A stretch of DNA of 60,078 nucleotides, the filler included, from Dirinaria sp. TL-2023a (lineage: Eukaryota), in assembly GCA_051941275.1 (NCBI GenBank). It is 12 parts of 12 records of this genome, joined end to end, with 100 filler letters (N's around TTAATTAATTAA, not from the genome) between each part and the next. Parts side by side here need not be neighbours in the genome. Positions count along the whole stretch, not along the records: positions 35,266 to 40,163 come from JAVEBF010001757.1; 11 more parts are not named here. One strand, written 5' to 3'. The notes under the pieces are model-generated. The model was not told the DNA's origin. It saw only the letters and a list, made by a program, of their open reading frames with translations, and made no database searches. The translations under genes and the position numbers were made by a program. Below, piece by piece: positions 1 to 60,078 of the stretch (positions within the stretch are counted from its first letter, which is position 1; each line of letters begins with the position of its first letter).

Positions 1-531
1 TAAAAAAATTTTTTTTTTTCAAAAGACAGAAAGCCGCCGAGGATATATGCCGAATGTTATATTGAAAAAGAAATGAAAGCAATTTCGCGTCGCTCACAAT
101 AGCCACCCAAGCGCCTGAAAGCAACTCCCATGTTTACCAAAATAAGAGGCTTGCACTAATCATAAAATCAGGGAAAAAAGAAAAAAGAGTGATCATAAGT
201 GTTCTTTGGCACGGCCGGGTTCCTTGAGGAAGACGGCGGCGAGTGCTGCTCCTCGTAGCTTGCTGTGAAAGCCTTTTTTTCGAAACGAATGACAATAGTG
301 AGGTTGCGAAAAGACAGGTGTACAGTCGCTGAACTACAAGGGAATGTTTCCAGTCGTATACAGCGCGAGTACCAAAAAAAAAATGCCGCCCGCATGATAT
401 GCATATGACGAAAGCCTGCCGAGTATATTAGATGTACAAGAAAGTGGTCCATGTAGCGTTGAGAATTGGTTATATATTGGTGGCCATGGTGATCAGAGAG
501 CTCGTGCGCGGTTGGTAGGGTTGCAGTTGTT

Positions 532-3500
532 TCAACTGTCCATCGAGGAGAACGATTGTGCCACGTTTGTTGGCTCGAAAGCAAGTTGTCGGAGCCCTTC
601 CAATATCAGAGCATCTCTCCCGAGGGTGTCGGAGAGAGGCGCAAGGCTGCGTAAGAACGAAATTGTACGGTCGAAAAGTTGACTGAGTGTTTGGGCCGGA
701 ACGAGACTTGACAGCGTTGGAGATTTCGCCATGTGGGTTGTCGCTAGTACGACGATGTTCCCAAATTGCCTAGGTCTAGGATCAGTGGCTGTGCGACGAT
801 GTCCAGTAGCAACAGGGAAAAATTGAGGGACCTACGCATGGGCCGTGCCAAAGATGTTGGTGACAACGAGACGCCGCTTTTGAAGGATACTGTCGAAAGC
901 TACCGTGCTCTGCATCGCAGCCTCGACGCATTCCTTGCAGGATTCAAGGATTTCGCTCTTTTGCGTCTGAGCAGCCGTATGTGGGGGAAGCATGACCGTG
1001 CTCTTACGGTCCATCGCTTGACTGACGGCGTTCTGATTATCTGTGTCGAAAACAATCTCGTTGTCAAGCGCGTATCTAAGGAAGGGCCGATGAATTATGT
1101 ATTTGGCTCCGTAATATTTCGCTCGTAGTCGAGCATCATTTATGTGTGTGGCGAGTGCCTCGTCGTCCGCCCATTTCAATTCTGGAGGCAATGCATTTCT
1201 CCATTCAGCCAGGCCGGCCACGAAAGCATTCCGCAGGGCGAATCCACGTGTTGCACGTTCTAAGTCTTTGCCGGAGATGGTCAGTTCACACCTCACAGAA
1301 TCTATGGAAGAAAGACTTACTTGCTGGCGCATACAGATCATTCTGGATCGTGTTGAGGGTGTTGCGAATGTGAATCTGTCCCGAATAATAGCCCATAATC
1401 TTCTTATCCGAATCCCAGTGGTGGTAATCTCCTGGCTTTGCATCGTTGGGATACTTGACTTCAGTAATATCTTGGATACCGCTTCGAGGAAGGTCCAATT
1501 CCGCAAGGATGTCGCTGTAATGTGTCACTCCTGCACTTTTGCTTCCAAGAAACATGGATGCCATATTTCTTACCTTTCTAACTGTAGACATGTCCAGAAA
1601 GCAAACTTTATCATATTTTTCCTCGGGTCCTTCTCCTTACGGAGATGTGGGCTGCGCTATGTTAGTTTTGATTGGAGACTGGTTTTGCACGTGCTTACTC
1701 TCGGACAAGGAAACGGCATGCGATGCAAGCTGAGGATATCCAGTTGAAGCTCTCCCAAGGCCGGGCCAATTGACCGGTAAAGAGGCCAGCGAGCAGAAAA
1801 GCCTGGACATGGGCAAGATCGTTACTGCCATGCAGGTTGCCCAGAATATCTGTTGCAGGTGCATAGTACGACAGGCCGGGAATAATATCTACGTTTCGTG
1901 GCTGGATTACAGGGTCTTCGGTATTCGACCTAGGACTAGGCAGACTGTTGCGATAAAAGTTCGCCGGCGATGGAGCAGACGTACCGGCCATCGTTCGAGC
2001 GGACAACGGAGGCGATATATGAAGAGCGTTGGGTGGAGGTGACTGCGTGCTGCTATTGATTGGAGATTGATATTGAGAGCCCAAAGGTGGATTTCTTCTA
2101 ACTTCGTACTTCGCCTCTCGCGGCACACCCGGCAAACTGTCTTTCCATTCGCAAATTCTCCCCAGAGCCATGACGAGGAGGACAATTGCCGTCGATATAG
2201 AGCGCTCGAACAGGATTTCGCGCCTATGCGAGCCTGAGGCGTAGGCCGAATCCGTCGCGAAGCTCTGAGTATAGCCGTCCGACATTTTTCGTTTGCCTAC
2301 TGTAGCCGCGCCCCGAAGTACATCAACACCAGCGCTGCTCGGAGGCGGTGAGAACAACGACTTAGTTAATCTTTGCTCTGTCGGATTATAACGCGCCGAA
2401 AATCTTTCAATCATGCGCGTCAAGCGGGTTTTGTCGAGAAAAGGATGCATGACATGGATGTTGTCGAGGTAGCTATCGAGTAGTCGCCTCAGCGTCATAG
2501 GATGAATGTTCAAGGAAAAGTCGAAATTCAATTCACTCTCGGAATAAGGTGGACTTGGAGTAGTGACTGGAGGTATAAACCCGTAGCCCCAGATGCCCTC
2601 AGGCGGAGTGCTGACAGTATTCGGACTGGGCGCATCACTGCCTTCGTCACCACGTCCGCTGCTTGGGCTGCCGGAATGTTGAGATGAATTGTGACTAGAA
2701 TGTGGAGCGGGACTGTTCTGACCCGGTTCCCCACCGTCTCCATAATCTCGCCCTTCACCTACCCCGTACACACGTAAGGTACCCCTGCATTCTTCCTGTT
2801 GCATGACATAGTCCTCATTGGCCGCTATTTTCCGCAATGTCGGCTGCTTCTGAACGAGTCGCCTAATTGATGGCCAGGAAAGGAGTCTGTGAGCTGCAGT
2901 AGTATGCTCGACGCGTTCATACGGGAGCATGGCGGGCATACTGGAGTCAGTCGTGGGTGCGTCCGTGCTCGCGGTGGCATGAGATCCACTTGGGCTTGCC
3001 TCTACTTTGGGTTCTCTCGAACCAACAGCCTGTGGGAGAGTGGGCGGTGGTAGCTTTTGATCCGGAGTCATTTTCCCTTTCGGGCTGTCCAGGGTGTATG
3101 ATGGACGGCTGAAGGATTTCCTCTCTTGCCCCTCAAGACTCGGCAGGCTCGCGGCGGCCTGAGGACTGCTGGAGTTCAGCAGGAGTTTCTCGATCCTCTC
3201 GATCCTCTGCATGAAGCTGTGCTGAAGGTTTTCGAATTTCTGATTCAGTCCTTCGAGCCTTTCGTCCTGTTGAGCAAGATGTAGATCTTGATTTCCTAAA
3301 TGGTCCATTATGGCTTGGTTCGCGCGGTCAGCCCTGCCATCGGTCAGCCCACGTTACAGACAAGAGGACCAGCCACAATACTTTGCCGGCGCAACGTTCT
3401 GGTAGTTACAAGGCATGTTATTCTCAACACAGAAGCTACATTTCGGTCTGCCTTCGTCACATTTTGCCTTCCTTTGCCGGCAGATATCGCAAGCCTGTCA

Positions 3501-4213
3501 ACAGCCTTGTCAGAGAGCATCCGCGTAGAATTCGACGAGCGACGCACCTGAGTGGCCCGATTCCCCTTTCTCGAACGCTGCATCATTTGATAATTGGATT
3601 GAGGCCCGTAAGGAATTCCTGGATACTGATGAGGGGTAGCATTGACCGGCGACTGGTTGTACTCGGGGCGCCCAGGTGGAAGAGTGGGCGGATGTTCTGG
3701 ATATGTGGACATTGGAAGACCATGGTGCGGAGTGCCATTCATAGAACCGTCGTGGTTTGGGTATCCCACCGCATGGCCGGCTGAGTCGGTGGCATAAGTA
3801 GCGGGAGGATAATGCCCATCATTTGTCCCTGCATTACTATTCAACGGACGCGCGCTGGCGTAATGCTGGTAATTGTCAGGAGATCGTGTGGTCCCCGAAG
3901 TGCTGCCTCGTCTGGAGTAGCTGGCTTCTGGAGCATAATGCCGTTGATCGCGTGCTGGGGTATTGTGACCGGATTGAGAATGAGTGTAACCGGTAGGATC
4001 GGGCAGCGCTCGGCTATGGTCAGGAATCCCAGCTTCGTAGTACGGCGAGGGTGGCGGTGGTTGACCACTGGGGGGGTAATGGTTCCGTGGTGGCAGAGAA
4101 TACGGGGAGTGACCGTGCGACGGCGCAATGGAGGTATATTGCGGCCCTCGATGCGAGCCATCGTTATATGTATCCAGACGCGGTCGTTTCGCCTCGGGAC
4201 CTTGAGCCTCCAT
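532..4213 (-). CDS. Zn(II)2Cys6 fungal transcription factor, multi-exon (resembles the OefC/EBR1-type family)
   Basis: Pro/Tyr-rich exon 1 from ATG 4213, then GT-AG intron 3547-3495. The next exon encodes ACDICRQRKAKCDEGRPKCSFCVENNMPC, a canonical binuclear cluster. Later exons give YLDNIHVMHPFLD, ARLRAKYYGAKYIIHRPF and VTNIFGTAHAQFGN. Stop at 532. Subfamily is from memory of motifs. Confidence 0.9.
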
Positions 4214-4806
4214 CGATCCGGCTCTCAGACTTGCTCAAATCCATCTGCTCAGCCAGCGGGCCATATGACGCTTGCCTTTCTCTTCTTTCGAAAAGCTTGT
4301 ATGCTACGCTCCCCAGACGCCGCGTAGAGTTTGCATCCACGAGAGCATTGGCGCTGTCACAATAATACGGTGGTCGGGAACAGACGAGGGCGAGGCGAGA
4401 CGCAAAAACGGCTTCTCGCAGATTTGCTGCTATGCGGACAAGCAAGCCAGCCCTTTACGAATGTGGTCAGCAAGCGCGCCGAGTAACCGAGCAATTGGGG
4501 CGATTCGGTTGGACTGGATTGATTGGGGTTTGAAGGCAGAATAGCTGCGCGACCAAGCCCGAGTGATGCACTGGCTGCAATGACGAGGGGAATATCTGAA
4601 CGGGGCGTAGTCTGGGGTCTCCAAATATGCTGGGGGGAGGGGGGGGAAGGAGCCAAATAGCGGTAAGCTTCTGGATTATGATATGTGCAGGTGATGAGGG
4701 GCTGCAGCAACCGACTTTTTTTCGAAGGGACGAATAGGTCCGCAGGGCTTCTTTTTTTTCCCTCCAGAGATGAGAGGTCGCTATTTGCTTTCGCTCGATC
4801 CACCCT

Positions 4807-4858
4807 GCAGCAGCAGGAGCAGCAGTAGTAGCAGCAGCAGCAGCAGCAGCAGCAGCAA
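4807..4858. repeat. Imperfect (GCA)n microsatellite upstream of the Zn2Cys6 gene
   Basis: gcagcagcaggagcagcagtagtagcagcagcagcag... read directly. Confidence 0.9.
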
Positions 4859-4956
4859 CTTGGTGCTGCAACTTGCGACTTGTCGCGAAAAGAGCAATAT
4901 AGTATAATATATTAGCAACTAGCCAGTGGACGTTGGACAGCGAGATGCCCTAGAGA

Positions 4957-5056
4957 NNNNNNNNNNNNNNNNNNNNNNNNNNNNNNNNNNNNNNNNNNNN
5001 TTAATTAATTAANNNNNNNNNNNNNNNNNNNNNNNNNNNNNNNNNNNNNNNNNNNN
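4957..5056. other. Artificial contig linker
   Basis: N44-TTAATTAATTAA-N44 (stops in all six frames). Confidence 0.99.
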
Positions 5057-6016
5057 CTCATCCGCTCTAGATCTATCTTCACAGCACATCTACGTTTTCT
5101 CCGGCACTCTTCCCCTCCTTCCTTCCATACTCTATCAATGGAATCAAAACCTTGAGTTCGACGCACGGAACTATTCATACCCTCGATGAAAAACTCAATC
5201 GCATCGCATATCACCGCACGTCAATTCCATACATTCACATTCCAAATTTGAAAAAACACTTCTATCATCGAATTTCAGAAGACTAGCATGAATAATTCTA
5301 ACACCAGGTTATTAGCTCCGACTCTCTTCTTGACGCGGGATTTTTTGGAATACGAGCGAAGGCTTAGGCATGACATATCTTTTATGTATAGATCTTATAT
5401 GGATATATTGTTTCTAGGGGATTGTTCCCTTTCCCCTCTTCTCCCCTATATGCTTCTTCTTAGTCTCTTCATCGGGCAAAAGGAGTGGGAAAGAGTGGCT
5501 TGTATTTAAATATCATCTCTCTATCAACATGAAAAAAAAAAAGGCTGCTAGCTCCATATATCTACATACCTTCCTCCCTTACCTTACTCAAAAATCTCCC
5601 CCTTTCAATTCAATTTCAAATTCAAATTCAATCAAAACCAAGTAAATTAGGCTTTGTAACTCTTTCAGAAACATAAAAAAAAAAAAAAAAAAAAAAACGT
5701 GTCGATATCATTCCGATAACTTACGATTACTGAACCCGTGGTTATTTGATTGTGTGATTGGAGCTACCCTCCTTCGTTTTCCTTTGGATTGAGATTCTTT
5801 TGCTTACTTTTTCGTTGAGGAATTCAAAGGGGGGGCGTGTGTTTAGTATAGCATAAGGTATCTATTTTCGAATTGTGATGCTTCACTACCTAGTATTAGG
5901 AATTTGTCACAGCTTGATTAATGAGATCGTAAACAAACGTGTTTAAATAATCCATCTATTGATTCCATCTGATCATCGTACATTGTACACACCTCCCTCT
6001 CTCTCTCCCGCTCATA

Positions 6017-7954
6017 TCAAACCACCTTCTCCACCTCCGCGACCAACTTCCGAATCTCCTCCCCCCTATCTTTCCTAACCGCCGCAACAACCCCCGGCGC
6101 GCCTAACGCCTCACACAGATCCACCAGCTCCCCTCCCTGCGGCGCGCCATACGCCAACAACCCAACAGCAAGCAACAGCCCTTTCAACCCATCCTCACCT
6201 TCCCTCCCAACGGCCTCCAGTAAACCGGCCATGAGCTCCACCTGCGCGCTTTCGGGGAGCAGATCTTCTTCCTGTTCGAGTCTGGGAGCGTGGTTCGCGG
6301 CCGCAAGGTTGAATGCCAGGGATGCGGCGGCGGCGCGGATGGGAGCGTGGGCCGTGTCGAGGAGGGAGCTGGTTATGAGCTGGATTAGAATGTTGGAGAA
6401 GGAGGGGGATGTTTTTAGGGTTTGGCGAGGGAGGAGCGGGGATGTGAAGAGGTTGCATGCCAGTTGCACGGTTACGATGCGCAGCGTGTAGGGACTGGTT
6501 GGGGAGAGGGCGGTGGAGATTAGGGTTGAGATTGTAGTTGGAGAGGAGGAGGGGGTTGGTTTTCTTTTTTCTTCTTCTTCTTCGGCGAAGAAGCCGCTTA
6601 CGCGTGCGTCGATCAGGGATAGGCGGAGGAGGTCGATGAGTGGGAAGAGGGATTCTAGCGGTAGAGATTGAACTGCGTTCTGGATGTATCTGCTGATGGT
6701 CGGTAGGGATGGTAAGGGAGCGTCAGCTGCCCCCGAGGCGTGGCGCGCAGCTACGAAGTTTTTTAGTGATATCACATCCGGGTCGTTCGCTGAGGATCCA
6801 AGTTTCGCAATTAATTTGTCTAGTGGTGGGACCTTGGCGTACGTGACCGGATGCCGGTGCTGCCTTTGCAGAGTCGGAAGCCGGAGCTTCGTGTGCGGAT
6901 GAGGCGGATGCGCCATTTGCAGCAGCAAACGAATGTTGCCCCTCAACTGACTCTCGTTCGCGCCAGACCATTCGGACTCCTTTTCGCCGCGGAGGAAAGT
7001 TATGAACGTCGGCGTCACGCGGATTTGATACCTCGAGCCGATCTCGTAGGCTTGGCTGATGTCGACTTTGATCAGGACCGCTTTCGCACCGGCTTCTGCT
7101 GCTAGCTCGTCGTAGGCTGGGTAGACCATCTTGCATGGTGGGCAGGTGGCGGATGTGAAGAATATGACGGCGCAGGAAGTTTTGGCTGAGTCTAACAGTG
7201 CCTCTAGATTTCGGAGTTGTGTTACGTTGTGCACTTTTCCGACTGCCTGTTCTTCTGCTGCCGCTGCAGTCGCACCATTTATCCTTGTGGCAGAAGCTGC
7301 CGACGATCCATTGAGATTTCTATTTGATTGCGCGCCCGAGCGAGGAACTGGTGCAGAGGCCACTGGGGCCTGGGTAATACCACGCATTGCTTGGTCGAGC
7401 TGGGGCTTCAGCATCTGCCCAAAAGGGGTGTTTAAGACCGTCTGCGGCAGAGAGGTGATATGGCTGGGGATGTTCTTGCCCACAAGGAACATGGCGAAGT
7501 CATTGGAGAAGTTGTTGCAGTTGTGGATGAACAGGTCGTAAGACTAACACGGGCTGTCAGCATTACTCTGATGATTGACATTCCAACCATCCATTCTGCT
7601 CTCCTGACACCGTACCTCGGCTGTGTAAACCTCCTTCAGACTCTCCAGGTACTCGAGGATGACCTCCAAGGGAAGATCGGTCTTCCCCATGGGTATGATC
7701 TCCATGGGTCGGCCATGATGGGTGGCTCCGGGATACGTCGTCTGCACGCCTGCGCCGAAGAAGTATTCTATCCCCCCGAAAACGATGGCTGTATGGTAGA
7801 CGGCATCGATGTGGACACCGAGAAAGCCAGCAGACATCTGCCTAGCCAGGCCCTATAGGTTTTTTTTCCGTCAGCGGTCTCGAACCTGAGAGATGTGGCG
7901 ACCTGCTAAGAGGCGCACCTTGGAGAGGTCATAGACATACAGCTCGACGTCCAT
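6017..7954 (-). CDS. PPPDE/DESI peptidase - thioredoxin - PUL domain protein
   Basis: ATG 7954 [12 protein letters not shown]. Spliced exons give [19 protein letters not shown] (catalytic His) and [13 protein letters not shown] (catalytic Cys). Then thioredoxin [10 protein letters not shown] and a helical PUL-like C-terminus ([19 protein letters not shown]). Confidence 0.9.
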
Positions 7955-10009
7955 CGTGGAATATCCTGATCCGTAGGTAGTTGGTACTGTAGATATACTA
8001 TTGTAGGTATATATGATGCTGCCTAAGGTACCGAGGCGTTCGAAGATACATGGATGCTTACGTAATGGGCTACGGCGATGCTGACTCATCAAATCCGGCT
8101 GGCTCGAGGGTGAAAAACGATAATTGATTAAAAGTGAGATTGATATGTGATGACAGCATCCGCGATAGTAAACAGCATGTCTCCCAACAGATGGCTAGCT
8201 GTGGCTGAGATCGTTGTTTCGTGGTAGGCCAAAGTCAACTGCGTACTCTAAGCGGTCGCTTTGTCTTTCTGTTCATTACTGCAATAGCACGAGTAGAAGC
8301 ACTTTTCCTGATACTCGCCCCATCACTTCGCCCAGCAGAGGCCGGCTGGAGCTACCACTATTTGTTCTTGTGGCGGGAGAGCAAGCCAGAATGTTCCATT
8401 TTAGCCTCGAACTTGTGCGCAGCGCGTACCTTATGGCTGCTCTCTGCATGTGCTTTTCAACCGCTTTCCCGTAGTTCGATGGCGGGCGTTCATTCTCTGC
8501 AGCGTTTGGCATTTAGATGGAAGGTCAGTCTTTTCTCCGATTGATTTTGATGCCTTCTTTGATACAAACGGCTTCGAGATCGAGGCTTGGCCCTTCGAGA
8601 AACTTCTTCTTTTCTATCCTCGCCGCAAGACGTCGTACTTGATATCAGTGGCGCTCTAATCTCATGTCCTGATGCTCTGCACTGCTTTCCGCCTATTACC
8701 ATCTGCGCTCGCTCCAATACAAATGATCTATGAGAGAACAGATTTGCACGCCCGTTGAAATAATATCAGGCCGGCATAAATATCCCTACCTACTCTGGTC
8801 ATCCCGCACATCCCCAAAAATACATCCACGGAAACGGAGGGTACAGCTATGGAAACCCTGCTCATAATAATTGATAACTTGCGAATTGCGAGTTGCTCTC
8901 TATCAAACGCTCGCTGCGTGAAAACTGGAGTAGTCGAAGATGAAATTGTCATAATCTAAGATAAGTTTGCCGTCTCTATGGTGACAGGAATCATGGAATC
9001 AACTCGGAAATAAATTCCTGCCAATTCTACGAATTAATCCCTGATTTCTAGTAAATAGTTGGCAAAAGCATGGCTCAGCGTATTAGTTGGTAAGCACAAT
9101 ACAAGTAATGAGCATGCATTTCATATTTCTGCTTACTACCAAGCTTCCTAATGAGGAATAAGGTTGCCATATAAGAGAGAGAACAATCATTAAGAATTAT
9201 CACTTCGAGAACTAACTGATTAGTAATGATTTATTCTGCAGCTTCAGAAAATCGTCGACATTATCGATAGTCTCACGTGATCATCACAACGTCAACTGAA
9301 TCATTTAAATCACTCGAATATGTGCTTTTCATCGGCTCCACGCTCTGACTTCGTCTGCTTACAAGAAATCAAAAGAAACCCCCAAAGCTTAGCACTGCTT
9401 GTCCGACACGATATATGCTGCCCGCGATGCCACTGAATTCACAGTTACTTCTTGGCTTTCTCCGCTGTTTTCTGCCAATAAGCGTTTTGTACATTTAACG
9501 ATTTATGCTCGAATGTAGATCCCTCGCATTTGTGATAAGGAGAAAATTACTAGATCGGTCGTACGTAACAGATATTGATCACGAGAATTAAGATTGTTGG
9601 ACATAAGAGTACTGAATAAGGGCGGCAGTGATCAAGGGGCGAAACAAAGCCTTTGTCCACCACATTTCGAACAACTCCTTCGTGTTAAAAAAAATCTGCA
9701 GCGACCATGCTACACTTCATAAACCAAAGGCATTGTCCCCGATGTCCTTATATACCCTTTTTGAATCCGAAATACTCTCCACCACATCCTGGTTTCTCGA
9801 GCCAACGTTCGCTGATCTGAAATCTAATCCTGAGGTACAAGTACCACCAAAAGAACAACAAATAAAGGAGGGAGAAAAGCCTAAAACCCCAGGCAATCAA
9901 ACACAACCCAAAAAAGACTATGTCCCCCTTCGCCCAATTCTGGGGCCTCATGGGAATTCTGCTCGCTTTGGCCACCACGGTCGTGGTCGTAGGAATACTA
10001 TATTATTCC

Positions 10010-10109
10010 NNNNNNNNNNNNNNNNNNNNNNNNNNNNNNNNNNNNNNNNNNNNTTAATTAATTAANNNNNNNNNNNNNNNNNNNNNNNNNNNNNNNNNNN
10101 NNNNNNNNN
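10010..10109. other. Artificial contig linker
   Basis: N44-TTAATTAATTAA-N44. Confidence 0.99.
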
Positions 10110-10316
10110 CTCCAGTTGTCGGAGATCAATAAGAGCGTGTTTCTGTACGGGTGGCAGGAAGGGTATACGACCGTGAGCAGTAACCGGGCTGTGGCGAAGG
10201 CGATCGAGGCTGTGTTTGAGGAGCAAATGAGTGAGGAGGAGGTGGTGGTAGGGCCTGATGTGCGGTTGGTGGGCACGGCGAGGAGTTTGGTCGGGAAGGA
10301 AAAGGGGAGGGGATGA
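10110..10316 (+). CDS. 3' fragment of an unidentified protein (truncated by contig start)
   Basis: Open frame from the contig edge to TGA with protein-like composition (..SVFLYGWQEGYTTVSSNRAVAKAIEAVFEE..). Family not recognised. Confidence 0.45.
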   Translation, partial: LQLSEINKSVFLYGWQEGYTTVSSNRAVAKAIEAVFEEQMSEEEVVVGPDVRLVGTARSLVGKEKGRG

Positions 10317-10740
10317 AGTGAAGGAAGGACATTGGTTTACTACCACCATAGGGTGAATTGAAAATAAACCCGCTTCCATGGCAAGAAATCGTTTTTACAT
10401 ACGCCGCACTGCGAACGAGGGTTGAGATGGGGAGGTGATGACTGGGGAATTCGCAACAATTTACAAACACGATGCAGAAAGGGGGCGGGGTTAATAGATA
10501 AGTACTTAATGATTTGCTAATCGCTCTTCAGTGGTTAATGTATCCTGCCACATCACCATCTGAAAGAGGGTTTTCCAAACGCCAGTGAAATGCTTCTCAG
10601 GGGCGCTTGTGCCTGCCTGCCTGCCATGAAGAAGAAAAAACAAAACAAAACCCAGGGAAATATGCATGCATGCATGATGATACAAGCTTTCTCAGACAAC
10701 CCGGCGGATCCCCATGCCCAGAAACTTCCCAGTCACATCT

Positions 10741-12167
10741 CTAAAAGTCCTCATCGAACGAGAAATCGCCTCCGTTCTCGTGCTTTTTCTCCGCTTCATC
10801 CACGTTCTTCTTGGTGCTGGCCATGACGCCCGACTTCTGGTAGTCACCGACCCGTTTCTCGAAGAAGTTCGTCTTGCCCGCGAGGGAGATGGACTCCATG
10901 AAGTCGAACGGGTTGGCGGAATTGTAGTACTTCTGGTTGCCGAGAGCGACCAGGAGGCGATCAGCCACGAACTCGATGTACTGCTTCATCAGCGTCGCGT
11001 TCATGCCGAGCAGAGCGCAGGGAAGCGCGTCCGTCAGGAACTCTTGCTCGATCGTCACGGCTTCCGTGATCACGTCCTGGACAGCCTGCTTGCTGGGCCG
11101 GTTCTTGAGATGCGAGAAGAGCAGGCAAGCAAAGTCTGTATGAAGACCTTCGTCACGGGAAATGAGCTCGTTCGAGAAGGTGAGGCCGGGCATCAATCCT
11201 CGCTTCTTGAGCCAGAAGATGGATGCAAAGGAGCCGCTGAAAAAGATGCCCTCGACTGCGGCGAAGGCTACGAGGCGTTGAGCGAAGGTGGAGCTCTTGT
11301 CTTGGATCCACTTGATAGCCCAATCGGCTTTCTTACGGATGCAAGGGACTAAAGACGTGTCAGTGCCGTGTTTTATTTTGTGGATGAGGATACTGACTGG
11401 TGTCAATGGCATCGAAGAGGTATGTACGTTGCTTCTGCTCCTTGATGTAGGTATCGATGAGGAGGGAGTACATCTCTGAATGGATGTTCTCCATCATGAT
11501 CTGAAAACCGTAGAAGCATCGAGCCTCGGGGATCTGGACTTCTCCACTGAATCGCTCGACCAGGTTCTCGTTCACAATCCCGTCAGAGGCGGCGAAGAAA
11601 GCCAGCACGTGGGAGATGAAGTATTTCTCGTCGTCGTTTAATCGGTTGTTCCAGTCATGGAGGTCTTTGGACAGATCCACTTCCTCGGCGGTCCAGAAGG
11701 ATGCTTCGGCCTTCTTGTACATTTGCCAGACCTAGAAGGAATGTTAGCTCGATTGTTGTGAAAACACTATACGCGTGACGCGTCAGACACTTACCTCGTG
11801 ATACTTGATGGGGAAGAGGACGAAGCGGTGGGGATTCTCTTGTAGAAGCGGTTCGTCGGCCTCTTCGTCTTTGATGCCGGGAGCAACAGCTGGCCTCTGT
11901 CCTTTCTCGACAACATCAACATGGGCCTTCTTCAATTCAAGGTCGTCAACCACAGGGGTGTGAGCGACGGCGTCTTCCTTCGCGTTTTCCTTGTCGATGG
12001 ATTGGAAATCAATCTTCTTCGCCGGCGAATCGCCCATTTTGAGCTTTTCGAGCCCTGAGGCAGCCTTTTCGAGAGTATTAGTATCAATGCACGCCAGCAA
12101 GGTTCAGAGCAAAGAGAGTGGCGGGGCAATGACATACGTTCTTGGAAGGAGTGGTTTGAGTAGCCAT
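10741..12167 (-). CDS. RNR2: Ribonucleoside-diphosphate reductase small (R2) subunit
   Basis: ATG 12167 [10 protein letters not shown]. Motifs [64 protein letters not shown] and C-terminal FSFDEDF. Three GT-AG introns. Confidence 0.97.
11771..11785. promoter_or_regulatory. Tandem MluI cell-cycle box (ACGCGT x2) inside RNR2 intron 2
   Basis: ACGCGTgACGCGTca lies within intron 11732-11794. Function is inferred. Confidence 0.45.
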
Positions 12168-12291
12168 TATTACTATTGAATTAGAAGAACAGACACAGGA
12201 TCAATGTTTCTTTGCAGACTTTGAATGCAGGTTATGTATCTGCTGCCACAGCTGTTGATGAGGAAAGTAGTGTGTAGACAACAAGGGAAAA

Positions 12292-12346
12292 CACGAAACA
12301 TGAAAGAGCTTTTTGAGCGCGTCTCGATGTCACGAGTCGACGCGAA
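12292..12346. promoter_or_regulatory. SCB/MCB-like G1/S elements in the RNR2 promoter
   Basis: CACGAAA at 12292, GCGCGT at 12317 and ACGCGAA at 12340, about 125-180 bp upstream of the ATG. Confidence 0.5.
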
Positions 12347-12672
12347 GTGCGGCAGCTAACCATTTCCGTCATAATGAGCGCCGCTGACTAATCACATCTC
12401 GATTCCATCTCGTGATCTTCTGCTTGATCGGAATCTACATTACTTTTTGTTCACGACGAGGGATCCGCTCAGGCAAGTGAGAGGTTACATTATCTCCGAA
12501 CAAGGCCCGAAAGGCAAGAGGCAAATAGATGTTTGTCTGCTCCTCCAAATCGCTACATAGGTACAAGCACAGCAATCACAGCAACGAAATTGCAAGCAAA
12601 CACACCGTCAATCACCAGCAATAAATTGCGAGACATGATTAGATACTTTATATGGGACCCATTTCCCACTAT

Positions 12673-13813
12673 CTAAAGCTTCTCTATTACTGTCCGGGGT
12701 AGAACTCTATCTTCGATCTTACGTACAAGTTTGTTGGTCTGCTCCGCCAGGGTCAGAGTTAATATTGTATGGGGCAGTATTCTGGCCAGATGGGCAAAAT
12801 AGCCTTTGTATATCGCAAGAAATCCCTCCGTTCTTATGGTCTTGAACAGACAGTCGAAGACACCGCTGTAGAGGTTACCGGTCTGGTTATACATTCTGGA
12901 CATGATCGTGTCTGCAATTGACAGTCAGGTACGATTCGATCTAAAAGGTTTTTCTCTCACCTGGAGGATGCATGACACAACAAACAACGAATCCGCTCGC
13001 TGTACTGCTTGCAAGATGCAAAGCCGGGCCTTCTTGCATGCCGAGATGCCTTACAAGTCTCCTCTTGGCGAAGAAATAGGTCGGTAATTGCACACTGCTT
13101 CCAAACCCAGTCCGAACCATGGCCGCACCAACACCTCGATACAGCCCTCTGATTCCTTCGCGCTTGTTGATCTTTCGTAAGCCGTCTACAGCGTTCTTGT
13201 ATCCATGTTGGGTGCCAACAGGTAAGAAGGGCGAGTACGACTGTAGTCGTGTTTTGACCAGAAAGAAGGGTGAACCGGCTGCAGCTCCAAGCATGCCGGA
13301 GGATGCGCCTGAGAAGATGTTGACGCCCAGGGACTGTACGTTGCCATCTTTAAAGATCGCAGTGGTGACGCCTTTGCGGAGCGGCTCGTAAAAGCCCAAA
13401 CGGCAACCGTTGAGTATCATTTGATATATGTACTAGCGCCCACTATTAGCTTCAGCATTGTCGTTGGTAATGAAGGCCATACCGCAGCACCGATACCTCG
13501 GAAAAGCCCTTTTGGGCCTTCGTTCTGGAGAATGACCTTGACGCCATGGAAAACACCCTTGTACAGTCGGGGGGCTTCCTTCTTCGACTGCAATTCGCCT
13601 TGAAGTTGTAATCTGCCAATCACCGCCGATCAGTTGACTTGCCACCATTGTACAACCTTGTCGGCGCACCGGATCTTGACGGTCTCAAATGGATGGGTTA
13701 CTGTGACTGCTCCGCAAGCAGCAATACCGCCTGCAATGAATGCGCTGATGTAGAGTCAGCTGAATCTAGCTTGCCAGAGCAATGTGAAGCTGTTACCCTG
13801 TCGTAGTCGCCAT
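12673..13813 (-). CDS. OAC1: Mitochondrial oxaloacetate/sulfate carrier
   Basis: ATG 13813 MATTTG. Carrier signatures HPFETVKIRLQLQGEL, SPFFLVKTRLQS and HPPDTIMSRMYNQ; also LNGCRLGFYEP and ARILPHTIL. Four introns. Confidence 0.92.
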
Positions 13814-14322
13814 TGCGCTTGGCCTGGCCCTTCAACGGTCGGCTCGACAGCCTTCTCTTATCGGACTGGGCACGACAAGATGACCATGGTGTCAAGATCT
13901 AGACGCCACGATACTTTATAGCTGCTCCGAGGAGTAACAAGGTGAATATTATTTTGTCAGTCGCCATAAGCCGATCCGAAGCTGACCCGGAAGCTGTCCC
14001 AAAAAAAGATAGAAGTTTGCTGCAAGGTCCAGGTCCAGCTTACACATCGAGTACCCACGTTTCACGCTGGTCCAGTAGTCGCAAGGGTTCCAGGGTCCCA
14101 TCTACGATGGGCGGAAGCACTAACGGACCGGCCGTATTTGCACTAAGCCATTTCTGGTAGAAACACTCCGCAAATTCCTGTCCGCATGCCTGGAGCCCTC
14201 ATCGTCAATCCTGAAAATTTCCTGATTCAAATACTGCTTTAGAGGCGATATATAGGTGAAAGTGATGTTCTAGCTACTTTCTCTCTCCTTCTCGAAAGGG
14301 AAAGAACCAATCCCAGCTTCCA

Positions 14323-15053
14323 ATGGCCAGCCCACTTGTTGTACCACCCCCTCCGCCAGGCGGACCAAATCAACCAACGCAGAAAACTTCAGAAATAATA
14401 GGAAGTCTAAGACCAACAAAAGTAAACACTGCGCCTTCTATCTGCTGTGTCCACCTATAGATGATATGTTCCAGCTCTTCAAACTGTCCAAACCCGAATT
14501 CGCCGTCACGTCTCTAGACTTCGATGACTCGGGAGAATTTCTTCTCGCAGCCTGCACCGACCACTCTCTCCAACTCTACAATGCGAAAGAGGGGAAACAT
14601 TTAAAAGTTCTGCTCTCGCAAAAATACGGCGCACACCTTGCACGCTTCACTCATCACTCCTCATCCGTCCTGTACGCATCCACCCAAAAGGATGACACGA
14701 TCCGCTACCTCTCCACCCACGACAATGCATTCCTGCGCTACTTCAAAGGGCACACCGCGCCCGTAACTGCTCTGGCGATGTGCCCTAAGGACGACACTTT
14801 CTGCTCCTGTTCCCTCGACAACACGTTCCGACTCTGGGACATCCGCTCACCAAACCCGCAAGCGCGGCTGAACCTCGCGACACCATATCTCGCCGCCTAC
14901 GACCCTTCGGCAACAGTCATCGCCGTCGCCTCCTGCTCAACATCATCCGTCCTCCTATACGACCTGCGGAACTACGACAAGCCGCCCTTCGCGACGTTCG
15001 AAATCAACCACTTCGACCTCGGGACCAGCGGCCCGCACAACCCGCCCTCATGG
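14323..15053 (+). CDS. SWD2: WD40 subunit of COMPASS/CPF (Swd2/WDR82), 3' truncated
   Basis: MASPLV..SLRPTK, intron, then TSLDFDDSGE, SQKYGAHLARFTH, DTIRYLSTHDNAFLRYFKGH and LYDLRNYDKPPF. Runs into the linker. Confidence 0.9.
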
Positions 15054-15153
15054 NNNNNNNNNNNNNNNNNNNNNNNNNNNNNNNNNNNNNNNNNNNNTTA
15101 ATTAATTAANNNNNNNNNNNNNNNNNNNNNNNNNNNNNNNNNNNNNNNNNNNN
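15054..15153. other. Artificial contig linker
   Basis: N44-TTAATTAATTAA-N44. Confidence 0.99.
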
Positions 15154-15427
15154 AAAAAAAAAAAAAAAAAAAAAAAAAACGCCAACTCCCGTCAGTACCG
15201 GATGAAAATTAATAATAAGCAGCAGCAGCGTGCAAGCCCAGAGAGACATGGACATGAATGTTGATGTCGTTCTGTCAGTCGGATCGCTGGCTGGCTGCGT
15301 TATAGATAGATAAGTGAGGAAATTGATAAAAAGGAGTTTTTCGAATGTCGCCCGCCGGATATAGATGGGGCTGCTGCCAAACTTTCCCTTCTTTTTTTGG
15401 GGGGGTTTTTGTAAATAAGAAAGTAAT

Positions 15428-16777
15428 TTATGCCTGCTCCAGAATATTCCCCAGCCTCATCCTATCCTTCGCAGTGCGCAGGGATTCCGTCAGCTGCTGC
15501 TGCTGCTGCTGCTGCTGCTGCGCCGCCGCGGCCACGGCGGCTGCGGACGCCTGTCTTTGCGAAGACGGATACGGCGAGAACCGGTGCATGGTGGCGCGGC
15601 TCTTGGGCCGTGAGTAGGAGGGCCGTCGCTCCTCGGCGGCGGACGACGGGGAGTATGGCAGCGTCGTCACGTCACATGCTGCTGCTGATGGAAGGGGGGG
15701 TTCCTTCAACGATAAGCATGGCGTGGCGGTGTATTCGCCCAGCTGGGGTTCTAGCAGGGTCATCTGATGAGGCGCGGCGCTGGGCGGCGGCAAGGGAGGA
15801 TACGACGGCCGCCGCCTCCTCCTGGAGGGATCCGAGTGGTCGGCGTATTTGGACGGATTATGCTGCTGCTGCTGCTGCAGCGGCGGAGGGCTGATTTGCT
15901 GGACAAGCGGCGGCGGGACTCGGTTGTACGGTGCGTAAGAAGGCGGTAGCGGCTGTTCGTGGCAGAATTGATGGGTTCGGGAATGGCCTATGTTGGGGAT
16001 ATGGCTGAAATCTGCTTGTTCCGTCTGCGTATACGGTGGATTGACGGGCTGGATGGCGATGGACAGATGCAGGGGATTCCCCCGAGATGTACTTGGTAGT
16101 GCGCTGCATAGCGGTGGTAGAACCGGTCTCAAGGAGTCCTCGGACCAGGTGGTGAGGTTTGCGTTCGACAAGTTCGGCTGAGCAGGATATATGGTGTTGG
16201 GTGATGGTGACATCCCAGGGCTCGTCGAGCTCGCATCGGAAATCAATGATGGTGCCTCGGAGATTTGGGATGTGGTGGGCGAGAATCGTGGCAGATGGTC
16301 AACACTCCTTGTAGCATAGGGATTGATATGGCCTCGTTGTTGAAGGACCTGAGCATCCACAGGCCGCAAGGCCGATAACGAGTGCTGGGCACCTTGAAGG
16401 GCGACTTGGCCTCCGTGGGCGTTCATTTTGGTTCGTCGATTTTTCTGACCATTATACCAATTTTTGACCTGGTTGTCGCTCCGACCACCCAGAGCTCGAG
16501 CAATCTCAGCCCACTTTGGTCCCTTCTCGGTGTGCAGACGTTCAATCGCTACGCCTTCTTCTGGAGTAATGGGCCCCCGGTTGATTGAGGACTTGAGGTT
16601 CTGATGGTAACGCTCCCTGCATTGTTTCGCATTCCGCGAACCGTGCTCTTTGGATATATCCATCCACGATTCGGCGCCGTGATAGTTCACCAGATCAAGC
16701 AGCCTTTGGTCCTCCATTTCCGACCAAGGGCCCTTTTTGACCATCTGCATGACTCTGGCAGGGCCGAGGAGCGCCAT
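15428..16777 (-). CDS. flbD: R2R3 Myb transcription factor, FlbD/rca-1-like
   Basis: KKGPWSEMEDQRLL..RNAKQCRERYHQNLK..KWAEIARALGGRSDNQVKNWYNG, followed by a P/Q/S-rich tail and C-terminal DRMRLGNIL. Single exon. Start could be 16777, 16750 or 16744. Confidence 0.8.
   Translation of the reverse strand: MALLGPARVMQMVKKGPWSEMEDQRLLDLVNYHGAESWMDISKEHGSRNAKQCRERYHQNLKSSINRGPITPEEGVAIERLHTEKGPKWAEIARALGGRSDNQVKNWYNGQKNRRTKMNAHGGQVALQGAQHSLSALRPVDAQVLQQRGHINPYATRSVDHLPRFSPTTSQISEAPSLISDASSTSPGMSPSPNTIYPAQPNLSNANLTTWSEDSLRPVLPPLCSALPSTSRGNPLHLSIAIQPVNPPYTQTEQADFSHIPNIGHSRTHQFCHEQPLPPSYAPYNRVPPPLVQQISPPPLQQQQQHNPSKYADHSDPSRRRRRPSYPPLPPPSAAPHQMTLLEPQLGEYTATPCLSLKEPPLPSAAACDVTTLPYSPSSAAEERRPSYSRPKSRATMHRFSPYPSSQRQASAAAVAAAAQQQQQQQQQLTESLRTAKDRMRLGNILEQA
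15491..15521 (-). repeat. (CAG)n coding polyQ tract in the Myb factor
   Basis: ctgctgctg run encoding Q9. Confidence 0.9.
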
Positions 16778-19700
16778 GATCGGGCCGTGAGTCTTGCAAT
16801 TGAAAACAAGATCCGAAATGATGTACCACACTGAATCAATTCGCTGATGAGACCGGTTTCAACCTTGCAAGGCCGACTCTTGCGGTAGATATTGCTCTCT
16901 CAATGAAATGTCGAGATGGGACTGTGATTGAAACGATGAAAGCGCTTTGGTGGAGACTCGTTTGTTGGTATAGGTACCTTCGATCATATTATCAGAGCTT
17001 CGCCTGCTATTGCCACACTCTGATCTGGTTTATGTTGTCTCACGCCGTTGAAGTCCGCACAGCTCCGACAGGAAAGTATATTAAGCTAAGCGTTGAGAAA
17101 GGGTTGTTTGCAGCAGATAATGAAACCTTCGTAGAAATCTGCTCACTCGACCAGGCTACGACGATTACACACCATCAGCAACGCAGAGGTACTTGAGCGC
17201 GACGACCGGAGTTAGTAACTTGATCGAGATTGGGAAGCGGTTCGCAGCTAAAAAGGGAACCAAAGGCGGTCAGACAAAAGAAACCTGTGGACAAGTTTGG
17301 CTTAGAGGAGGGAAGGGGTGCCTTCGTAAGTGGTGCAACGATTGAAGATTGCTGCTAGTTTCGGTGCGGTGACCGCCTGTCTGTGCAAGTTCAGCAAAAA
17401 AAGCACACTAAGTCCAGATCGTACACCAAGAGACTAGGGCTACACCAAATAGAAGGTGGGGGCAATATACGCAACGAATGTGGGGACATGGGAACGTACA
17501 AAATACATGTAGTGTAAAAAGCAACCACTGCTCCAACTATCGTATGATTGGAAGAGCTTGAAACACAAATACCTCCATCCCTAAACGCACAGAATTACTA
17601 CAGCAAATTCTCCGAAAAGGACGTCTAAGCTGAGAGTATGATCGACTCGACAACAAATACTCGGAACACGAGACAAGGCTCAACTCGCTTGTCCACAGTT
17701 TTCAATCAAGCAGCGAGAAATAACGATGAGATAGGAAAACCATGATACCGGACACTGATTGTCTCGGCGCACTGAACGAGGGCAAGGAGATGGGAAGCAT
17801 ACAAGTAGTGGTACATCATCTAACCGGCAATAATGCAGTCAGACGGTTGCGGCACGCGCATGCCTTCTTGTTGGGTAGCCCGTCGCTCGTTCGGTCTTAC
17901 TACTCCATCATCCACGGCCACCGCCGTGCGGAGGCAGGGCTGTCAGTCGTCCTGATGGCATCCTATGGTTCCCGCCACGCTAGGAGGATACGATCGAGGG
18001 ACTAAGGCAGAAGCAGAGGGGATGGTAGCCTGTCGCAGTACTGAGTACGTCGGAGGCTCAAGGTCAGGCTTGGGGGGGGGATGGCCAATCCAAAAGCAGG
18101 CAAGGGCGAAGAAGGAAGGTGGAGCTAAAGTGACGAAGGTGATCAGCCAGCCACCAGCACCAGCAGGGGGGCCATGAACTGGGACTAGTCCGCTGTCCAT
18201 AGCCTGCGCCTGTCCATGGCTGGCGGTCCTAAAACCCTGGCGCTGGGTCGGCTCCATCATGTTCTAGACTTTGAACGGCCCTCGTTGGATCGACAGAGGA
18301 GCAGCAACCGTCGCAGAGCGTCTCGCTTCATGAATCACGATCTTTCCAGCAGCAGCTGCTGCTGCTTTCACGCTCCCCTGCCTACTCATCCGCACCCCTG
18401 AGATGTACAGAAAATGTACCTTCAACTCGCTACCACAATATATCTCGGCAACCTATCGGCGTTGGCTGCTCTTGCAATTGAGTTGCCATCCCCGTCTCTG
18501 AGACAGCTGAACTGGCACTCAGTCCACCTCGTAACACTTGCAAGGTCCACTCCCTCTCCCATGCTGAGAGTACATACTCAACACCATGATTGATGGTAGC
18601 AGCTGGCCCGTAGGACAGGGTCCGAGCCGAGAGTATGTCTAGAGGGACGGTGGTAACAAAAACGCCTACCTAGAATGATAATCATATTAAGGCAATACTT
18701 TTCACACGGACCACCTTACGTCCGTTAGGATGCCAGTGACGGGAATTGACACTGCGGCAGCAGGCTAGCGACAACGGTCGACGGGCTTACCGGCCTCGTG
18801 CGTCATTCAATGAGCCGGGCCACACCTCCACGAATGCGAGCCGACATGGGTTCCTAGAAAAGTATGAGGTGCAGCGGCACTTTGTAAGCTGCGCATGAAG
18901 AAGCGCTTTGTTTGGAAGCAGCTCTAATGGGGGATGCGCACGGCGACACCGAGCATCTACGAAATTCCCGAGTGCAGCAGGATTAGATCGTCAGCGCGCC
19001 AGCTGGTTGTACTCTACCCCTGCCGAATTTAGCGCGCGAGAGCAGGTGATGTTGTGCCAGACTGGATCTATTAAGCGGTAGATCAGGACGAAAAGAGCAC
19101 TTCGCTGGCATGGCCGAATCCCTTTCTTGCCGTTGTGGTTAGGAAGGAAAAGTGGCTCCCCAGACAGGGTGCGGCAGATTGACTCCGATTAAGTTCGATC
19201 GACCACGTTGGCCCGAGGGATGCTGGAGCTGCTCAAGCGCCGTTGCAAGTCATGCACCTTTCCCAGGCATTCCACACTAGGATCGGACATCGGATCGCAC
19301 CAGACAGGGGGGGTCATATCTGAACCAGCCAGCAGGGTATATCTCCAACGCTCGCTCGCTCGCTCACGCACTGATACCTTCGCTAGCCCCACGAATCAGG
19401 TCACATCATCCCTTTCGTGCAATCACTTAAGTACCCCCATAGCTGAGTTCGAAATGAGAAGCCATTCGGAGGTAGCTGCGCAACCACTCATAGGGTGGAC
19501 GATAGAGCAGAGTAGAGTAGAGTATGGCGGCCTTGGATACGCTGTTCTCCACCTTCGCATCTACCTTCACCATAGAGGCTAATTGCAGACCATTCCACGA
19601 CATCGAGTTTAACGGTTTCACCGCGCTTTGCGCATGCCTTAGAGCAGTCCTTTTCTTTCCCGTTGGGACACCCTCTCTGCCGCCCTCTGGGGACTGGCAG

Positions 19701-20093
19701 TGACAGAAAGACGGTGACTTGTCAGCCGCTGACCCTGGCTGCATCTGGTAATGGGGGGCGTTCGGTGGCTGGCTGTCTTACGTGCTTGTCGGCCGGTAGT
19801 AGCTGTGTGTTGCACTGGTGGCTTATAGGAATTGCGGAGCTGGAACAGCGTGCCGTGCTTTTTCGAAAAGCTCAGCGTTATTCCTCCGTGGTGGTTTGGT
19901 AGCTGTCAAACTAGATGGTGATGGCTGGACAGATTGGGTAAATTCCATTTGACAGGGTCGCGGACTCGCGAAATGGCTTGCGCACAAGCCGAATTGTGGG
20001 GGAGAAAAAAGATGATGATTGACGACTGGGATGAGTCGGCATATCTGATACGCTACTGCACCTCTAATGCAACTGCAGTCTAGTGTCTAATAA

Positions 20094-20193
20094 NNNNNNN
20101 NNNNNNNNNNNNNNNNNNNNNNNNNNNNNNNNNNNNNTTAATTAATTAANNNNNNNNNNNNNNNNNNNNNNNNNNNNNNNNNNNNNNNNNNNN
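20094..20193. other. Artificial contig linker
   Basis: N44-TTAATTAATTAA-N44. Confidence 0.99.
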
Positions 20194-20333
20194 TCCCTGC
20201 CCTTGCTTATTGATGTGCAGTATATTCGATACGAATAGTACCTGAGCCTGGCTTCTGGCCCAGTAACTCTCCTAGCTTTTCGAAAGTTCGCCCCTCGTAG
20301 CCTCGCCTTCCACCATAATTCTTTCAAGACGCT

Positions 20334-21332
20334 ATGCCAGCTGCCGGGACGAGGATTCTCATAGTGGGTCCGCATATCTACAACACAAGCACTGGCTTTT
20401 TCTGACAGCTTGATACACAGGTGCCAATCGGGGCATTGGCTTGCAATGGGTGAAATCCTACATTGCAAACGGCTGTGAGGTCACCGGCACGATTAGACCA
20501 GAGGGGCGCACAGACCCCAGTGTCGAAGACGTAAGCGCATTCACTGTGCTCGTACATAAAATCTGGGCATATCACCATATTCCTGACATGCCAGTCAGCT
20601 CGAGAAAACGGGCGCGAAAATACTTGAGCTGGACTATACAAAAGAGGATACCATCGAACAAGCGGTGAAGGAATATGGAGATGGACCGCTGGATGTGCTC
20701 GTAAACTGCGGAGGTGAGGTGCCTACACAAGCGTCCCTGCCGACTCCGGGTTGCTGATCAGAGGAGGTGTCCATGTTTATCCCGAATCCTGGCTGGAACA
20801 TACCTCGGCGTCCCTCGTAGAAAGGTTTCTGATAATGACAGTCGTGCGTCCTTGCAGTCTATAGTGGTATCTTAGGGTACTAACAAGCCAAGGGACCATT
20901 CTTGACCTCTAAGCATTTCCTACCAAATCTTCTGAAGAGCGACGCTGGAAAGATCGTCAATGTATCATCAGATTTTGGCTCCGTTGAAGGTATGGCAAAC
21001 CCCTTTCCGCCATATTTCCTGTTTGATAGGACATAGCTCAGCTGACTGGTCATAAAGAGAACCTTGAGGGAGAGTGTATCGCCTATCGCCTAGCAAAGAC
21101 CGCGCTCAATCAACAGACGGTCACCATCGCTCGAGAATTGAAAGCCCAAGGACATAAAATCTCGCTCATGTGTGTGAACCCAGGCTGGGTACCCACAAGG
21201 ATGACGAAAGGCAAGGGAAACGTCAGAATTGAGGATTCTGTTGAAGGCATGATCAGATTGACCGACGAGATGACGCTTGAGAACACTGGACAATTCCTGA
21301 TGGCGACGACCGGCAAAAAGCATGCTTATTAG
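20334..21332 (+). CDS. Short-chain dehydrogenase/reductase, C-factor (CsgA)-like, many short exons
   Basis: Spliced reading RILIVG|ANRGIG (Rossmann), LDVLVNCGG, GKIVNVSS, AYRLAKTALNQ (YxxxK) and VNPGWVPT. Confidence 0.85.
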
Positions 21333-21496
21333 CGGTCGCTTGAGTAAGCGCGCAAGTATTGGATCCTAGGATGCTTCATTACTGAGTACGACTGTGCATG
21401 AAGCAAAAAGCAGCAGGCTTAACGCCTTTGCTGCTATTGACATTTTTAAAGACATACCTTACATTAGTGAGAGTAATTAGAGTTGACGGCCACAAC

Positions 21497-24400
21497 TCAT
21501 CGCGCCCATATTGCTACTAGGCTATCAAAATCAAAATCGTTGAGATCTTTCGTCGTGTCGCGAAGCGGAGCGATCGTTGTGAGAAGGATGCCTACTTCGG
21601 AGAGAAGAGTATTGCTCGCTGAAATGTTTTGCAGCTGCTTCTGGAATAACGCTGCTTTATACAGTGCGCGGCAATACTCCCCTCGGTACGCGTATCGATT
21701 CCGGAACGTCTTGAGCGCTTGTTCAAAGAGGATACTAGCACGACTTGAGTCTCTTTCTGAACATGGAAGGGCCCTAGCTTTACTCACTTTGCCGCTTCTA
21801 ACTCGTTTCGCCGCGCATGATGTTCTGCCATTTTAAGACACGCATTCCCAGTTCGGTGATAATCTTTACCCATCGTCGACATGAGAATTTGGAGCGCCCG
21901 TTGATGAGCTTCAAAACTTTCATCAAGCAAATTAAGTTTTGCTTTTACATTGCCAAGCGCGTAAAGAGCATAACCGGGTCCGTAGGCAATTAGTAAGGGT
22001 GAATCGGCCATTGACGCCTGGTACTTACTTAAATGAGTTAGGTTCTAGCCCATACTTTTTGTTTCCCCAGTCAACTGTTTCGGATAGCAATTCCACAGCA
22101 TGTTGCTCTTCTCCTATTGCGGACAGTGAAAAGGCTAGACAAATAGTTCCAAAGTAAGGCCAATAGTCCCCATCAAGGAATTCCTGGTCTTCAAAAGCGA
22201 TGCCCCTAGAGATCTTGCAATTTTCAATTGCCTGTTCGTAATACCCAGTCAGCATTTGAGCAAGTGCGAGCTCGCTGTATGCCAGCGCTCCATATAAGGA
22301 CAGCTTTGGAAGCGTCTTTTCGATTTGCATTCGCTGAACGAAATGTCTTTCAGCGAAATGGATTGCGCGGTCTCCGTCATTTTGTTCGCTGAGTGTAGAT
22401 GCCATGCAGAAGAGTACATCTGCATGGAGCTCTCCCACGGCTTCTGAATGCTGCTCACAGATCTTGAGAGCAGTTTCAAATATTGCTAACGCCTCGTCAA
22501 AGTTTCCACGCTCTTGTAGATACCATCCACCTTGCTGCAGCAAGCCGGAGAACTTTTTAATCGTCTCAGGCATGAGAGTCATATCATGCTGACTATCGAA
22601 TACAGCTTGGAGCTTAACAATGTGTGGCTGTAGTTTTTCGAAGTTCGCAAATAGCTCTGGGTTGTGGTTATAACGATCCTCAGGGTAAGGCCAAGCACAG
22701 GAAAGAATTTGAGTCGCGAGCTCGAATATCTCCTGCAGTCTGTCGTGCTTGAAGCTCAATACAGCAGCATCTTGCACTAACCTATGAATCGAGATCTGTC
22801 CTAATTCCTTGTTGCGCTTAAGTAACGAAGATTTCATTAGGTCTGTACGTGCTTCAATATAAACAGCTTGGCTCGAAAAGAAGGCCACGTGGTCTACATT
22901 TGATATCGCCTGTGTTAGTATACTCTCGTCAAGCTCGTCAGGATCGAGCAGAGCGAGGAGATCGAGCATGTTGTGTGCATCAGAGCCTAGATCGCCAAAG
23001 GCCCACACAGAGGAGAGATCGTGGCCGTACTTGTCATTTTGTCGCGTCAGCGTCGGCTTGTAAAGATCAGTGATGGCGGTGTTCTTATATGTTTCTCGAA
23101 ATTCATGGATTGTCATGTCTCGGCGACGAGTAATTGCAGCTACTTGACTTATCGCAAGAGGAAGGCCTTGAACTCGAGTTGCTAGTGCCAACGCATCTGG
23201 GTCTAAATCACTGATCGCTGCTTGGCCGGTTAATTTCTGTAGGAGTAATGCTGCATCATTAATGGGAAGACCTTGAAGATCAATTGATCTTGTAGCATTC
23301 AAGTAGCTTCTCGTAACAGGATCTCTACTTGTGGCCAGGACACACCCTCTACCGGGGATCGGCCAGTAGTCTCGAAGTAGTTGGGGGTCATCGGCGTTGT
23401 CAAAAACAAGCAGCCACCTCACATCTGGAGAATCTGACATTTCTTCCTCTTCGGACGTAGCATTTGCAGTCTTTCCAGGGTGGGAGAGCCACTCCATGAC
23501 AAGATTGCGAGTGACAACACGGTCTGCGGTATCATTTTTGTCAACAAGCGCTAGCCGAAGGGCGATCTGATGAAAGCGCTCAGCAAGCTTGCCAGCCTCG
23601 TCAGCATTCACCCAAAAGATAGCATCAAAGTGCTGCCGACGAGTAAAAGCGTATTCGATGGTGATTTGTGTCTTTCCCACGCCTCCAAGGCCACTTATGA
23701 CACAGGAATTCAAGAGCTGCGAATCCCCAGGTGAAGATGTAACTGATGAGAAATATGTTTGATCGAGTATGGCGAATAGGTTCTCATGTCCAACAAATTC
23801 AGGGTTTCGGGTATGTGGGTCAAGGAGATAGCATGGGAAAACGGGCTTTTCTTTTACTTTCGCGCTCTCCGATACGCTGGATATTATCTCGAAGCTCGTG
23901 TGGGACAGATCTGTTGAGCCTTTGGTAGCGTTCAGCATACTCAAGTCGGAGATTCGCCGAACGCTGCTTTCTTCATGGTCTGGGTCACACACCGTACTGG
24001 CCCACGCGACCTCCGTGATGGCTTTGGTCGGCGGTGCACTCAAGGAGTCAAATGTTCTCTGTATGCGGTCTTGTTGGGCTACCGCGTTGTCCATCATAAT
24101 TTTGAGTTCAGCGATTCCCATCGGATTGGACCGTAAATCGCAAACTGTGCTATGTTCTGCATCAGCTGGAAGAAGCGTTTCATTCTTCAAATTGGTTTCG
24201 GCAAAATCACGGTCAACTAATAGGTCTCTGCGAGAGGCTCTAAATAGACCGTCACTGATTTTTGTCCTCTTAGTTTCGTAGATGGACGCGATCAGAACAT
24301 CAATACCAAGCTCCTCGAACTTCGCAGAGATGTTAGCGATCGTTGCAGCTTCCGTCTCCGCTTGAGCAAGTAGCAACGGCTTCAGCGCCACACTCGACCG

Positions 24401-24916
24401 AAGTAGCAGGCTAAGCCGTATCCACTTCGATCTTTGCTTATATGTAGCGTGTGGCGTCCCTAAGAACATAATGCCTACTTGCACGCTGATCAACTTCCGC
24501 ACCCTGGGATCATAGTATTGCTCGTGCGAACTGTTAAAAACGCACTTCACGACTACTCCACCGTATCCGTGACAGATAAACAGCAGAGGCCGTTGAGCCA
24601 GCAGTAGATTGTCGCTCTTTTCTACCAGGGCTCCCATCAGATCCGCGCTACGTTGCATTATTGATTGCCATATGGAAACACCGGCGGCCGGCAACGTCAT
24701 GTCGAAAGCCAAAAGCTGCGCACCAGGTGCGATGGAGGGTACGGTGATCTTAAGCCACCGCCAGACATTGGGGAGGTGTTCTGGTGACAACTTCGCCCCT
24801 AGCTCTGGAACAATTATGACGTTGATGGTGCATCGCTTTGGAGGCTGGCTTTGAAGCACGGTGATCCTGTCACTGCGAGCTGTCTGGGCCGGATTCACTG
24901 CAGTCGTTGGAAGCAT
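21497..24916 (-). CDS. Fungal NLR-like protein: SesB-like alpha/beta-hydrolase + NB-ARC + TPR
   Basis: RPLLFICHGYGGVVVK and GIMFLGTPH (SesB-like); RNPEFVG, GLGGVGKT (Walker A), WLLVFDNADD (Walker B), GLPLAI, IHRLVQ; TPR helices; C-terminal FDSLVAIWAR. Two 3' introns, the first with an abnormal acceptor. Confidence 0.9.
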
Positions 24917-25129
24917 TTGAGCAGTGATAAGTGGTAAGTGGTAAGTCAGAAGCAATTGAGTCGCGCTAGGCCAATAATACGCTTATACCCTCCGCCCGAT
25001 GCTGAAAGATTGTGTGTAGAAAAAGAGTATGCTCGCAAGAATCTCTCGACTCTCGACTCTCACTCTGCTTACGAGCCGCCTCGTGTCCAGTAGATCAACA
25101 ATGAATTGGCTAGCGGCGCTGCATCGGAA

Positions 25130-25229
25130 NNNNNNNNNNNNNNNNNNNNNNNNNNNNNNNNNNNNNNNNNNNNTTAATTAATTAANNNNNNNNNNNNNNN
25201 NNNNNNNNNNNNNNNNNNNNNNNNNNNNN
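25130..25229. other. Artificial contig linker
   Basis: N44-TTAATTAATTAA-N44. Confidence 0.99.
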
Positions 25230-25573
25230 AGGTTGGGGGGTAAGAGTACTGTATGTAAGATACGTGGGAGTCTTATATTTGGCTTCGGCTGTGTAGATTT
25301 TTCTTTTTTTTTTTGGTCTTATTATTCAATCGAACATTATGTCTGTAATTGTGCTTATCGCAAAGGGAACGGTGGGGAAGGAATATCTTGATATGGTTCT
25401 TTCGGAACTTTTTTTTATAGAGAGGGGAGGATTTTGAAGGTGAGCTGTTTGAAGGCTGTTTGGCTATTTGAGAAGGGCATCGATGTGAAAACTGAAAAGC
25501 AAGATTCAATGCGCAATTTGATATTAGGCCTAGCTTCTTCCTTATTGCTATGCTGCATGCCGCACTCATTTCT

Positions 25574-26188
25574 CTACCAAGAAAAAGGGAGAAAGGGGGA
25601 AAAGAAGGGTTTCTGGAAGTCTCTGCGTTGATTGTTGATATCGGTAGCATGCATAATCTGCTGCCTTATGAATTCCTCTTCAAGATCACCCTTCTTTTCG
25701 CACTCGTGCATTATCAGATTCGAGCCGGCAGTTCCCTTCAATTGGACGGATTCATTCATCAAAACGACTGTACATACAACCACGCTGGCAATATATCTTG
25801 CAATGATGCTCAATGCATCCTTAGTACTGATGAAAATGAGTGCATAGAATATAAAAATGCCCCAGATAATATGGAATAACGTGATCAGGGTATTGAACCC
25901 GAACAGGAATGCAAATTTCATGTTGCCTCTCCGCGAGCGGATATCCAGCTCCGCGGCCTGAGTTTCAAAAGTGAACTCGGGTCTTAATCGCCGCAACACT
26001 GAAGGACTTTTCAATTGGCTCTCGCCGGTCTGAGATGGGGTGTGCAAACGTTGTGAGAAGGCGCAGAGTCCTAAAAGATGAATACCGATGGCCAAGAACC
26101 CGTAGAGAAGTGGGTATAGAGCGCAAGTTGAAGATTCTGATTCAAGAACACTACAATACCACATCCTCTTGACCAACCTACGCTGCAT
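25574..26188 (-). pseudogene. Multi-TM uncharacterised fungal membrane protein, apparently a C-terminal remnant
   Basis: Hydrophobic segments YPLLYGFLAIGIHLLG and HIIWGIFIFYALIFISTKDALSIIARYIASVVVC. No convincing open N-terminal part upstream. Confidence 0.4.
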
Positions 26189-26839
26189 GCTATCGGACCA
26201 AAATCAGAGTTCGTGTCTACATGTGCGTCAGCTTCAAATGGTATCCTTTGCTTTTGCCTGCCTCGCTGCTGTACAGACTATGCTCATTGTTGCACGATTG
26301 CCCGTCGCTATAGCTGATGCGGCTCAATGATGCAGCGATTTGGGTGATATCGTGTGTTCTTGACTCCAATGCGGTATGGGGAATGGGTTGAATGTCGAGT
26401 GTCTTCTGAGATTATGGAGATCGTCGAGGCTCGATGCGAGTGCCAAGAAAAAGCGCATCCCGGCTTATGGTAGACCGTAGTCTTGGCGTATTACCATCTA
26501 GCACGAGGCCTGGGCCGAGGGGCCATTCCCACTACTTGCCCACATCAACTGGCGGAGTGAAGATGATACATGTATGTACAGAAATGCTCAAGAGAGATCT
26601 TCAGCTGTAAAAGCTTGTTTCATTCTTATCACTACTATTCCGCCAAAATCATATTCCAGTCCAGTGCAAGATTCTCATATACTCGCTTGGCGGACAATAG
26701 GTCGATTTGTCAAATAGTCGGAAGGGGACATTTTTCATTATCAAAATTTTGGGAAACCAAAAGCAGATTTGCTCCGCCTCAATCATCGCAAATATCAAGA
26801 AAATCCTGTCACAAATTATCTAGGAGGTTTGCAAGCATA

Positions 26840-29800
26840 ATGGCTGCCACTGATAGGGACGTTTTACCAGATAAGTACGCTTATTGCCTTCATTTCTCCT
26901 GTTTCCCTCAAACTAAACCTTGCTCAGGATCAAGCCGAGTCATTACGATCTTTCTCTGTACAACCTCGAACTCGGAGGTGCTTTTACTTTTCAGGGAACC
27001 GTCAAAATAACCATTGTCATTACCTCTCCTACTAAAGAGATCCTCCTAAATGCCCATCAACTCAAAGTCACTAGTGCCTCCGTCACTAGCAACAGCAAAT
27101 CTTCAAAAACCTCCGAGATCTTTTACATTGAATCGTCCCAGCGAGTATCCCTCCAGTTCCCAGAAGAACTCCCATCTGCTAGTGATGCAACTTTATCTAT
27201 TGATTATAGCGGTATTATGAACAATGACATGGCTGGCTTCTATCGCTCGCGTTACAAGCCCGAGGTCCAGCCTTCGGCTTCGGTTCCAAAAGTAGGAGAC
27301 TTCCACTTTATGTTCTCAACGCAGTTCGAGTCCTGCGATGCTCGTCGCGCTTTCCCATGCTTCGATGAGCCAAACCTCAAGGCTACGTTCGATGTCAGTA
27401 TCGAGATTCCAAAAGACCTAACAGCGTTGAGTAATATGCCTGAGAAAGGTACCCAGGAGGTGAAGGAGGGGATGAAAGTTGTAAGCTTTGAAAGAACGCC
27501 GGTTATGAGTACATATCTCCTGGCGTGGGCATTTGGAGATTTCGAGTATGTGGAAGGATCTACCCAGAGGGAATATCACGGAAAGAAGTTACCCGTCAGG
27601 GTGTACACGACAAGGGGTTTGAAGGATCAGGGGAGGTGGGCCCTGGAAAATGCAGGGAAAGTTGTGGATTATTTCTCGGAGGTATGCACGTACTGAAGCA
27701 GAAACGCTGGGGGAAGCTAATCATTTGATGCGTCAGATTTTCCATATTGATTATCCTTTGCCGAAGGCAGATCTACTTGCTGTCCACGAATTTGTAAGTA
27801 CATCTAAAATTCTGCCCTTGCCTGGCATGAGGCGCTGATGGCAGCTTCAGTCCATCATACGTATCCCTACTTCAATTTAGGAAGCAAAGCTGACCAAAGT
27901 CCTAGTCACACGGCGCCATGGAAAACTGGGGTCTGGTCACATACCGGACCACTGCAGTTCTATTTGATGAAAAACATTCCGATGCCAAGTATAGAGTACG
28001 TGTAGCGTACGTTGTAGCACATGGTAAGGCTTTTCCGTAAGCATGGTCAGATGGATGCTGATCAAGTACAGAATTGGCGCACCAATGGTTCGGTAACCTG
28101 GTAACTATGGATTGGTGGAGCGAGCTCTGGCTCAACGAAGGCTTCGCAACTTGGGTTGGGTGGCTAGCGGTTGACCATCTGCATCCCGAGTATCAGGTCT
28201 GGACGCAATTTGTAACTGAAGCCGTGCAAAGTGCCCAAAACCTGGATGCTTTGAGATCCAGTCATCCAATTGAGGTCCCGGTGAAAGATGCCTTGGAGAT
28301 TGATCAAATCTTCGATGCTATCAGCTACCTTAAGGGAAGTTCTGTTATTAGGATGTTGAGTAACCATTTGAGCGTAGAGGTTTTTTTGGAAGGAGTAAGT
28401 AATTATCTTAAAGCGCATGCTTATGGTATGTATCAGATGGTTTTCTATTTATGATCACTTGTCGGTCCTACCTTACGCTAAATATGCCCCTCGCCTGATA
28501 ACCATGGTCAGCATTTGATCCTCAAGACCCAGACTGATGTTTAGTAGGCAACGCCACAACCAACGACCTCTGGGCTGCTCTCAGCAAGGCCTCCGGTCAA
28601 GATGTAAATACTTTCATGGATCCGTGGATCCGAAAGATTGGGTTCCCAGTCGTAACCGTCGCGGAAGAACCAGGTCAACTCGGTATCCGCCAGTCACGCT
28701 TCCTTTCAGCAGGCGACGTTCAAAGCTCGGACGACGACACGCTCTGGTGGATTCCACTCGGACTCAAAACAGACCCTGAGGATACTGGTGCCTCTCCCAA
28801 AGCCTTAACAGGAAAGGAAGAGACACTCCGTAATGTTGACGAGCGGTTTTATAAGCTAAATACCGAGCAAACGGGATTCTACCGAACCAATTATCCACCT
28901 GCACGTCTAGCGAGCTTAGGCGAATCGAAGTCCAAGCTCAGCAACGAAGACAAGATTGGCTTTATCGCGGATGCAGCTGCTTTAGCAATATCAGGCGATG
29001 GTACAACAGCCGGCTTGTTGAACTTTGTCGAAAACTTCAAAGATGAGACCAGTCATGCGTAAGCATACCCCTTCCTTGATCGTCTCATTCCAATACAAAT
29101 TTACTAACCAAGTTCAGCGTTTGGTCCCAATTGATAATGTCATTATCCAACGTGCGCTCAATATTCGCCTCTAATGAGGCCATCTCCACCGGCTTGAAGG
29201 CTTTTACCCTCCGTCTCGTTGGATCGGCTACCGAGAACATAGGCTGGGACTTTAAGCCAGACGAAGACTTCTTAACAGGGCAATTAAGGGCTCTTTTAAT
29301 TGGCACTGCCGGTCTGGCTGGCCATAAAGCGTGCGTTGACTCAATTTAGAGACCCATTACCCTCAGACAGCTCAATGTTTACTAACTGCCCTCAAGTACG
29401 ATCCAAGAATCACAAAGGCGATTTGACGCATACCTCAAAGGGGAGCATGATGCAATTCACCCTTCCCTGCGCCTACCGATCTTCCGCATCTGCGTTAATG
29501 AAGGTGGCCAGACTGCTTACTCAGCGCTCAAGAACGAGTACTTGAACACCAAGAGTATCGATGGTAGAGAGATCTGTCTCCAAGCCATGGGACGAGTACA
29601 GAGCACTGAGTTGGCGAGGGACTTTATGAACTTCCAATTCGGAGAGCATGTAGCCGTGCAGGACGCTCATACCGGTACGTCTCATCTCACATACCTGCTG
29701 AATAGTCATCCATGTGGCGCGGAAGGCTTCTCTCGCCAGCTCAAGCTCAAGGCGCATGGGGGAAAGCGAAACTTAACACTAACGTCAATCCCACATTTCA

Positions 29801-30115
29801 GGCTCGATCGCACTAGCCCAAAACGCCAAAACCCGCTCCGAGGTGTGGAAATACGTCAAAGAGAAGTGGGACATCATCTACCGCAAGCTCTCGGGCAACA
29901 TGGTGGTGCTGGATCGCTACGTCAAGACGACCCTCGGCAAATTCGCCTCCCTGGACGTCGAACGCGATATCGCTCTGTTTTTCAAGGACAAGGACCAGAA
30001 AGGGTTCGATCGGGGCCTCGTGCAGGTTTCGGATACTATCACTGCGAATGCGCGGTATAAGGAGCGCGATGAGATGTTGGTTCGGGAGTGGTTGAGCGCG
30101 CATGGGTATTTGTGA
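26840..30115 (+). CDS. APE2: M1 family alanyl aminopeptidase (Ape2/Aap1-like), multi-exon
   Basis: [48 protein letters not shown] (HEXXH split by an intron), WLNEGFA, ISYLKG and an ERAP1-like C-terminus. An in-frame upstream ATG exists at 26570. Confidence 0.93.
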
Positions 30116-30157
30116 GAAGGGGGAAAAGGTCAGTGTGAAGGAAGTAGAGGGAGGGAG

Positions 30158-30257
30158 NNNNNNNNNNNNNNNNNNNNNNNNNNNNNNNNNNNNNNNNNNN
30201 NTTAATTAATTAANNNNNNNNNNNNNNNNNNNNNNNNNNNNNNNNNNNNNNNNNNNN
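30158..30257. other. Artificial contig linker
   Basis: N44-TTAATTAATTAA-N44. Confidence 0.99.
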
Positions 30258-30716
30258 CCCTCACCCCAATCTCTCCTCCCCAATCCTCATCCCCTAAATC
30301 CAATTCCTTCCCTCTGCATTATTATGATGTACCCAGAGCGCTAGTAGTATCAACTTGTCCCAAAAATGCCCTCTCACGAGTTGAGCTATAGAATTCTGGG
30401 ATTGGATCAAATCCGTCAAGTATTGAAAAGTCTCTACCGTCATTGTAGGCCACCTGTTGAGCAACTCCGTGCGTCGACGACCGAAGTATGTTCTCGAGCA
30501 ATGATTTAAGATCACTGCTTGTGCGCGTTGCGTAGACAGGAAGTGTGGGGGGAAAAAAGATTGATCATTCAATATCGAGCAGATCGCACAATTCTAGTAA
30601 TTCAATGCGTATAAATGACATCTCAATACTTTTCTCACTGCGCAGCTACAGTTGAATATGATCAAAAACCAAGGTATGCTGCGATTACATCGGCCTTGTC
30701 ACCTCGGCTCTTGTGA

Positions 30717-33105
30717 TCAAACAGGATTCTTGTCTAATCTCCTATTCGCTGGGCCCATGACGAGGCGTTCTCTCTTCTCACGCGCTTTCCTTTCCGACAT
30801 CGCTTTGTCATGCATGTATCGCAGCAGGGCAACGAGTACACAGAATGTTGCAATCGAAACAAATATGCTTGCGAAAAATTGCCAGAAGCGCCGCTGATCC
30901 AACTCGGATTCACGAATATCGATCAGGTTCATACCCCAGTAGCCAGTCAGCGATGAGAATGGCACGAACACGATCGAGACGGTGGTGATCAAGAAAAGTG
31001 CTCCATTTTGTCTGTCGGTCACGATTCCATGCTGCCGCTGCTGTATCGAACGTAGATCGTAGACCTATTCAGGACCATCGTCAACAATGCACTTCTTTGA
31101 TGGTGTGGAAACTCGAGAAGTTAGTTATTCATACCGAGTCCAAAGTCATGCTGATATCCTCGAATAGTACGTCATAAGCCTTGCTTTGCCGCTGGCTCCG
31201 GGAAAGAGCAGTCTGCACTTTTTCCAAAGCAGACACTTCACCCTCATGCTCTGGTAGCCGTCCCTGCTCCAGATCTTCCTTCTCAATCCGTTCGACGTCC
31301 TTTTTAAGAGTTTCGAAAACATGTTCGCGATGCTTACTCACAACCGTTATTCGTCTTAGCTCATCCTTGCAGATTAGCATATCTTGGATAAGGTCCGCGG
31401 GCTCATATCGGTCTCTGCGGTTGAAGTGATCGTCCCGGCGATGTATCTGCATTGAAGCAACAAGCATCAAGTTAGTAAACCAGATTGATGCTGAGAACGG
31501 ATGATTTGACAAACAAATTGTTGGATCACTTCTTGATACGCTGTTTCCAAAGTTGGGGCATTGTAACCCTGCCGGTCAGAGTGCGGAGTGACGCCGATTT
31601 CGGTCATCAGATGAACAACCAGCCATTCGACCGTTACTCGATGCCAATTTCGTGTTCCGCTATTTTTGAAATGGTGCCGAACGAAAGCAATGGCCGAAGC
31701 AACATCGTTGTCAAAGATCGCGTCGCGTGGTTCTTCCAGATGCCTTCGAAGATTACGATCTAGATAAGTTACACCACGAATCGGCGACAGCGTCAGTAGG
31801 AAACCTATTCAAGTGTCAAATTCTATCCTAGAGCTAGCATTCGTTAGACGAGTAGACCGGCCTACCATCGCCACGGTGAAAACATCGGAAGGGATCTCGA
31901 ACCACTTGAGCAGAGCTGAAAAACCTATGCTTGTGCAGCGCTTGCCTGTCAGATTGCCAAAGAGTTGGGTTGAGTCCGTCCAATGGCCCGCAGCCTGATT
32001 TAGCGGCACCTTCTGTAAGCTGCCTAGGCACGTCTGAATTGCACACCGTCCAAAAGTTTGGCAGAGTCTTCCAATCTTCGGCAAGACCTAGATGCGTAGT
32101 TCTCCATCGGAGGTCGTCCAAGATACCTAAACCGTCAGTTTGTGAGCTTGGTTCGAATCCAGCCCAACAGTCTGCATTGAGCTGCTCCGTAAGCTCGCTC
32201 TGGTCATGTAAAAAGTGGTAAACGTCTCTCATTTTCTGGAAGCGGGCACGATCGACAAGGTTCAAAACCTCCAGTTCCACGTAGGGAAAATCTAACCCTG
32301 CAGAATTGTGAAAATGCCTCCCGGCTGGGCCACTGTGTAGAAAAATATCTTCTATGGTTGAGTGGAGAGGGCCTAAGCCCAGTGGTGCGTGAATCCATCT
32401 CACTTGTACATCTTTTGGCTTATTTTCCAGGTGTCTAATTATTTCGGAAAGTCTATATTCTTGCGTGTCTGCGCTATTCTTTTTGAAATCGGTAACGTAA
32501 ACTTTCACTTCGGATCTAGGCGGAAAATGCGCTTTCACCAAACGTTTGAAGTTGCCGGCTTCATGGTGCAGTGGTGCTGAGTGGAGAAATGGAAATATTC
32601 GACGAGCCCATGAATCCGAGTTCGAATATCCTTTATGAAGACGTTCGAGCTCTTCGTCTAGGCTAGGATCAGGCTTTCCGTGTTTCTTAAGTCTCTCTTT
32701 CCTCTCTTCCTCCTTCTTCATATACGCTGCTGCTATGGGAGCAAAGTTTGTCAAAGCGTCCCGCGTATCAACGCTGTGTTGCAATTGCTTGGTCTGTGCG
32801 AATCTATCGGACTGATTAGAGAAAGTACGTGGTGTTTTGGAATCTGTTTCGCTCGCGGCCACTCCAAATCGGGTAGAATGAGAGCTGGATGATTGTCGAT
32901 GCTTGCTGGCTTCGCTAGATCTACGCCTTTCTTCTTGTGCCGCCATTGAGGGCCGATCGGCCCTCTCCGATGCTGCAGGCTCAATCGAGTCATCGCTGTC
33001 GCTTTGGTCGTCGACGATATCTGCCTCGGGAATCATTTCGATTGAGCGCAGTTCTGGATTGTAGCGAGGAGTTTTAAACGCTACATCGCCCCGTTTTGGA
33101 GCCAT
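30717..33105 (-). CDS. Divergent CorA/ZntB-like membrane protein with a long soluble N-terminus
   Basis: 423-aa first exon and three introns. Coiled helices, then two TM segments with LTGYWGMNL (GMN signature). Confidence 0.75.
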
Positions 33106-34440
33106 TTCTAATCGGAATTCTTGTAGTCTTGGTTTTAATACAGATTTCTTATTGAGACTTGGGTTTCAGTATTACATTGATAGGAGCCTTTGCTTGCCGA
33201 TGTTGGTGATTTGGGGTAGACCGTTCAGCAAAGCTAAGAAGACTGGCAAAAACAGCGGCTCGACTTCAAGAACCCTCCATAATGAGTGTGTAGTGCGCAA
33301 AAAAACAGTGTTCGAGAAGACGTGGTATCTGTACGTTCAAGGGAGGCTATATCAAAGTCGACGACAAGGCTGAACGACAAGGCTGAAGGTATCACAGTCC
33401 AGGCACGGGTAACCTCATCCCACACGTTTTGTCGAGGGTGACCGAATGGAGTCAGAGGAGTAGACTCGGGACGTGCCACTAGTCGTCGGCATCCCGCACA
33501 GGCTTGCAACTCCGAGGTCTCAGCCCCCAGACCAACGTCCATCGCTCGAGACTTGTGGTGGCGTATCTGCATTATCCAGCTTGATAGGGACAAGACTGCG
33601 CAGACAAGGTCACGAAGCTGTTCTGACTCGATCAGGCAGCCTCTGCTTGACATACTCATGTCTCGTCGTCTTTGACGCGGCGCCGCTCGGCTGCCAATGC
33701 GGAATTTGAAGAGCGCCCACTTCTTGAAGTCAGCCTGGCATCAGCATCAGCCTCAGCCTCGTCACATCTCGATCTCGGCGGGCCGCTGTTTATCCGAGAC
33801 CATTATCTCCCGAGCCTCCACAGCCTCCACAGCCTCCACAGCCTCTTAGGCTTAGCCAAGCTCTCGGTCCTGTTCGAAAGTCAAAGAGCCAAGTAAGCTC
33901 GTAAGGTATCTACCTTACGGAGACTACCTACCTTACTCTAGGTAATTAACAAGCCTTACTTCTTACTTCTGTGAAGGCGGTACTATCAATAGATCGCCTT
34001 TCCTACCGTCAATGTATATCGAATGCCCAAGGCATGTTTGCCAGAACCCATCTATAGCGAAAATCATGTCACACTAATGCTGTCTACTACTTGAACTCCT
34101 TCTTGACTGTGTATGAAGCTTGGCTAAATCGGACGAGCAATGACATTGAAGATCTACCCTATCGACAACAGAGGCTCTGGATATTCGCTGCACTTGTACA
34201 TAATTCTGTGCACGCTGTCGCTTGTATACGTACTTCCTGGGGCAGAATTGGGATACCATATATAATTCAAGATCGTGATGTGGACTGGGCGGAATGATTT
34301 CTGTGCTTAAGCAATGACTTATAATTTTATCAGCAATGCTATCTTGTCAGAGACTGGGGCTCTTTTTTTTTTTTTTTGGAAACTCTATCGCGGCTCTGAG
34401 ATTAACGGACAAAGGCGCTGTCGTGCTGCGGCTGCCCAGC

Positions 34441-35165
34441 TCATAAAAAAGTATACTTATTATCGTAGACCAACTCTCGCATCTTCCGAGCCCTTTCGTG
34501 TAACTCCTCAGCCTCCATGATCTTCCCCTGTCTGTCAAACGTCATTGCTAGATGTTCGACGCTCTCCAACGTGTCGGGATGCTCGACTCCCAGCATCTTC
34601 TCTCTGCCTTCGAGCGCCCGTCGATACATCTTCTCAGCCGCATCATACTTTTTCTGATCCCCAAAAAAACATGCCAAATTATGAGCGCCGCTTAACGTGT
34701 CGGGATGCTCTACTCCCAGCACCTTCTCTCTGCCTTCTAATACCCGTCGATACATCTTCTCAGCCGCATCAAACTTATCTAGATGCCAAAAAACCCGTCC
34801 CAACCCTTGAACCCTGCTTAATGTCTCGGGATGCTCGACCCCTAGCACCTTCTCGCTGCCTTCGAGCGCCCGTCGATACATCTGCTCAGCCGCATCATAC
34901 TTTCCCTGGTACCGAAACAACCTTGCCAAATTTTGAACGCTGCTTAACGTGTTGGGATGCTCAACTCCCAGCATTTTCTCTCTGCCTTCTAGCGCTCGTC
35001 GATATATCTTCTCCGCCGTCTCGTACTTTCCTTGACGCTCAAGCACCATTGCAAAATGCGTGATGGTATTCAATGTGTCAGGATGCTCGACTCCCAGCAC
35101 CTTTTCCCCGCCTTCTAGCACTCGTCGGAGCACCGTCTCGCACTCCTCCCATCGACCTTGCCTAT
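34441..35165 (-). CDS. C-terminal TPR array (42-aa LGVEHPDTL repeats) of a probable NLR-like protein, 5' truncated
   Basis: Exact 126-bp period (tgctcnacncc at 34580, 34706, 34832, 34958, 35084). Frame is open to the contig edge. Confidence 0.88.
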
Positions 35166-35265
35166 NNNNNNNNNNNNNNNNNNNNNNNNNNNNNNNNNNN
35201 NNNNNNNNNTTAATTAATTAANNNNNNNNNNNNNNNNNNNNNNNNNNNNNNNNNNNNNNNNNNNN
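35166..35265. other. Artificial contig linker
   Basis: N44-TTAATTAATTAA-N44. Confidence 0.99.
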
Positions 35266-35624
35266 CCCAAGCACTTCCCCCGAGACATTCGATTCCACCA
35301 TTATTCTACGGTCGGAAACCCTTACAGCTTCGTCGTTATGTCACACCCAGCAGCACAAGCCTGCTCCTATCGAGCTGAGGCGTCTCTCATACCTCCATTC
35401 CTTCCCATGCACCACGCGACATCGCAGAGGAGAGGAGCTGGGGACGTTCAGAGGCAGTTTCAGCTTGTCGGTCAGCAAGCGGGCACACGAGCTAGCGACA
35501 ATGGTGACGGGGCGTACGTCTCATGGGGAGCTCTGCGCAGCTGGGACGCGCTACAAAGGCAAGTCAGGAAGAAACACTGTCAGACCCTCAAGCTGACAAG
35601 CTCTCATCGTCCCAGGCAACCCCC

Positions 35625-36800
35625 CGCTACGATCCGCCGAGCAAACGAAGAACCTACAGTGAGCCTGCTACAATGGAACTCCGCCGGCAACCACAATGAC
35701 TGCTCGATCACCTGTCAACGGACGGAGGTAGAGGAGACTTGGTGCGGCGGGCAAGGATAAGAGCTTCGAATGCATACACATCGTTGGAGCCTGGGTTGAC
35801 TGGAGAAGAACTACGCTTTGCATTAGGCGCTGGCGTAACCTCGCGCTGCGATCCCCCGAGCAAACAGGGAGCCTACAGTGAGCCTGCTACAATGGACCTT
35901 CGTCAACATCCACAATAATTGCTCAAGCACCTGGCGTTGACCGAGGTAGAGGGGACTGGGTGGGACGGGGAAGGATAAGAGCTTCGAAACCATACACTTC
36001 GTTGGAGGCTGCCTCGCACTGCGATCCGCCGAGCAAAGGAAGAACCTACAGTGAGCCTGCTACAATGGACTCTCGCCAACATCCACAATAACTGCTCAAG
36101 CACCTGCAACCGCGTTGACTGAGGTAGAGGGCCGCGGGGAAGGACAAGAGCTTGGAAAGCATACACTTCCTTGGAGGCTGCCTCGCGCTGCGATCCGCCG
36201 AGCATACGAAGAATCTACAGCGATCCTGCTACAATAGATCTCCGCCAACATCCACAAGGACTGCTAGAGCTAAGTAGAGGGCGGCGGGGAAGGATAAGAT
36301 CTTGGCAAGCATACACTTCGCTGGAGGTTGGGTTGACTGGACACGAACTACGCTTCGCATTGGGTGCTGGGGTTACCTCGCGCTGCGCAAACAGAGCCTA
36401 CAGTGAGCCTGCTACAATGGACCTCCGCCAGCAACCACAATTATTGCTCGAGCCCTCGCGACGGTGTTGATCGAGGTAGAGATGATTCGATGGGACGGAG
36501 AAGAGTGAGAGCTTGGAAGGCATACACTTCGTTGAAGCCTTGGTTAGCTGGACAGAAATCACGCTTGCATTGGGCGCTGGGATTCTTTCGGACTGGAATC
36601 CGCCGAGCAAACGGAGAACCTACAGTGAGCCTGCTACAATGGACCTCTGCCAACCATAATGACTGCCCGAGCTCTTGAGACGACGTTGACTGGGAGACTC
36701 GATGGGACGGCAAAGAATAAGAGCTTGGAAAGCATACACTTCGTGGGAGCCTGGGTTGACTGAAGATGGACTACAACATGGCTTGAGCGCTGGGGTTGCA
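35625..36800 (+). repeat. Six-unit modular tandem repeat (169-222 bp units)
   Basis: Block CCTACAGTGAGCCTGCTACAATGGA at 35653, 35872, 36045, 36214 (variant), 36397 and 36619. Block GAGCTTGGAAAGCATACACTTCG, with variants, at about 35761, 35979, 36148, 36298, 36509 and 36721. Confidence 0.93.
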
Positions 36801-37129
36801 GATGACTTGGAGCTGCGAAGAGACGGACGCCAGGACTGGCTGCGACTGGATGGAGGAAAAGAACGAAGACTGTGGCAGGCCATAAGCAGCAATGGTCCGT
36901 TCGAGCGACTGATGGGCGTAGCACATGTCAATTGCAGTTGGCTGGATGCAAGAAGTCCTGGAGTGTTACATCAATCGGTATGCAGGTTCCTCGAGGAGGG
37001 AGACGGGCACGAGATCCTCAACTGACTGTGTGGTCCTAGGTCCGGCTCGTACCCACAGCTCTTCACACTCCGCGTTTCCTCTCCAACACACTTAGTCCCA
37101 GAACCTCAACTTCCATGCGCAGCTTTGAG

Positions 37130-38050
37130 TTGCAAGATATCTGCGATATCCACCTATCAGTGACATCGACCCACGATCCCAACATACCTATCTACCTCCC
37201 CCTATCTACGTTTCAGCGATATCAACCTGGGCTACCTATCTATCTACCTCCCTGCCATATGGACCTGCCTCTGCACCTCCGATTCCGACCTGCGATATTT
37301 ATCTATCTGCCTGCGATATCCACCTCCCATATCCAACTACCACGATACTGATCTATTCTGTCAACCTCTCCACCTTCCCATCTACTACTGACATCGAACC
37401 GCGATACCGACATACCTGCCTACCTACCCACCTACCTACCTACCTACCAGCCATACCAACCTGCTTGCCTCTGTACCTCCCATCTACCTCCCTATCTACC
37501 CATCTATGTATCGACCAGCGATATCAACATGGGCTACCTATCTACCGATCTACGTGCAATATCGACCTGCTTGCTACTGCACCTCTGATTCCGATCTAGC
37601 ATATCTATCTCCCTAGCTGCCTGCGATATCCACCCCTTCACCTTCACATCTACCAGCGATATCATCCTGGGATTTCCATCTACCCTGTCTGTCTTTGTAT
37701 CTGCGATTCCTGTCTGCGATCCTTATCTACCTAGGTATCTGCGATATCTATCTCCCGTTCCAGCTATCTATCCACGATACTGATCTATCCTGTCTACCAC
37801 TCTCCCTCCTGGTCTACCCGCGATATCAATTTGTCACATGAAACTCTCGTATTCATCTACTTATCCACGATATCGATGATCTATTCTGCCCATCTATCTA
37901 CCTGCGATTCGAACTTGCGATAGCAAACTCCAATATCTATCTGCGATATCGACCCATGCTATCTAACTCCACCCCTTCTCATCTACATACGATATCGAGC
38001 TCCCACATCCACGTTATCGATCTACGCTAACTATCTCTTTATCTGCGACT
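37130..38050 (+). repeat. Degenerate low-complexity minisatellite built from GCGATATC and TATCTAC/TACC motifs
   Basis: More than 15 CGATAT/CGATAC copies at irregular spacing. G-poor top strand. (TACC)n at about 37415-37448. Confidence 0.8.
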
Positions 38051-38574
38051 CGGATCTTTACGACCCTGGAAACTCAAGTAGGAGAATAGATAACCAAGTC
38101 TGATATAATTGATCTTTTGATAACGATCTTATCGGGACTTTAACCAAGGGAAACCTATCTAATTAAGAGCGGATTTCGAAAATTCGAGGACATGAATAAG
38201 TTCTTGATAAATTCGACGAGGGAATAAAAATTACCCTGGGAAAAACAACGTGTAAACTCTTTACTCAAAAAATTTAAGAAATCTATTTTTTTTTAATTCT
38301 TACTCGATTCAACACCCACAAGGGGCCTATGCGAGATCTATATACTTATATCGGCGGCGCGTCAGCGCTGCGTCGACTCTTTCCTTGTTACGTGCAGTTT
38401 TCTCTATCCATAGTACTAGGAAATCCTTCATGCGAGGACTCTATGGGTCTAAGGATTCGAAGAAAGAGCAGTCGTCTGAAACTGACTGAGTAGATCAGTG
38501 GATAAGATCATGCGTATCGCCGCTGTGACATCAGCGACGTTATCGAGCAGCTTTCTCACATCTGTGATGTTATT

Positions 38575-38779
38575 TGTCAGGGCCTGCACAGCGCTCAATG
38601 ACATATGAGTGCTAGTAGACTAGGACACTAACTATGAAGAAGAAAAGGAAAGAAAATCTATCTACAGAAAGACTCAAATAGGGACCCGAAGCAATATCGA
38701 TCCGAGGGGACGCTGGGCCTGATCATGTGACCTGATCATGTGACCTGATCTAAGGTGCTCCAGGTCTAGGTTCATGACA
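38575..38779. mobile_element. Solo-LTR-like element (205 bp)
   Basis: Perfect TGTCA...TGACA termini, internal 13-bp tandem CCTGATCATGTGA and an abrupt composition change at 38779/38780. No matching target-site duplication. An alternative left end is TGTGACA at 38524. Confidence 0.5.
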
Positions 38780-40163
38780 TCTTTCAGTCTTTTCGTTTCT
38801 GAATTCATTCAATTTTGTACTTCTGCAAGTTTTTTCTAGTGAGACTAACGCGATAAGCTCGAGCTTTGTTCTGAGCAGTTTTAATTTGTGAAGCAGAAAC
38901 ATGCTCGACTTGAAGTCGATGAACTTAATTTTTTAATCTCAAAAGTTGTGAATCTCGTTTGATCGCAGTTTTTCTTTCGATTGAAAGACTGTTTGAGAGA
39001 TTCTTCTCGCGAGACTTTGCAAAAAATTGAAAGTAGTCAATATAATCGTGCTAAGTAGATTCATTCAAAAATGTCGATTTTTCATTCACAAACGAGATGT
39101 TCGTCACATAGCTTTGATTATAAACTCGAGTATCGATCTGCGTTATGTGCTGAGATTGTTTAATCTCGATATATCTTTTTACATAATTCTGTCGTCAGCG
39201 AGAGCTGATTCGAAATTGAGTTGTATTTAAAATGACTGATTATTAATCTTCTTGTCGAGATAACGACGTATAGCATGAACTGTAATATTGTCAAAATATC
39301 TCGAGAAATTCAACACGAATTTGACGATACGATCAAATATTTTCTTCGACAGCGACTCTTCTGAGACACTTTGTTGCATAATAGCATTGCGCAATATTAA
39401 TAAATATTTGACAAATTTAGTTCATCGAAAAAAAAATTCGTTGTTGTCGAGAGAGATTTGTAGCTATCAGAAGTTCTTAGATGAATCGATATCTCAGAAT
39501 GTCTTGTCTGCAAAGATTAAAGTCAACAGATACTGAATATCATCATACAGCAACTTGTCGTGTTGACTGATAAATGCGTCATATCTACGAAAATAAAACA
39601 TCGTCAATAAACGCATCAGTGCGAAGAGATGAGAAATAGTACACAATATTTTTCGAATCACGATTGTTTTTCACTCAACGCTGATCAATTCGATAAATCA
39701 TCTTTCATCTCTCTGAAACGCGTATCAGAAAAATTTCAATATTCTGCAAGCGATTAGCGAAGCTTCTCATCTTTTCACGTAGATTTATTTGATATCGAAG
39801 ATCTCTTTTGTTTTTGTTCTTCTGATTGAGAAAAAAGACGTTAATTCTCGTTTCAGTTCAACAAAAGACGACGATTGCGAAGAAAACTTAAGTTTTGTTA
39901 CGCGAATGAATGAATTGCGCATCGTCGATAATTCAGAACGTAATGTTAAACTAAATCAGTTTTTTCTCGTTAAAAAAATGCTTTTATTTTTTTTTTATTC
40001 ACGATTAGATCTTTTTTTATCAATGTATTTCGTGTCCACTGATGAAGACTTGTTTAACTAGAGAGACGTCGTAAACATTCAGAATGTACTCACGTCGTAT
40101 ACTGCACGTCTATCTTTCTCATCGATCAGATTGTCGATGACTCGAGCAAATTCAGCAAAGTAT
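38780..40163 (-). pseudogene. RIP-inactivated DUF3435 tyrosine recombinase (Starship captain family)
   Basis: Manual minus-strand translation across four intron remnants: FIHSRNKT*VFFAIVVFC*TETRINVFF, DLRYQ|NIEIFL, YRIDQR*VKNNRDSKNIV, HDKLLYDDIQYLLTLIFADK, ITVHAIRRYLDKKIN, SQHITQIDTRVYNQSYVTN, YKIE*IQKRKD*K. Reversing C->T/G->A gives FCWTGARIG, GLRY, HAIRR and GQSY. Confidence 0.85.
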
Positions 40164-40263
40164 NNNNNNNNNNNNNNNNNNNNNNNNNNNNNNNNNNNNN
40201 NNNNNNNTTAATTAATTAANNNNNNNNNNNNNNNNNNNNNNNNNNNNNNNNNNNNNNNNNNNN
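40164..40263. other. Artificial contig linker
   Basis: N44-TTAATTAATTAA-N44. Confidence 0.99.
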
Positions 40264-40565
40264 TGGGCCCGCACTCGCAGGGCGGAAGGGTTTTGTTGAT
40301 ACTTGGTACTACCGTGGGTGGTACGACGTAGTTGATGGAGCGGAGATACTTCGGGTTTTAGGATAATGTGGGGCTTGGCGCGAAGGCGGGATTTGATACT
40401 GTAGTGCTGCTGCTCTTGATTCTACACTTCCAACTTCCTTCTTTATATTTTGGCTTTACAAGGGGGACAGTGACATGAAGCTGGTTTGGAGACTCCTGCT
40501 ACCACTTCTCCCACCCGCTCAACCAAAACGCTCTTGACGCGCTCGCTAAGCTAAACGGGTTCAGG

Positions 40566-41999
40566 ATGTCCAACACCGATTTCCTCGGGCGTGCGCTTGG
40601 GGTCGTCCAAAAGGCGGTTGAGTCCGACACGGCTGGTGAGTATGAAAAGGCGTACAACCTTTACTACCAATCGCTGGAGCTGTTCATGCTCGCCCTGAAG
40701 TGGGAGAAGAATGTCAAGTCGAAGGAAATCATACGCGCCAGGGCGGGGGAGTACATGGAACGGGCCGAGAAACTGAAAGCGCACCTGGCAGAGAACGACA
40801 AGGGGAACAAGAAGAAGCCCGCGGCTGTGGGGAGCAATGGGAAGGTCAGCGGCGGCACGGGCAAAGGAAAGGACGATGAAGACGAGGAGCAAGATCCGGA
40901 ATCGAAAAAGCTGAGAGGCGCGCTGCAAGGTGCTATTCTCACGGATAAGCCGAATGTCAAGTGGGAAGATGTGGCGGGCCTGGAGGGGGCGAAAGAGGCT
41001 TTGAAGGAGGCGGTCATATTACCGATCAAGTTCCCACATTTGTTCAGTGGGAAGAGGCAACCTTGGAAAGGCATATTACTGTATGGACCGCCTGGGACAG
41101 GGAAATCGTATCTGGCGAAGGCTGTGGCCACAGAGGCGAACAGCACGTTTTTCAGTGTGAGCAGCAGTGATTTGGTCTCGAAGTGGATGGGTGAAAGCGA
41201 GAGGTGAGAACGATTCTCTTTCTCGTGTGGCATGAGCTCAATGCTAATGGATTGTTAGGCTAGTGAAGCAGCTTTTCGCTATGGCCCGAGAGAACAAACC
41301 CTCAATTATCTTTATCGATGAAGTGGACGCGCTATGTGGGCCTCGAGGCGAAGGCGAGTCGGAGGCTTCGCGGAGAATCAAGACAGAGCTTCTGGTCCAA
41401 ATGGACGGTGTCGGCCGCGACTCCAAGGGCGTTTTGATATTAGGAGCCACCAATATCCCCTGGCAGCTGGACGCGGCTATTCGAAGACGTTTTCAGAGAA
41501 GGGTCCACATCAGTCTCCCCGACCTACCAGGCAGAATGCGCATGTTCGAGATGTCTGTTGGCACGACACCCTGTGATCTAAAGCCTGCGGACTTCAAAAC
41601 CTTGGCGCAGATGAGCGAGGGATATTCAGGGAGCGATATTAGCATTGCAGTGCAGGATGCCTTAATGCAGCCCGTTAGAACGATCCAGACTTCTACGCAC
41701 TACAAAAAGGTGGGCTATGCTCCTTATAGCTCTATCTAGTACTCTACCGCTGTACGCCTGACTAACGAGGTTTTCAGGTCATGGTAGACAACGAAGAGAA
41801 ATTGACGCCGTGCTCGCCGGGCGCTAAAGGAGCAATCGAAATGTCGTGGACGGAAGTTGACTCGGATAAACTGCTCGAGCCACCTTTGGCACTTAAAGAC
41901 TTCGTAAAAGCGGTCAAGGGAGCCCGGCCGACTGTGAGTCAAGAAGACATCAAGAAGAGCGCTGAATGGACGGCCGAATTTGGCAGTGAAGGTGGATAA
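40566..41999 (+). CDS. VPS4: ESCRT-III disassembly AAA ATPase Vps4
   Basis: MIT domain [42 protein letters not shown] and C-terminal [10 protein letters not shown]. Two introns. Confidence 0.97.
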
Positions 42000-42535
42000 T
42001 GCACAAATTCTGTTTCAGGCCCAATCAGATATGACAGCTGTGGCGTTTGGAGGAGTTAAACGAATTCAGTGATGCATTGAATATGAAATATGCGTCTTAG
42101 TACATAAGTAGAGATAGGGACGTTGATGGCTACCTAAGGTGGACATGATTTCTACCTTCTTCAAATTTCAAACTGTTCCTTGTGTAAGCACTACTTTGCT
42201 TCGAGATTCCTGAATAGTGAATACAGATATGTCACCTCAGAATTTGTCTTAGAAGTCATCCAATTCGCGCACTTAGGGTTTAGTAAGGGCACGTGATGCG
42301 AAACAGGCACGACCGCAAGGCGCAAGGCAGCTAAAGTAAGGTATCTATCTGATACTCAACCTGTGGCATAGTTTCAGAAAGTCACGTCCGCGAGGACTCA
42401 CAATAGTGGCCATGCTGACACAGCCCGGTCTCTCCCTATCCATTCAAGGATAGAGGAGACAAGCATCCTAATCGCTGGAAAGATATGAGCCCTTGCACGT
42501 CATTCCATCCAAAGTAAAAGCCACCACTGAGCGCA

Positions 42536-44238
42536 ATGGCTCCTACAGATGTTCCCAACAGTCCGTGCAGCCGCTATGGGTATTGGATTGCTTCACTTTT
42601 CTTTGGCTTCCTCACGACCGCATGGCTCGTCTACAGCTATCCAACGTCAGCGACAACCCAGCAGCCTCTCTCCTTAAGTACACACGCCAATAAACACGGT
42701 AGCTGCCCTAGCGAAGCTAAACGTGTAGCTATCATTGGTAAATGGTCCTCCAAGGACGAGCCTGTCTCGCTTCAACTGAAGAATGTGCTTTAGGTGCCGG
42801 CTCTGGAGGAGCTTCCTCGGCCTTCTACCTCCATCGAGCGTATCCATGCCCATTGAACGTCACTGTCTACGAAAGGGAAAACTACATTGGCGGAAGGTCG
42901 ACCACAGTTGGCGTGTATGGAGATTCATCAGTACCAGTGGAACTCGGCGCTAGCATCTTCGTCAACGTCAACTATAATCTTGTCTCCGCTGTAGAGCGAT
43001 TCAATCTCTCCACAGTGAATTACGGTGGGGAGGACCTCGATGGCCTCACGAAAGGACTCGGTGTATGGAACGGGGAAAAATTCGTCTTCATACAAAGTGA
43101 TGCAAGCTACGACTGGTGGAATACAGCTAAGCTGCTATGGAGATATGGTATGAGCCCGATACGAACACAGCGCCTCATGAAAGACACTGTGAGCAAGTTT
43201 CTCAAAATGTACGAGACGCCAATCTTCCCTTTCAAGTCCATCGGCGAGACTGCTCTTGAATTAGGCCTTTTGGCGCCTAGTATGAGGTCCGAACAGCTAT
43301 TGAAAGAGAACGCCATCTACGCTCCGTTCTCGACGGACATTATCCAAGCATCTACACGTGTCAACTACGCCCAGAACCTAGCACAGATTCATGGTCTGGA
43401 AGCTATGGTCTGTATGGCTACCGATGGAGCTATGTCTGTCAATGGCGGAAATTGGCAGATTTTCGACAAGATGCTCAAGCATGACAAGAATACCATTGTG
43501 CTCAATACCAGCGTGTCTGATATATCTATACCAGGAGGCGGGAAGCAATATTCAGTAACGTCATCCTCATCGGGCGCTGACTTACATGATGCCACATCTA
43601 CTAACGTCGAACTGTTCGATAATGTCGTTCTTGCCGCTCCTTTGCAGTTCGCTAATATCACCATCAATCCCTCCCCTGCTTTTCCACCATCTCCGATTCC
43701 TTATGTGACCCTCTACGTCACGCTCTTTACCTCGCCATATCGCCCCAATCCCGACCATTTTAACGTCCGTAATCCATCAGACGTCCCTACCATCATCCTA
43801 ACAACCCTCCCCGAAGAAGGCGGATCGCCTCCACCATTCTTCAGCCTCAGCACTCTCCGCACAGTCGTCAACCCGAACATTCAGCCCCCTCAAAAAGAAT
43901 ATCTCTACAAGATTTTCTCACCGACCCCGCTACCTCTCCCTTCTATATCCGAAATGCTTAATGTGCCACCCGATCTCCGATCTTTGTCCTCAATATACAA
44001 CGAAAACAATATCATTACCTGGCAGTACAACAAAACATGGCATTCCTACCCTTACCTGCCTCCTCGCGTCACGTTCGATGATCCGCAGCTTGATGAGGCG
44101 GGGAGGCTGTGGTATACGAGTGGCATTGAACCATTCATTTCGACGATGGAGACGAGCTCGTTGATGGGCAAAAATGTGGCGCATTTGATTGTGGATGGTT
44201 GGCTACGAGAGCAGACGTCAGCGGAAGGAGAAGATTAG
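42536..44238 (+). CDS. Prenylcysteine oxidase/lyase
   Basis: N-terminal TM segment, RVAIIG|AGSGGAS (FAD site, spliced), VELGASIFV, QASTRVNYAQN, GGNWQIF and IEPFISTMETSSLMGKNVA. Confidence 0.92.
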
Positions 44239-44828
44239 GTGCGGGAAGGAGGCCTGGGAGGAAATGATTTACGAATTGAATGTATTATCATGTTTACTAT
44301 ACGAATCTGTTTTAGTAGGAATTTGAAGAGGGAACCGAGAAAATGCGATATGATTCTTGAACGCATCGCGCGTGATGCATCTATACCCATACCGGACCAC
44401 CAATTTTCAAATTCTTTCCCAAAGCTGAAGTAGGTAATTGTTTGCCACCTTCTCACCTCTCAGCGCTCCCCCAATCTTCACCCTTTCCCAATAGTAACAA
44501 CCTCTATTGTGGTCTCATTGTTTCTCGCTCGGGTTATATTCAATCAGTTCAAAAGACCAGACGTAGGTCTCACTCGTTTGCTGTGCATGTAATGCTCTTC
44601 GGACTCCATGGGGTTTTAAAGGGGGTTTCCTTAACGAATGGGATGGCTAGGGATAGTCGCAAACGTGTCGTCGTTTGTCGCTTAGCTCTATCTCTATCGC
44701 TAGCGAGTTTCCGATTTTAAGCTTTCTGGCCCTTGTAGGTACCTTAGGATGTTGCTTGTTTTTACGACTGTTTATCTTACCTTGAATGTAGCTGGGTAAA
44801 CCTACATTCAGGTCATCGTGACACCATC

Positions 44829-45156
44829 TCAGCTCCCGTTTACGTTACTGATGAAGACTACCAGTACAGCAGCATAACTGGAATGCAGCGATATGTCAGC
44901 GACGACCTCTTAATTTCCCACTCCGACTTTCACTTACGCTGCTGTGGAAGCAAATATCTCTGCCCGTCGTGCATTGGTAAGAAGCCCGACGACGGAGGCA
45001 AAGCAGCAGGTGAAAATCACAACTACGCCGACACGAAGCGCGATCGATCGATCTCGGACTTCAAGTAAGGCCACGATAGCACCGACGAGCAGTATCGCAC
45101 TCAGCAAAGTGCTGATCACGAGACCGGCACGTTGGATGCGCGTTTCGGAAAAGTAG
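44829..45156 (-). CDS. DUF6594-like membrane protein, C-terminal fragment
   Basis: LLVGAIVAL..FASVVGLLTNARRAEIFASTAA|YAAVLVVFIS across a GT-AG intron. 5' end is lost at the contig edge. Confidence 0.75.
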
Positions 45157-45256
45157 NNNNNNNNNNNNNNNNNNNNNNNNNNNNNNNNNNNNNNNNNNNN
45201 TTAATTAATTAANNNNNNNNNNNNNNNNNNNNNNNNNNNNNNNNNNNNNNNNNNNN
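45157..45256. other. Artificial contig linker
   Basis: N44-TTAATTAATTAA-N44. Confidence 0.99.
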
Positions 45257-45758
45257 GAACTTTCTCGGAGGTTGAAAAATTTTCCTGTCCGTTTCATGCT
45301 TTAGACTCTTGACAAGCACCCCTGAGAACCTTGATTGGGTTAGAGTGCCAAGCCTTTAGGGGTTAACCAGATAGGTTTCTCAAAACTACATTTTGCCTGA
45401 CTGCCAGCTGAGAGAGATGGTTGGGATATTAGTTACTTTATATGAAGAGGGACTCAGCAGATTCTATCCTCTGGAAAACTTGATTACATGTCGAGAGGGA
45501 AAAGCAAGCGATTTTTAGGAAATTCCCTGCGCATACAGTAAAATCTAAGTCTGAGTCTAGGAGAATTGCACGCAAGCTCTAACCTAAAGATACATGGAAA
45601 AGCCATCGGGACCGTCTGTTTTCCTCTAACCACCAATTCTATGTTCCTTCTGCCATCTAGAACTTTGCCCCATGAACAATGCCATACACCCATTCCGCAT
45701 GTGCCTACAATGTTAGCTATCTCCCTCTTTTGACCTCTATGCCGGCGCGGGATCCACT

Positions 45759-47726
45759 TTAGATAAACCTGTATCTTCTAGCCAACGTCAAACTCGCTGC
45801 AACGATAGCTGCAATGACTCCAATGATGCCGAAAAACCACCCAAGCCCTCCACTATCTTTCCCTGGCACGGGGACATTCATACCAAACATACCAGTGATG
45901 AGGTTCAGCGGCACAAGAATGGTCGCCAACAACGTGATCTTGGACAAAACCTCGTTGGCTCGATTGCCTTGGGCGATGTTGTCGACGGACAGTTGAGCGA
46001 GGTAGTTGCTGTGAGAGCGAGAGAGCATCTTCTCGAAATGCCCCAGGTTGCTCATCATGGTAACCACGTGGTCTTGGATGTCGCCCAGGTAGAGCCCGAT
46101 TTCCCCTCTTGGAGTTACCGAATAGGACTCGTTGCAACGTTTCGCGAACCCCTTGATGACGTCTGCTTTGCCGCCTAGGAGGCGCATGAGGGACATGACT
46201 TTCTTGCGACACTCCCCAATCTGTCGCAGTAGCGGCGTAAAGTCATCGGTGCGCGCGACAAAAACTTGATCCTCAATTACATCCGTTTCGGCTTCGATGC
46301 TCCCGATGGGTGGACCATAGCTATCGACGATGTTGTCGATCATAGCATAGCAGATCCAGTCCGCAGTTAGGGCCATGTAATCTCTCAATTTGCCGATTCG
46401 TCGACGGACATTGGCTGCGTGTGGGCTGAGAGAGTAGGTAAACGTGAGGATACCTTCTCGAAAGACAACCATGTACACGTTCAGGGGCTCCATGTAGTCT
46501 TCGCTGGTGACATTCATTTGCGAAAAAGAACGGAAGCAAACAAAGTAGTACTGCTTGAAAAGTTCAACTTTCTCACGGGCTTCTTGAGTCGTAATATCCT
46601 CAGTGGTAAGAGGATGAATGCCAAAGGCACGTCGGAAGGCCTCCAGTTCTTCGTGGCTGGGATTTAGGACGTCAAGCCACCAGACACCGCCATCGGGAGG
46701 CATGGAGAAGAGCTCGCGGAAAGTCTCACCCGGACTGAGTAAGTCAGGGAAGGATGAGGCATGGATGGTTTGTTCGAGCTCCGAAGAAAAGAAGCTGAAG
46801 CGGCTGGGCTCGCAGACGCTGGGTCGGCGGTGACTGGATGTGAGCTCAGGGACTGCATCTTGCTTCTCATCCATGACCGACTTGCTGTCATCAATTGCGC
46901 TTTCAGAATTAATGCGGATGGCGTCGCCGTCGCTAGCGAAAATCTGAGGGATACCGGGGCTCTTGCGCAGGTCGTCGAAAATGCGCGGCTTGCTTTGAGA
47001 GCTGAAGCTCAATTTTTTGCTGAAATGGCCTGCAACGGGTGACCTCGCTTTCGTAATCTCGGCAGCGAGCTCATCCAACTCCTCAAAGTCGATTCTGTAG
47101 CCTTTAGATTCCTCCGGCTGGGGAAAGCAGACGTCCTCTTCGACGGGATTATGATAGGATGCGCGGTCATCATGAGGTTCTAGGTGTCGAATGCTCGCGA
47201 AGCTTGGGCGACGATGATGAGTTCCGCCAGAGACAGTGCGTTGAATACCCAAGTCAAGGTCGGACGGCCGAGTACTGGCAGCGGTATTTGCGCGCTCCCG
47301 GCGTCGTGGGTCCGCGAAAGCATCAACGGAGTTCGCAGGCGAACTTGACCGCGAGGATGTGGGAGAGTCTCGAGAGCGATTGAGGTGGCTGCGCCTGATA
47401 CCAAATCTGCCCGTGCCTGGAGTGACCGAGTCATGTTCGATGATATGGTCACCGTGAGCGCTATGGTCGTCATCAACCACAGCGTGCTCGAAGTCTCGAG
47501 AAACAGGTCCCACTTCACGTAAAGCGGCATTAACCTGAAGCAAATCAGGTCTTCCGCCGTTCAACATGCTCTGAGCCGTGTTTCGTCTAGTGCCAGCCTT
47601 GTTGGCACTTCCATGGTTGTCTATGCGGGGGATCGAAACTGGCTGATTGCGGTGATCATCGAGGTCAGACACGGGAGTGCTAAACCTTGTCTGAGACTTT
47701 TCGGATCCGGACATAGAAGAGTCCAT
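45759..47726 (-). CDS. ALR1: CorA-family Mg2+ transporter (Alr1-like)
   Basis: 655-aa single ORF with WWLDVLNP, FGIHPLTTEDI, REKVELF, DWICYA, LSRSHSNYLAQ, FGMNVPVPG and two TM helices. Confidence 0.9.
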   Translation of the reverse strand: MDSSMSGSEKSQTRFSTPVSDLDDHRNQPVSIPRIDNHGSANKAGTRRNTAQSMLNGGRPDLLQVNAALREVGPVSRDFEHAVVDDDHSAHGDHIIEHDSVTPGTGRFGIRRSHLNRSRDSPTSSRSSSPANSVDAFADPRRRERANTAASTRPSDLDLGIQRTVSGGTHHRRPSFASIRHLEPHDDRASYHNPVEEDVCFPQPEESKGYRIDFEELDELAAEITKARSPVAGHFSKKLSFSSQSKPRIFDDLRKSPGIPQIFASDGDAIRINSESAIDDSKSVMDEKQDAVPELTSSHRRPSVCEPSRFSFFSSELEQTIHASSFPDLLSPGETFRELFSMPPDGGVWWLDVLNPSHEELEAFRRAFGIHPLTTEDITTQEAREKVELFKQYYFVCFRSFSQMNVTSEDYMEPLNVYMVVFREGILTFTYSLSPHAANVRRRIGKLRDYMALTADWICYAMIDNIVDSYGPPIGSIEAETDVIEDQVFVARTDDFTPLLRQIGECRKKVMSLMRLLGGKADVIKGFAKRCNESYSVTPRGEIGLYLGDIQDHVVTMMSNLGHFEKMLSRSHSNYLAQLSVDNIAQGNRANEVLSKITLLATILVPLNLITGMFGMNVPVPGKDSGGLGWFFGIIGVIAAIVAASLTLARRYRFI

Positions 47727-49178
47727 TTTGTTGGTTTAACTTTTTGCTTTGAATGGATTTAGAAGAAACGCTCGGTGTCGCTGGTGGTGAGCTTTAGCTA
47801 TATGGAAGTTCCTACCGCAGGAGTATGGGGACGCGAGCCCCCTTGTACGGAAGGCGGGCTCGCCTTGTTGTAAATCTGCTTGTTGCGGCCAGATTGATGT
47901 TGCTTCTCCGAATGCTTCTATGTGGTATTGCTTCCTCTAACCGCCTAATATAATTGTATGATATGCTCTTGCTCAAGCTATGTGCGATCCTGAGGGCCAG
48001 TTACGGGGGCTTCAGGTCGGCGCCAACAAAGACCCGGAATCGTGGTCCTAGCAGTGGACGGATGAAGGAGTATCCGAGGAAGCGAATGCCCGCCAATTTG
48101 GTGGTAATGGTGGAGTCCGAATGATTTGGCGCCAGAATGGTGTATTTGAGGAGTACGAAAGACTGAATAGTCTTTCGCCTGGTAATGGGGAGCGTCTAGA
48201 CGTTGGTTGTTGGGACGTTGACAAAGAACAGGACCCGGAGTCGGCTTCGCCCTGTTGCTGCGCTGTGGTTCTCTGTAAATGTAGAGGAGTTTCACTCCAG
48301 GCGTTGAGGTTGAACAGTGAATTGTAGAGGCTATGTATGTTTCTTAGGTTGATCGGGTGCAGTGAGAATCTTTGCGAAAGATGTCAGGAAGTAATAGGAG
48401 CGATTTGTTTGTGGGATGGAGAGAATTTGAGAAAAGATTTCGGGAATGACGCTAGCGCCACCAATCGTGTCCTGCTTCTACTTCGGGTAAAGGCCCTAAA
48501 GGGACTCCGTAAAAAGGCCCTTCCCGGGTTTCCTCGGCTATTGTGATCCTGCACGTGCTGCATCTCGTGGAGGGAAAAAGACCTCATCCGAAATCCTCAT
48601 CACTCGTGGCAATAAAGCATATAAAATTCAATCTCCTTTTTTGGTTTCTGGAATTCATCCAGTTCTGATTCTAGATGGATATTGCTATGCATCCAAGTCA
48701 TCATCCCATTTTCAGTCTGCTGCACTTGAAAACGCTACCCCTGGACATCGACTTGACAACTTCCTTCTTTCCCATCACGAATCGGTTCTGCGTGATCTGA
48801 TGCTCGGATTGTGTCCTTGAACAAGATAGAGAGATAGTGCTCATTCCATAACGACGATACGTGCATTGGATCATCCTTGATCGCGATTCCTTTTTACTCT
48901 CTTACATGGCTGTACTGCTTGCTATAAATTTGACTCTTTTTCCGATTTGACGGTTTTCCGATTTGGTGGCGGTTCTATATTGGTGAAACATCCTTTCTCT
49001 TTGAACAACTTCTCTGATTGAGAGACTTAGCAAGAGGGAACAGAGTAGCGGGCGCTTTTGGACGCCTTATATTGTGCCACACAGGCTGCGTAATGTTGGT
49101 GCAACTCTATTTCGACGACGAATAAATTGCCATTTGCTGAGCAAGTCGATATATGTGGTGAAGTGATTGCGTCTGCCT

Positions 49179-49842
49179 TCACGTTGCTTTTGGCGCCTCA
49201 AAATGCCTCAGCACCTCCATGACTTTCTCATTCTTCATCCTCTCCGCGAGGCCGTAGACATCAAACATCCCCCAACAGTCCTTAATCCTTGGATCCGCAC
49301 CATTCTGCAAAAATCTCTTCGTATCAGCGAACACTTCCCGCTTGCAAAGAGGAAAAAAGGAAGAAAAAAAAGTAAAAAAAAAAGGAGAGAGCCCAAACCC
49401 ACCTTAAGCAAATATTCCACCACCGTCGCTCCCTGATCCGCTGTTCCCTGCCTTACAGGCACCGCATACGCCATAGGCGTGCCCCAGTGATTAGGCCTCT
49501 GCTCTCCGTCCGGCACATCCATCAGATTAATATCCACCTTCAACTCCTCGACCAAAAACCGCACCAACTCCATCTTCGGGCCGCGGCGCTCCAAGGACGA
49601 GGAAGAAGCGGCGCCTTCGACCGCGCGGTGCAGAGTCCGTCTTCCTAGTTCAGCGCCGTGCTCGAGCACGAGTTTGAGAATGGCTACGGTACCCCGCGTG
49701 GCAATGACTTCGGTGAGTGGCGGGTTGAGGTTGGGGTCTGCGTCGGGATAGGAGACGCGCGCTCCGTGAGAGAGACACCACCGGACGAGAGGTTCCGAGT
49801 TGCAGATTGCGTAAATCAGGTATTGGCCGTCTTGGGCCGCGC
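49179..49842 (-). CDS. Ankyrin-repeat protein, 3' exons only
   Basis: LVRWCLSHGA, LVLEHGA, TLHRAV, VRFLVEELKVDIN, WGTPMAYAV and VEYLLK|NGADPRIKD. Upstream exons were not located before the contig edge. Confidence 0.8.
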
Positions 49843-50140
49843 TGGATGTAGAATTAGCCCAGATTGTTCCCTTTTCACGCTTTTTTGAAAGGAAATGTAA
49901 TGCGGCAGTAGAAATTAGAAGAACCAAAAAAAAAAAAAGCCTCAATTAGATTCCTCCTCGTACAAAGCCCCAAAAACCAACCCAAAAAAGGACATCCAAA
50001 AATCCCCTCCCCTATTCAAGCCAGTAGATTAAAAGATCTCTTTCTCCCCAAATAACGAAGCAAATCATTCCACATCCTCCCAATGTTCTCCAACAAATCC
50101 AAAAAACAAAAGAAAAAAAAACCAGAAATAAATAAAGAAC

Positions 50141-50240
50141 NNNNNNNNNNNNNNNNNNNNNNNNNNNNNNNNNNNNNNNNNNNNTTAATTAATTAANNNN
50201 NNNNNNNNNNNNNNNNNNNNNNNNNNNNNNNNNNNNNNNN
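50141..50240. other. Artificial contig linker
   Basis: N44-TTAATTAATTAA-N44. Confidence 0.99.
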
Positions 50241-52817
50241 GAATGGAAGCAAGTGACAAGGGGATTTTCGGAAAAGTGAGGGAGGCTACGAGCCTACGAA
50301 GCTACGAAGCTACGAAAGCTCACACACGGAACCAAGGGATAGTTTCGCGTGGGAACGTGGACGACGAGACTACCAGTCACACCAGCTCAGACTAAAACTG
50401 ATTCAATCATCGCCCAATCGGGCCCAGGAGATAGCTTGAGATCTTCGTATGATTCGGCCACTCTCAATTCAGGTATTAATTATTACTTCATACTGTCATG
50501 ATGCAACAAGGCCCGTCTACAGTACAGGCTCCGCAATGGATACTTCCAATCCGACCAGTATCCTCGAGCCGCCCTTTCATAGGAGCTGGGGAATCGGAAG
50601 GCCGTGTTGATCACTATTATTGAGCACCATGTCTTGTTCGAAGTCGACAATAATAATGTTAGCCCCTTACTGGCCTTTTATTCATCGGTGTGTCTGAATA
50701 ATCTGATGAAATAATCATCCCCAACATTCGTCCTTGTTCTCCCTGGGCTAGATAATTCGCCGTCCAAAAAGGGTGCCGTAATTTTAAATGAGTCGCACTG
50801 CAATATTAAGATTATCACTCTATTATTTCTTGCGAGAATCTCAATGCAGAGGGAATTCCTCAATTGCAACGTCGTCCAGCAATCAGCGTTTCCCGTGCAG
50901 CAGCACATGCCAGACATGCCACGATGCAAGCCTTGCGCTGCTGTCGGCATCCTCCTCCGTATGCAGGCCCAATGCACAAAAGGAGGACTTTCTTTATCCA
51001 CACTGTGCCGTTCCTGGGCCGTCCCGAGAACATGCTTTTGTTGCTTGTCCGCTATCGCCAAATCAAGGCATGGCCCATGTCTCGTGTTTGACTAGTGAGC
51101 CCCGTGCATCCCAGACCGTTCCTGACTATCCCATTGGCAGCTACTGCATCTTGGCAAACAGCGGACGATAGATTGGCTGTAAAGCCCTCAAGTGGCGGCC
51201 GCCGTTAGACGGCGGCGGGGAGACCGGCTTACCATCGATCTGGATGGTGGGAGGCGCGAACACGGGTACTTGATTCTGTCATAGGAATATGGGATCTTCG
51301 GCCCTTTTCCTTTTTGTGGGTACAAGCAAGGTAGTGTACGTACCAAAGAAAAGAGTTCTTGAGTCTATCCTTATTATTATTGAAGCTCGGGATCGGTAGT
51401 CCGTACCAAGGTTCTGGAAAGTCTTGCTGCTAACCGAGGCTGTTTTGGTGCCCATGCTGGAGGTTGCTAATCAAACCTGTGCCATAATAATCGTGGCGCC
51501 TGGAGTGACCAGCTTTTGCAAATGCAATAATGTGATCCCCATCTGACACCCTTCTTGACGATATTTTTTAAACCGGAGACAGCTCTCGTGCTCGCTCGAA
51601 GCAACATGAACATGGTCGCGAGAATTCATATGTGGAGCCGAACAAGAGCTTGGGTTTCCGCTTGACATGGCCTGTGGTAGGCGGGAGGACTCCATCCTTG
51701 CCTTTTCCTCCCATCTGATTCATTCTGTTTTGTATTGGTTATTAGCCATCGGCTACCTGCTATCACGAGTTTTCAGCTTTTGCCCTGGAGTCCAATAGAC
51801 ATCACTGAAATGTGAACGTGGAAATGGGTTCATCATCAGTCTGACTTCACCGGCATTTTCAACCACTCAATGATGCATCAAAGTCGGCCAGGCTTTCTAG
51901 ACCTAGTCTGTACTGAATTTCAAGTAGGCCAGAATCTCTTTATCCCTTACCAGATGTATTCTGTTAGAATCAAGCCGCATGATCGCATGTCGCCTACTCG
52001 CATACGGTGGCCTCTGCTGCTGGAAGGCCGCATTCCGTAGAGTAGGTTGCCTCTTGGGATGATTGAGTTTGCGCTCAAAGCTTCCATGAAAGGTTCTTTG
52101 CTAGCATGATTGCGTACGACGGGAGGATCACTAGAGGTTGATATGTATAATTTTCCATTCAGGGTGGGAGAGGATTGCAGCATCCAAATTTACCTCATGC
52201 AAGCAAAACTAGGTAGCAACAACACTCATAGCAGTGCTCCGAAACAGAGCACTGAGTACTTAAGTGTTGCTCGTCATGTCATCAGAGCAGGAAGGATTAT
52301 GGTATACTATGATATCATAATACCATTGCCGGCCTGTGTACCTCGAATTCACGCTTAGGCTGCGGTGCTTGGTTGAAACTCTTTATCACATGCATTCAAT
52401 GAATCGAAGTGTTGACCACATCTCCGGTTTAATGGGTCAATTGCACTAGACACTTCTCATCTAACAGTATTTCTACCTCTACATGCCTTACCTGTGCTTA
52501 TCCATGATTGCAATCTCCACCCCAATCACTTTCTGAAGCTCATACTGGATCTGATTCCCATCGTCTCCATTTACGACCTTCCTTAAGCATTAGGCAGCTT
52601 CTCAGTCACCAAGTGACACTACAGCTTGCTATCGGTTCTCTGCAGGTAAGGTACTCGGTCCTACAACATCTTACATAAGCCCAAGTGTTCCTCTCGGACT
52701 CTGTAAGTCTCGTCAACGCCAACGAGTCTCCTCAACCTAAGGTCGAATGCAGCTGATCTGACTTAGCCTGCAAGCACTACTGCATTTACAACCATCCACA
52801 GCTTCGCCGGCTTCGCA

Positions 52818-54127
52818 ATGCCTCCACCCGGCAATCGTAAGATCTACGCTGGTGGCTTTAGTTTCGAGAAGAAGAAATTGTAATGCCCCTGGTTTTACCC
52901 ACCCAGGCCTCTCTCTCCAATTTTCAACATTTTATCAGCCCCCTTTGATGTCATTCACCCTTTCATGAAGCACATTGCTAACCATAATGCTACAGACTAG
53001 AGTCTACCAAACTACCCGAGAAGTATGCCCCCCCATGAGATATCCTTGACGATAATGATTGATCAGAGCTAAATTTAGTCAAAGGATACGCTGCAAGCAG
53101 TGCAAGAAGCTGAAGTCCGTGGTCGGCTATTCACAGCGCCAGCTGAATAACCTTCGTCAAGAACTCGCATACAACCCTCGTTTGCTGGAAGCCGACAGAG
53201 CTTCGAGTATTGTGTGCCGCGGATGCACAGAGGGACAAGTTACAGAGCTTGAGTGCATTGAGTGCGGGTTGGTCAAGTCTTTGGAAGGCTTCACAAAAGC
53301 CCAGCGCCGTGATCCCGATAAAGCGGTACGTTGAAAGCGCCTGAGATTTTCTGGATACAATTACCAACTGTAGCCTCAGCGCTGTTACAAGTGTGTCAAC
53401 GCCGTTGCCGAGGCGCACGTCGCTGGTGACGATGCAGCGGAGCTTCGCCCATACGACGACAGCGACGAAGACGACGAAGATGATGATGCAGAGGATATGG
53501 ACCACGGGTCCATCGCTGAGACCAACGCGCACGCTTCTGTAAGGTTGACCTTTTGTCATTACGGAGGAAAGGACTGACACGATACAGTCGTTTGCTTCCG
53601 CCTCAGATGATGAGGAGTCCCAGCATATCGACCATCACTTTCGGGATCTCGCTCTGAATGAACCTCAGAGAACTGGCCGCTCTGCTTCTGGTACTATGAA
53701 TGATTGGGCAGGGTCAGCCAATGACCATCCTGCAGTGAATGCGTGGAAAGAAATGGCGGCGCAAGAGGATCGTGGTGGCTCCGCCGGGACCAGTCGAAAC
53801 CGGGAGAAGGCCCCAACAGTCTTTACAGGATATGATCCAAGCGGAAAGGCTCACGAACATATCCGGAGCCCTTCTACTGTAGCCAGTGACGACAGCCCTC
53901 CTCGATCAACCTCTCACGTAACACCGCGATCCAATTTCGCCAGAATTAAGGTAACAACTATCTGTCTGAGATCTGCTATGCAGCTTATGCTAAAATGTTC
54001 TTCGCCATAGGGTGGCAAGGTCTTCAACAAGCCTGGTATGCAGGTGCCAGACGCTGCCGAGAGTGCACTTGGACGCCAGCGCGAAGATTACGATAGCGGC
54101 TCTGACTCGGACTTTGGCAAAATCTGA
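52818..54127 (+). CDS. Stc1-domain tandem zinc-finger protein
   Basis: Spliced CKQC..YSQRQL..CRGC..CIEC..FTKAQRR..|RCYKC (four CxxC), then acidic DDSDEDDEDDD and VFTGYDPSG. About five introns. Confidence 0.75.
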
Positions 54128-55116
54128 GGATATAACAGGCGTTTCGGACATTCAGCGTGACCCGTACGTGGTAGGAGATGGCTGGTTGGCGGGTCGGATA
54201 TCTGAACGCCGGACATTACCATGATATGCCAAAGCTGCACTACCATCGGTCATGCTGAGTGTGCTTGACTCAATAGGGTGCGGGCATTTGCTCTCTTCAG
54301 AATGCATATTAACCTGGTAGAAGGATGCTCATAGTCATAGATCTAAGAATAAAGATTAAGCTAAGACCACGACCATCCGTGTAGAAATCGAGCACGCATT
54401 ATTGAACTCGAGTTCCGAGGAAGCGAACATCAACCCATCACCCAAGACAGACACCAAACTTCATGTTTCCCGTAAGTGCGGCATTTCTTGGTCGCATACA
54501 ATGGACGAGTACCTAGAATTTTCTACAGGAACTGTTTCAAGGCTTCCAGAAATAACGCGGCTGTGCAGTTCCTCCAGCATGAACCGCGGACCGGCCCATC
54601 GGGCGAGTGTGAAGCCTAGTCGGCATCGCACGTGTAGCCGCAAAGGTACTTCCTGTGTCAGATGCAGAGGCGTTCGAAGCAATGGGGATGAATGCAAGTT
54701 TTGAATAAACCAGATGCGAAACCTGGGGGATGAATGTTACAAGTGATTAAGCCGTCCATTGACGAGGGATGGAGGGGATGGACTCTTGTCTCGGGATTAC
54801 CCCCTTCAGGGTTCAGCGAGGGCAGGTGACCAAGAGTCCAATCCAGCCTGATTTATTTACAGGACACTTGAATATGAATGGGCGGGGGTGAATGGCTCTT
54901 TTTCACCATTGACATGATCGATTCTGCGGGTCCGTGACCATGGTTCATTGTCCAATGCAGCCTTGCATCATGTATGATTGAAGATTGACAGCGATTGCCG
55001 AAAACACATGCACACATGATGGCACTGATACAAGTAATTTGGTGAAACTGTGTGGCTCTGTGTGGCTCTGTGGGAAATAATGATGGGAATGCTTGCTTGG
55101 TTGCTGCTTGACTGCC

Positions 55117-55216
55117 NNNNNNNNNNNNNNNNNNNNNNNNNNNNNNNNNNNNNNNNNNNNTTAATTAATTAANNNNNNNNNNNNNNNNNNNNNNNNNNNN
55201 NNNNNNNNNNNNNNNN
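55117..55216. other. Artificial contig linker
   Basis: N44-TTAATTAATTAA-N44. Confidence 0.99.
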
Positions 55217-55232
55217 GGGGGGGGGGGGGGGG

Positions 55233-55273
<41 letters not shown>

Positions 55274-58200
55274 CTCTCCTCTCCTCTCCTCTCTGGGGAA
55301 AGAGACAAAAAAGCGATTTGCCACGGTGCACGGTGAGATGAAAATCAATGCGAAGCCCTGGAGGAGGACCCTTTGGTGATATTCGTACAAGTTACTTCTA
55401 GCAATTCAATAGCTTCCGCGTGATGGTGTGGGAGACCCTGTCTGGTGTGGCGGAATGGAAAAGCATAAAGTGGGGGGGCAGGCGTTCGCATCGAACGCTG
55501 CTTGGACGGGGAAAGATTCGGGGAAAGCGGGGGGGTTTTTTGGGCAAAAGAATTGAAATAACTTCATCCTCGTCATCCTTCGACTTATGCGGCGCATCAT
55601 CTGGGCCAGCACTTTCTTCAGGGCGAGAGTGCTCCAGAAGAAATCAGGAGGAATCATATTGCACAGTCGCAACGAAATACTCTGGATTTACAAAGACCCA
55701 CTCGCACGATCTGGTCATTGAAGACCAGATCGACATCCCTTATGCCCCTATTTAGAACGAACAGAACGTCGGTAGACGACCGTCTATTCAGAAGCCGCGG
55801 GGGAGCGAGGGGGGAGTTGGAGTACGGAAGGAAAGGGAGGAGGGCCAGTGGCCCAGTGGCTAACGCAGCTGGTTTAGCGTCGACAAGGCCAGCATGTGTT
55901 CAGGGTCTCAGGGTCTCCCACCTCCATACTCCCTACATCAAGCCGGCACCAAGCCCGTGTCTAGGGAAGGTAGTGTCTACTTTACCATGCAGGGCGGTTT
56001 ACATCGGCTGGGTTGTCCGCTTACGCCTTCCAAACCGTCACTCACGCAGCTGCTTTCCGAAACGCAGCCTCGTGAGGGCTAAAGGAGGGAGTGCTGCAAT
56101 TCTCCTCGCCACAATGAATAATCGATGCTGTCAGAAAAAAGACAATACGTGTTTTCGGACCTCTGGATTAGCGCGGCCAGTGGTGGTCGTCCAATACAAG
56201 GAATCTAGTGGGCATGAATAATAATGTTTGCAGTTGATGGCAAGCGCGTGTCACATGTCAAACATCCGGTTCGCCTTAAAGGAAGTATCTTATTAGTAGT
56301 ATCCAGAATGATCGCGCGCGCTTGAATCACTACTCTGACTACTATTCCGTACTCTCCCGACTTATCCCGTCAAGTCCTGGGCAGTTCCAAGATGAGTTGG
56401 CCGCTGACGCTCTGCAGCCACCTGCCCTTCGTCGACTTAGATCTCCGACCTAGATCTTGCTTTTGCATGCATGACTTGATCCGCTACACCAAGCACCCCC
56501 CTGTGGGCTACCACGGCCACCTGTCAATTGTCAAAGGACTCGGGATCTGGGGCGCGACGTCACTGGCATCATTGCGCTGGTCCATTTTCTTCAAAGACTT
56601 TTGCGCGGGGAAACGGGTTTTGGGATATTGGTGCATGCAGCTGACCGGTTTGGGGCATGGGGAATGCGTGACGTCTTCATGCAACGAGCGTCTGCGCCAA
56701 TTGATGATCCGAGTGGCTAAGGCGGGCATCAGCTCCCAGCGACCCGGTTGGCATGAAGTCTTGCATGTGGCGGGCTCTAGCTCATCACGTTTTGCTCGAA
56801 GGAATAAATGGTGTTGCCCAAATGTCGAGCAGGATTGGGCATCAACCGATGAAGGATTACTGAAAAAATAGTTAAATGAGGACCGGTCGGAGAAGCACAT
56901 TTAAATCCCTAGCTGTAAAGCAGAAATTGTTGCGCGTTTTGCATTTCGGCCAAATTTCACTAATCTCGGGAGGACATACAACGTGTACGAGCATGTCGGC
57001 GAAGAGAAGTCGAAGGTTGTGTGGCTTGTGGAGCGACGATGGGGAAGAGGCCCGAGCGCTGGGCAAGGAGCTGCTTAAGTGTAGAACCCCACGCTGGATT
57101 GGCGTGGGGGCTCCAGACCCTGAATGACCATTGACCAGACACCGCCAGAGGCCATTATTCCGACTTTTAAGAATTGATCCACCTGATCTGGAGGATGAGA
57201 ATAAATCTTGGACCAGAACATGAATACGGTGGACAGCGGACGACTGCAATAACAATGCTCCTTGCGAACTAACAAGAGTCAAGCGTCTTGGGAATATGAA
57301 AAAGGACATGCGGGAAGAGATCTTGGAAAAGCGAGAATATTAATACTGAACCGAGACCAAATCATGAAAGTTGGTCGCAAAAAGATCAAAGATGATACTT
57401 GCTAGGAAAACCATCGAAACCCACATGTATGTACTTTAGGCGGCCCTTGGCGACGGTTGTGTCTGCGATAAATGTCAGGGCTCCTGGTGGCAGGGATAGC
57501 CTACTAGTCAACGACTTGACGACATGACAACTGAGCTATAGTTTGGAAAGTGTACGTTTAACCAGCTTGAGATCATCTCTGAGAGAGGATTGCCCGTGAT
57601 GAAAATGTAATTATCCTGTTACGATGTGCAAAACTGAATTGCTCTGACAGTTGGTGGTAGCCGGACGCTTTCCTATTTCATGTTGGTCCTCGCTGGGGGT
57701 GCCAAGCGTAAAACTTTCTTAGCTTTGATGTCTGGGACAGATTGCGAAGTGATCTTCAACATCGGGGTAAAAATGGATGGAGATTGCAGTGAAATAACTT
57801 CTAGACGTGTCTCCTGTGACATGAAGGTTGAGAATCGCTGTAAGGTATCCTGTAGAATTTCATGTGTGGCTGCAAGTCTGTCTCTTCTTGCCATATCGTA
57901 GGTACCTTAATTTTTAGAGTCAAAGTCCCCAAAACGCTGCAAACGTAGAATGTGGACCGACTTGCAACATAACAAAAGTATTAAGTAATCACCCATGCAG
58001 CTGGGATTGAATTAGGATGCTGAGGAAAGGCAGCTTTATATATACAGCTTGTGCTTGGCACATGGCGCAACCGGACACAGATAAGACGATACGCAGCAGA
58101 TAAGCACCTTCTCCAAAGGCGAATAGCATGGTGCATGCTCCAACTGCAATCTAGCGACCAAGGCAACATGTTGTAGTCTTGATAGATACACAACAGAACC

Positions 58201-58953
58201 GGAAAGCGCCAGTGATGCGGAAGAAAACGGTCTATTGCTGCGACACGCTCATACCTCCCTGGGGTAAGGTGCCTTACCTAAGATAGCCTGTGAGACTGCG
58301 GTAAGGTACCTAGTACTCCGAGGGAGTAACCTTAGTAAGTGATGATTGAATTACCTGGCTAGGACACCGCGGATAGATAAGGCTCAGATGCATGTCACTC
58401 GACCTTTATCGCCTTGCAGACGCGAGACATAATCTCCGCAGTGTCGCTTCGCTAAACATTCGAAGCGCACAAACTGCGTTAAGTAAGCTGCTCACAGACC
58501 GTCGGTAGTAATGTGCTACGCCCGTGCTCTGCTTTCAATTGCCGAAAACAGATGTATCCCACGACTTCGAAATAATCTAGAAGCCCTTTCCAGATGCCAT
58601 GACCTCTTAGGTCCGTGCTGGAACTTGGGCAGCATGCGTAATAGGAGGTTTGATTTCTCTGCAGTGTCGGACGCTGCAATGGTGACAGCAGACACCCCGT
58701 GGCAGGATCCACTTGGATGTTCAACTTCCGTAGAACTTCTGAGCGTTAAGCCGTTTGTAAAGGCTGCACTGTCCAGCTAAAAACATAAAAAGCTTCGAAC
58801 ACAGCCGGGTGGGGGTTTTTCATTCTGTAATGCTCTTCACCGTAGTATCGCCATTGGTTACTATGGTGAATTCGGCCATAGAACGAAGTCTCGCTTCCGT
58901 ACTGTTGGATCGGGACACGAATACAGTTCATGAAGCCTTACGGCACCAATGTC

Positions 58954-59676
58954 CTACCATCCTTGTTCGCCAACCAGTCGTGCATCTGTCACTTCTTGCT
59001 CGGTAACTGTGCGCCATTCCGTCACTGGGATCCAGCCAATGTATGCACGGTCTCCAAACCCGCCAATCCAGTAAATGTTCTCCACGACGAGTCGGGCCCA
59101 CCAGCTCTCGTGGATCTTATTCCCAGGCGTCCATGCTTTTGCATCTGGATGTGCCTTTAAAAAGCAGGAGTGGACGTCGCCCTCTTCGATTTCTGCAGGG
59201 GTCAATCGTTCAATATGACCAACAAGACTGAAGCGTGGGAGATTCGCGGGGGAGTAGGTATAGATGTCATCAGCAGGGGGGTGATCGGCTGGAGGGTGAT
59301 AGCGTAGCGAGAGAGTGACATTGCTACCCGCACGAGCGTTCTTGAAACTGGTTGCAATGCCGATAGCGAGGATGGTTGGATCATGCATCTGAGGACCACA
59401 TGAGGCATAGTAGTCCATTAGGCCAACTGGGGCCCCTTCGACATTGTCCGGCCTGTTCTCGAAGGCAGAGGATGTATGTCCAGGGAAGACGGTAGACAAG
59501 GTAGCGATAGATGAGATATTTAGGATACGTCGAGCTTGTATGGCTGACTCGTGGACAGTCGGGATGCGGTGTGTAGACGGGCCAGCAGAGTCAGGATTCT
59601 CGAAGACATACTGAAGACCCAGAGCAGCTGCATGCGAGGCTTGTAGGGATAGCAGCAGAAAAGCTGTAACCAGCAT
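58954..59676 (-). CDS. Secreted CREG-like / pyridoxamine-5'-phosphate-oxidase-like split-barrel protein
   Basis: Signal peptide MLVTAFLLLSLQASHA, IPTVHESAIQARRIL, PVGLMDY, NLPRFSLVG, CFLKAHPDA and YWIGGFGDRAYIGWI. The 3' end could be extended by an intron near 58957. Confidence 0.85.
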   Translation of the reverse strand: MLVTAFLLLSLQASHAAALGLQYVFENPDSAGPSTHRIPTVHESAIQARRILNISSIATLSTVFPGHTSSAFENRPDNVEGAPVGLMDYYASCGPQMHDPTILAIGIATSFKNARAGSNVTLSLRYHPPADHPPADDIYTYSPANLPRFSLVGHIERLTPAEIEEGDVHSCFLKAHPDAKAWTPGNKIHESWWARLVVENIYWIGGFGDRAYIGWIPVTEWRTVTEQEVTDARLVGEQGW

Positions 59677-60078
59677 GACTATAACAGGAACAACAGCGTG
59701 GGTAGAGGACGTGTATGTGGCTCGGACGGCTTGACAATACCGCAGTATCCGCGCGTTGGCGCGGAGTAGAGTGAGACCAAATCTTGTAATTTGCTTCTGG
59801 AAGGTCGAGCTGTAGTAGAAACAGCTCTGATACGGGTATGGCGGCCACTTGTCGTCGCTGAAGACGATGGGATACGGAGGAGGGAAAGGCAGGCTTTGCT
59901 GTGTGGAAGATTGAATTGATGGTGTGAAAATCGTGAAGAGATATTCGATCACCTCGCTCACCTCGCTCTTGGTGCTCTAGGATATCTGATAGTACTTAAT
60001 AAGTAAAGTAGTACTAAATGGTGACCCGCACTTCACTGCAAATCAGACCGAGCTCACCCCCCTCTCACAATTTCCCCC

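Follow-up and report, generated by a model that had tools for sequence, protein, structure and literature searches.

We have analyzed a window of 60,078 nucleotides, that is, the whole stretch of DNA with its filler letters included, from the genome of Dirinaria sp. TL-2023a (assembly GCA_051941275.1). Positions 35620-36800 of this window hold a tandem array of six units, which are arranged head-to-tail, collinear, and all on one strand (+). The units are between 169 and 219 bp long, and they align with MAFFT over 235 columns with a mean column identity of 74%. When the sequence is compared to itself using BLAST, the matches inside the array have E-values down to 4e-138.

The landmark of each unit is a 25-mer, CCTACAGTGAGCCTGCTACAATGGA, which occurs exactly at five positions (35653, 35872, 36045, 36397, and 36619), and a sixth time with 4 mismatches (36214-36238, in unit 4). 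Five exact copies are to be compared with an expectation of zero: 100 shuffles of the window that preserve its dinucleotides produce no match to the 25-mer, even when up to 3 mismatches are allowed. The start-to-start spacings between consecutive copies are 219, 173, 169, 183, and 222 bp. A reading of the sequence alone had proposed six units with these very spacings, and both the positions of the 25-mer and the alignment agree with it. 

The units share a set of ordered blocks, and they differ in which of them are present. In unit 1 (35620-35838, 219 bp), the 25-bp core box takes up positions 35653-35677 of the plus strand, a second block of the GATAAGAGCTTGGAAAGCATACACTTCG type follows at 35756-35783 (+), and a module of 45 nt extends from 35794 to 35838. 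The second block is conserved less strictly than the 25-mer, and in the remaining units it starts at 35974, 36143, 36293, 36504, and 36716. Unit 2 (35839-36011, 173 bp) and unit 3 (36012-36180, 169 bp) are both without the module, and of the two only unit 2 has a 9-nt segment that corresponds to alignment columns 120-128. Unit 4 (36181-36375, 195 bp) is without the 9-nt segment and has the module (36331-36375). In unit 5 (36376-36586, 211 bp), block A is short by 11-12 nt, and the module is found at 36542-36585. Unit 6 (36587-36800, about 214 bp), with which the array ends, misses the GAGGTAGAGG block and has the module at 36754-36798. The indels seen in the alignment include lengths of 4, 5, 7, and 10 nt. 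The block order proposed from the sequence alone is the one that we find, with every named block present, with block A partly lost in unit 5, and with the module of about 45 bp missing from units 2 and 3. By eye, unit 2 alone appears to have a G-quadruplex motif, and since it is not conserved in the other units we dropped it.

A profile HMM built from the units reports exactly six copies, with E-values from 1e-54 to 1e-69 (1.4e-69 for unit 1), and no seventh match below an E-value of 1 within the 60-kb window. Nor are there degenerate extra units in the 220 bp on each side of the array, or in the next 220 bp downstream (z ≤ 1.1 relative to shuffles). The array is bounded, and unique sequence flanks it on both sides.

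The contig and its spacers

The true contig of the array covers positions 35266-40163 (4898 bp), and it is gene-free by every test that we have run. Six-frame read-throughs of the contig, with the stops written as X, do not report any Pfam family at E ≤ 0.1, and a BLAST search within the window does not find any similarity between this contig and the other 11.

What precedes the contig, at 35166-35265, is not biological. It is an artificial spacer that joins contigs, consisting of 44 N, the core TTAATTAATTAA, and another 44 N. The window includes 11 identical spacers of this kind, each of 100 bp, and they separate 12 pieces of strictly decreasing size (4956, 4953, 4944, 4940, 4936, 4928, 4908, 4898, 4893, 4884, 4876, and 4862 bp). 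The window is a collection of small unplaced contigs that have been sorted by size and stitched together. The stitching of contigs with a longer N-flanked linker, built on the same TTAATTAATTAA core and introducing stops in all six frames, is described in the available parts of two sources (bioRxiv 10.1101/2023.02.08.527609; PMC2394751). Because the contigs of the window are unrelated and have been linked by spacers with stops in six frames, any argument that uses adjacency across a spacer is void, and this applies to every finding made in the window. In particular, due to the spacer at 35166-35265, the array is unlinked to anything upstream of position 35166. The chief value of the present analysis is corrective: the mobile-element context that the array was supposed to have comes from unrelated contigs being pasted together.

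Downstream of the array and on the same contig, there is a separate zone (37141-37950, +) that is dense in the motif GCGATATC. The motif has 13 matches in the window, compared to 1.8 expected, and 9 of them fall in this zone, all on the same strand. The zone is C-rich, with a GC skew of -0.46. We considered whether it could be a decayed relative of the array, and rejected that candidate, as the unit profile does not detect it.

Conservation along the unit and the history of the copies

Are all parts of the unit equally conserved? Using one locus, six sequences, a single MAFFT alignment, and a window length of 25 columns chosen after seeing the data, the best 25-column window in the six units departs from the column majority 4 times where about 16 departures are expected (p = 0.0096). 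In permutations with strata defined by CpG status alone, or by it and the base together, the p-value is 0.013-0.015. If unit 4 is left out, which is a post-hoc choice, the longest invariant run in the five remaining units is exactly the 25-mer, that is, 25 columns, compared to a mean of 9.1 and a maximum of 24 in 10,000 permutations. With unit 4 included, no strictly invariant run exceeds 11 columns, a length that is not significant (p = 0.063). The second block includes two invariant sub-runs, AGAGCTT and CATACAC, and accumulates 11-12 differences per 25 columns, compared to about 16 on average.

CpG is absent from both conserved boxes and abundant in the linkers, which are also prone to indels. 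CpG columns have 1.06 differences per column, compared to 0.59 for the others. We nonetheless reject the candidate explanation that CpG decay alone makes the conservation uneven, as the signal is still there after stratification. The one mildly interesting property of this array is a box of 25 bp with more conservation than either the rest of the unit or CpG decay would predict.

Divergence that is uniform along the unit is the pattern that the sequence-only reading had named as speaking against it, and it is not the pattern that we observe, with p ~0.01 for the 25-mer window. This result is suggestive of a 25-mer that may be under constraint, or that may be the site of a conversion hotspot. 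Constraint is not proven by it, given the one locus, the six sequences, the one alignment, and the post-hoc window length. With divergence this uneven, the 25-mer could be a sequence-specific binding site, and a purely neutral array has the uneven conservation against it, so that absence of function cannot be taken for granted. Since the evidence is no more than suggestive of constraint, a functionless array stays the default. The 25-mer has 0 exact matches in a collection of bacterial and archaeal genomes, and the same is true for a 24-nt piece of the second block, two results that say nothing about fungi. The sequence of the 25-mer has no match in the full-text literature.

The pairwise identities between units range from 74.5% to 88.4%. 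The closest pair are the adjacent units 2 and 3 (88.4%), and the greatest divergence is seen in units 5 and 6, with which the array ends on its 3′ side. When the 9-nt segment and the 45-nt module are considered together, all four combinations exist: both present (units 1, 5, and 6), segment only (unit 2), module only (unit 4), and neither (unit 3). The presence of all four implies either exchange or conversion between units, or else recurrent indels. The array would have arisen when a unit of about 220 bp was duplicated in tandem, and the units may then have been remodeled by unequal crossing-over or gene conversion among themselves. Neither member of the closest pair has the module, and the simplest history would be one in which the module was deleted once, and the shortened unit was then duplicated to produce these two.

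As a source of the divergence, or of the AT-rich half, RIP is not supported. The RIP indices of the array contig (TpA/ApT 0.56-0.94; (CpA+TpG)/(ApC+GpT) 0.89-1.38) lie within the span of values seen on the remaining eleven, and a single C>T change out of 19 is followed by an A.

Satellite-like repeats and possible binding sites

Short non-coding tandem repeats are ordinary, and this array is one of them; its sequence is unmatched. The reading that we favor, to which we assign a probability of about 0.6, is that of a short satellite-like tandem duplication, non-coding and on a gene-free contig, that has been reshaped by unequal exchange. Satellite monomers include a size class of more than 150 bp, according to the available text of PMC9498494. 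The units of this array are head-to-tail copies, and with monomers of 169-219 bp they belong to that class.

Six copies, as found in this assembly, are few for satellite DNA. Assembly from short reads may collapse arrays.

The monomers of alpha-satellite DNA carry the CENP-B box, which binds a protein, and the comparison with this array goes some way. In both cases, the monomers are longer than 150 bp and of nucleosome scale, a short box is conserved well beyond the rest of the monomer, and there are indels at the level of units as well as exchange between monomers. The differences are that the array has only six copies (about 1.2 kb) in the assembly, versus arrays of kilobases to megabases, and that none of the described satellites that could be searched is related to it in sequence.

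Another possibility is that the array acts in cis as a set of putative binding sites under selection. A sequence-specific DNA-binding protein would be recruited to each unit by the 25-bp box, perhaps together with the second block, in analogy with satellites of the CENP-B-box type or with spacer enhancer repeats. The linkers would be free to vary. This was one of the proposals of the sequence-only reading. A conserved box amid variable, indel-rich linkers, a conservation that survives stratification by CpG and base, and a spacing of 169-222 bp between units are all consistent with it. The modest significance (p ~0.01, and partly post hoc), the 4 changes in the box of unit 4, and the fact that there is only one locus all weigh on the other side. 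We regard selection on such sites as rather unlikely. The most economical functional interpretation would be that the 25-mer may serve as the recognition site of a sequence-specific DNA-binding protein, repeated at approximately the scale of the nucleosome.

A more novel version of the same idea is that the six 25-bp boxes, which stay nearly unchanged every 169-222 bp as the linkers between them diverge and acquire indels, could be a selectively maintained landing platform for a new sequence-specific DNA-binding protein of a filamentous fungus. By analogy, such an array would be small, GC-normal, and CENP-B-box-like or boundary-element-like, a kind not described in Pezizomycotina. We consider this version, both in what the boxes would do and in the kind of array that it would define, to be unlikely. 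If the 25-mer were a binding site, this array would offer a compact natural substrate with which to find a fungal DNA-binding protein, a prospect attached to a single locus and to a p-value of ~0.01.

The favored reading of a satellite-like duplication also has to be compared with repeats that belong to a larger element. The array could be the internal or subterminal tandem repeats of a transposable element, non-autonomous or degraded, with the contig being a fragment of it. The 5′ end of the mouse L1 element is a known example of tandem non-coding monomers, in that case promoters of about 200 bp, each with a conserved factor-binding site. The array resembles it in having tandem non-coding monomers of about 200 bp with a conserved site, putative in our case, and it differs in that its contig is without a retrotransposon ORF or any Pfam domain, besides coming from a different group of organisms. 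The contig is small and unplaced, it ends in assembly breaks, and it has two different repeat zones and no genes, all of which is consistent with such a fragment; also in favor of it, we count that tandem repeats are often derived from transposable elements, as stated in the available text of a review (PMC6947457). Against it, no frame of the contig has a transposase, reverse transcriptase, or recombinase domain, there are no terminal or long inverted repeats flanking the array, the remaining 55 kb of the window does not include a second copy of any part of the contig, and there is no RIP signature. On balance, an origin within a transposable element appears to us quite improbable.

Regions such as the rDNA intergenic spacer or the subtelomeres often end up in small unplaced contigs, and the array could consist of sub-repeats of one of them. 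Tandem sub-repeats are known in the rDNA spacer of Pezizomycotina: in Colletotrichum lentis, the available text of PMC4560493 describes minisatellites of 23 and 39 nt in the intergenic spacer, between rRNA genes. Like the array, those repeats are tandem and non-coding, belong to a filamentous ascomycete, and vary in copy number and in length; a small-RNA hypothesis is raised for them in the same source. The units of the array, at 169-219 bp, are far longer than the 23-39-nt repeats described there, and the 4.9-kb contig does not report any rRNA gene even at E ≤ 10. Neither end of the contig has a telomere-type repeat, which argues against a subtelomeric origin. We find either location very doubtful for the array.

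RNA, protein, and Starship readings

Another proposal made from the sequence alone was that of a multi-unit non-coding RNA, to which a locus producing small RNAs could be added. Conserved blocks separated by variable linkers would suit repeated RNA genes. A scan of the array contig with Rfam at E ≤ 10 reports four matches, all with E ≥ 3.6 and far below the gathering scores. Only one of them falls inside the array, a match to a lncRNA model with an E-value of 9.7 and 15.9 bits, when the gathering score is 40. The contig has no tRNA or tmRNA genes.

The covariation check suggested along with that proposal does not provide support for a structure either. Over the 235 columns of the six-unit alignment, the RNAalifold consensus has a weak -11.0 kcal/mol, its covariation term is unfavorable (+1.39), and a compensatory change is observed in just 1 of the 26 pairs, six sequences being an alignment of limited power for this kind of test. 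Similarly, from the 12 folds of individual units on either strand, none is more stable than dinucleotide shuffles (z from -0.5 to +1.9), again with the limited power of six sequences. A structured RNA is without support, and that the array is a multi-unit RNA or a small-RNA locus is, in our opinion, very unlikely.

The array is non-coding, and it does not specify a functional repeat protein. That the frames break, and that such a protein is unlikely, had already been said in the sequence-only reading, and it is well supported: over positions 35560-36860, each of the six frames has 10-16 stops. In one plus frame, there is a TAA within GGATAAGAG in four of the six units, and in another plus frame, a TGA or TAA follows CCACAA, also in 4/6 units. 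Because four of the six units share the codon at which the stop falls, these two plus frames, the ones that are open through the 25-mer, were closed already when the units were duplicated. A test of codon-position bias, which the same reading had recommended, finds none: counted by codon position, the three ungapped blocks have 5/8/6, 4/3/2, and 6/10/6 variable sites, with no excess at third positions.

Homology searches are in agreement. Nine ORFs from the array and its contig do not match any Pfam family. The protein collections that we searched consist of predicted proteins only. The plus-strand ORF at 36337-36675 (113 aa), when compared to 1.84 billion representative proteins, reports one match, P0001, with an E-value of 4.4e-8. 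How can such an E-value be spurious? P0001 is made of about 9 near-identical repeats of 89 aa, and the match is one stretch of 18 residues, with 12/18 identical, that is counted 8 times. Moreover, the query segment that it covers lacks conservation from unit to unit. We reject P0001 as a true relative: it is a chance match of 18 residues with a score inflated by the 8-9 identical repeats of the target. The minus-strand ORF at 36444-36770 (109 aa) has no match among proteins of near length or longer (192-2000 aa), and the ORF at 36123-36467 (115 aa), in the other plus frame, has none among proteins of near length.

These results bear on whether the array could be the decay product of a gene for a protein with repeats of about 73 aa. 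Three of the five spacings (219, 183, and 222) are multiples of 3, and unit 5 is open in one plus frame and in one minus frame, as one would expect of such a gene. Stops that recur at the same codon in several units, no codon-position bias, indels of 4, 5, 7, and 10 nt, and no Pfam matches or genuine homologs all point the other way, and the searches of predicted proteins did not turn up an intact ORF with ~73-aa repeats elsewhere, which is the outcome that the sequence-only reading had named as refuting it. The decayed gene is largely refuted already, and we consider it highly improbable.

Finally, the array had been placed on the 3′ side of a DUF3435 gene, at a distance of about 2 kb, in the position of Starship cargo, and interpreted as cargo or as an array of recombination sites of one of these giant transposons. 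That placement does not hold up, as the artificial spacer parts the array from the upstream contig, and neither a DUF3435 gene nor any linkage to a captain gene is found. The window has 98 ORFs of at least 110 aa, and DUF3435 is not identified in any of them (18 searched at E ≤ 0.01, and 80 at E ≤ 1e-5). The large ORF upstream of the spacer (31837-33165, minus strand, 443 aa) does not match any Pfam family at E ≤ 0.01, and at E ≤ 10 it has three chance-level matches with DUF3435 not among them. When the upstream contig, contig 7, is read through in all six frames, TPR repeats and a CorA fragment are the only matches at E ≤ 0.01, and DUF3435 is not among them.

The idea of a Starship rested on the apparent closeness of the array to the presumed DUF3435 gene, and the window offers nothing in its favor. 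Other than a presumed fungal host group, the array does not demonstrably share anything with Starships, and on a contig of 4.9 kb it is without a captain gene, linkage, or element boundaries. In the form proposed, this reading is refuted, and we give a Starship origin practically no credence.

A C-terminal CorA fragment (30720-31064, E-value 2.4e-9) is found on the same strand as the 443-aa ORF, which lies upstream of it. The ORF has no significant similarity to the CorA-like protein of contig 10 (best E-value 0.13). The genes on the other contigs of the window are ordinary and of fungal type, and they include a ribonucleotide reductase small chain, a Vps4-like protein with MIT and AAA domains, an M1 aminopeptidase, an NB-ARC/TPR protein, a prenylcysteine lyase, and a Myb protein.

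Spacers and contig ends

The twelve contigs of the window are unrelated, follow one another in order of falling size (from 4956 to 4862 bp), and are linked by 11 artificial spacers of 100 bp, each made up of 44 N, TTAATTAATTAA, and another 44 N. These occupy 4957-5056, 10010-10109, 15054-15153, 20094-20193, 25130-25229, 30158-30257, 35166-35265, 40164-40263, 45157-45256, 50141-50240, and 55117-55216. Since the contigs are artificially joined, any gene-neighbourhood finding that reaches across a spacer in this window is invalid. Contig 4 starts with at least 15 As in a row (15154 onward), and contig 12 with at least 15 Gs (55217 onward); we consider both runs, each at the end of a contig, to be probable artefacts of the reads or of the assembly.

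The array's contig

The 113-aa plus-strand ORF of the array (36337-36675) has a single match in the representative library, P0001, an 824-aa predicted protein with about nine nearly identical 89-aa repeats that is probably a translated DNA satellite of another genome. We reject this match as misleading, because its E-value of 4e-8 arises from one short chance match being counted eight times.

Downstream, a second motif-dense zone at 37141-37950 (+ strand) carries nine same-strand GCGATATC motifs, when only 1.8 would be expected across the whole window. The motifs are frequently embedded in CTGCGATATCCACCT, the zone includes a (TACC)11 run (37405-37448), and it has a strong skew of C over G (-0.46). 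The profile HMM built from the array units does not match this zone, which sits on the same contig as the array and is unrelated to it. The 3′ half of the contig (38040-40163) is AT-rich (GC 0.33-0.45); none of its ORFs has a Pfam match, and RIP-like dinucleotide indices (TpA/ApT and (CpA+TpG)/(ApC+GpT)) were not found in it. Within this half there is a perfect 13-bp tandem, CCTGATCATGTGA, in 2.5 copies (38718-38750).

CorA-like and probable NLR-type sequences on other contigs

Contig 7, across the spacer upstream of the array, includes a CorA C-terminal fragment (30720-31064, - strand) and, upstream on the same strand, a 443-aa open frame (31837-33165) for which no Pfam family was found. One possibility is that this frame represents a CorA-like gene's N-terminal part, diverged in sequence; a comparison with the CorA-like protein encoded on contig 10 (45762-47735) found no similarity.

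The same contig ends in a run of TPR_10/TPR_12 repeats (34444-35165, - strand; TPR_12 E = 9e-73), with 42-aa repeats and a DNA period of 126 bp, truncated by the contig end. The run probably belongs to an NLR-type protein, as its C-terminal repeat domain, and is the probable cause of the assembly break at that point. Elsewhere, a 985-aa open frame (22028-24982, - strand) combines NB-ARC, DUF7779, and TPR domains, a set typical of fungal NLR-type proteins.

Follow-up and report, generated by a model that had tools for sequence, protein, structure and literature searches.

A Decayed DUF3435 Captain Gene in a Lichen Fungus Genome and Its Probable RIP-Like Destruction at CpC Sites

Introduction

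The locus considered here raises a twofold question: from which gene does an AT-rich, stop-riddled block at the end of a contig from Dirinaria sp. TL-2023a (assembly GCA_051941275.1) descend, and which process ruined it? The block lies in a 60,078-nucleotide stretch of DNA, hereafter the window, which consists of 12 short contigs with spacers between them; the contig that carries it (JAVEBF010001757.1) is 4898 bp long. As defined in the available text of Gluck-Thaler et al. (2022, PMC9156397), a Starship is a TSD-bounded region with a DUF3435 gene at its 5′ end, and its captain is a DUF3435 (PF11917) tyrosine recombinase. In the accessible part of a study of lichen fungal genomes, 1,139 of 4,128 putative captains are classed as putative pseudogenes and excluded (Tagirdzhanova et al. 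2026, 10.1101/2025.11.25.690456, PMC13486527), so that finding a dead captain in such a fungus is no surprise. Accordingly, the captain relic described below is itself ordinary; what is unusual is its destruction by C-to-T changes targeted at CC pairs. The equation of captains with DUF3435 (PF11917) tyrosine recombinases reportedly also comes from a study of 2023. In our reading, which we hold to be quite probable, the block is a dead captain-gene fragment of a Starship-like element, hypermutated by a RIP-like deamination that prefers CpC.

Identity and Structure of the Relic

The block is the relic of a DUF3435 tyrosine-recombinase gene (Table 1), colinear with residues 134–522 of the 787-aa relative P0076, four introns included. 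With full-length P0076 as a tblastn query, five HSPs spanning these residues were obtained in the block, and the PF11917/DUF3435 profile matches P0076 itself (2e-30) at residues 183–502, which is fully within the part covered by the block. P0076 belongs to the same 90% cluster as Alectoria sarmentosa MAG proteins. In the opposite direction, a phmmer search of 1.84 billion representatives with frame 1 of the block returned 68 matches at E ≤ 1e-3, the best of them at 3.2e-68, and the C-terminal part in frame 0 gave one match among 97 candidates, namely P0004 (E 1.3e-38, 63% identity), a protein that carries PF11917 (E 6.8e-24). At the DNA level, the block is colinear, in its introns too, with nine intact or near-intact loci, and blastn against the related locus L005 aligned block positions 4–1378 colinearly at 70% identity. 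When 17 related loci were compared with the 60-kb window, the block alone was matched. At E-values from 1e-38 to 1e-68, mere compositional bias would not be a plausible source of the similarity to DUF3435 proteins. Thus, the claim that a DUF3435-type gene can be read here through stops and retained introns is borne out by the P0004 match, the P0076 alignment, and the four aligned introns.

The assignment to the family is made by pairwise and profile-free homology. When the three minus frames of the block, with stops written as X, were compared with the Pfam profiles, no family was found at E ≤ 10, because all Gly and Pro codons and nearly all Trp codons have been lost; with such losses, the negative result does not count against the homology. 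A sister relic, P0024, still scores against PF11917 at 1.2e-10. The minus frames of the block contain 23, 32, and 28 stops, and none of the minus-strand stop-to-stop ORFs exceeds 64 aa. On the plus strand, two of the three ORFs have no Pfam family, and the third has a sub-threshold match (E 0.045). A profile built from ten relatives and compared with PDB sequences found one designed repeat protein and two matches with E > 1, which were judged spurious.

The putative catalytic-type residues follow one another in the block in the order Arg ... His-x-x-Arg ... Tyr. On the minus strand, the Arg (AGA, 39848–39846) stands in C-(TGA)-T-E-T-R-I, where it occupies the place of the W-T-G-A-R-I-G motif of the family; HAIRR is encoded by CAT GCT ATA CGT CGT at 39277–39263, and a TAT codon at 39110–39108 supplies the QSY Tyr. 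The QSY Tyr column is invariant across seven relatives (Y412 of P0076). The positions and the order predicted for the three motifs were correct; the catalytic role of these positions is one that we presume from the literature. Since the relic retains four introns, it derives from a DNA copy. Its source would be a mobile element of the Starship-like kind, from ascomycetes that form lichens or are associated with them.

Table 1. Position of the relic, its gene parts, and its surroundings in the window
Feature	Position	Strand	Basis
Relic of DUF3435 gene	38771..40163	-	tblastn with P0076, blastn with L005, GC 0.335, CC/GG depletion
Exon piece 1, P0076 residues 134-156	40094..40162	-	tblastn
Intron 1, 55 nt, GT...AG kept	40039..40093	-	alignment to L001, L002, L005, L013, L010
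Exon piece 2, P0076 residues 157-239	39789..40038	-	tblastn
Intron 2, 45 nt, donor GT -> AT	39744..39788	-	alignment to intact loci
Exon piece 3, P0076 residues ~240-274	39643..39743	-	tblastn, alignment
Intron 3, 58 nt, GT...AG kept	39585..39642	-	alignment to intact loci
Exon piece 4, P0076 residues ~274-389, includes HAIRR	39241..39584	-	tblastn, alignment
Intron 4, 62 nt, donor GT -> AT, acceptor AG -> AA	39179..39240	-	alignment to intact loci
Exon piece 5, P0076 residues 389-522, includes QSY Tyr	38778..39178	-	tblastn
Artificial spacer N44-TTAATTAATTAA-N44	40164..40263	.	window sequence
Junction	38750..38778	.	homology ends ~38778-38779 after 2-nt insertion
13-bp unit CCTGATCATGTGA, 2.5 repeats, adjoins junction	38718..38750	+	repeat analysis
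Left flank, outside element	35266..38717	.	repeats, no matches to relatives

Damage to the Coding Sequence

The relic is not an intact translatable gene: it has in-frame stops, a frameshift, a codon deletion, and lost splice sites (two donors and one acceptor), and both its ends are missing. The frameshift, of +1 nt, lies in an A-run near 39996 in the second exon piece, which also includes the C-(TGA)-T-E-T-R-I motif and the one remaining GG of the block, in a TGG Trp codon at 40038–40036; the one-codon deletion is found in the third piece near 39714. The alignment to P0076 covers 388 codons; 242 of them agree with it, and C>T/G>A alone explains 115 of the 146 differences. The losses are distributed very unevenly. 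Relative to P0076, all 20 Gly and all 12 Pro codons are changed, and nine of the ten Trp codons have become stops, in each case TGA; His is kept at five of six positions and Gln at 18 of 26. The family-invariant positions within the block are kept in 26 of 36 cases, and the seven Gly/Pro ones among the 36 are all lost. At the ten Trp positions, where the window has TGA nine times, the related loci L005/L007 have TAG four times and the intact loci have TGG.

Nine TGA codons in place of ancestral Trp might suggest a live gene in which TGA stands for tryptophan: if TGA is not counted as a stop, frame 1 stays almost uninterrupted for about 190 codons, and five catalogue "proteins" have Trp at the TGA sites of the window. 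We give this reading scarcely any probability. Six of the 15 in-frame stops of the relic are TAA or TAG, and together with the frameshift they refute it; the destroyed splice sites and the complete absence of Gly and Pro codons, family-invariant ones included, speak against it as well. As for the five catalogue proteins (P0005, P0006, P0009, P0012, and P0024), the metagenome gene callers apparently took TGA as Trp, and the catalogue ORFs of these sister copies run through introns and out-of-frame stretches.

Predicted proteins without Gly or Pro make up five of the 68 phmmer matches. At the 26 positions where all three compared relics depart from P0076, the Gly/Pro-free proteins differ from the window copy in 13. 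Of 59 candidates from a word-index search for shorter relatives, P0005 and P0006 were the only two to be confirmed as such. In the related locus L017, positions 1–2271 contain no CC and one GG, with a GC content of 0.216 and a CpG observed/expected ratio of 3.3. The six frames of this CC/GG-free block are too stop-dense, and the block is too decayed, for identification.

Relatives and Their Mobility

The relatives of the relic, which are loci recovered from metagenomes of lichens, show the behaviour of Starship captains. Homology among their copies starts abruptly 350–385 bp upstream of the start codon; a conserved 5′ element end thus sits about 360 bp from the gene start, and the gene reads inward. 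The copies in L001 and L003 are 99.4% identical and those in L008 and L013 99.8% identical, and in both pairs the upstream flanks are unrelated. DUF3723 is found downstream of the captain in L010 (E 1.6e-71 and 9.4e-30), and NLR-type domains (NB-ARC, HeLo, and NPHP3_N) are near the captain relatives L004 and L005. Neither 3′ ends nor TSDs of the relatives' elements were found. The proposed membership in the Starship-captain family is upheld by the 5′ element end, by the unrelated flanks of near-identical copies, and by DUF3723 in L010. The relic is inactive today, the fossil trace of an element whose mobility in related genomes is recent or still continues. Neither the contig nor 15 related loci gave a match in tRNA and Rfam scans; therefore, no tRNA or 5S target site is indicated for the family.

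Direction and Context of the Mutations

The block contains a single CC or GG, compared with 78.2 expected and with a minimum of 55 in 2000 shuffles, and its GC content is 0.335; elsewhere in the window, the longest gap free of CC and GG is 167 bp. To define the direction of change, the ancestral base was taken as the one shared by at least seven of nine outgroups, which gave 1044 columns, conserved ones only, among loci 64–70% identical at the DNA level. On this outgroup ancestor, forward transitions were counted at 86 of 243 C (C>T) and 101 of 250 G (G>A), and reverse ones at 12 of 247 T (T>C) and 18 of 304 A (A>G). Counts per 150 columns show C>T and G>A interleaved and present along the entire block. 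With the strands folded, C was mutated in 73 of 83 CpC sites, 30 of 82 CpT, 14 of 85 CpA, and 14 of 71 CpG. The rates at CpT (37%) and at CpA and CpG (16–20%) all exceed the reverse-transition background of about 5%; CpC is thus the dominant target in the block, not the exclusive one. From 85 ancestral CC dinucleotides, 53 became TC, 17 TT, and 9 CT, and one is still CC. It has thus been shown that saturating C-to-T and G-to-A changes on both strands inactivated the copy and removed nearly all CpC/GpG, mostly by converting CC to TC.

Canonical RIP, which in Neurospora and most Pezizomycotina turns CpA into TpA according to the available parts of the relevant papers (PMC2621366; Amselem et al. 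2015, PMC4352252; PMC12543289), is the cause that comes to mind for an AT-rich, sharp-edged block in a transposon gene with many C>T and G>A changes. It is described for lichen fungi in the accessible text of two reports (10.1101/2025.11.25.690456, PMC12542154), and its signature is also present among the related loci, in L002, L005/L007, and L012. For the block itself, an ordinary relic of this kind is very improbable, and the context counts refute it. The method that found CpC as the main target in the block found CpA in L005, used as a positive control (CpA 30/87, CpC 7/83, CpG 7/71, CpT 6/83), and in the negative controls L001, L002, L013, and L010, 3–16% of sites were mutated whatever the context. 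RIPCAL, in the available text, sets thresholds of TpA/ApT ≥ 0.89 and (CpA+TpG)/(ApC+GpT) ≤ 1.03 (PMC2621366); the block has 0.59 and 1.19, respectively, and the standard indices therefore miss it. Its CA/TG observed/expected ratio is 1.06, compared with 0.06–0.11 in canonical blocks, and the well-kept His and Gln codons argue in the same direction. Thus, the ordinary RIP implied in the original prediction by a "de-RIP consensus" does not fit damage that is directed at CpC and not at CpA.

Another possibility is a CC-directed hypermutation that is not repeat-induced, due to an AID/APOBEC-like deaminase, to methylation-dependent deamination in heterochromatin or in a transposing element, or to UV-type dipyrimidine damage. 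APOBEC3G-type enzymes favour CC: in the editing of retroviral cDNA, the 3′ C of a CC pair is deaminated by APOBEC3G on a single strand, which on the plus strand converts GG to AG and TGG to TAG. The classic UV target is a C with a pyrimidine before it and a purine after it; lichens are exposed to UV, and C before a pyrimidine is indeed favoured in the block (CpC 88%, CpT 37%). Nevertheless, we consider this explanation unlikely. The two strands are affected about equally and in an interleaved manner, unlike in editing of single-stranded cDNA or ssDNA, and it is the 5′ C of CC that was altered (53 TC against 9 CT), the opposite of APOBEC3G. Pyrimidine-C-purine contexts are not raised (TCA 3/17, CCA 4/26, TCG 8/33). 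UV-type and APOBEC3G-type causes were rejected on these grounds of context and strand. Moreover, the damage is limited to 1.39 kb: the signature stops at 38771, no more than some 25 nt from where homology ends, and the CC/GG content of the flank is normal.

The preferred reading thus remains a RIP-like one. The mutation direction, the strand symmetry, and the confinement to the homologous segment would be consistent with a duplication-triggered cytosine deamination with the preference CpC >> CpT > CpA and CpG. This CpC preference differs from the canonical CpA-directed RIP seen in a copy of the same family from another lichen metagenome.

Contig Edges and the Left Flank

The contig ends inside the relic, at 40163, and the 5′ boundary of the element lies further out. 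At the other side, the copy breaks off near codon 522 in a gene of 787 codons or more, so that about 265 codons are absent; weak homology may continue to about 38750, where CC/GG persist. Beyond this truncation point, the relatives share at least 0.7–5 kb of further sequence. The 5′ part of the gene is lost past the end of the contig, and the 3′ third is missing through truncation near the junction, which could itself be an assembly chimera.

The left flank is composed of a minisatellite with units of about 170 bp (35614–36797) and C/T-rich low-complexity repeats (37187–37802) with a TACC microsatellite (37405–37448). The original prediction took the contig to be, probably, the 5′ portion of a dead Starship-like element whose interior extends leftward; one would have to add that a later deletion or insertion cost the captain its 3′ end. 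The captain does read leftward, the interior of the relatives' elements is downstream of the captain, and a later insertion into the relic is possible, with 3.5 kb of left flank visible. This arrangement is nonetheless improbable and could not be sustained: both homology and hypermutation end at 38750–38778, the flank is minisatellite and low-complexity DNA, and positions 35266–38790 matched none of the 17 related loci by blastn or tblastx. The eight left-flank ORFs compared with Pfam belong to no family and thus include no DUF3723, FRE, PLP, or NLR.

Comparison with Known Systems

The relic resembles Starship captains in its homology to PF11917 proteins across the Pfam-matched region and in the order R...HxxRR...Y, and its relatives do so in the inward orientation of the gene near the 5′ element end and in their DUF3723 and NLR-type neighbours. 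Unlike complete Starships, the copy in the window is fragmentary: it lacks start, end, element boundary, TSD/TIR, and cargo. The derelict Starship and Starship-like categories, in the available text of PMC9156397, require DUF3435 together with DUF3723/FRE/PLP/NLR, or else three or more conserved cargo genes. With its decayed remains of one Starship component, the window resembles these, but it differs from them in that the DUF3435 relic stands alone.

With canonical RIP, the block shares near-saturating C>T and G>A changes on both strands, a sharp edge, and the killing of a transposon gene; it differs in that CpC is targeted (88%), that most CpA and CpG sites escaped (16% and 20% mutated, respectively), and that there is no enrichment of TpA. 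RIP is premeiotic and depends on RID and/or DIM-2, and a kingdom-wide survey of 2025 is said to have concluded that a preference for CpA is common to RIP-like defences. Among the variants described in the accessible text of PMC2621366, PMC4352252, and PMC12543289 are those at CpG (Aspergillus MATE, Microbotryum TCG, and Tuber), with CpT as a companion signature; CpC is not given there as a dominant one. A CpC-dominant RIP was not found in the open literature, to which the search was confined. Like APOBEC3G editing, the process in the block involves cytosine deamination, a CC preference, and conversion of Trp codons to stops; unlike it, the 5′ C was changed (GG to GA, TGG to TGA), on both strands, in an intron-bearing DNA element.

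Implications

There is, in our estimate, about an even chance that some lichen-forming or lichen-associated ascomycetes run a RIP-like defence that converts CpC to TpC to saturation and mostly spares CpA and CpG, and that other fungi in lichen metagenomes apply the CpA type to the same captain family. Apart from this, the related loci supply the exact 5′ termini of a Starship-like family from these metagenomes that has been mobile recently.

RIP is operationally defined through CpA-based indices. If our reading of the block is true, relics of the CpC type would be invisible to the TpA/ApT-based indices of RIP surveys, and relics free of Gly, Pro, and Trp would escape profile searches and be mis-called as "proteins" in which TGA is Trp. 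If a CpC-directed form of RIP exists, RIP-affected DNA would be under-counted in at least some Lecanoromycetes, and the transposon relics in those fungi would evade both RIP scanners and Pfam. Such a form would also suggest that a variant of RID/DIM-2, or a different deaminase, has acquired a new specificity for the flanking base; the cytosine-methyltransferase/deaminase genes of CpA-type and CpC-type genomes, once compared, could reveal the residues that set the site preference of RIP.

Identity and Damage of the Captain-Gene Relic

No minus-strand ORF in the AT-rich block at 38771-40163 exceeds 64 aa from stop to stop, and the three minus frames contain 23, 32, and 28 stops. The original prediction that a DUF3435-type (PF11917) tyrosine recombinase gene, a "Starship captain", can be read here through stops and introns is borne out by protein relatives. 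The C-terminal frame-0 part has a single match among 97 candidates, the 533-aa PF11917 protein P0004 (E 1.3e-38, 63% identity); a phmmer search of 1.84 billion representatives with frame 1 yields 68 matches at E ≤ 1e-3, 23 of them at ≤ 1e-10; and P0076, a full-length relative (787 aa) sharing a 90% cluster with P0004 and two MAG proteins of Alectoria sarmentosa, can be aligned to the window over residues 134-522, in five segments. Further named relatives come from Lecanora helva and Sclerophora amabilis. At the level of sequence comparison, homology of the block to DUF3435 proteins is decisive. The predicted catalytic motifs lie exactly at 39277-39263 (HAIRR), 39110-39108 (the Tyr of QSY), and 39848-39846 (the Arg of C-(TGA)-T-E-T-R-I). 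A Pfam search of all three minus frames of the block (E ≤ 10) found no family, because Gly and Pro have been replaced and Trp turned into TGA; the homologues P0004 and P0076 carry the DUF3435 domain (in P0076 at 2e-30, residues 183-502).

Comparison with 17 related loci from lichen metagenome contigs shows that the block is colinear with its relatives' genomic DNA (70% identity to locus L005 over block positions 4-1378), and four introns could be placed (see table). Relative to at least seven of nine outgroups, the block has gained 1 nt within an A-run (near 39996) and 2 nt at 38778, and has lost 3 nt near 39714 as well as short pieces of the introns. Along the P0076 path, which includes 15 in-frame stops, 242 of 388 codons are identical; among the 146 that differ, C>T/G>A alone accounts for 115, and the other 31 require a further kind of change, so that the progenitor would have been about 92% identical to P0076. 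Relative to the same protein, Gly is lost at 20 of 20 positions and Pro at 12 of 12; 5 of 6 His and 18 of 26 Gln residues survive. Nine of ten Trp codons are now TGA, and 26 of 36 family-invariant positions are retained.

Features of the relic and its left flank
Feature	Position	Strand	State or unit	Basis or remark
Intron 1	40093-40039	minus		alignment to relatives' DNA
Intron 2	39788-39744	minus	donor destroyed	alignment to relatives' DNA
Intron 3	39642-39585	minus		alignment to relatives' DNA
Intron 4	39240-39179	minus	donor and acceptor both destroyed	alignment to relatives' DNA
Minisatellite	35614-36797		units of ~170 bp	TRF period 169, 2.5 copies, 84% match at 35839-36265; further diverged copies by self-blastn
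C/T-rich low-complexity repeats	37187-37802			strong negative GC skew across 37001-38000
(TACC)11 microsatellite	37405-37448
13-nt repeat	38718-38750		CCTGATCATGTGA, 2.5 copies	directly at point of lost captain-gene homology

Contig Context and Truncation

The 12 contigs of the window (4,862-4,956 bp each, in descending length) are separated by N44-TTAATTAATTAA-N44 spacers at 4957-5056, 10010-10109, and so on to 55117-55216, and genes on either side of a spacer are unlinked. The relic's contig spans 35266-40163; the AT-rich block (GC 0.33 at 39001-40000 versus ~0.5 elsewhere in the window) reaches its end, and 40164-40263 is spacer.

Clear homology stops at 38778-38779, with a weak continuation possible to ~38750, and the relatives extend past that point; residues 269-533 of P0004 have no counterpart anywhere in the window. 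The 13-nt repeat at this point may be a trace of the break. Neither blastn nor tblastx matches the left flank (35266-38790) to a single one of the 17 related loci, its eight scanned ORFs gave no Pfam family, and tRNA and Rfam scans of the contig found none. With the 3′ part of the gene lost and the left flank unrelated, the contig shows a gene fragment and not, as had been proposed, the 5′ part of an element whose interior lies leftward; by the published definitions, the relic qualifies neither as "Starship" nor as "Starship-like". The observation was thus confirmed, and its interpretation upheld only in part. As such, a captain relic is ordinary. For lichen fungi, 4,128 putative captains are reported in one survey, which set aside 1,139 as putative pseudogenes (10.1101/2025.11.25.690456; PNAS, PMC13486527).

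An intact 498-aa ORF of prenylcysteine-lyase/amine-oxidase type (PF07156, PF01593) lies on a neighbouring contig at 42742-44238 (plus strand). Its best named relative is from a Teloschistes MAG (68%), Parmeliaceae proteins reach ~55%, and unnamed catalogue proteins up to 89%; in contrast, the relic's progenitor is close to a protein that clusters with Alectoria MAG proteins. To judge from these similarities, the mismatch could mean that the element spread horizontally or that the bin is mixed. Horizontal spread is proposed for other clades in the lichen Starship paper (10.1101/2025.11.25.690456).

Relatives Behave Like Starship Captains

Evidence in the relatives points to a family of Starship captains. 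In an all-versus-all comparison of 12 loci, homology between copies sets in sharply, at a conserved terminal sequence 350-385 bp before the start codon. Loci L001 and L003 are 99.4% identical inside, and L008 and L013 99.8% identical with at least 5 kb downstream shared (the fetched extent); in both pairs the upstream flanks are unrelated. Such near-identical copies indicate one element inserted at more than one site, its recombinase gene 5′-terminal and reading inward. The conserved 5′ terminus begins ..CTTGGC.. (L001 ~120-235; L008 and L013 ~4635-4750; also L002, L004, and L005), and an inverted repeat, CCCAGCTC / GAGCTGGG, 37-38 nt apart, lies ~30 bp inside it. CTAG, possibly a target-site motif, occurs 7-13 bp outside the boundary in several insertions.

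DUF3723 ORFs lie 3 kb downstream of the captain on the same strand in L010 (6415-8436); in L004, HeLo and NB-ARC ORFs lie downstream (9720-11108) and Copia-type RT fragments (RVT_2) upstream (224-1406); in L005, an NPHP3_N domain lies upstream. Companions of this sort are named in the Starship definition as given in PMC9156397.

In two other related proteins, P0008 (292 aa) and P0084, similarity to the family (residues 1-109) marks a captain fragment that runs into unrelated sequence, possibly a chimeric gene call or an insertion-disrupted gene. The unrelated part presumably resembles a HET-type domain.

A CpC-Directed Mutation Signature

The block contains 231 C and 236 G, and its sole CC/GG dinucleotide is the TGG at 40038-40036, against 78.2 expected (minimum of 2000 shuffles, 55; Poisson probability 8e-33). 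Outside the block, no stretch of the window longer than 167 bp lacks CC/GG. CC+GG account for 0.1% of the block's dinucleotides and for 11.8% of those in the remainder of the window; CA+TG (11.8 versus 13.4%), CT+AG (11.1 versus 13.2%), and CG (5.3 versus 5.7%) hardly differ. With TpA/ApT at 0.59 and (CpA+TpG)/(ApC+GpT) at 1.19, the block does not score as RIP-affected by the standard indices.

Against an ancestor defined as the base common to at least seven of nine loci (1044 columns), C>T occurred at 86/243 and G>A at 101/250 sites, the reverse T>C at 12/247 and A>G at 18/304. With strands folded, 73/83 CpC sites are mutated, 30/82 CpT, 14/85 CpA, and 14/71 CpG; by trinucleotide, NCC 63/72, NCT 29/80, NCA 11/76, and NCG 15/73. 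Among 85 ancestral CC, 53 became TC, 17 TT, and 9 CT, and one is still CC; the excess of TC over CT identifies the 5′ C as the main target. Changes of the two strands are interleaved over the full block length. UV-type damage and APOBEC3G-type editing were considered; neither fits the contexts and strand pattern.

Controls and Recurrence

The identical method and columns give a canonical pattern for the L005/L007 captain copy (CpA 30/87 versus CpC 7/83, CpG 7/71, CpT 6/83), and in four intact loci 3-16% of sites are mutated in each context, with C>T counts about equal to T>C counts. At the ten Trp codons the window has nine TGA, L005/L007 four TAG, and the intact loci TGG throughout. The L005/L007 copy (5001-7590 in both) is 99.6% identical across two metagenomes, flanks included, shows light CpA-type RIP (TpA/ApT 1.06), and adjoins a heavily CpA-RIPed AT-rich block.

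Among the fetched loci, AT-rich blocks are of two clearly separate kinds. The CpA kind (L002 501-3500, L005/L007 10501-12590, L012 1-500) has observed/expected ratios of 0.06-0.11 for CA/TG, 1.6-1.75 for TA, and 1.3-1.7 for CC/GG; the CC/GG-free kind (the window block and L017 1-2271) has 0.01-0.02 for CC/GG, 0.86-1.06 for CA/TG, and 1.9-3.3 for CG. The L017 block, with no CC and one GG in 2271 bp, GC 0.216, and CpG observed/expected 3.3, has a sharp edge at 2271 and lies 2.7 kb from a captain fragment; it is too decayed for identification.

Five of the 68 phmmer matches, predicted proteins from a public catalogue (P0005, P0006, P0009, P0012, and P0024), contain no Gly and no Pro. They have Trp at the window's TGA sites, even at out-of-frame positions, from which we infer gene calling under a code with TGA for Trp. 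They are hypermutated captain relics, reading through introns and out-of-frame stretches. At 26 positions the window, P0005, and P0006 all depart from P0076, and at 13 of these the residues differ among the relics, as would be expected for independent mutation at the same CC/GG targets.

Interpretation of the Hypermutation

In its direction, strand symmetry, saturation, and restriction to the segment with homology, the mutation pattern bears the hallmarks of RIP, but not in its site preference. In the accounts of RIP contexts consulted, CpA is dominant, with CpG and CpT variants (RIPCAL, PMC2621366; Amselem 2015, PMC4352252; PMC5555474), and a 2025 survey describes CpA preference as common to RIP-like defences (PMC12543289). 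No published case of CpC-dominant RIP was found in the literature outside subscription journals. The lichen genome papers score RIP by RIPper indices or GC content alone (10.1101/2025.11.25.690456, PMC12542154).

The relic and its mutation spectrum are established. The captain-gene fragment would have been killed by a RIP-like process with the preference CpC >> CpT > CpA and CpG, which may require duplicated DNA, the meiotic cycle, and a specific enzyme. Relics hypermutated in this way add false proteins to metagenome catalogues, and it is the mutation signature, not the relic, that is the result worth following.

Follow-up and report, generated by a model that had tools for sequence, protein, structure and literature searches.

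The genome of Dirinaria sp. TL-2023a, a lichen-forming ascomycete of the family Caliciaceae (Caliciales, Lecanoromycetes), contains a dead transposon gene, very likely brought to mutational saturation through a RIP-type defence favouring the 5' C of CpC. A CorA protein encoded in the window is closest, among named relatives, to those of Lecanoromycetes, and proteins identical to two frames of the genome are labelled as Dirinaria. The window analysed here, 60,078 nt in length, consists of 12 unrelated contigs of ~5 kb each. These are joined by 44 N, a 12-nt linker and another 44 N at positions 4957-5056, 10010-10109, and then every ~5 kb to 55216; genes across the joins are unlinked. The gene relic and its surroundings comprise the following features:

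38771..40163, no strand assigned: CC/GG-depleted tract with a single CC left, reaching the end of contig G000:C1757
40036..40037, plus strand: sole remaining CC; on the minus strand, the only Trp codon that is still TGG
38286..38798, no strand assigned: short dispersed repeats abutting the tract, with many CC/GG kept, in pieces of ~75-290 nt, matching L053, L066, L005, L098, L159, L037, and others
38778..39179, minus strand: remnant of the DUF3435 3' exon (tblastn, residues 384-517 of protein P0253), truncated by the short repeats next to it
39236..39583, minus strand: middle DUF3435 exon (P0253 residues 270-385), several Trp codons changed to TGA
39591..39992, minus strand: more 5' DUF3435 exons (P0253 residues 168-287), including 15 inserted codons that probably represent an intron
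40164..40263, no strand assigned: N spacer with 12-nt linker between unrelated contigs, an assembly feature and not biology

The segment 38780-40163 comprises 1384 nt and has a GC content of 0.335. It retains one CC, at position 40036, and no GG, against 37.9 + 39.9 = 77.8 expected from base composition. The near-total loss of these dinucleotides reported in an earlier note, which had put the expectation at ~70, was thereby reproduced. Among 10,000 base shuffles of the tract, the sum of CC and GG had a mean of 77.5 (sd 7.5) and a minimum of 47. The run without CC or GG, from the GG at 38769 to the CC at 40036, extends over 1267 nt and is the longest in the window; the next N-free run is 167 nt. 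The observed/expected ratio (O/E) of CC+GG in the window outside the tract is 0.95. The other dinucleotides of the tract display the following O/E values: 1.04 (CA+TG); 1.90 (CG); 1.00 (CT+AG); 1.57 (TC+GA); and 0.56 (TA). Retention of CA/TG and CG, also claimed previously, is evident from these values. The RIP product and substrate indices of the tract, 0.60 and 1.18, both fail the RIPper limits (product at least 1.1, substrate at most 0.75; PMC6714961), in line with the prediction that standard indices under-call this region.

In contig coordinates, the tract corresponds to G000:C1757:3515-4898. This contig is 4898 nt long and ends inside the DUF3435 gene, which is why the tract stops at 40163. 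The 5' end of the gene lies beyond the contig end; residues 1-235 are present on another copy, L023 (G000:C2347). On its left side, the tract ends sharply where homology to the other copies ceases (38772-38780), and gives way to short dispersed repeats that have kept CC/GG.

These repeats (38286-38798) form a mosaic, the pieces of which occur on many small contigs and which includes a 13-nt tandem unit at 38718-38750. They are far less mutated than the neighbouring gene relic, as would be predicted by a length threshold or by later insertion. The same contig harbours a 169-nt tandem repeat (2.5 copies, 35839-36265) and C-rich microsatellite-like stretches (37405-37500), both with CC kept. Elsewhere in the window, an NB-ARC/TPR gene (fungal NLR-like) is located at 22025-24982 on the minus strand, and a separate TPR-repeat frame at 34441-35217, also on the minus strand.

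As judged by homology, the tract is the middle part of a dead, truncated DUF3435 tyrosine-recombinase transposon gene on the minus strand. This assignment follows from the PF11917 match of its copy L002 (43.4 bits, cut-off 25.8) and from the exon-by-exon alignment of homologous proteins. No Pfam match was obtained with the tract's own translations in three minus-strand frames. A DNA search of the genome revealed seven matches besides the tract, on six other contigs, with 82-89% identity; the longest of these, L002, is less mutated and 82% identical to the tract. Of 18 homologous proteins, 17 carry PF11917, and the named ones originate from lichen fungi and Geoglossum. The minus strand of the tract can be aligned exon by exon with three of them, P0248, P0249, and P0253. 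The DUF3435 family, to which the element belongs, includes the captains of Starships. The DNA common to intact relatives of the element on different contigs (L070, L072, L077, L078, and L091) is only ~4-5 kb long, at 74-90% identity, which suggests a mobile tyrosine-recombinase element of modest size rather than a giant Starship. The element has possibly moved between lichen-associated fungi.

Comparison with L002 revealed 149 C>T/G>A transitions (71 C>T, 78 G>A), 10 reverse transitions, and seven transversions. The changes are substitutions, and the alignment of the tract to its copies stays ungapped. Both strands are mutated, with C>T and G>A interspersed along the tract. Sorted by the 3' base, the C>T fractions are 76/86 (CpC); 43/134 (CpT); 19/125 (CpA); and 11/107 (CpG). 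Sorted by the 5' base, they are flat, at 0.29-0.39. The 58 isolated CC pairs became TC in 48 cases, TT in nine, AT in one, and CT in none, in agreement with the proposal that mutation strikes the 5' C. Longer C runs alternate (CCC>CTC in 5/9; CCCCCC>TCTCTC), as expected if a changed 3' neighbour makes C a poor target.

An outside polarity was obtained from metagenome loci of the same element; of 23 such loci, 11 that cover the gene were used. At sites where four or more of these loci could be compared and 80% or more of them agreed in the dinucleotide, the mutated fractions are 42/49 (CpC); 15/46 (CpT); 5/46 (CpA); and 4/40 (CpG), and the totals are 126 C>T/G>A changes, 12 reverse transitions, and nine transversions. 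The codon changes suspected from the sequence (TGG to TGA, GGC to GAC, and CCG to TCG) are borne out by the outgroup protein P0253: TGA stands opposite 8/9 of its Trp residues and TAG opposite none, GAC is found opposite Gly four times, and TCG opposite Pro four times. Opposite P0248, 15/19 Gln codons survive. CpA-directed RIP would give the reverse of this pattern, in which Trp is converted to TGA, never to TAG, and Gln is kept.

The same bias was found in other repeats of the genome. Among 68 overlapping alignment rows of loci, four had no CpC to count, and CpC was the most mutated context in 59 of the remaining 64; the five exceptions are short rows with few transitions or many transversions, from lightly or anciently diverged pairs. 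Copies of a DDE_1 transposase differ at 28/34, 12/25, and 19/21 CpC sites versus 9/85, 0/49, and 3/40 CpA sites. Reverse-transcriptase loci, 25 of 32 of which were compared, had CpC on top in each of the 12 pairs that reached 300 nt and 75% identity, with weak rows where only 2-4 CpC sites were available. The intact locus L137 and its relative L152 differ at 28/35 CpC and 5/38 CpA sites, with 41 transitions in one direction and no transversions, and the pair L152/L154 at 25/72 CpC versus 3/47 CpA sites. The stops inside the 32 reverse-transcriptase matches are 34 TGA, nine TAG, and seven TAA.

For a pooled estimate, 17 non-overlapping pairs out of 122 were retained; pairs with transitions less than four times as numerous as transversions, or with no CC-bearing copy, were excluded. 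This filter favours mutated pairs and no particular context beyond the requirement for CC. The pooled rates are 390/723 (0.54, CpC); 149/1061 (0.14, CpT); 71/890 (0.08, CpA); and 48/946 (0.05, CpG), with 683 transitions, 60 transversions, and a Fisher p of 9e-97 for CpC versus CpA. The CpC rate is 0.50-0.57 for any 5' base. Alignments of repeat copies are, therefore, dominated by CpC and not by CpA, and the target rank is CpC >> CpT > CpA >= CpG, with no effect of the 5' base. The shift away from CpA envisaged in the earlier note holds with regard to CpC as the main target; that note had missed CpT as the second one.

Depletion of CC is also not confined to a single locus. A sample of 72 contigs, chosen by number only and totalling 188,659 nt, is skewed to short contigs and does not give a genome-wide fraction. 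In this sample, 49 of 591 windows of 300 nt, located on 17 contigs, had a CC+GG O/E of 0.2 or less, and the window histogram was bimodal. None of the 591 windows had a CA+TG O/E of 0.4 or less, the lowest value being 0.51, and none of the 49 depleted windows passed the RIPper thresholds. The affected repeats are of the DUF3435, DDE_1, reverse-transcriptase, and short unclassified types. A genome search with the CC-free contig L026 returned only that contig itself and no second copy, and a repeat nature has thus been demonstrated for many but not all depleted windows. Mutation load varies among copies from none to saturation, and adjoining genes are spared. Taken together, C>T/G>A mutation is directional, two-stranded, and common to several unrelated repeat families, while genes and intact relatives are free of it.

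Reverse-transcriptase and DUF3435 elements that are unmutated and have long open frames were observed beside mutated relatives (L137, L138, and L020), and some elements are thus recent or escaping. The coexistence of intact copies with mutated relatives (L137, L020) indicates that the defence is leaky or intermittent.

The loss of CC is not inherent in the element, since whole-locus CC O/E values in the metagenome were 0.87-1.13 in 23/23 loci and the divergence among these loci had no context bias. A positive control for the method was provided by the flank of a DUF3435 element, L078:501-3500, where the same script detected canonical CpA RIP (O/E values: CA 0.08; TA 1.63; CC 1.72). This CpA-type RIP, seen also in L077:1-500, belongs to a different genome, where it adjoins a copy of the DUF3435 element that is intact. 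One tract on a metagenome contig from another genome, L081:4610-6409, contained six CC/GG against 59.4 expected, with CG at 2.06, CA at 0.82, and a sharp edge. No meaningful Pfam match and no tblastx match to the loci collected here were obtained for this tract. It is AT-rich and resembles a later-stage form of the same CC-depletion signature. This single-copy, unpolarised tract suggests that the signature may not be private to the Dirinaria genome.

The survey for C5 cytosine methyltransferases revealed a gene that we take to be RID-like on the basis of its motifs. It is located at L017:62-2662 on the minus strand, at the end of G000:C1379, as an 866-codon open frame with motifs I-VIII intact, and is interrupted by the contig end before the target-recognition region. 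A search of the assembly did not recover the last exon, which encodes that region. The RID label is also based on protein P0130, which resembles the fungal PDB chain of 1456 aa less closely than DNMT1 chains. Of the 120 listed homologs, 18 were aligned; the position just after motif VI is occupied by SG in the C1379 protein and three near relatives, and by RR in ten others. Replacement of RR by SG might be a specificity determinant and is regarded here as a lead only. The difference between SPAH and SDAH in the catalytic loop was dismissed as a determinant, since P0225, a homolog from Teloschistaceae, shares the state of the C1379 protein. An ESM Atlas search with the RID domain returned generic C5 methylases only.

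A second methyltransferase gene, L162 (G000:C712), is presumably DNMT5-like, as judged by its motifs. Despite its presence, CpG is mutated less than any other context, and the relics have it in excess. DIM-2 was not found with PF00145, degenerate-motif, BAH, or TIGR00675 profile searches, which does not imply its absence from so fragmented an assembly. The BAH search yielded three other proteins, of which one is presumably RSC-like, one presumably SNT2-like, and one an unassigned BAH protein. PF25423 had no match anywhere, not even in the control sequences, and is therefore uninformative.

Given the presence of the RID-like gene, we lean towards RID itself, with a changed preference for the +1 base, as the enzyme responsible. 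Duplicates would be recognised via homology around the sexual cycle, and the RID-like C5 cytosine methyltransferase would flip and modify the 5' C of CpC. The modified base may then be deaminated or misread, giving T. Repeated rounds would use up CpC and afterwards erode CpT and CpA. The chance is about even that a re-specified RID performs CpC-directed RIP as an undescribed lineage trait extending beyond this genome.

Instead of RID, a DIM-2-like heterochromatin methyltransferase active in vegetative growth could methylate CpC in repeats, with mutations following without premeiotic pairing. Dim2 of Zymoseptoria tritici drives mitotic C>T mutation in repeats and methylates CC less than CA (PMC8016269), and Cladonia rangiformis possesses both RID and DIM-2 (PMC12542154). 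The long life of lichens might also favour mitotic accumulation. We nevertheless consider this explanation unlikely: the four profile and motif searches of the fragmented assembly did not find DIM-2, the other methyltransferase is presumably of the DNMT5-like, CpG-directed kind although CpG is mutated least, and the edge of the tract is sharp and tracks the element boundary. The prospect that the repeat mutator of some lichen-forming lineages differs in chemistry or enzyme from RID-type cytosine modification is quite improbable. A lesion of the 3' G at purine-G steps, for example, would yield the order CpC > CpT > CpA >= CpG. If real, such a mutator would have been overlooked since all RIP indices rely on CpA. 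O6-alkylguanine mutagenesis (COSMIC SBS11) follows the order GG > AG > TG >= CG, which is also the order observed here, independent of the other neighbour, and lesions of C and of G are indistinguishable in double-stranded data. Even so, repeat-targeted O6-methylguanine on the 3' G of 5'-purine-G, or a CpY cytidine deaminase, is highly improbable here, since restriction to repeats, sharp edges, and 86-88% saturation point to enzyme-like targeting, for which the only known precedent in fungi is of the RIP type, and genes are untouched (CC O/E 0.95 in the rest of the window).

Lichens are exposed to UV, and the tract sits at the end of a contig in a fragmented assembly. Mutation by UV at dipyrimidines, post-mortem deamination, sequencing or assembly error, and intrinsic avoidance of CC are, however, scarcely credible as explanations. 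TpC, a UV target, is enriched in the tract, the 5' base has no effect, and tandem CC>TT changes are a minor class (9/58), and a UV origin was rejected on these grounds. The ungapped substitutions, the mutation load that varies by copy, and the sparing of neighbouring genes argue against such origins, as does the occurrence of the same element, intact and with normal CC, in other genomes. APOBEC3G-like editing, which gives CC>CT on one strand, was rejected as well, since CC>CT accounts for 0/58 pairs.

RIP-type mutation of CpC, the reading preferred here, would imply that the sexual cycle is active or recent. Routine tools score the loss of CpA only, and genomes of the CpC type are wrongly scored as RIP-free; recognition of old transposon relics in such lichens needs different criteria. 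The CpC variant is also a natural specificity mutant for asking whether RID selects and attacks cytosine. To our knowledge, choice of and attack on cytosine by RID have never been demonstrated biochemically. The activity was described as undemonstrated as of 2008 in the available part of PMC2432034. In an analysis of 1,239 genomes, limited to scaffolds >50 kb, RIP-like defences shared a preference for CpA (PMC12543289, available text), from which a saturating variant directed at CpC clearly departs.

With RIP of Neurospora crassa and other Pezizomycotina, mutation in Dirinaria shares directional C>T/G>A change on both strands, restriction to repeats, sharp edges, unequal mutation of copies, inactivation of transposon genes by stops, and the presence of a putative RID-like gene. 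The target in Neurospora is CpA, whereas it is CpC and then CpT in the Dirinaria tract; accordingly, Trp codons become TAG in the former and TGA in the latter. The TpA/ApT and (CpA+TpG)/(ApC+GpT) indices do not detect the Dirinaria tract, which displays neither the CpA preference nor the values of both indices that characterise canonical RIP. Since the products are TpC/GpA, TpA falls and GC stalls near 0.33. The process is RIP-like in every testable feature except the CpA target.

Varied contexts in 49 genomes were reportedly described by Clutterbuck in 2011, with CpC double hits modelled. We found no report of CpC-dominant RIP in a literature search that was thin on subscription papers and supplements. 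In the available parts of the sources, CpC>TpC is merely one among four theoretical classes (PMC2621366, PMC3017866), or CpC declines in two species with CpA dominant (PMC5737583), or the contexts are CpA or CpG (PMC4943192, PMC4165359, PMC6714961, PMC5555474, PMC7493409, PMC8016269). The term "CPC" in PMC5602860 was set aside as a strain code. RID-associated RIP is of the CpA or CpT type (PMC4352252, PMC12543289, as far as available).

Among Lecanoromycetes, Cladonia rangiformis and Xanthoria resemble Dirinaria in having mutated AT-rich transposon relics (PMC12542154; bioRxiv 10.1101/2025.11.25.690456). RIP in these lichens was called by GC content or RIPper, and the dinucleotide context is not given in the available text; the same applies to the context in another lichen study (PMC13535494). 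The relics of Cladonia have 10-20% GC versus ~33% in Dirinaria (PMC12542154). Dim2-dependent mutation in Z. tritici (PMC8016269) is, as in Dirinaria, a repeat-restricted C>T change that spares CpG, but it is directed to CA and not to CpC, and DIM-2 was not found in the fragmented Dirinaria assembly. Non-canonical RIP-like biases include CpT in Magnaporthe, Botrytis, and Sclerotinia, and CpG in Tuber, Uncinocarpus, and basidiomycetes (PMC4352252, PMC4165359). Dirinaria has in common with them a species-specific shift in the 3' context of the mutated C, and CpT is its second target. In the portion of PMC4352252 consulted, CpA, CpT, and CpG signatures are reported from 10 genomes and "CpC" is absent from the main text. 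CpC is the fourth possible context, and the available parts of PMC4352252 and PMC4165359 do not list it as dominant. The process in Dirinaria is very likely of the known RIP type, in a CpC-targeted form that has no precedent in the literature covered here.
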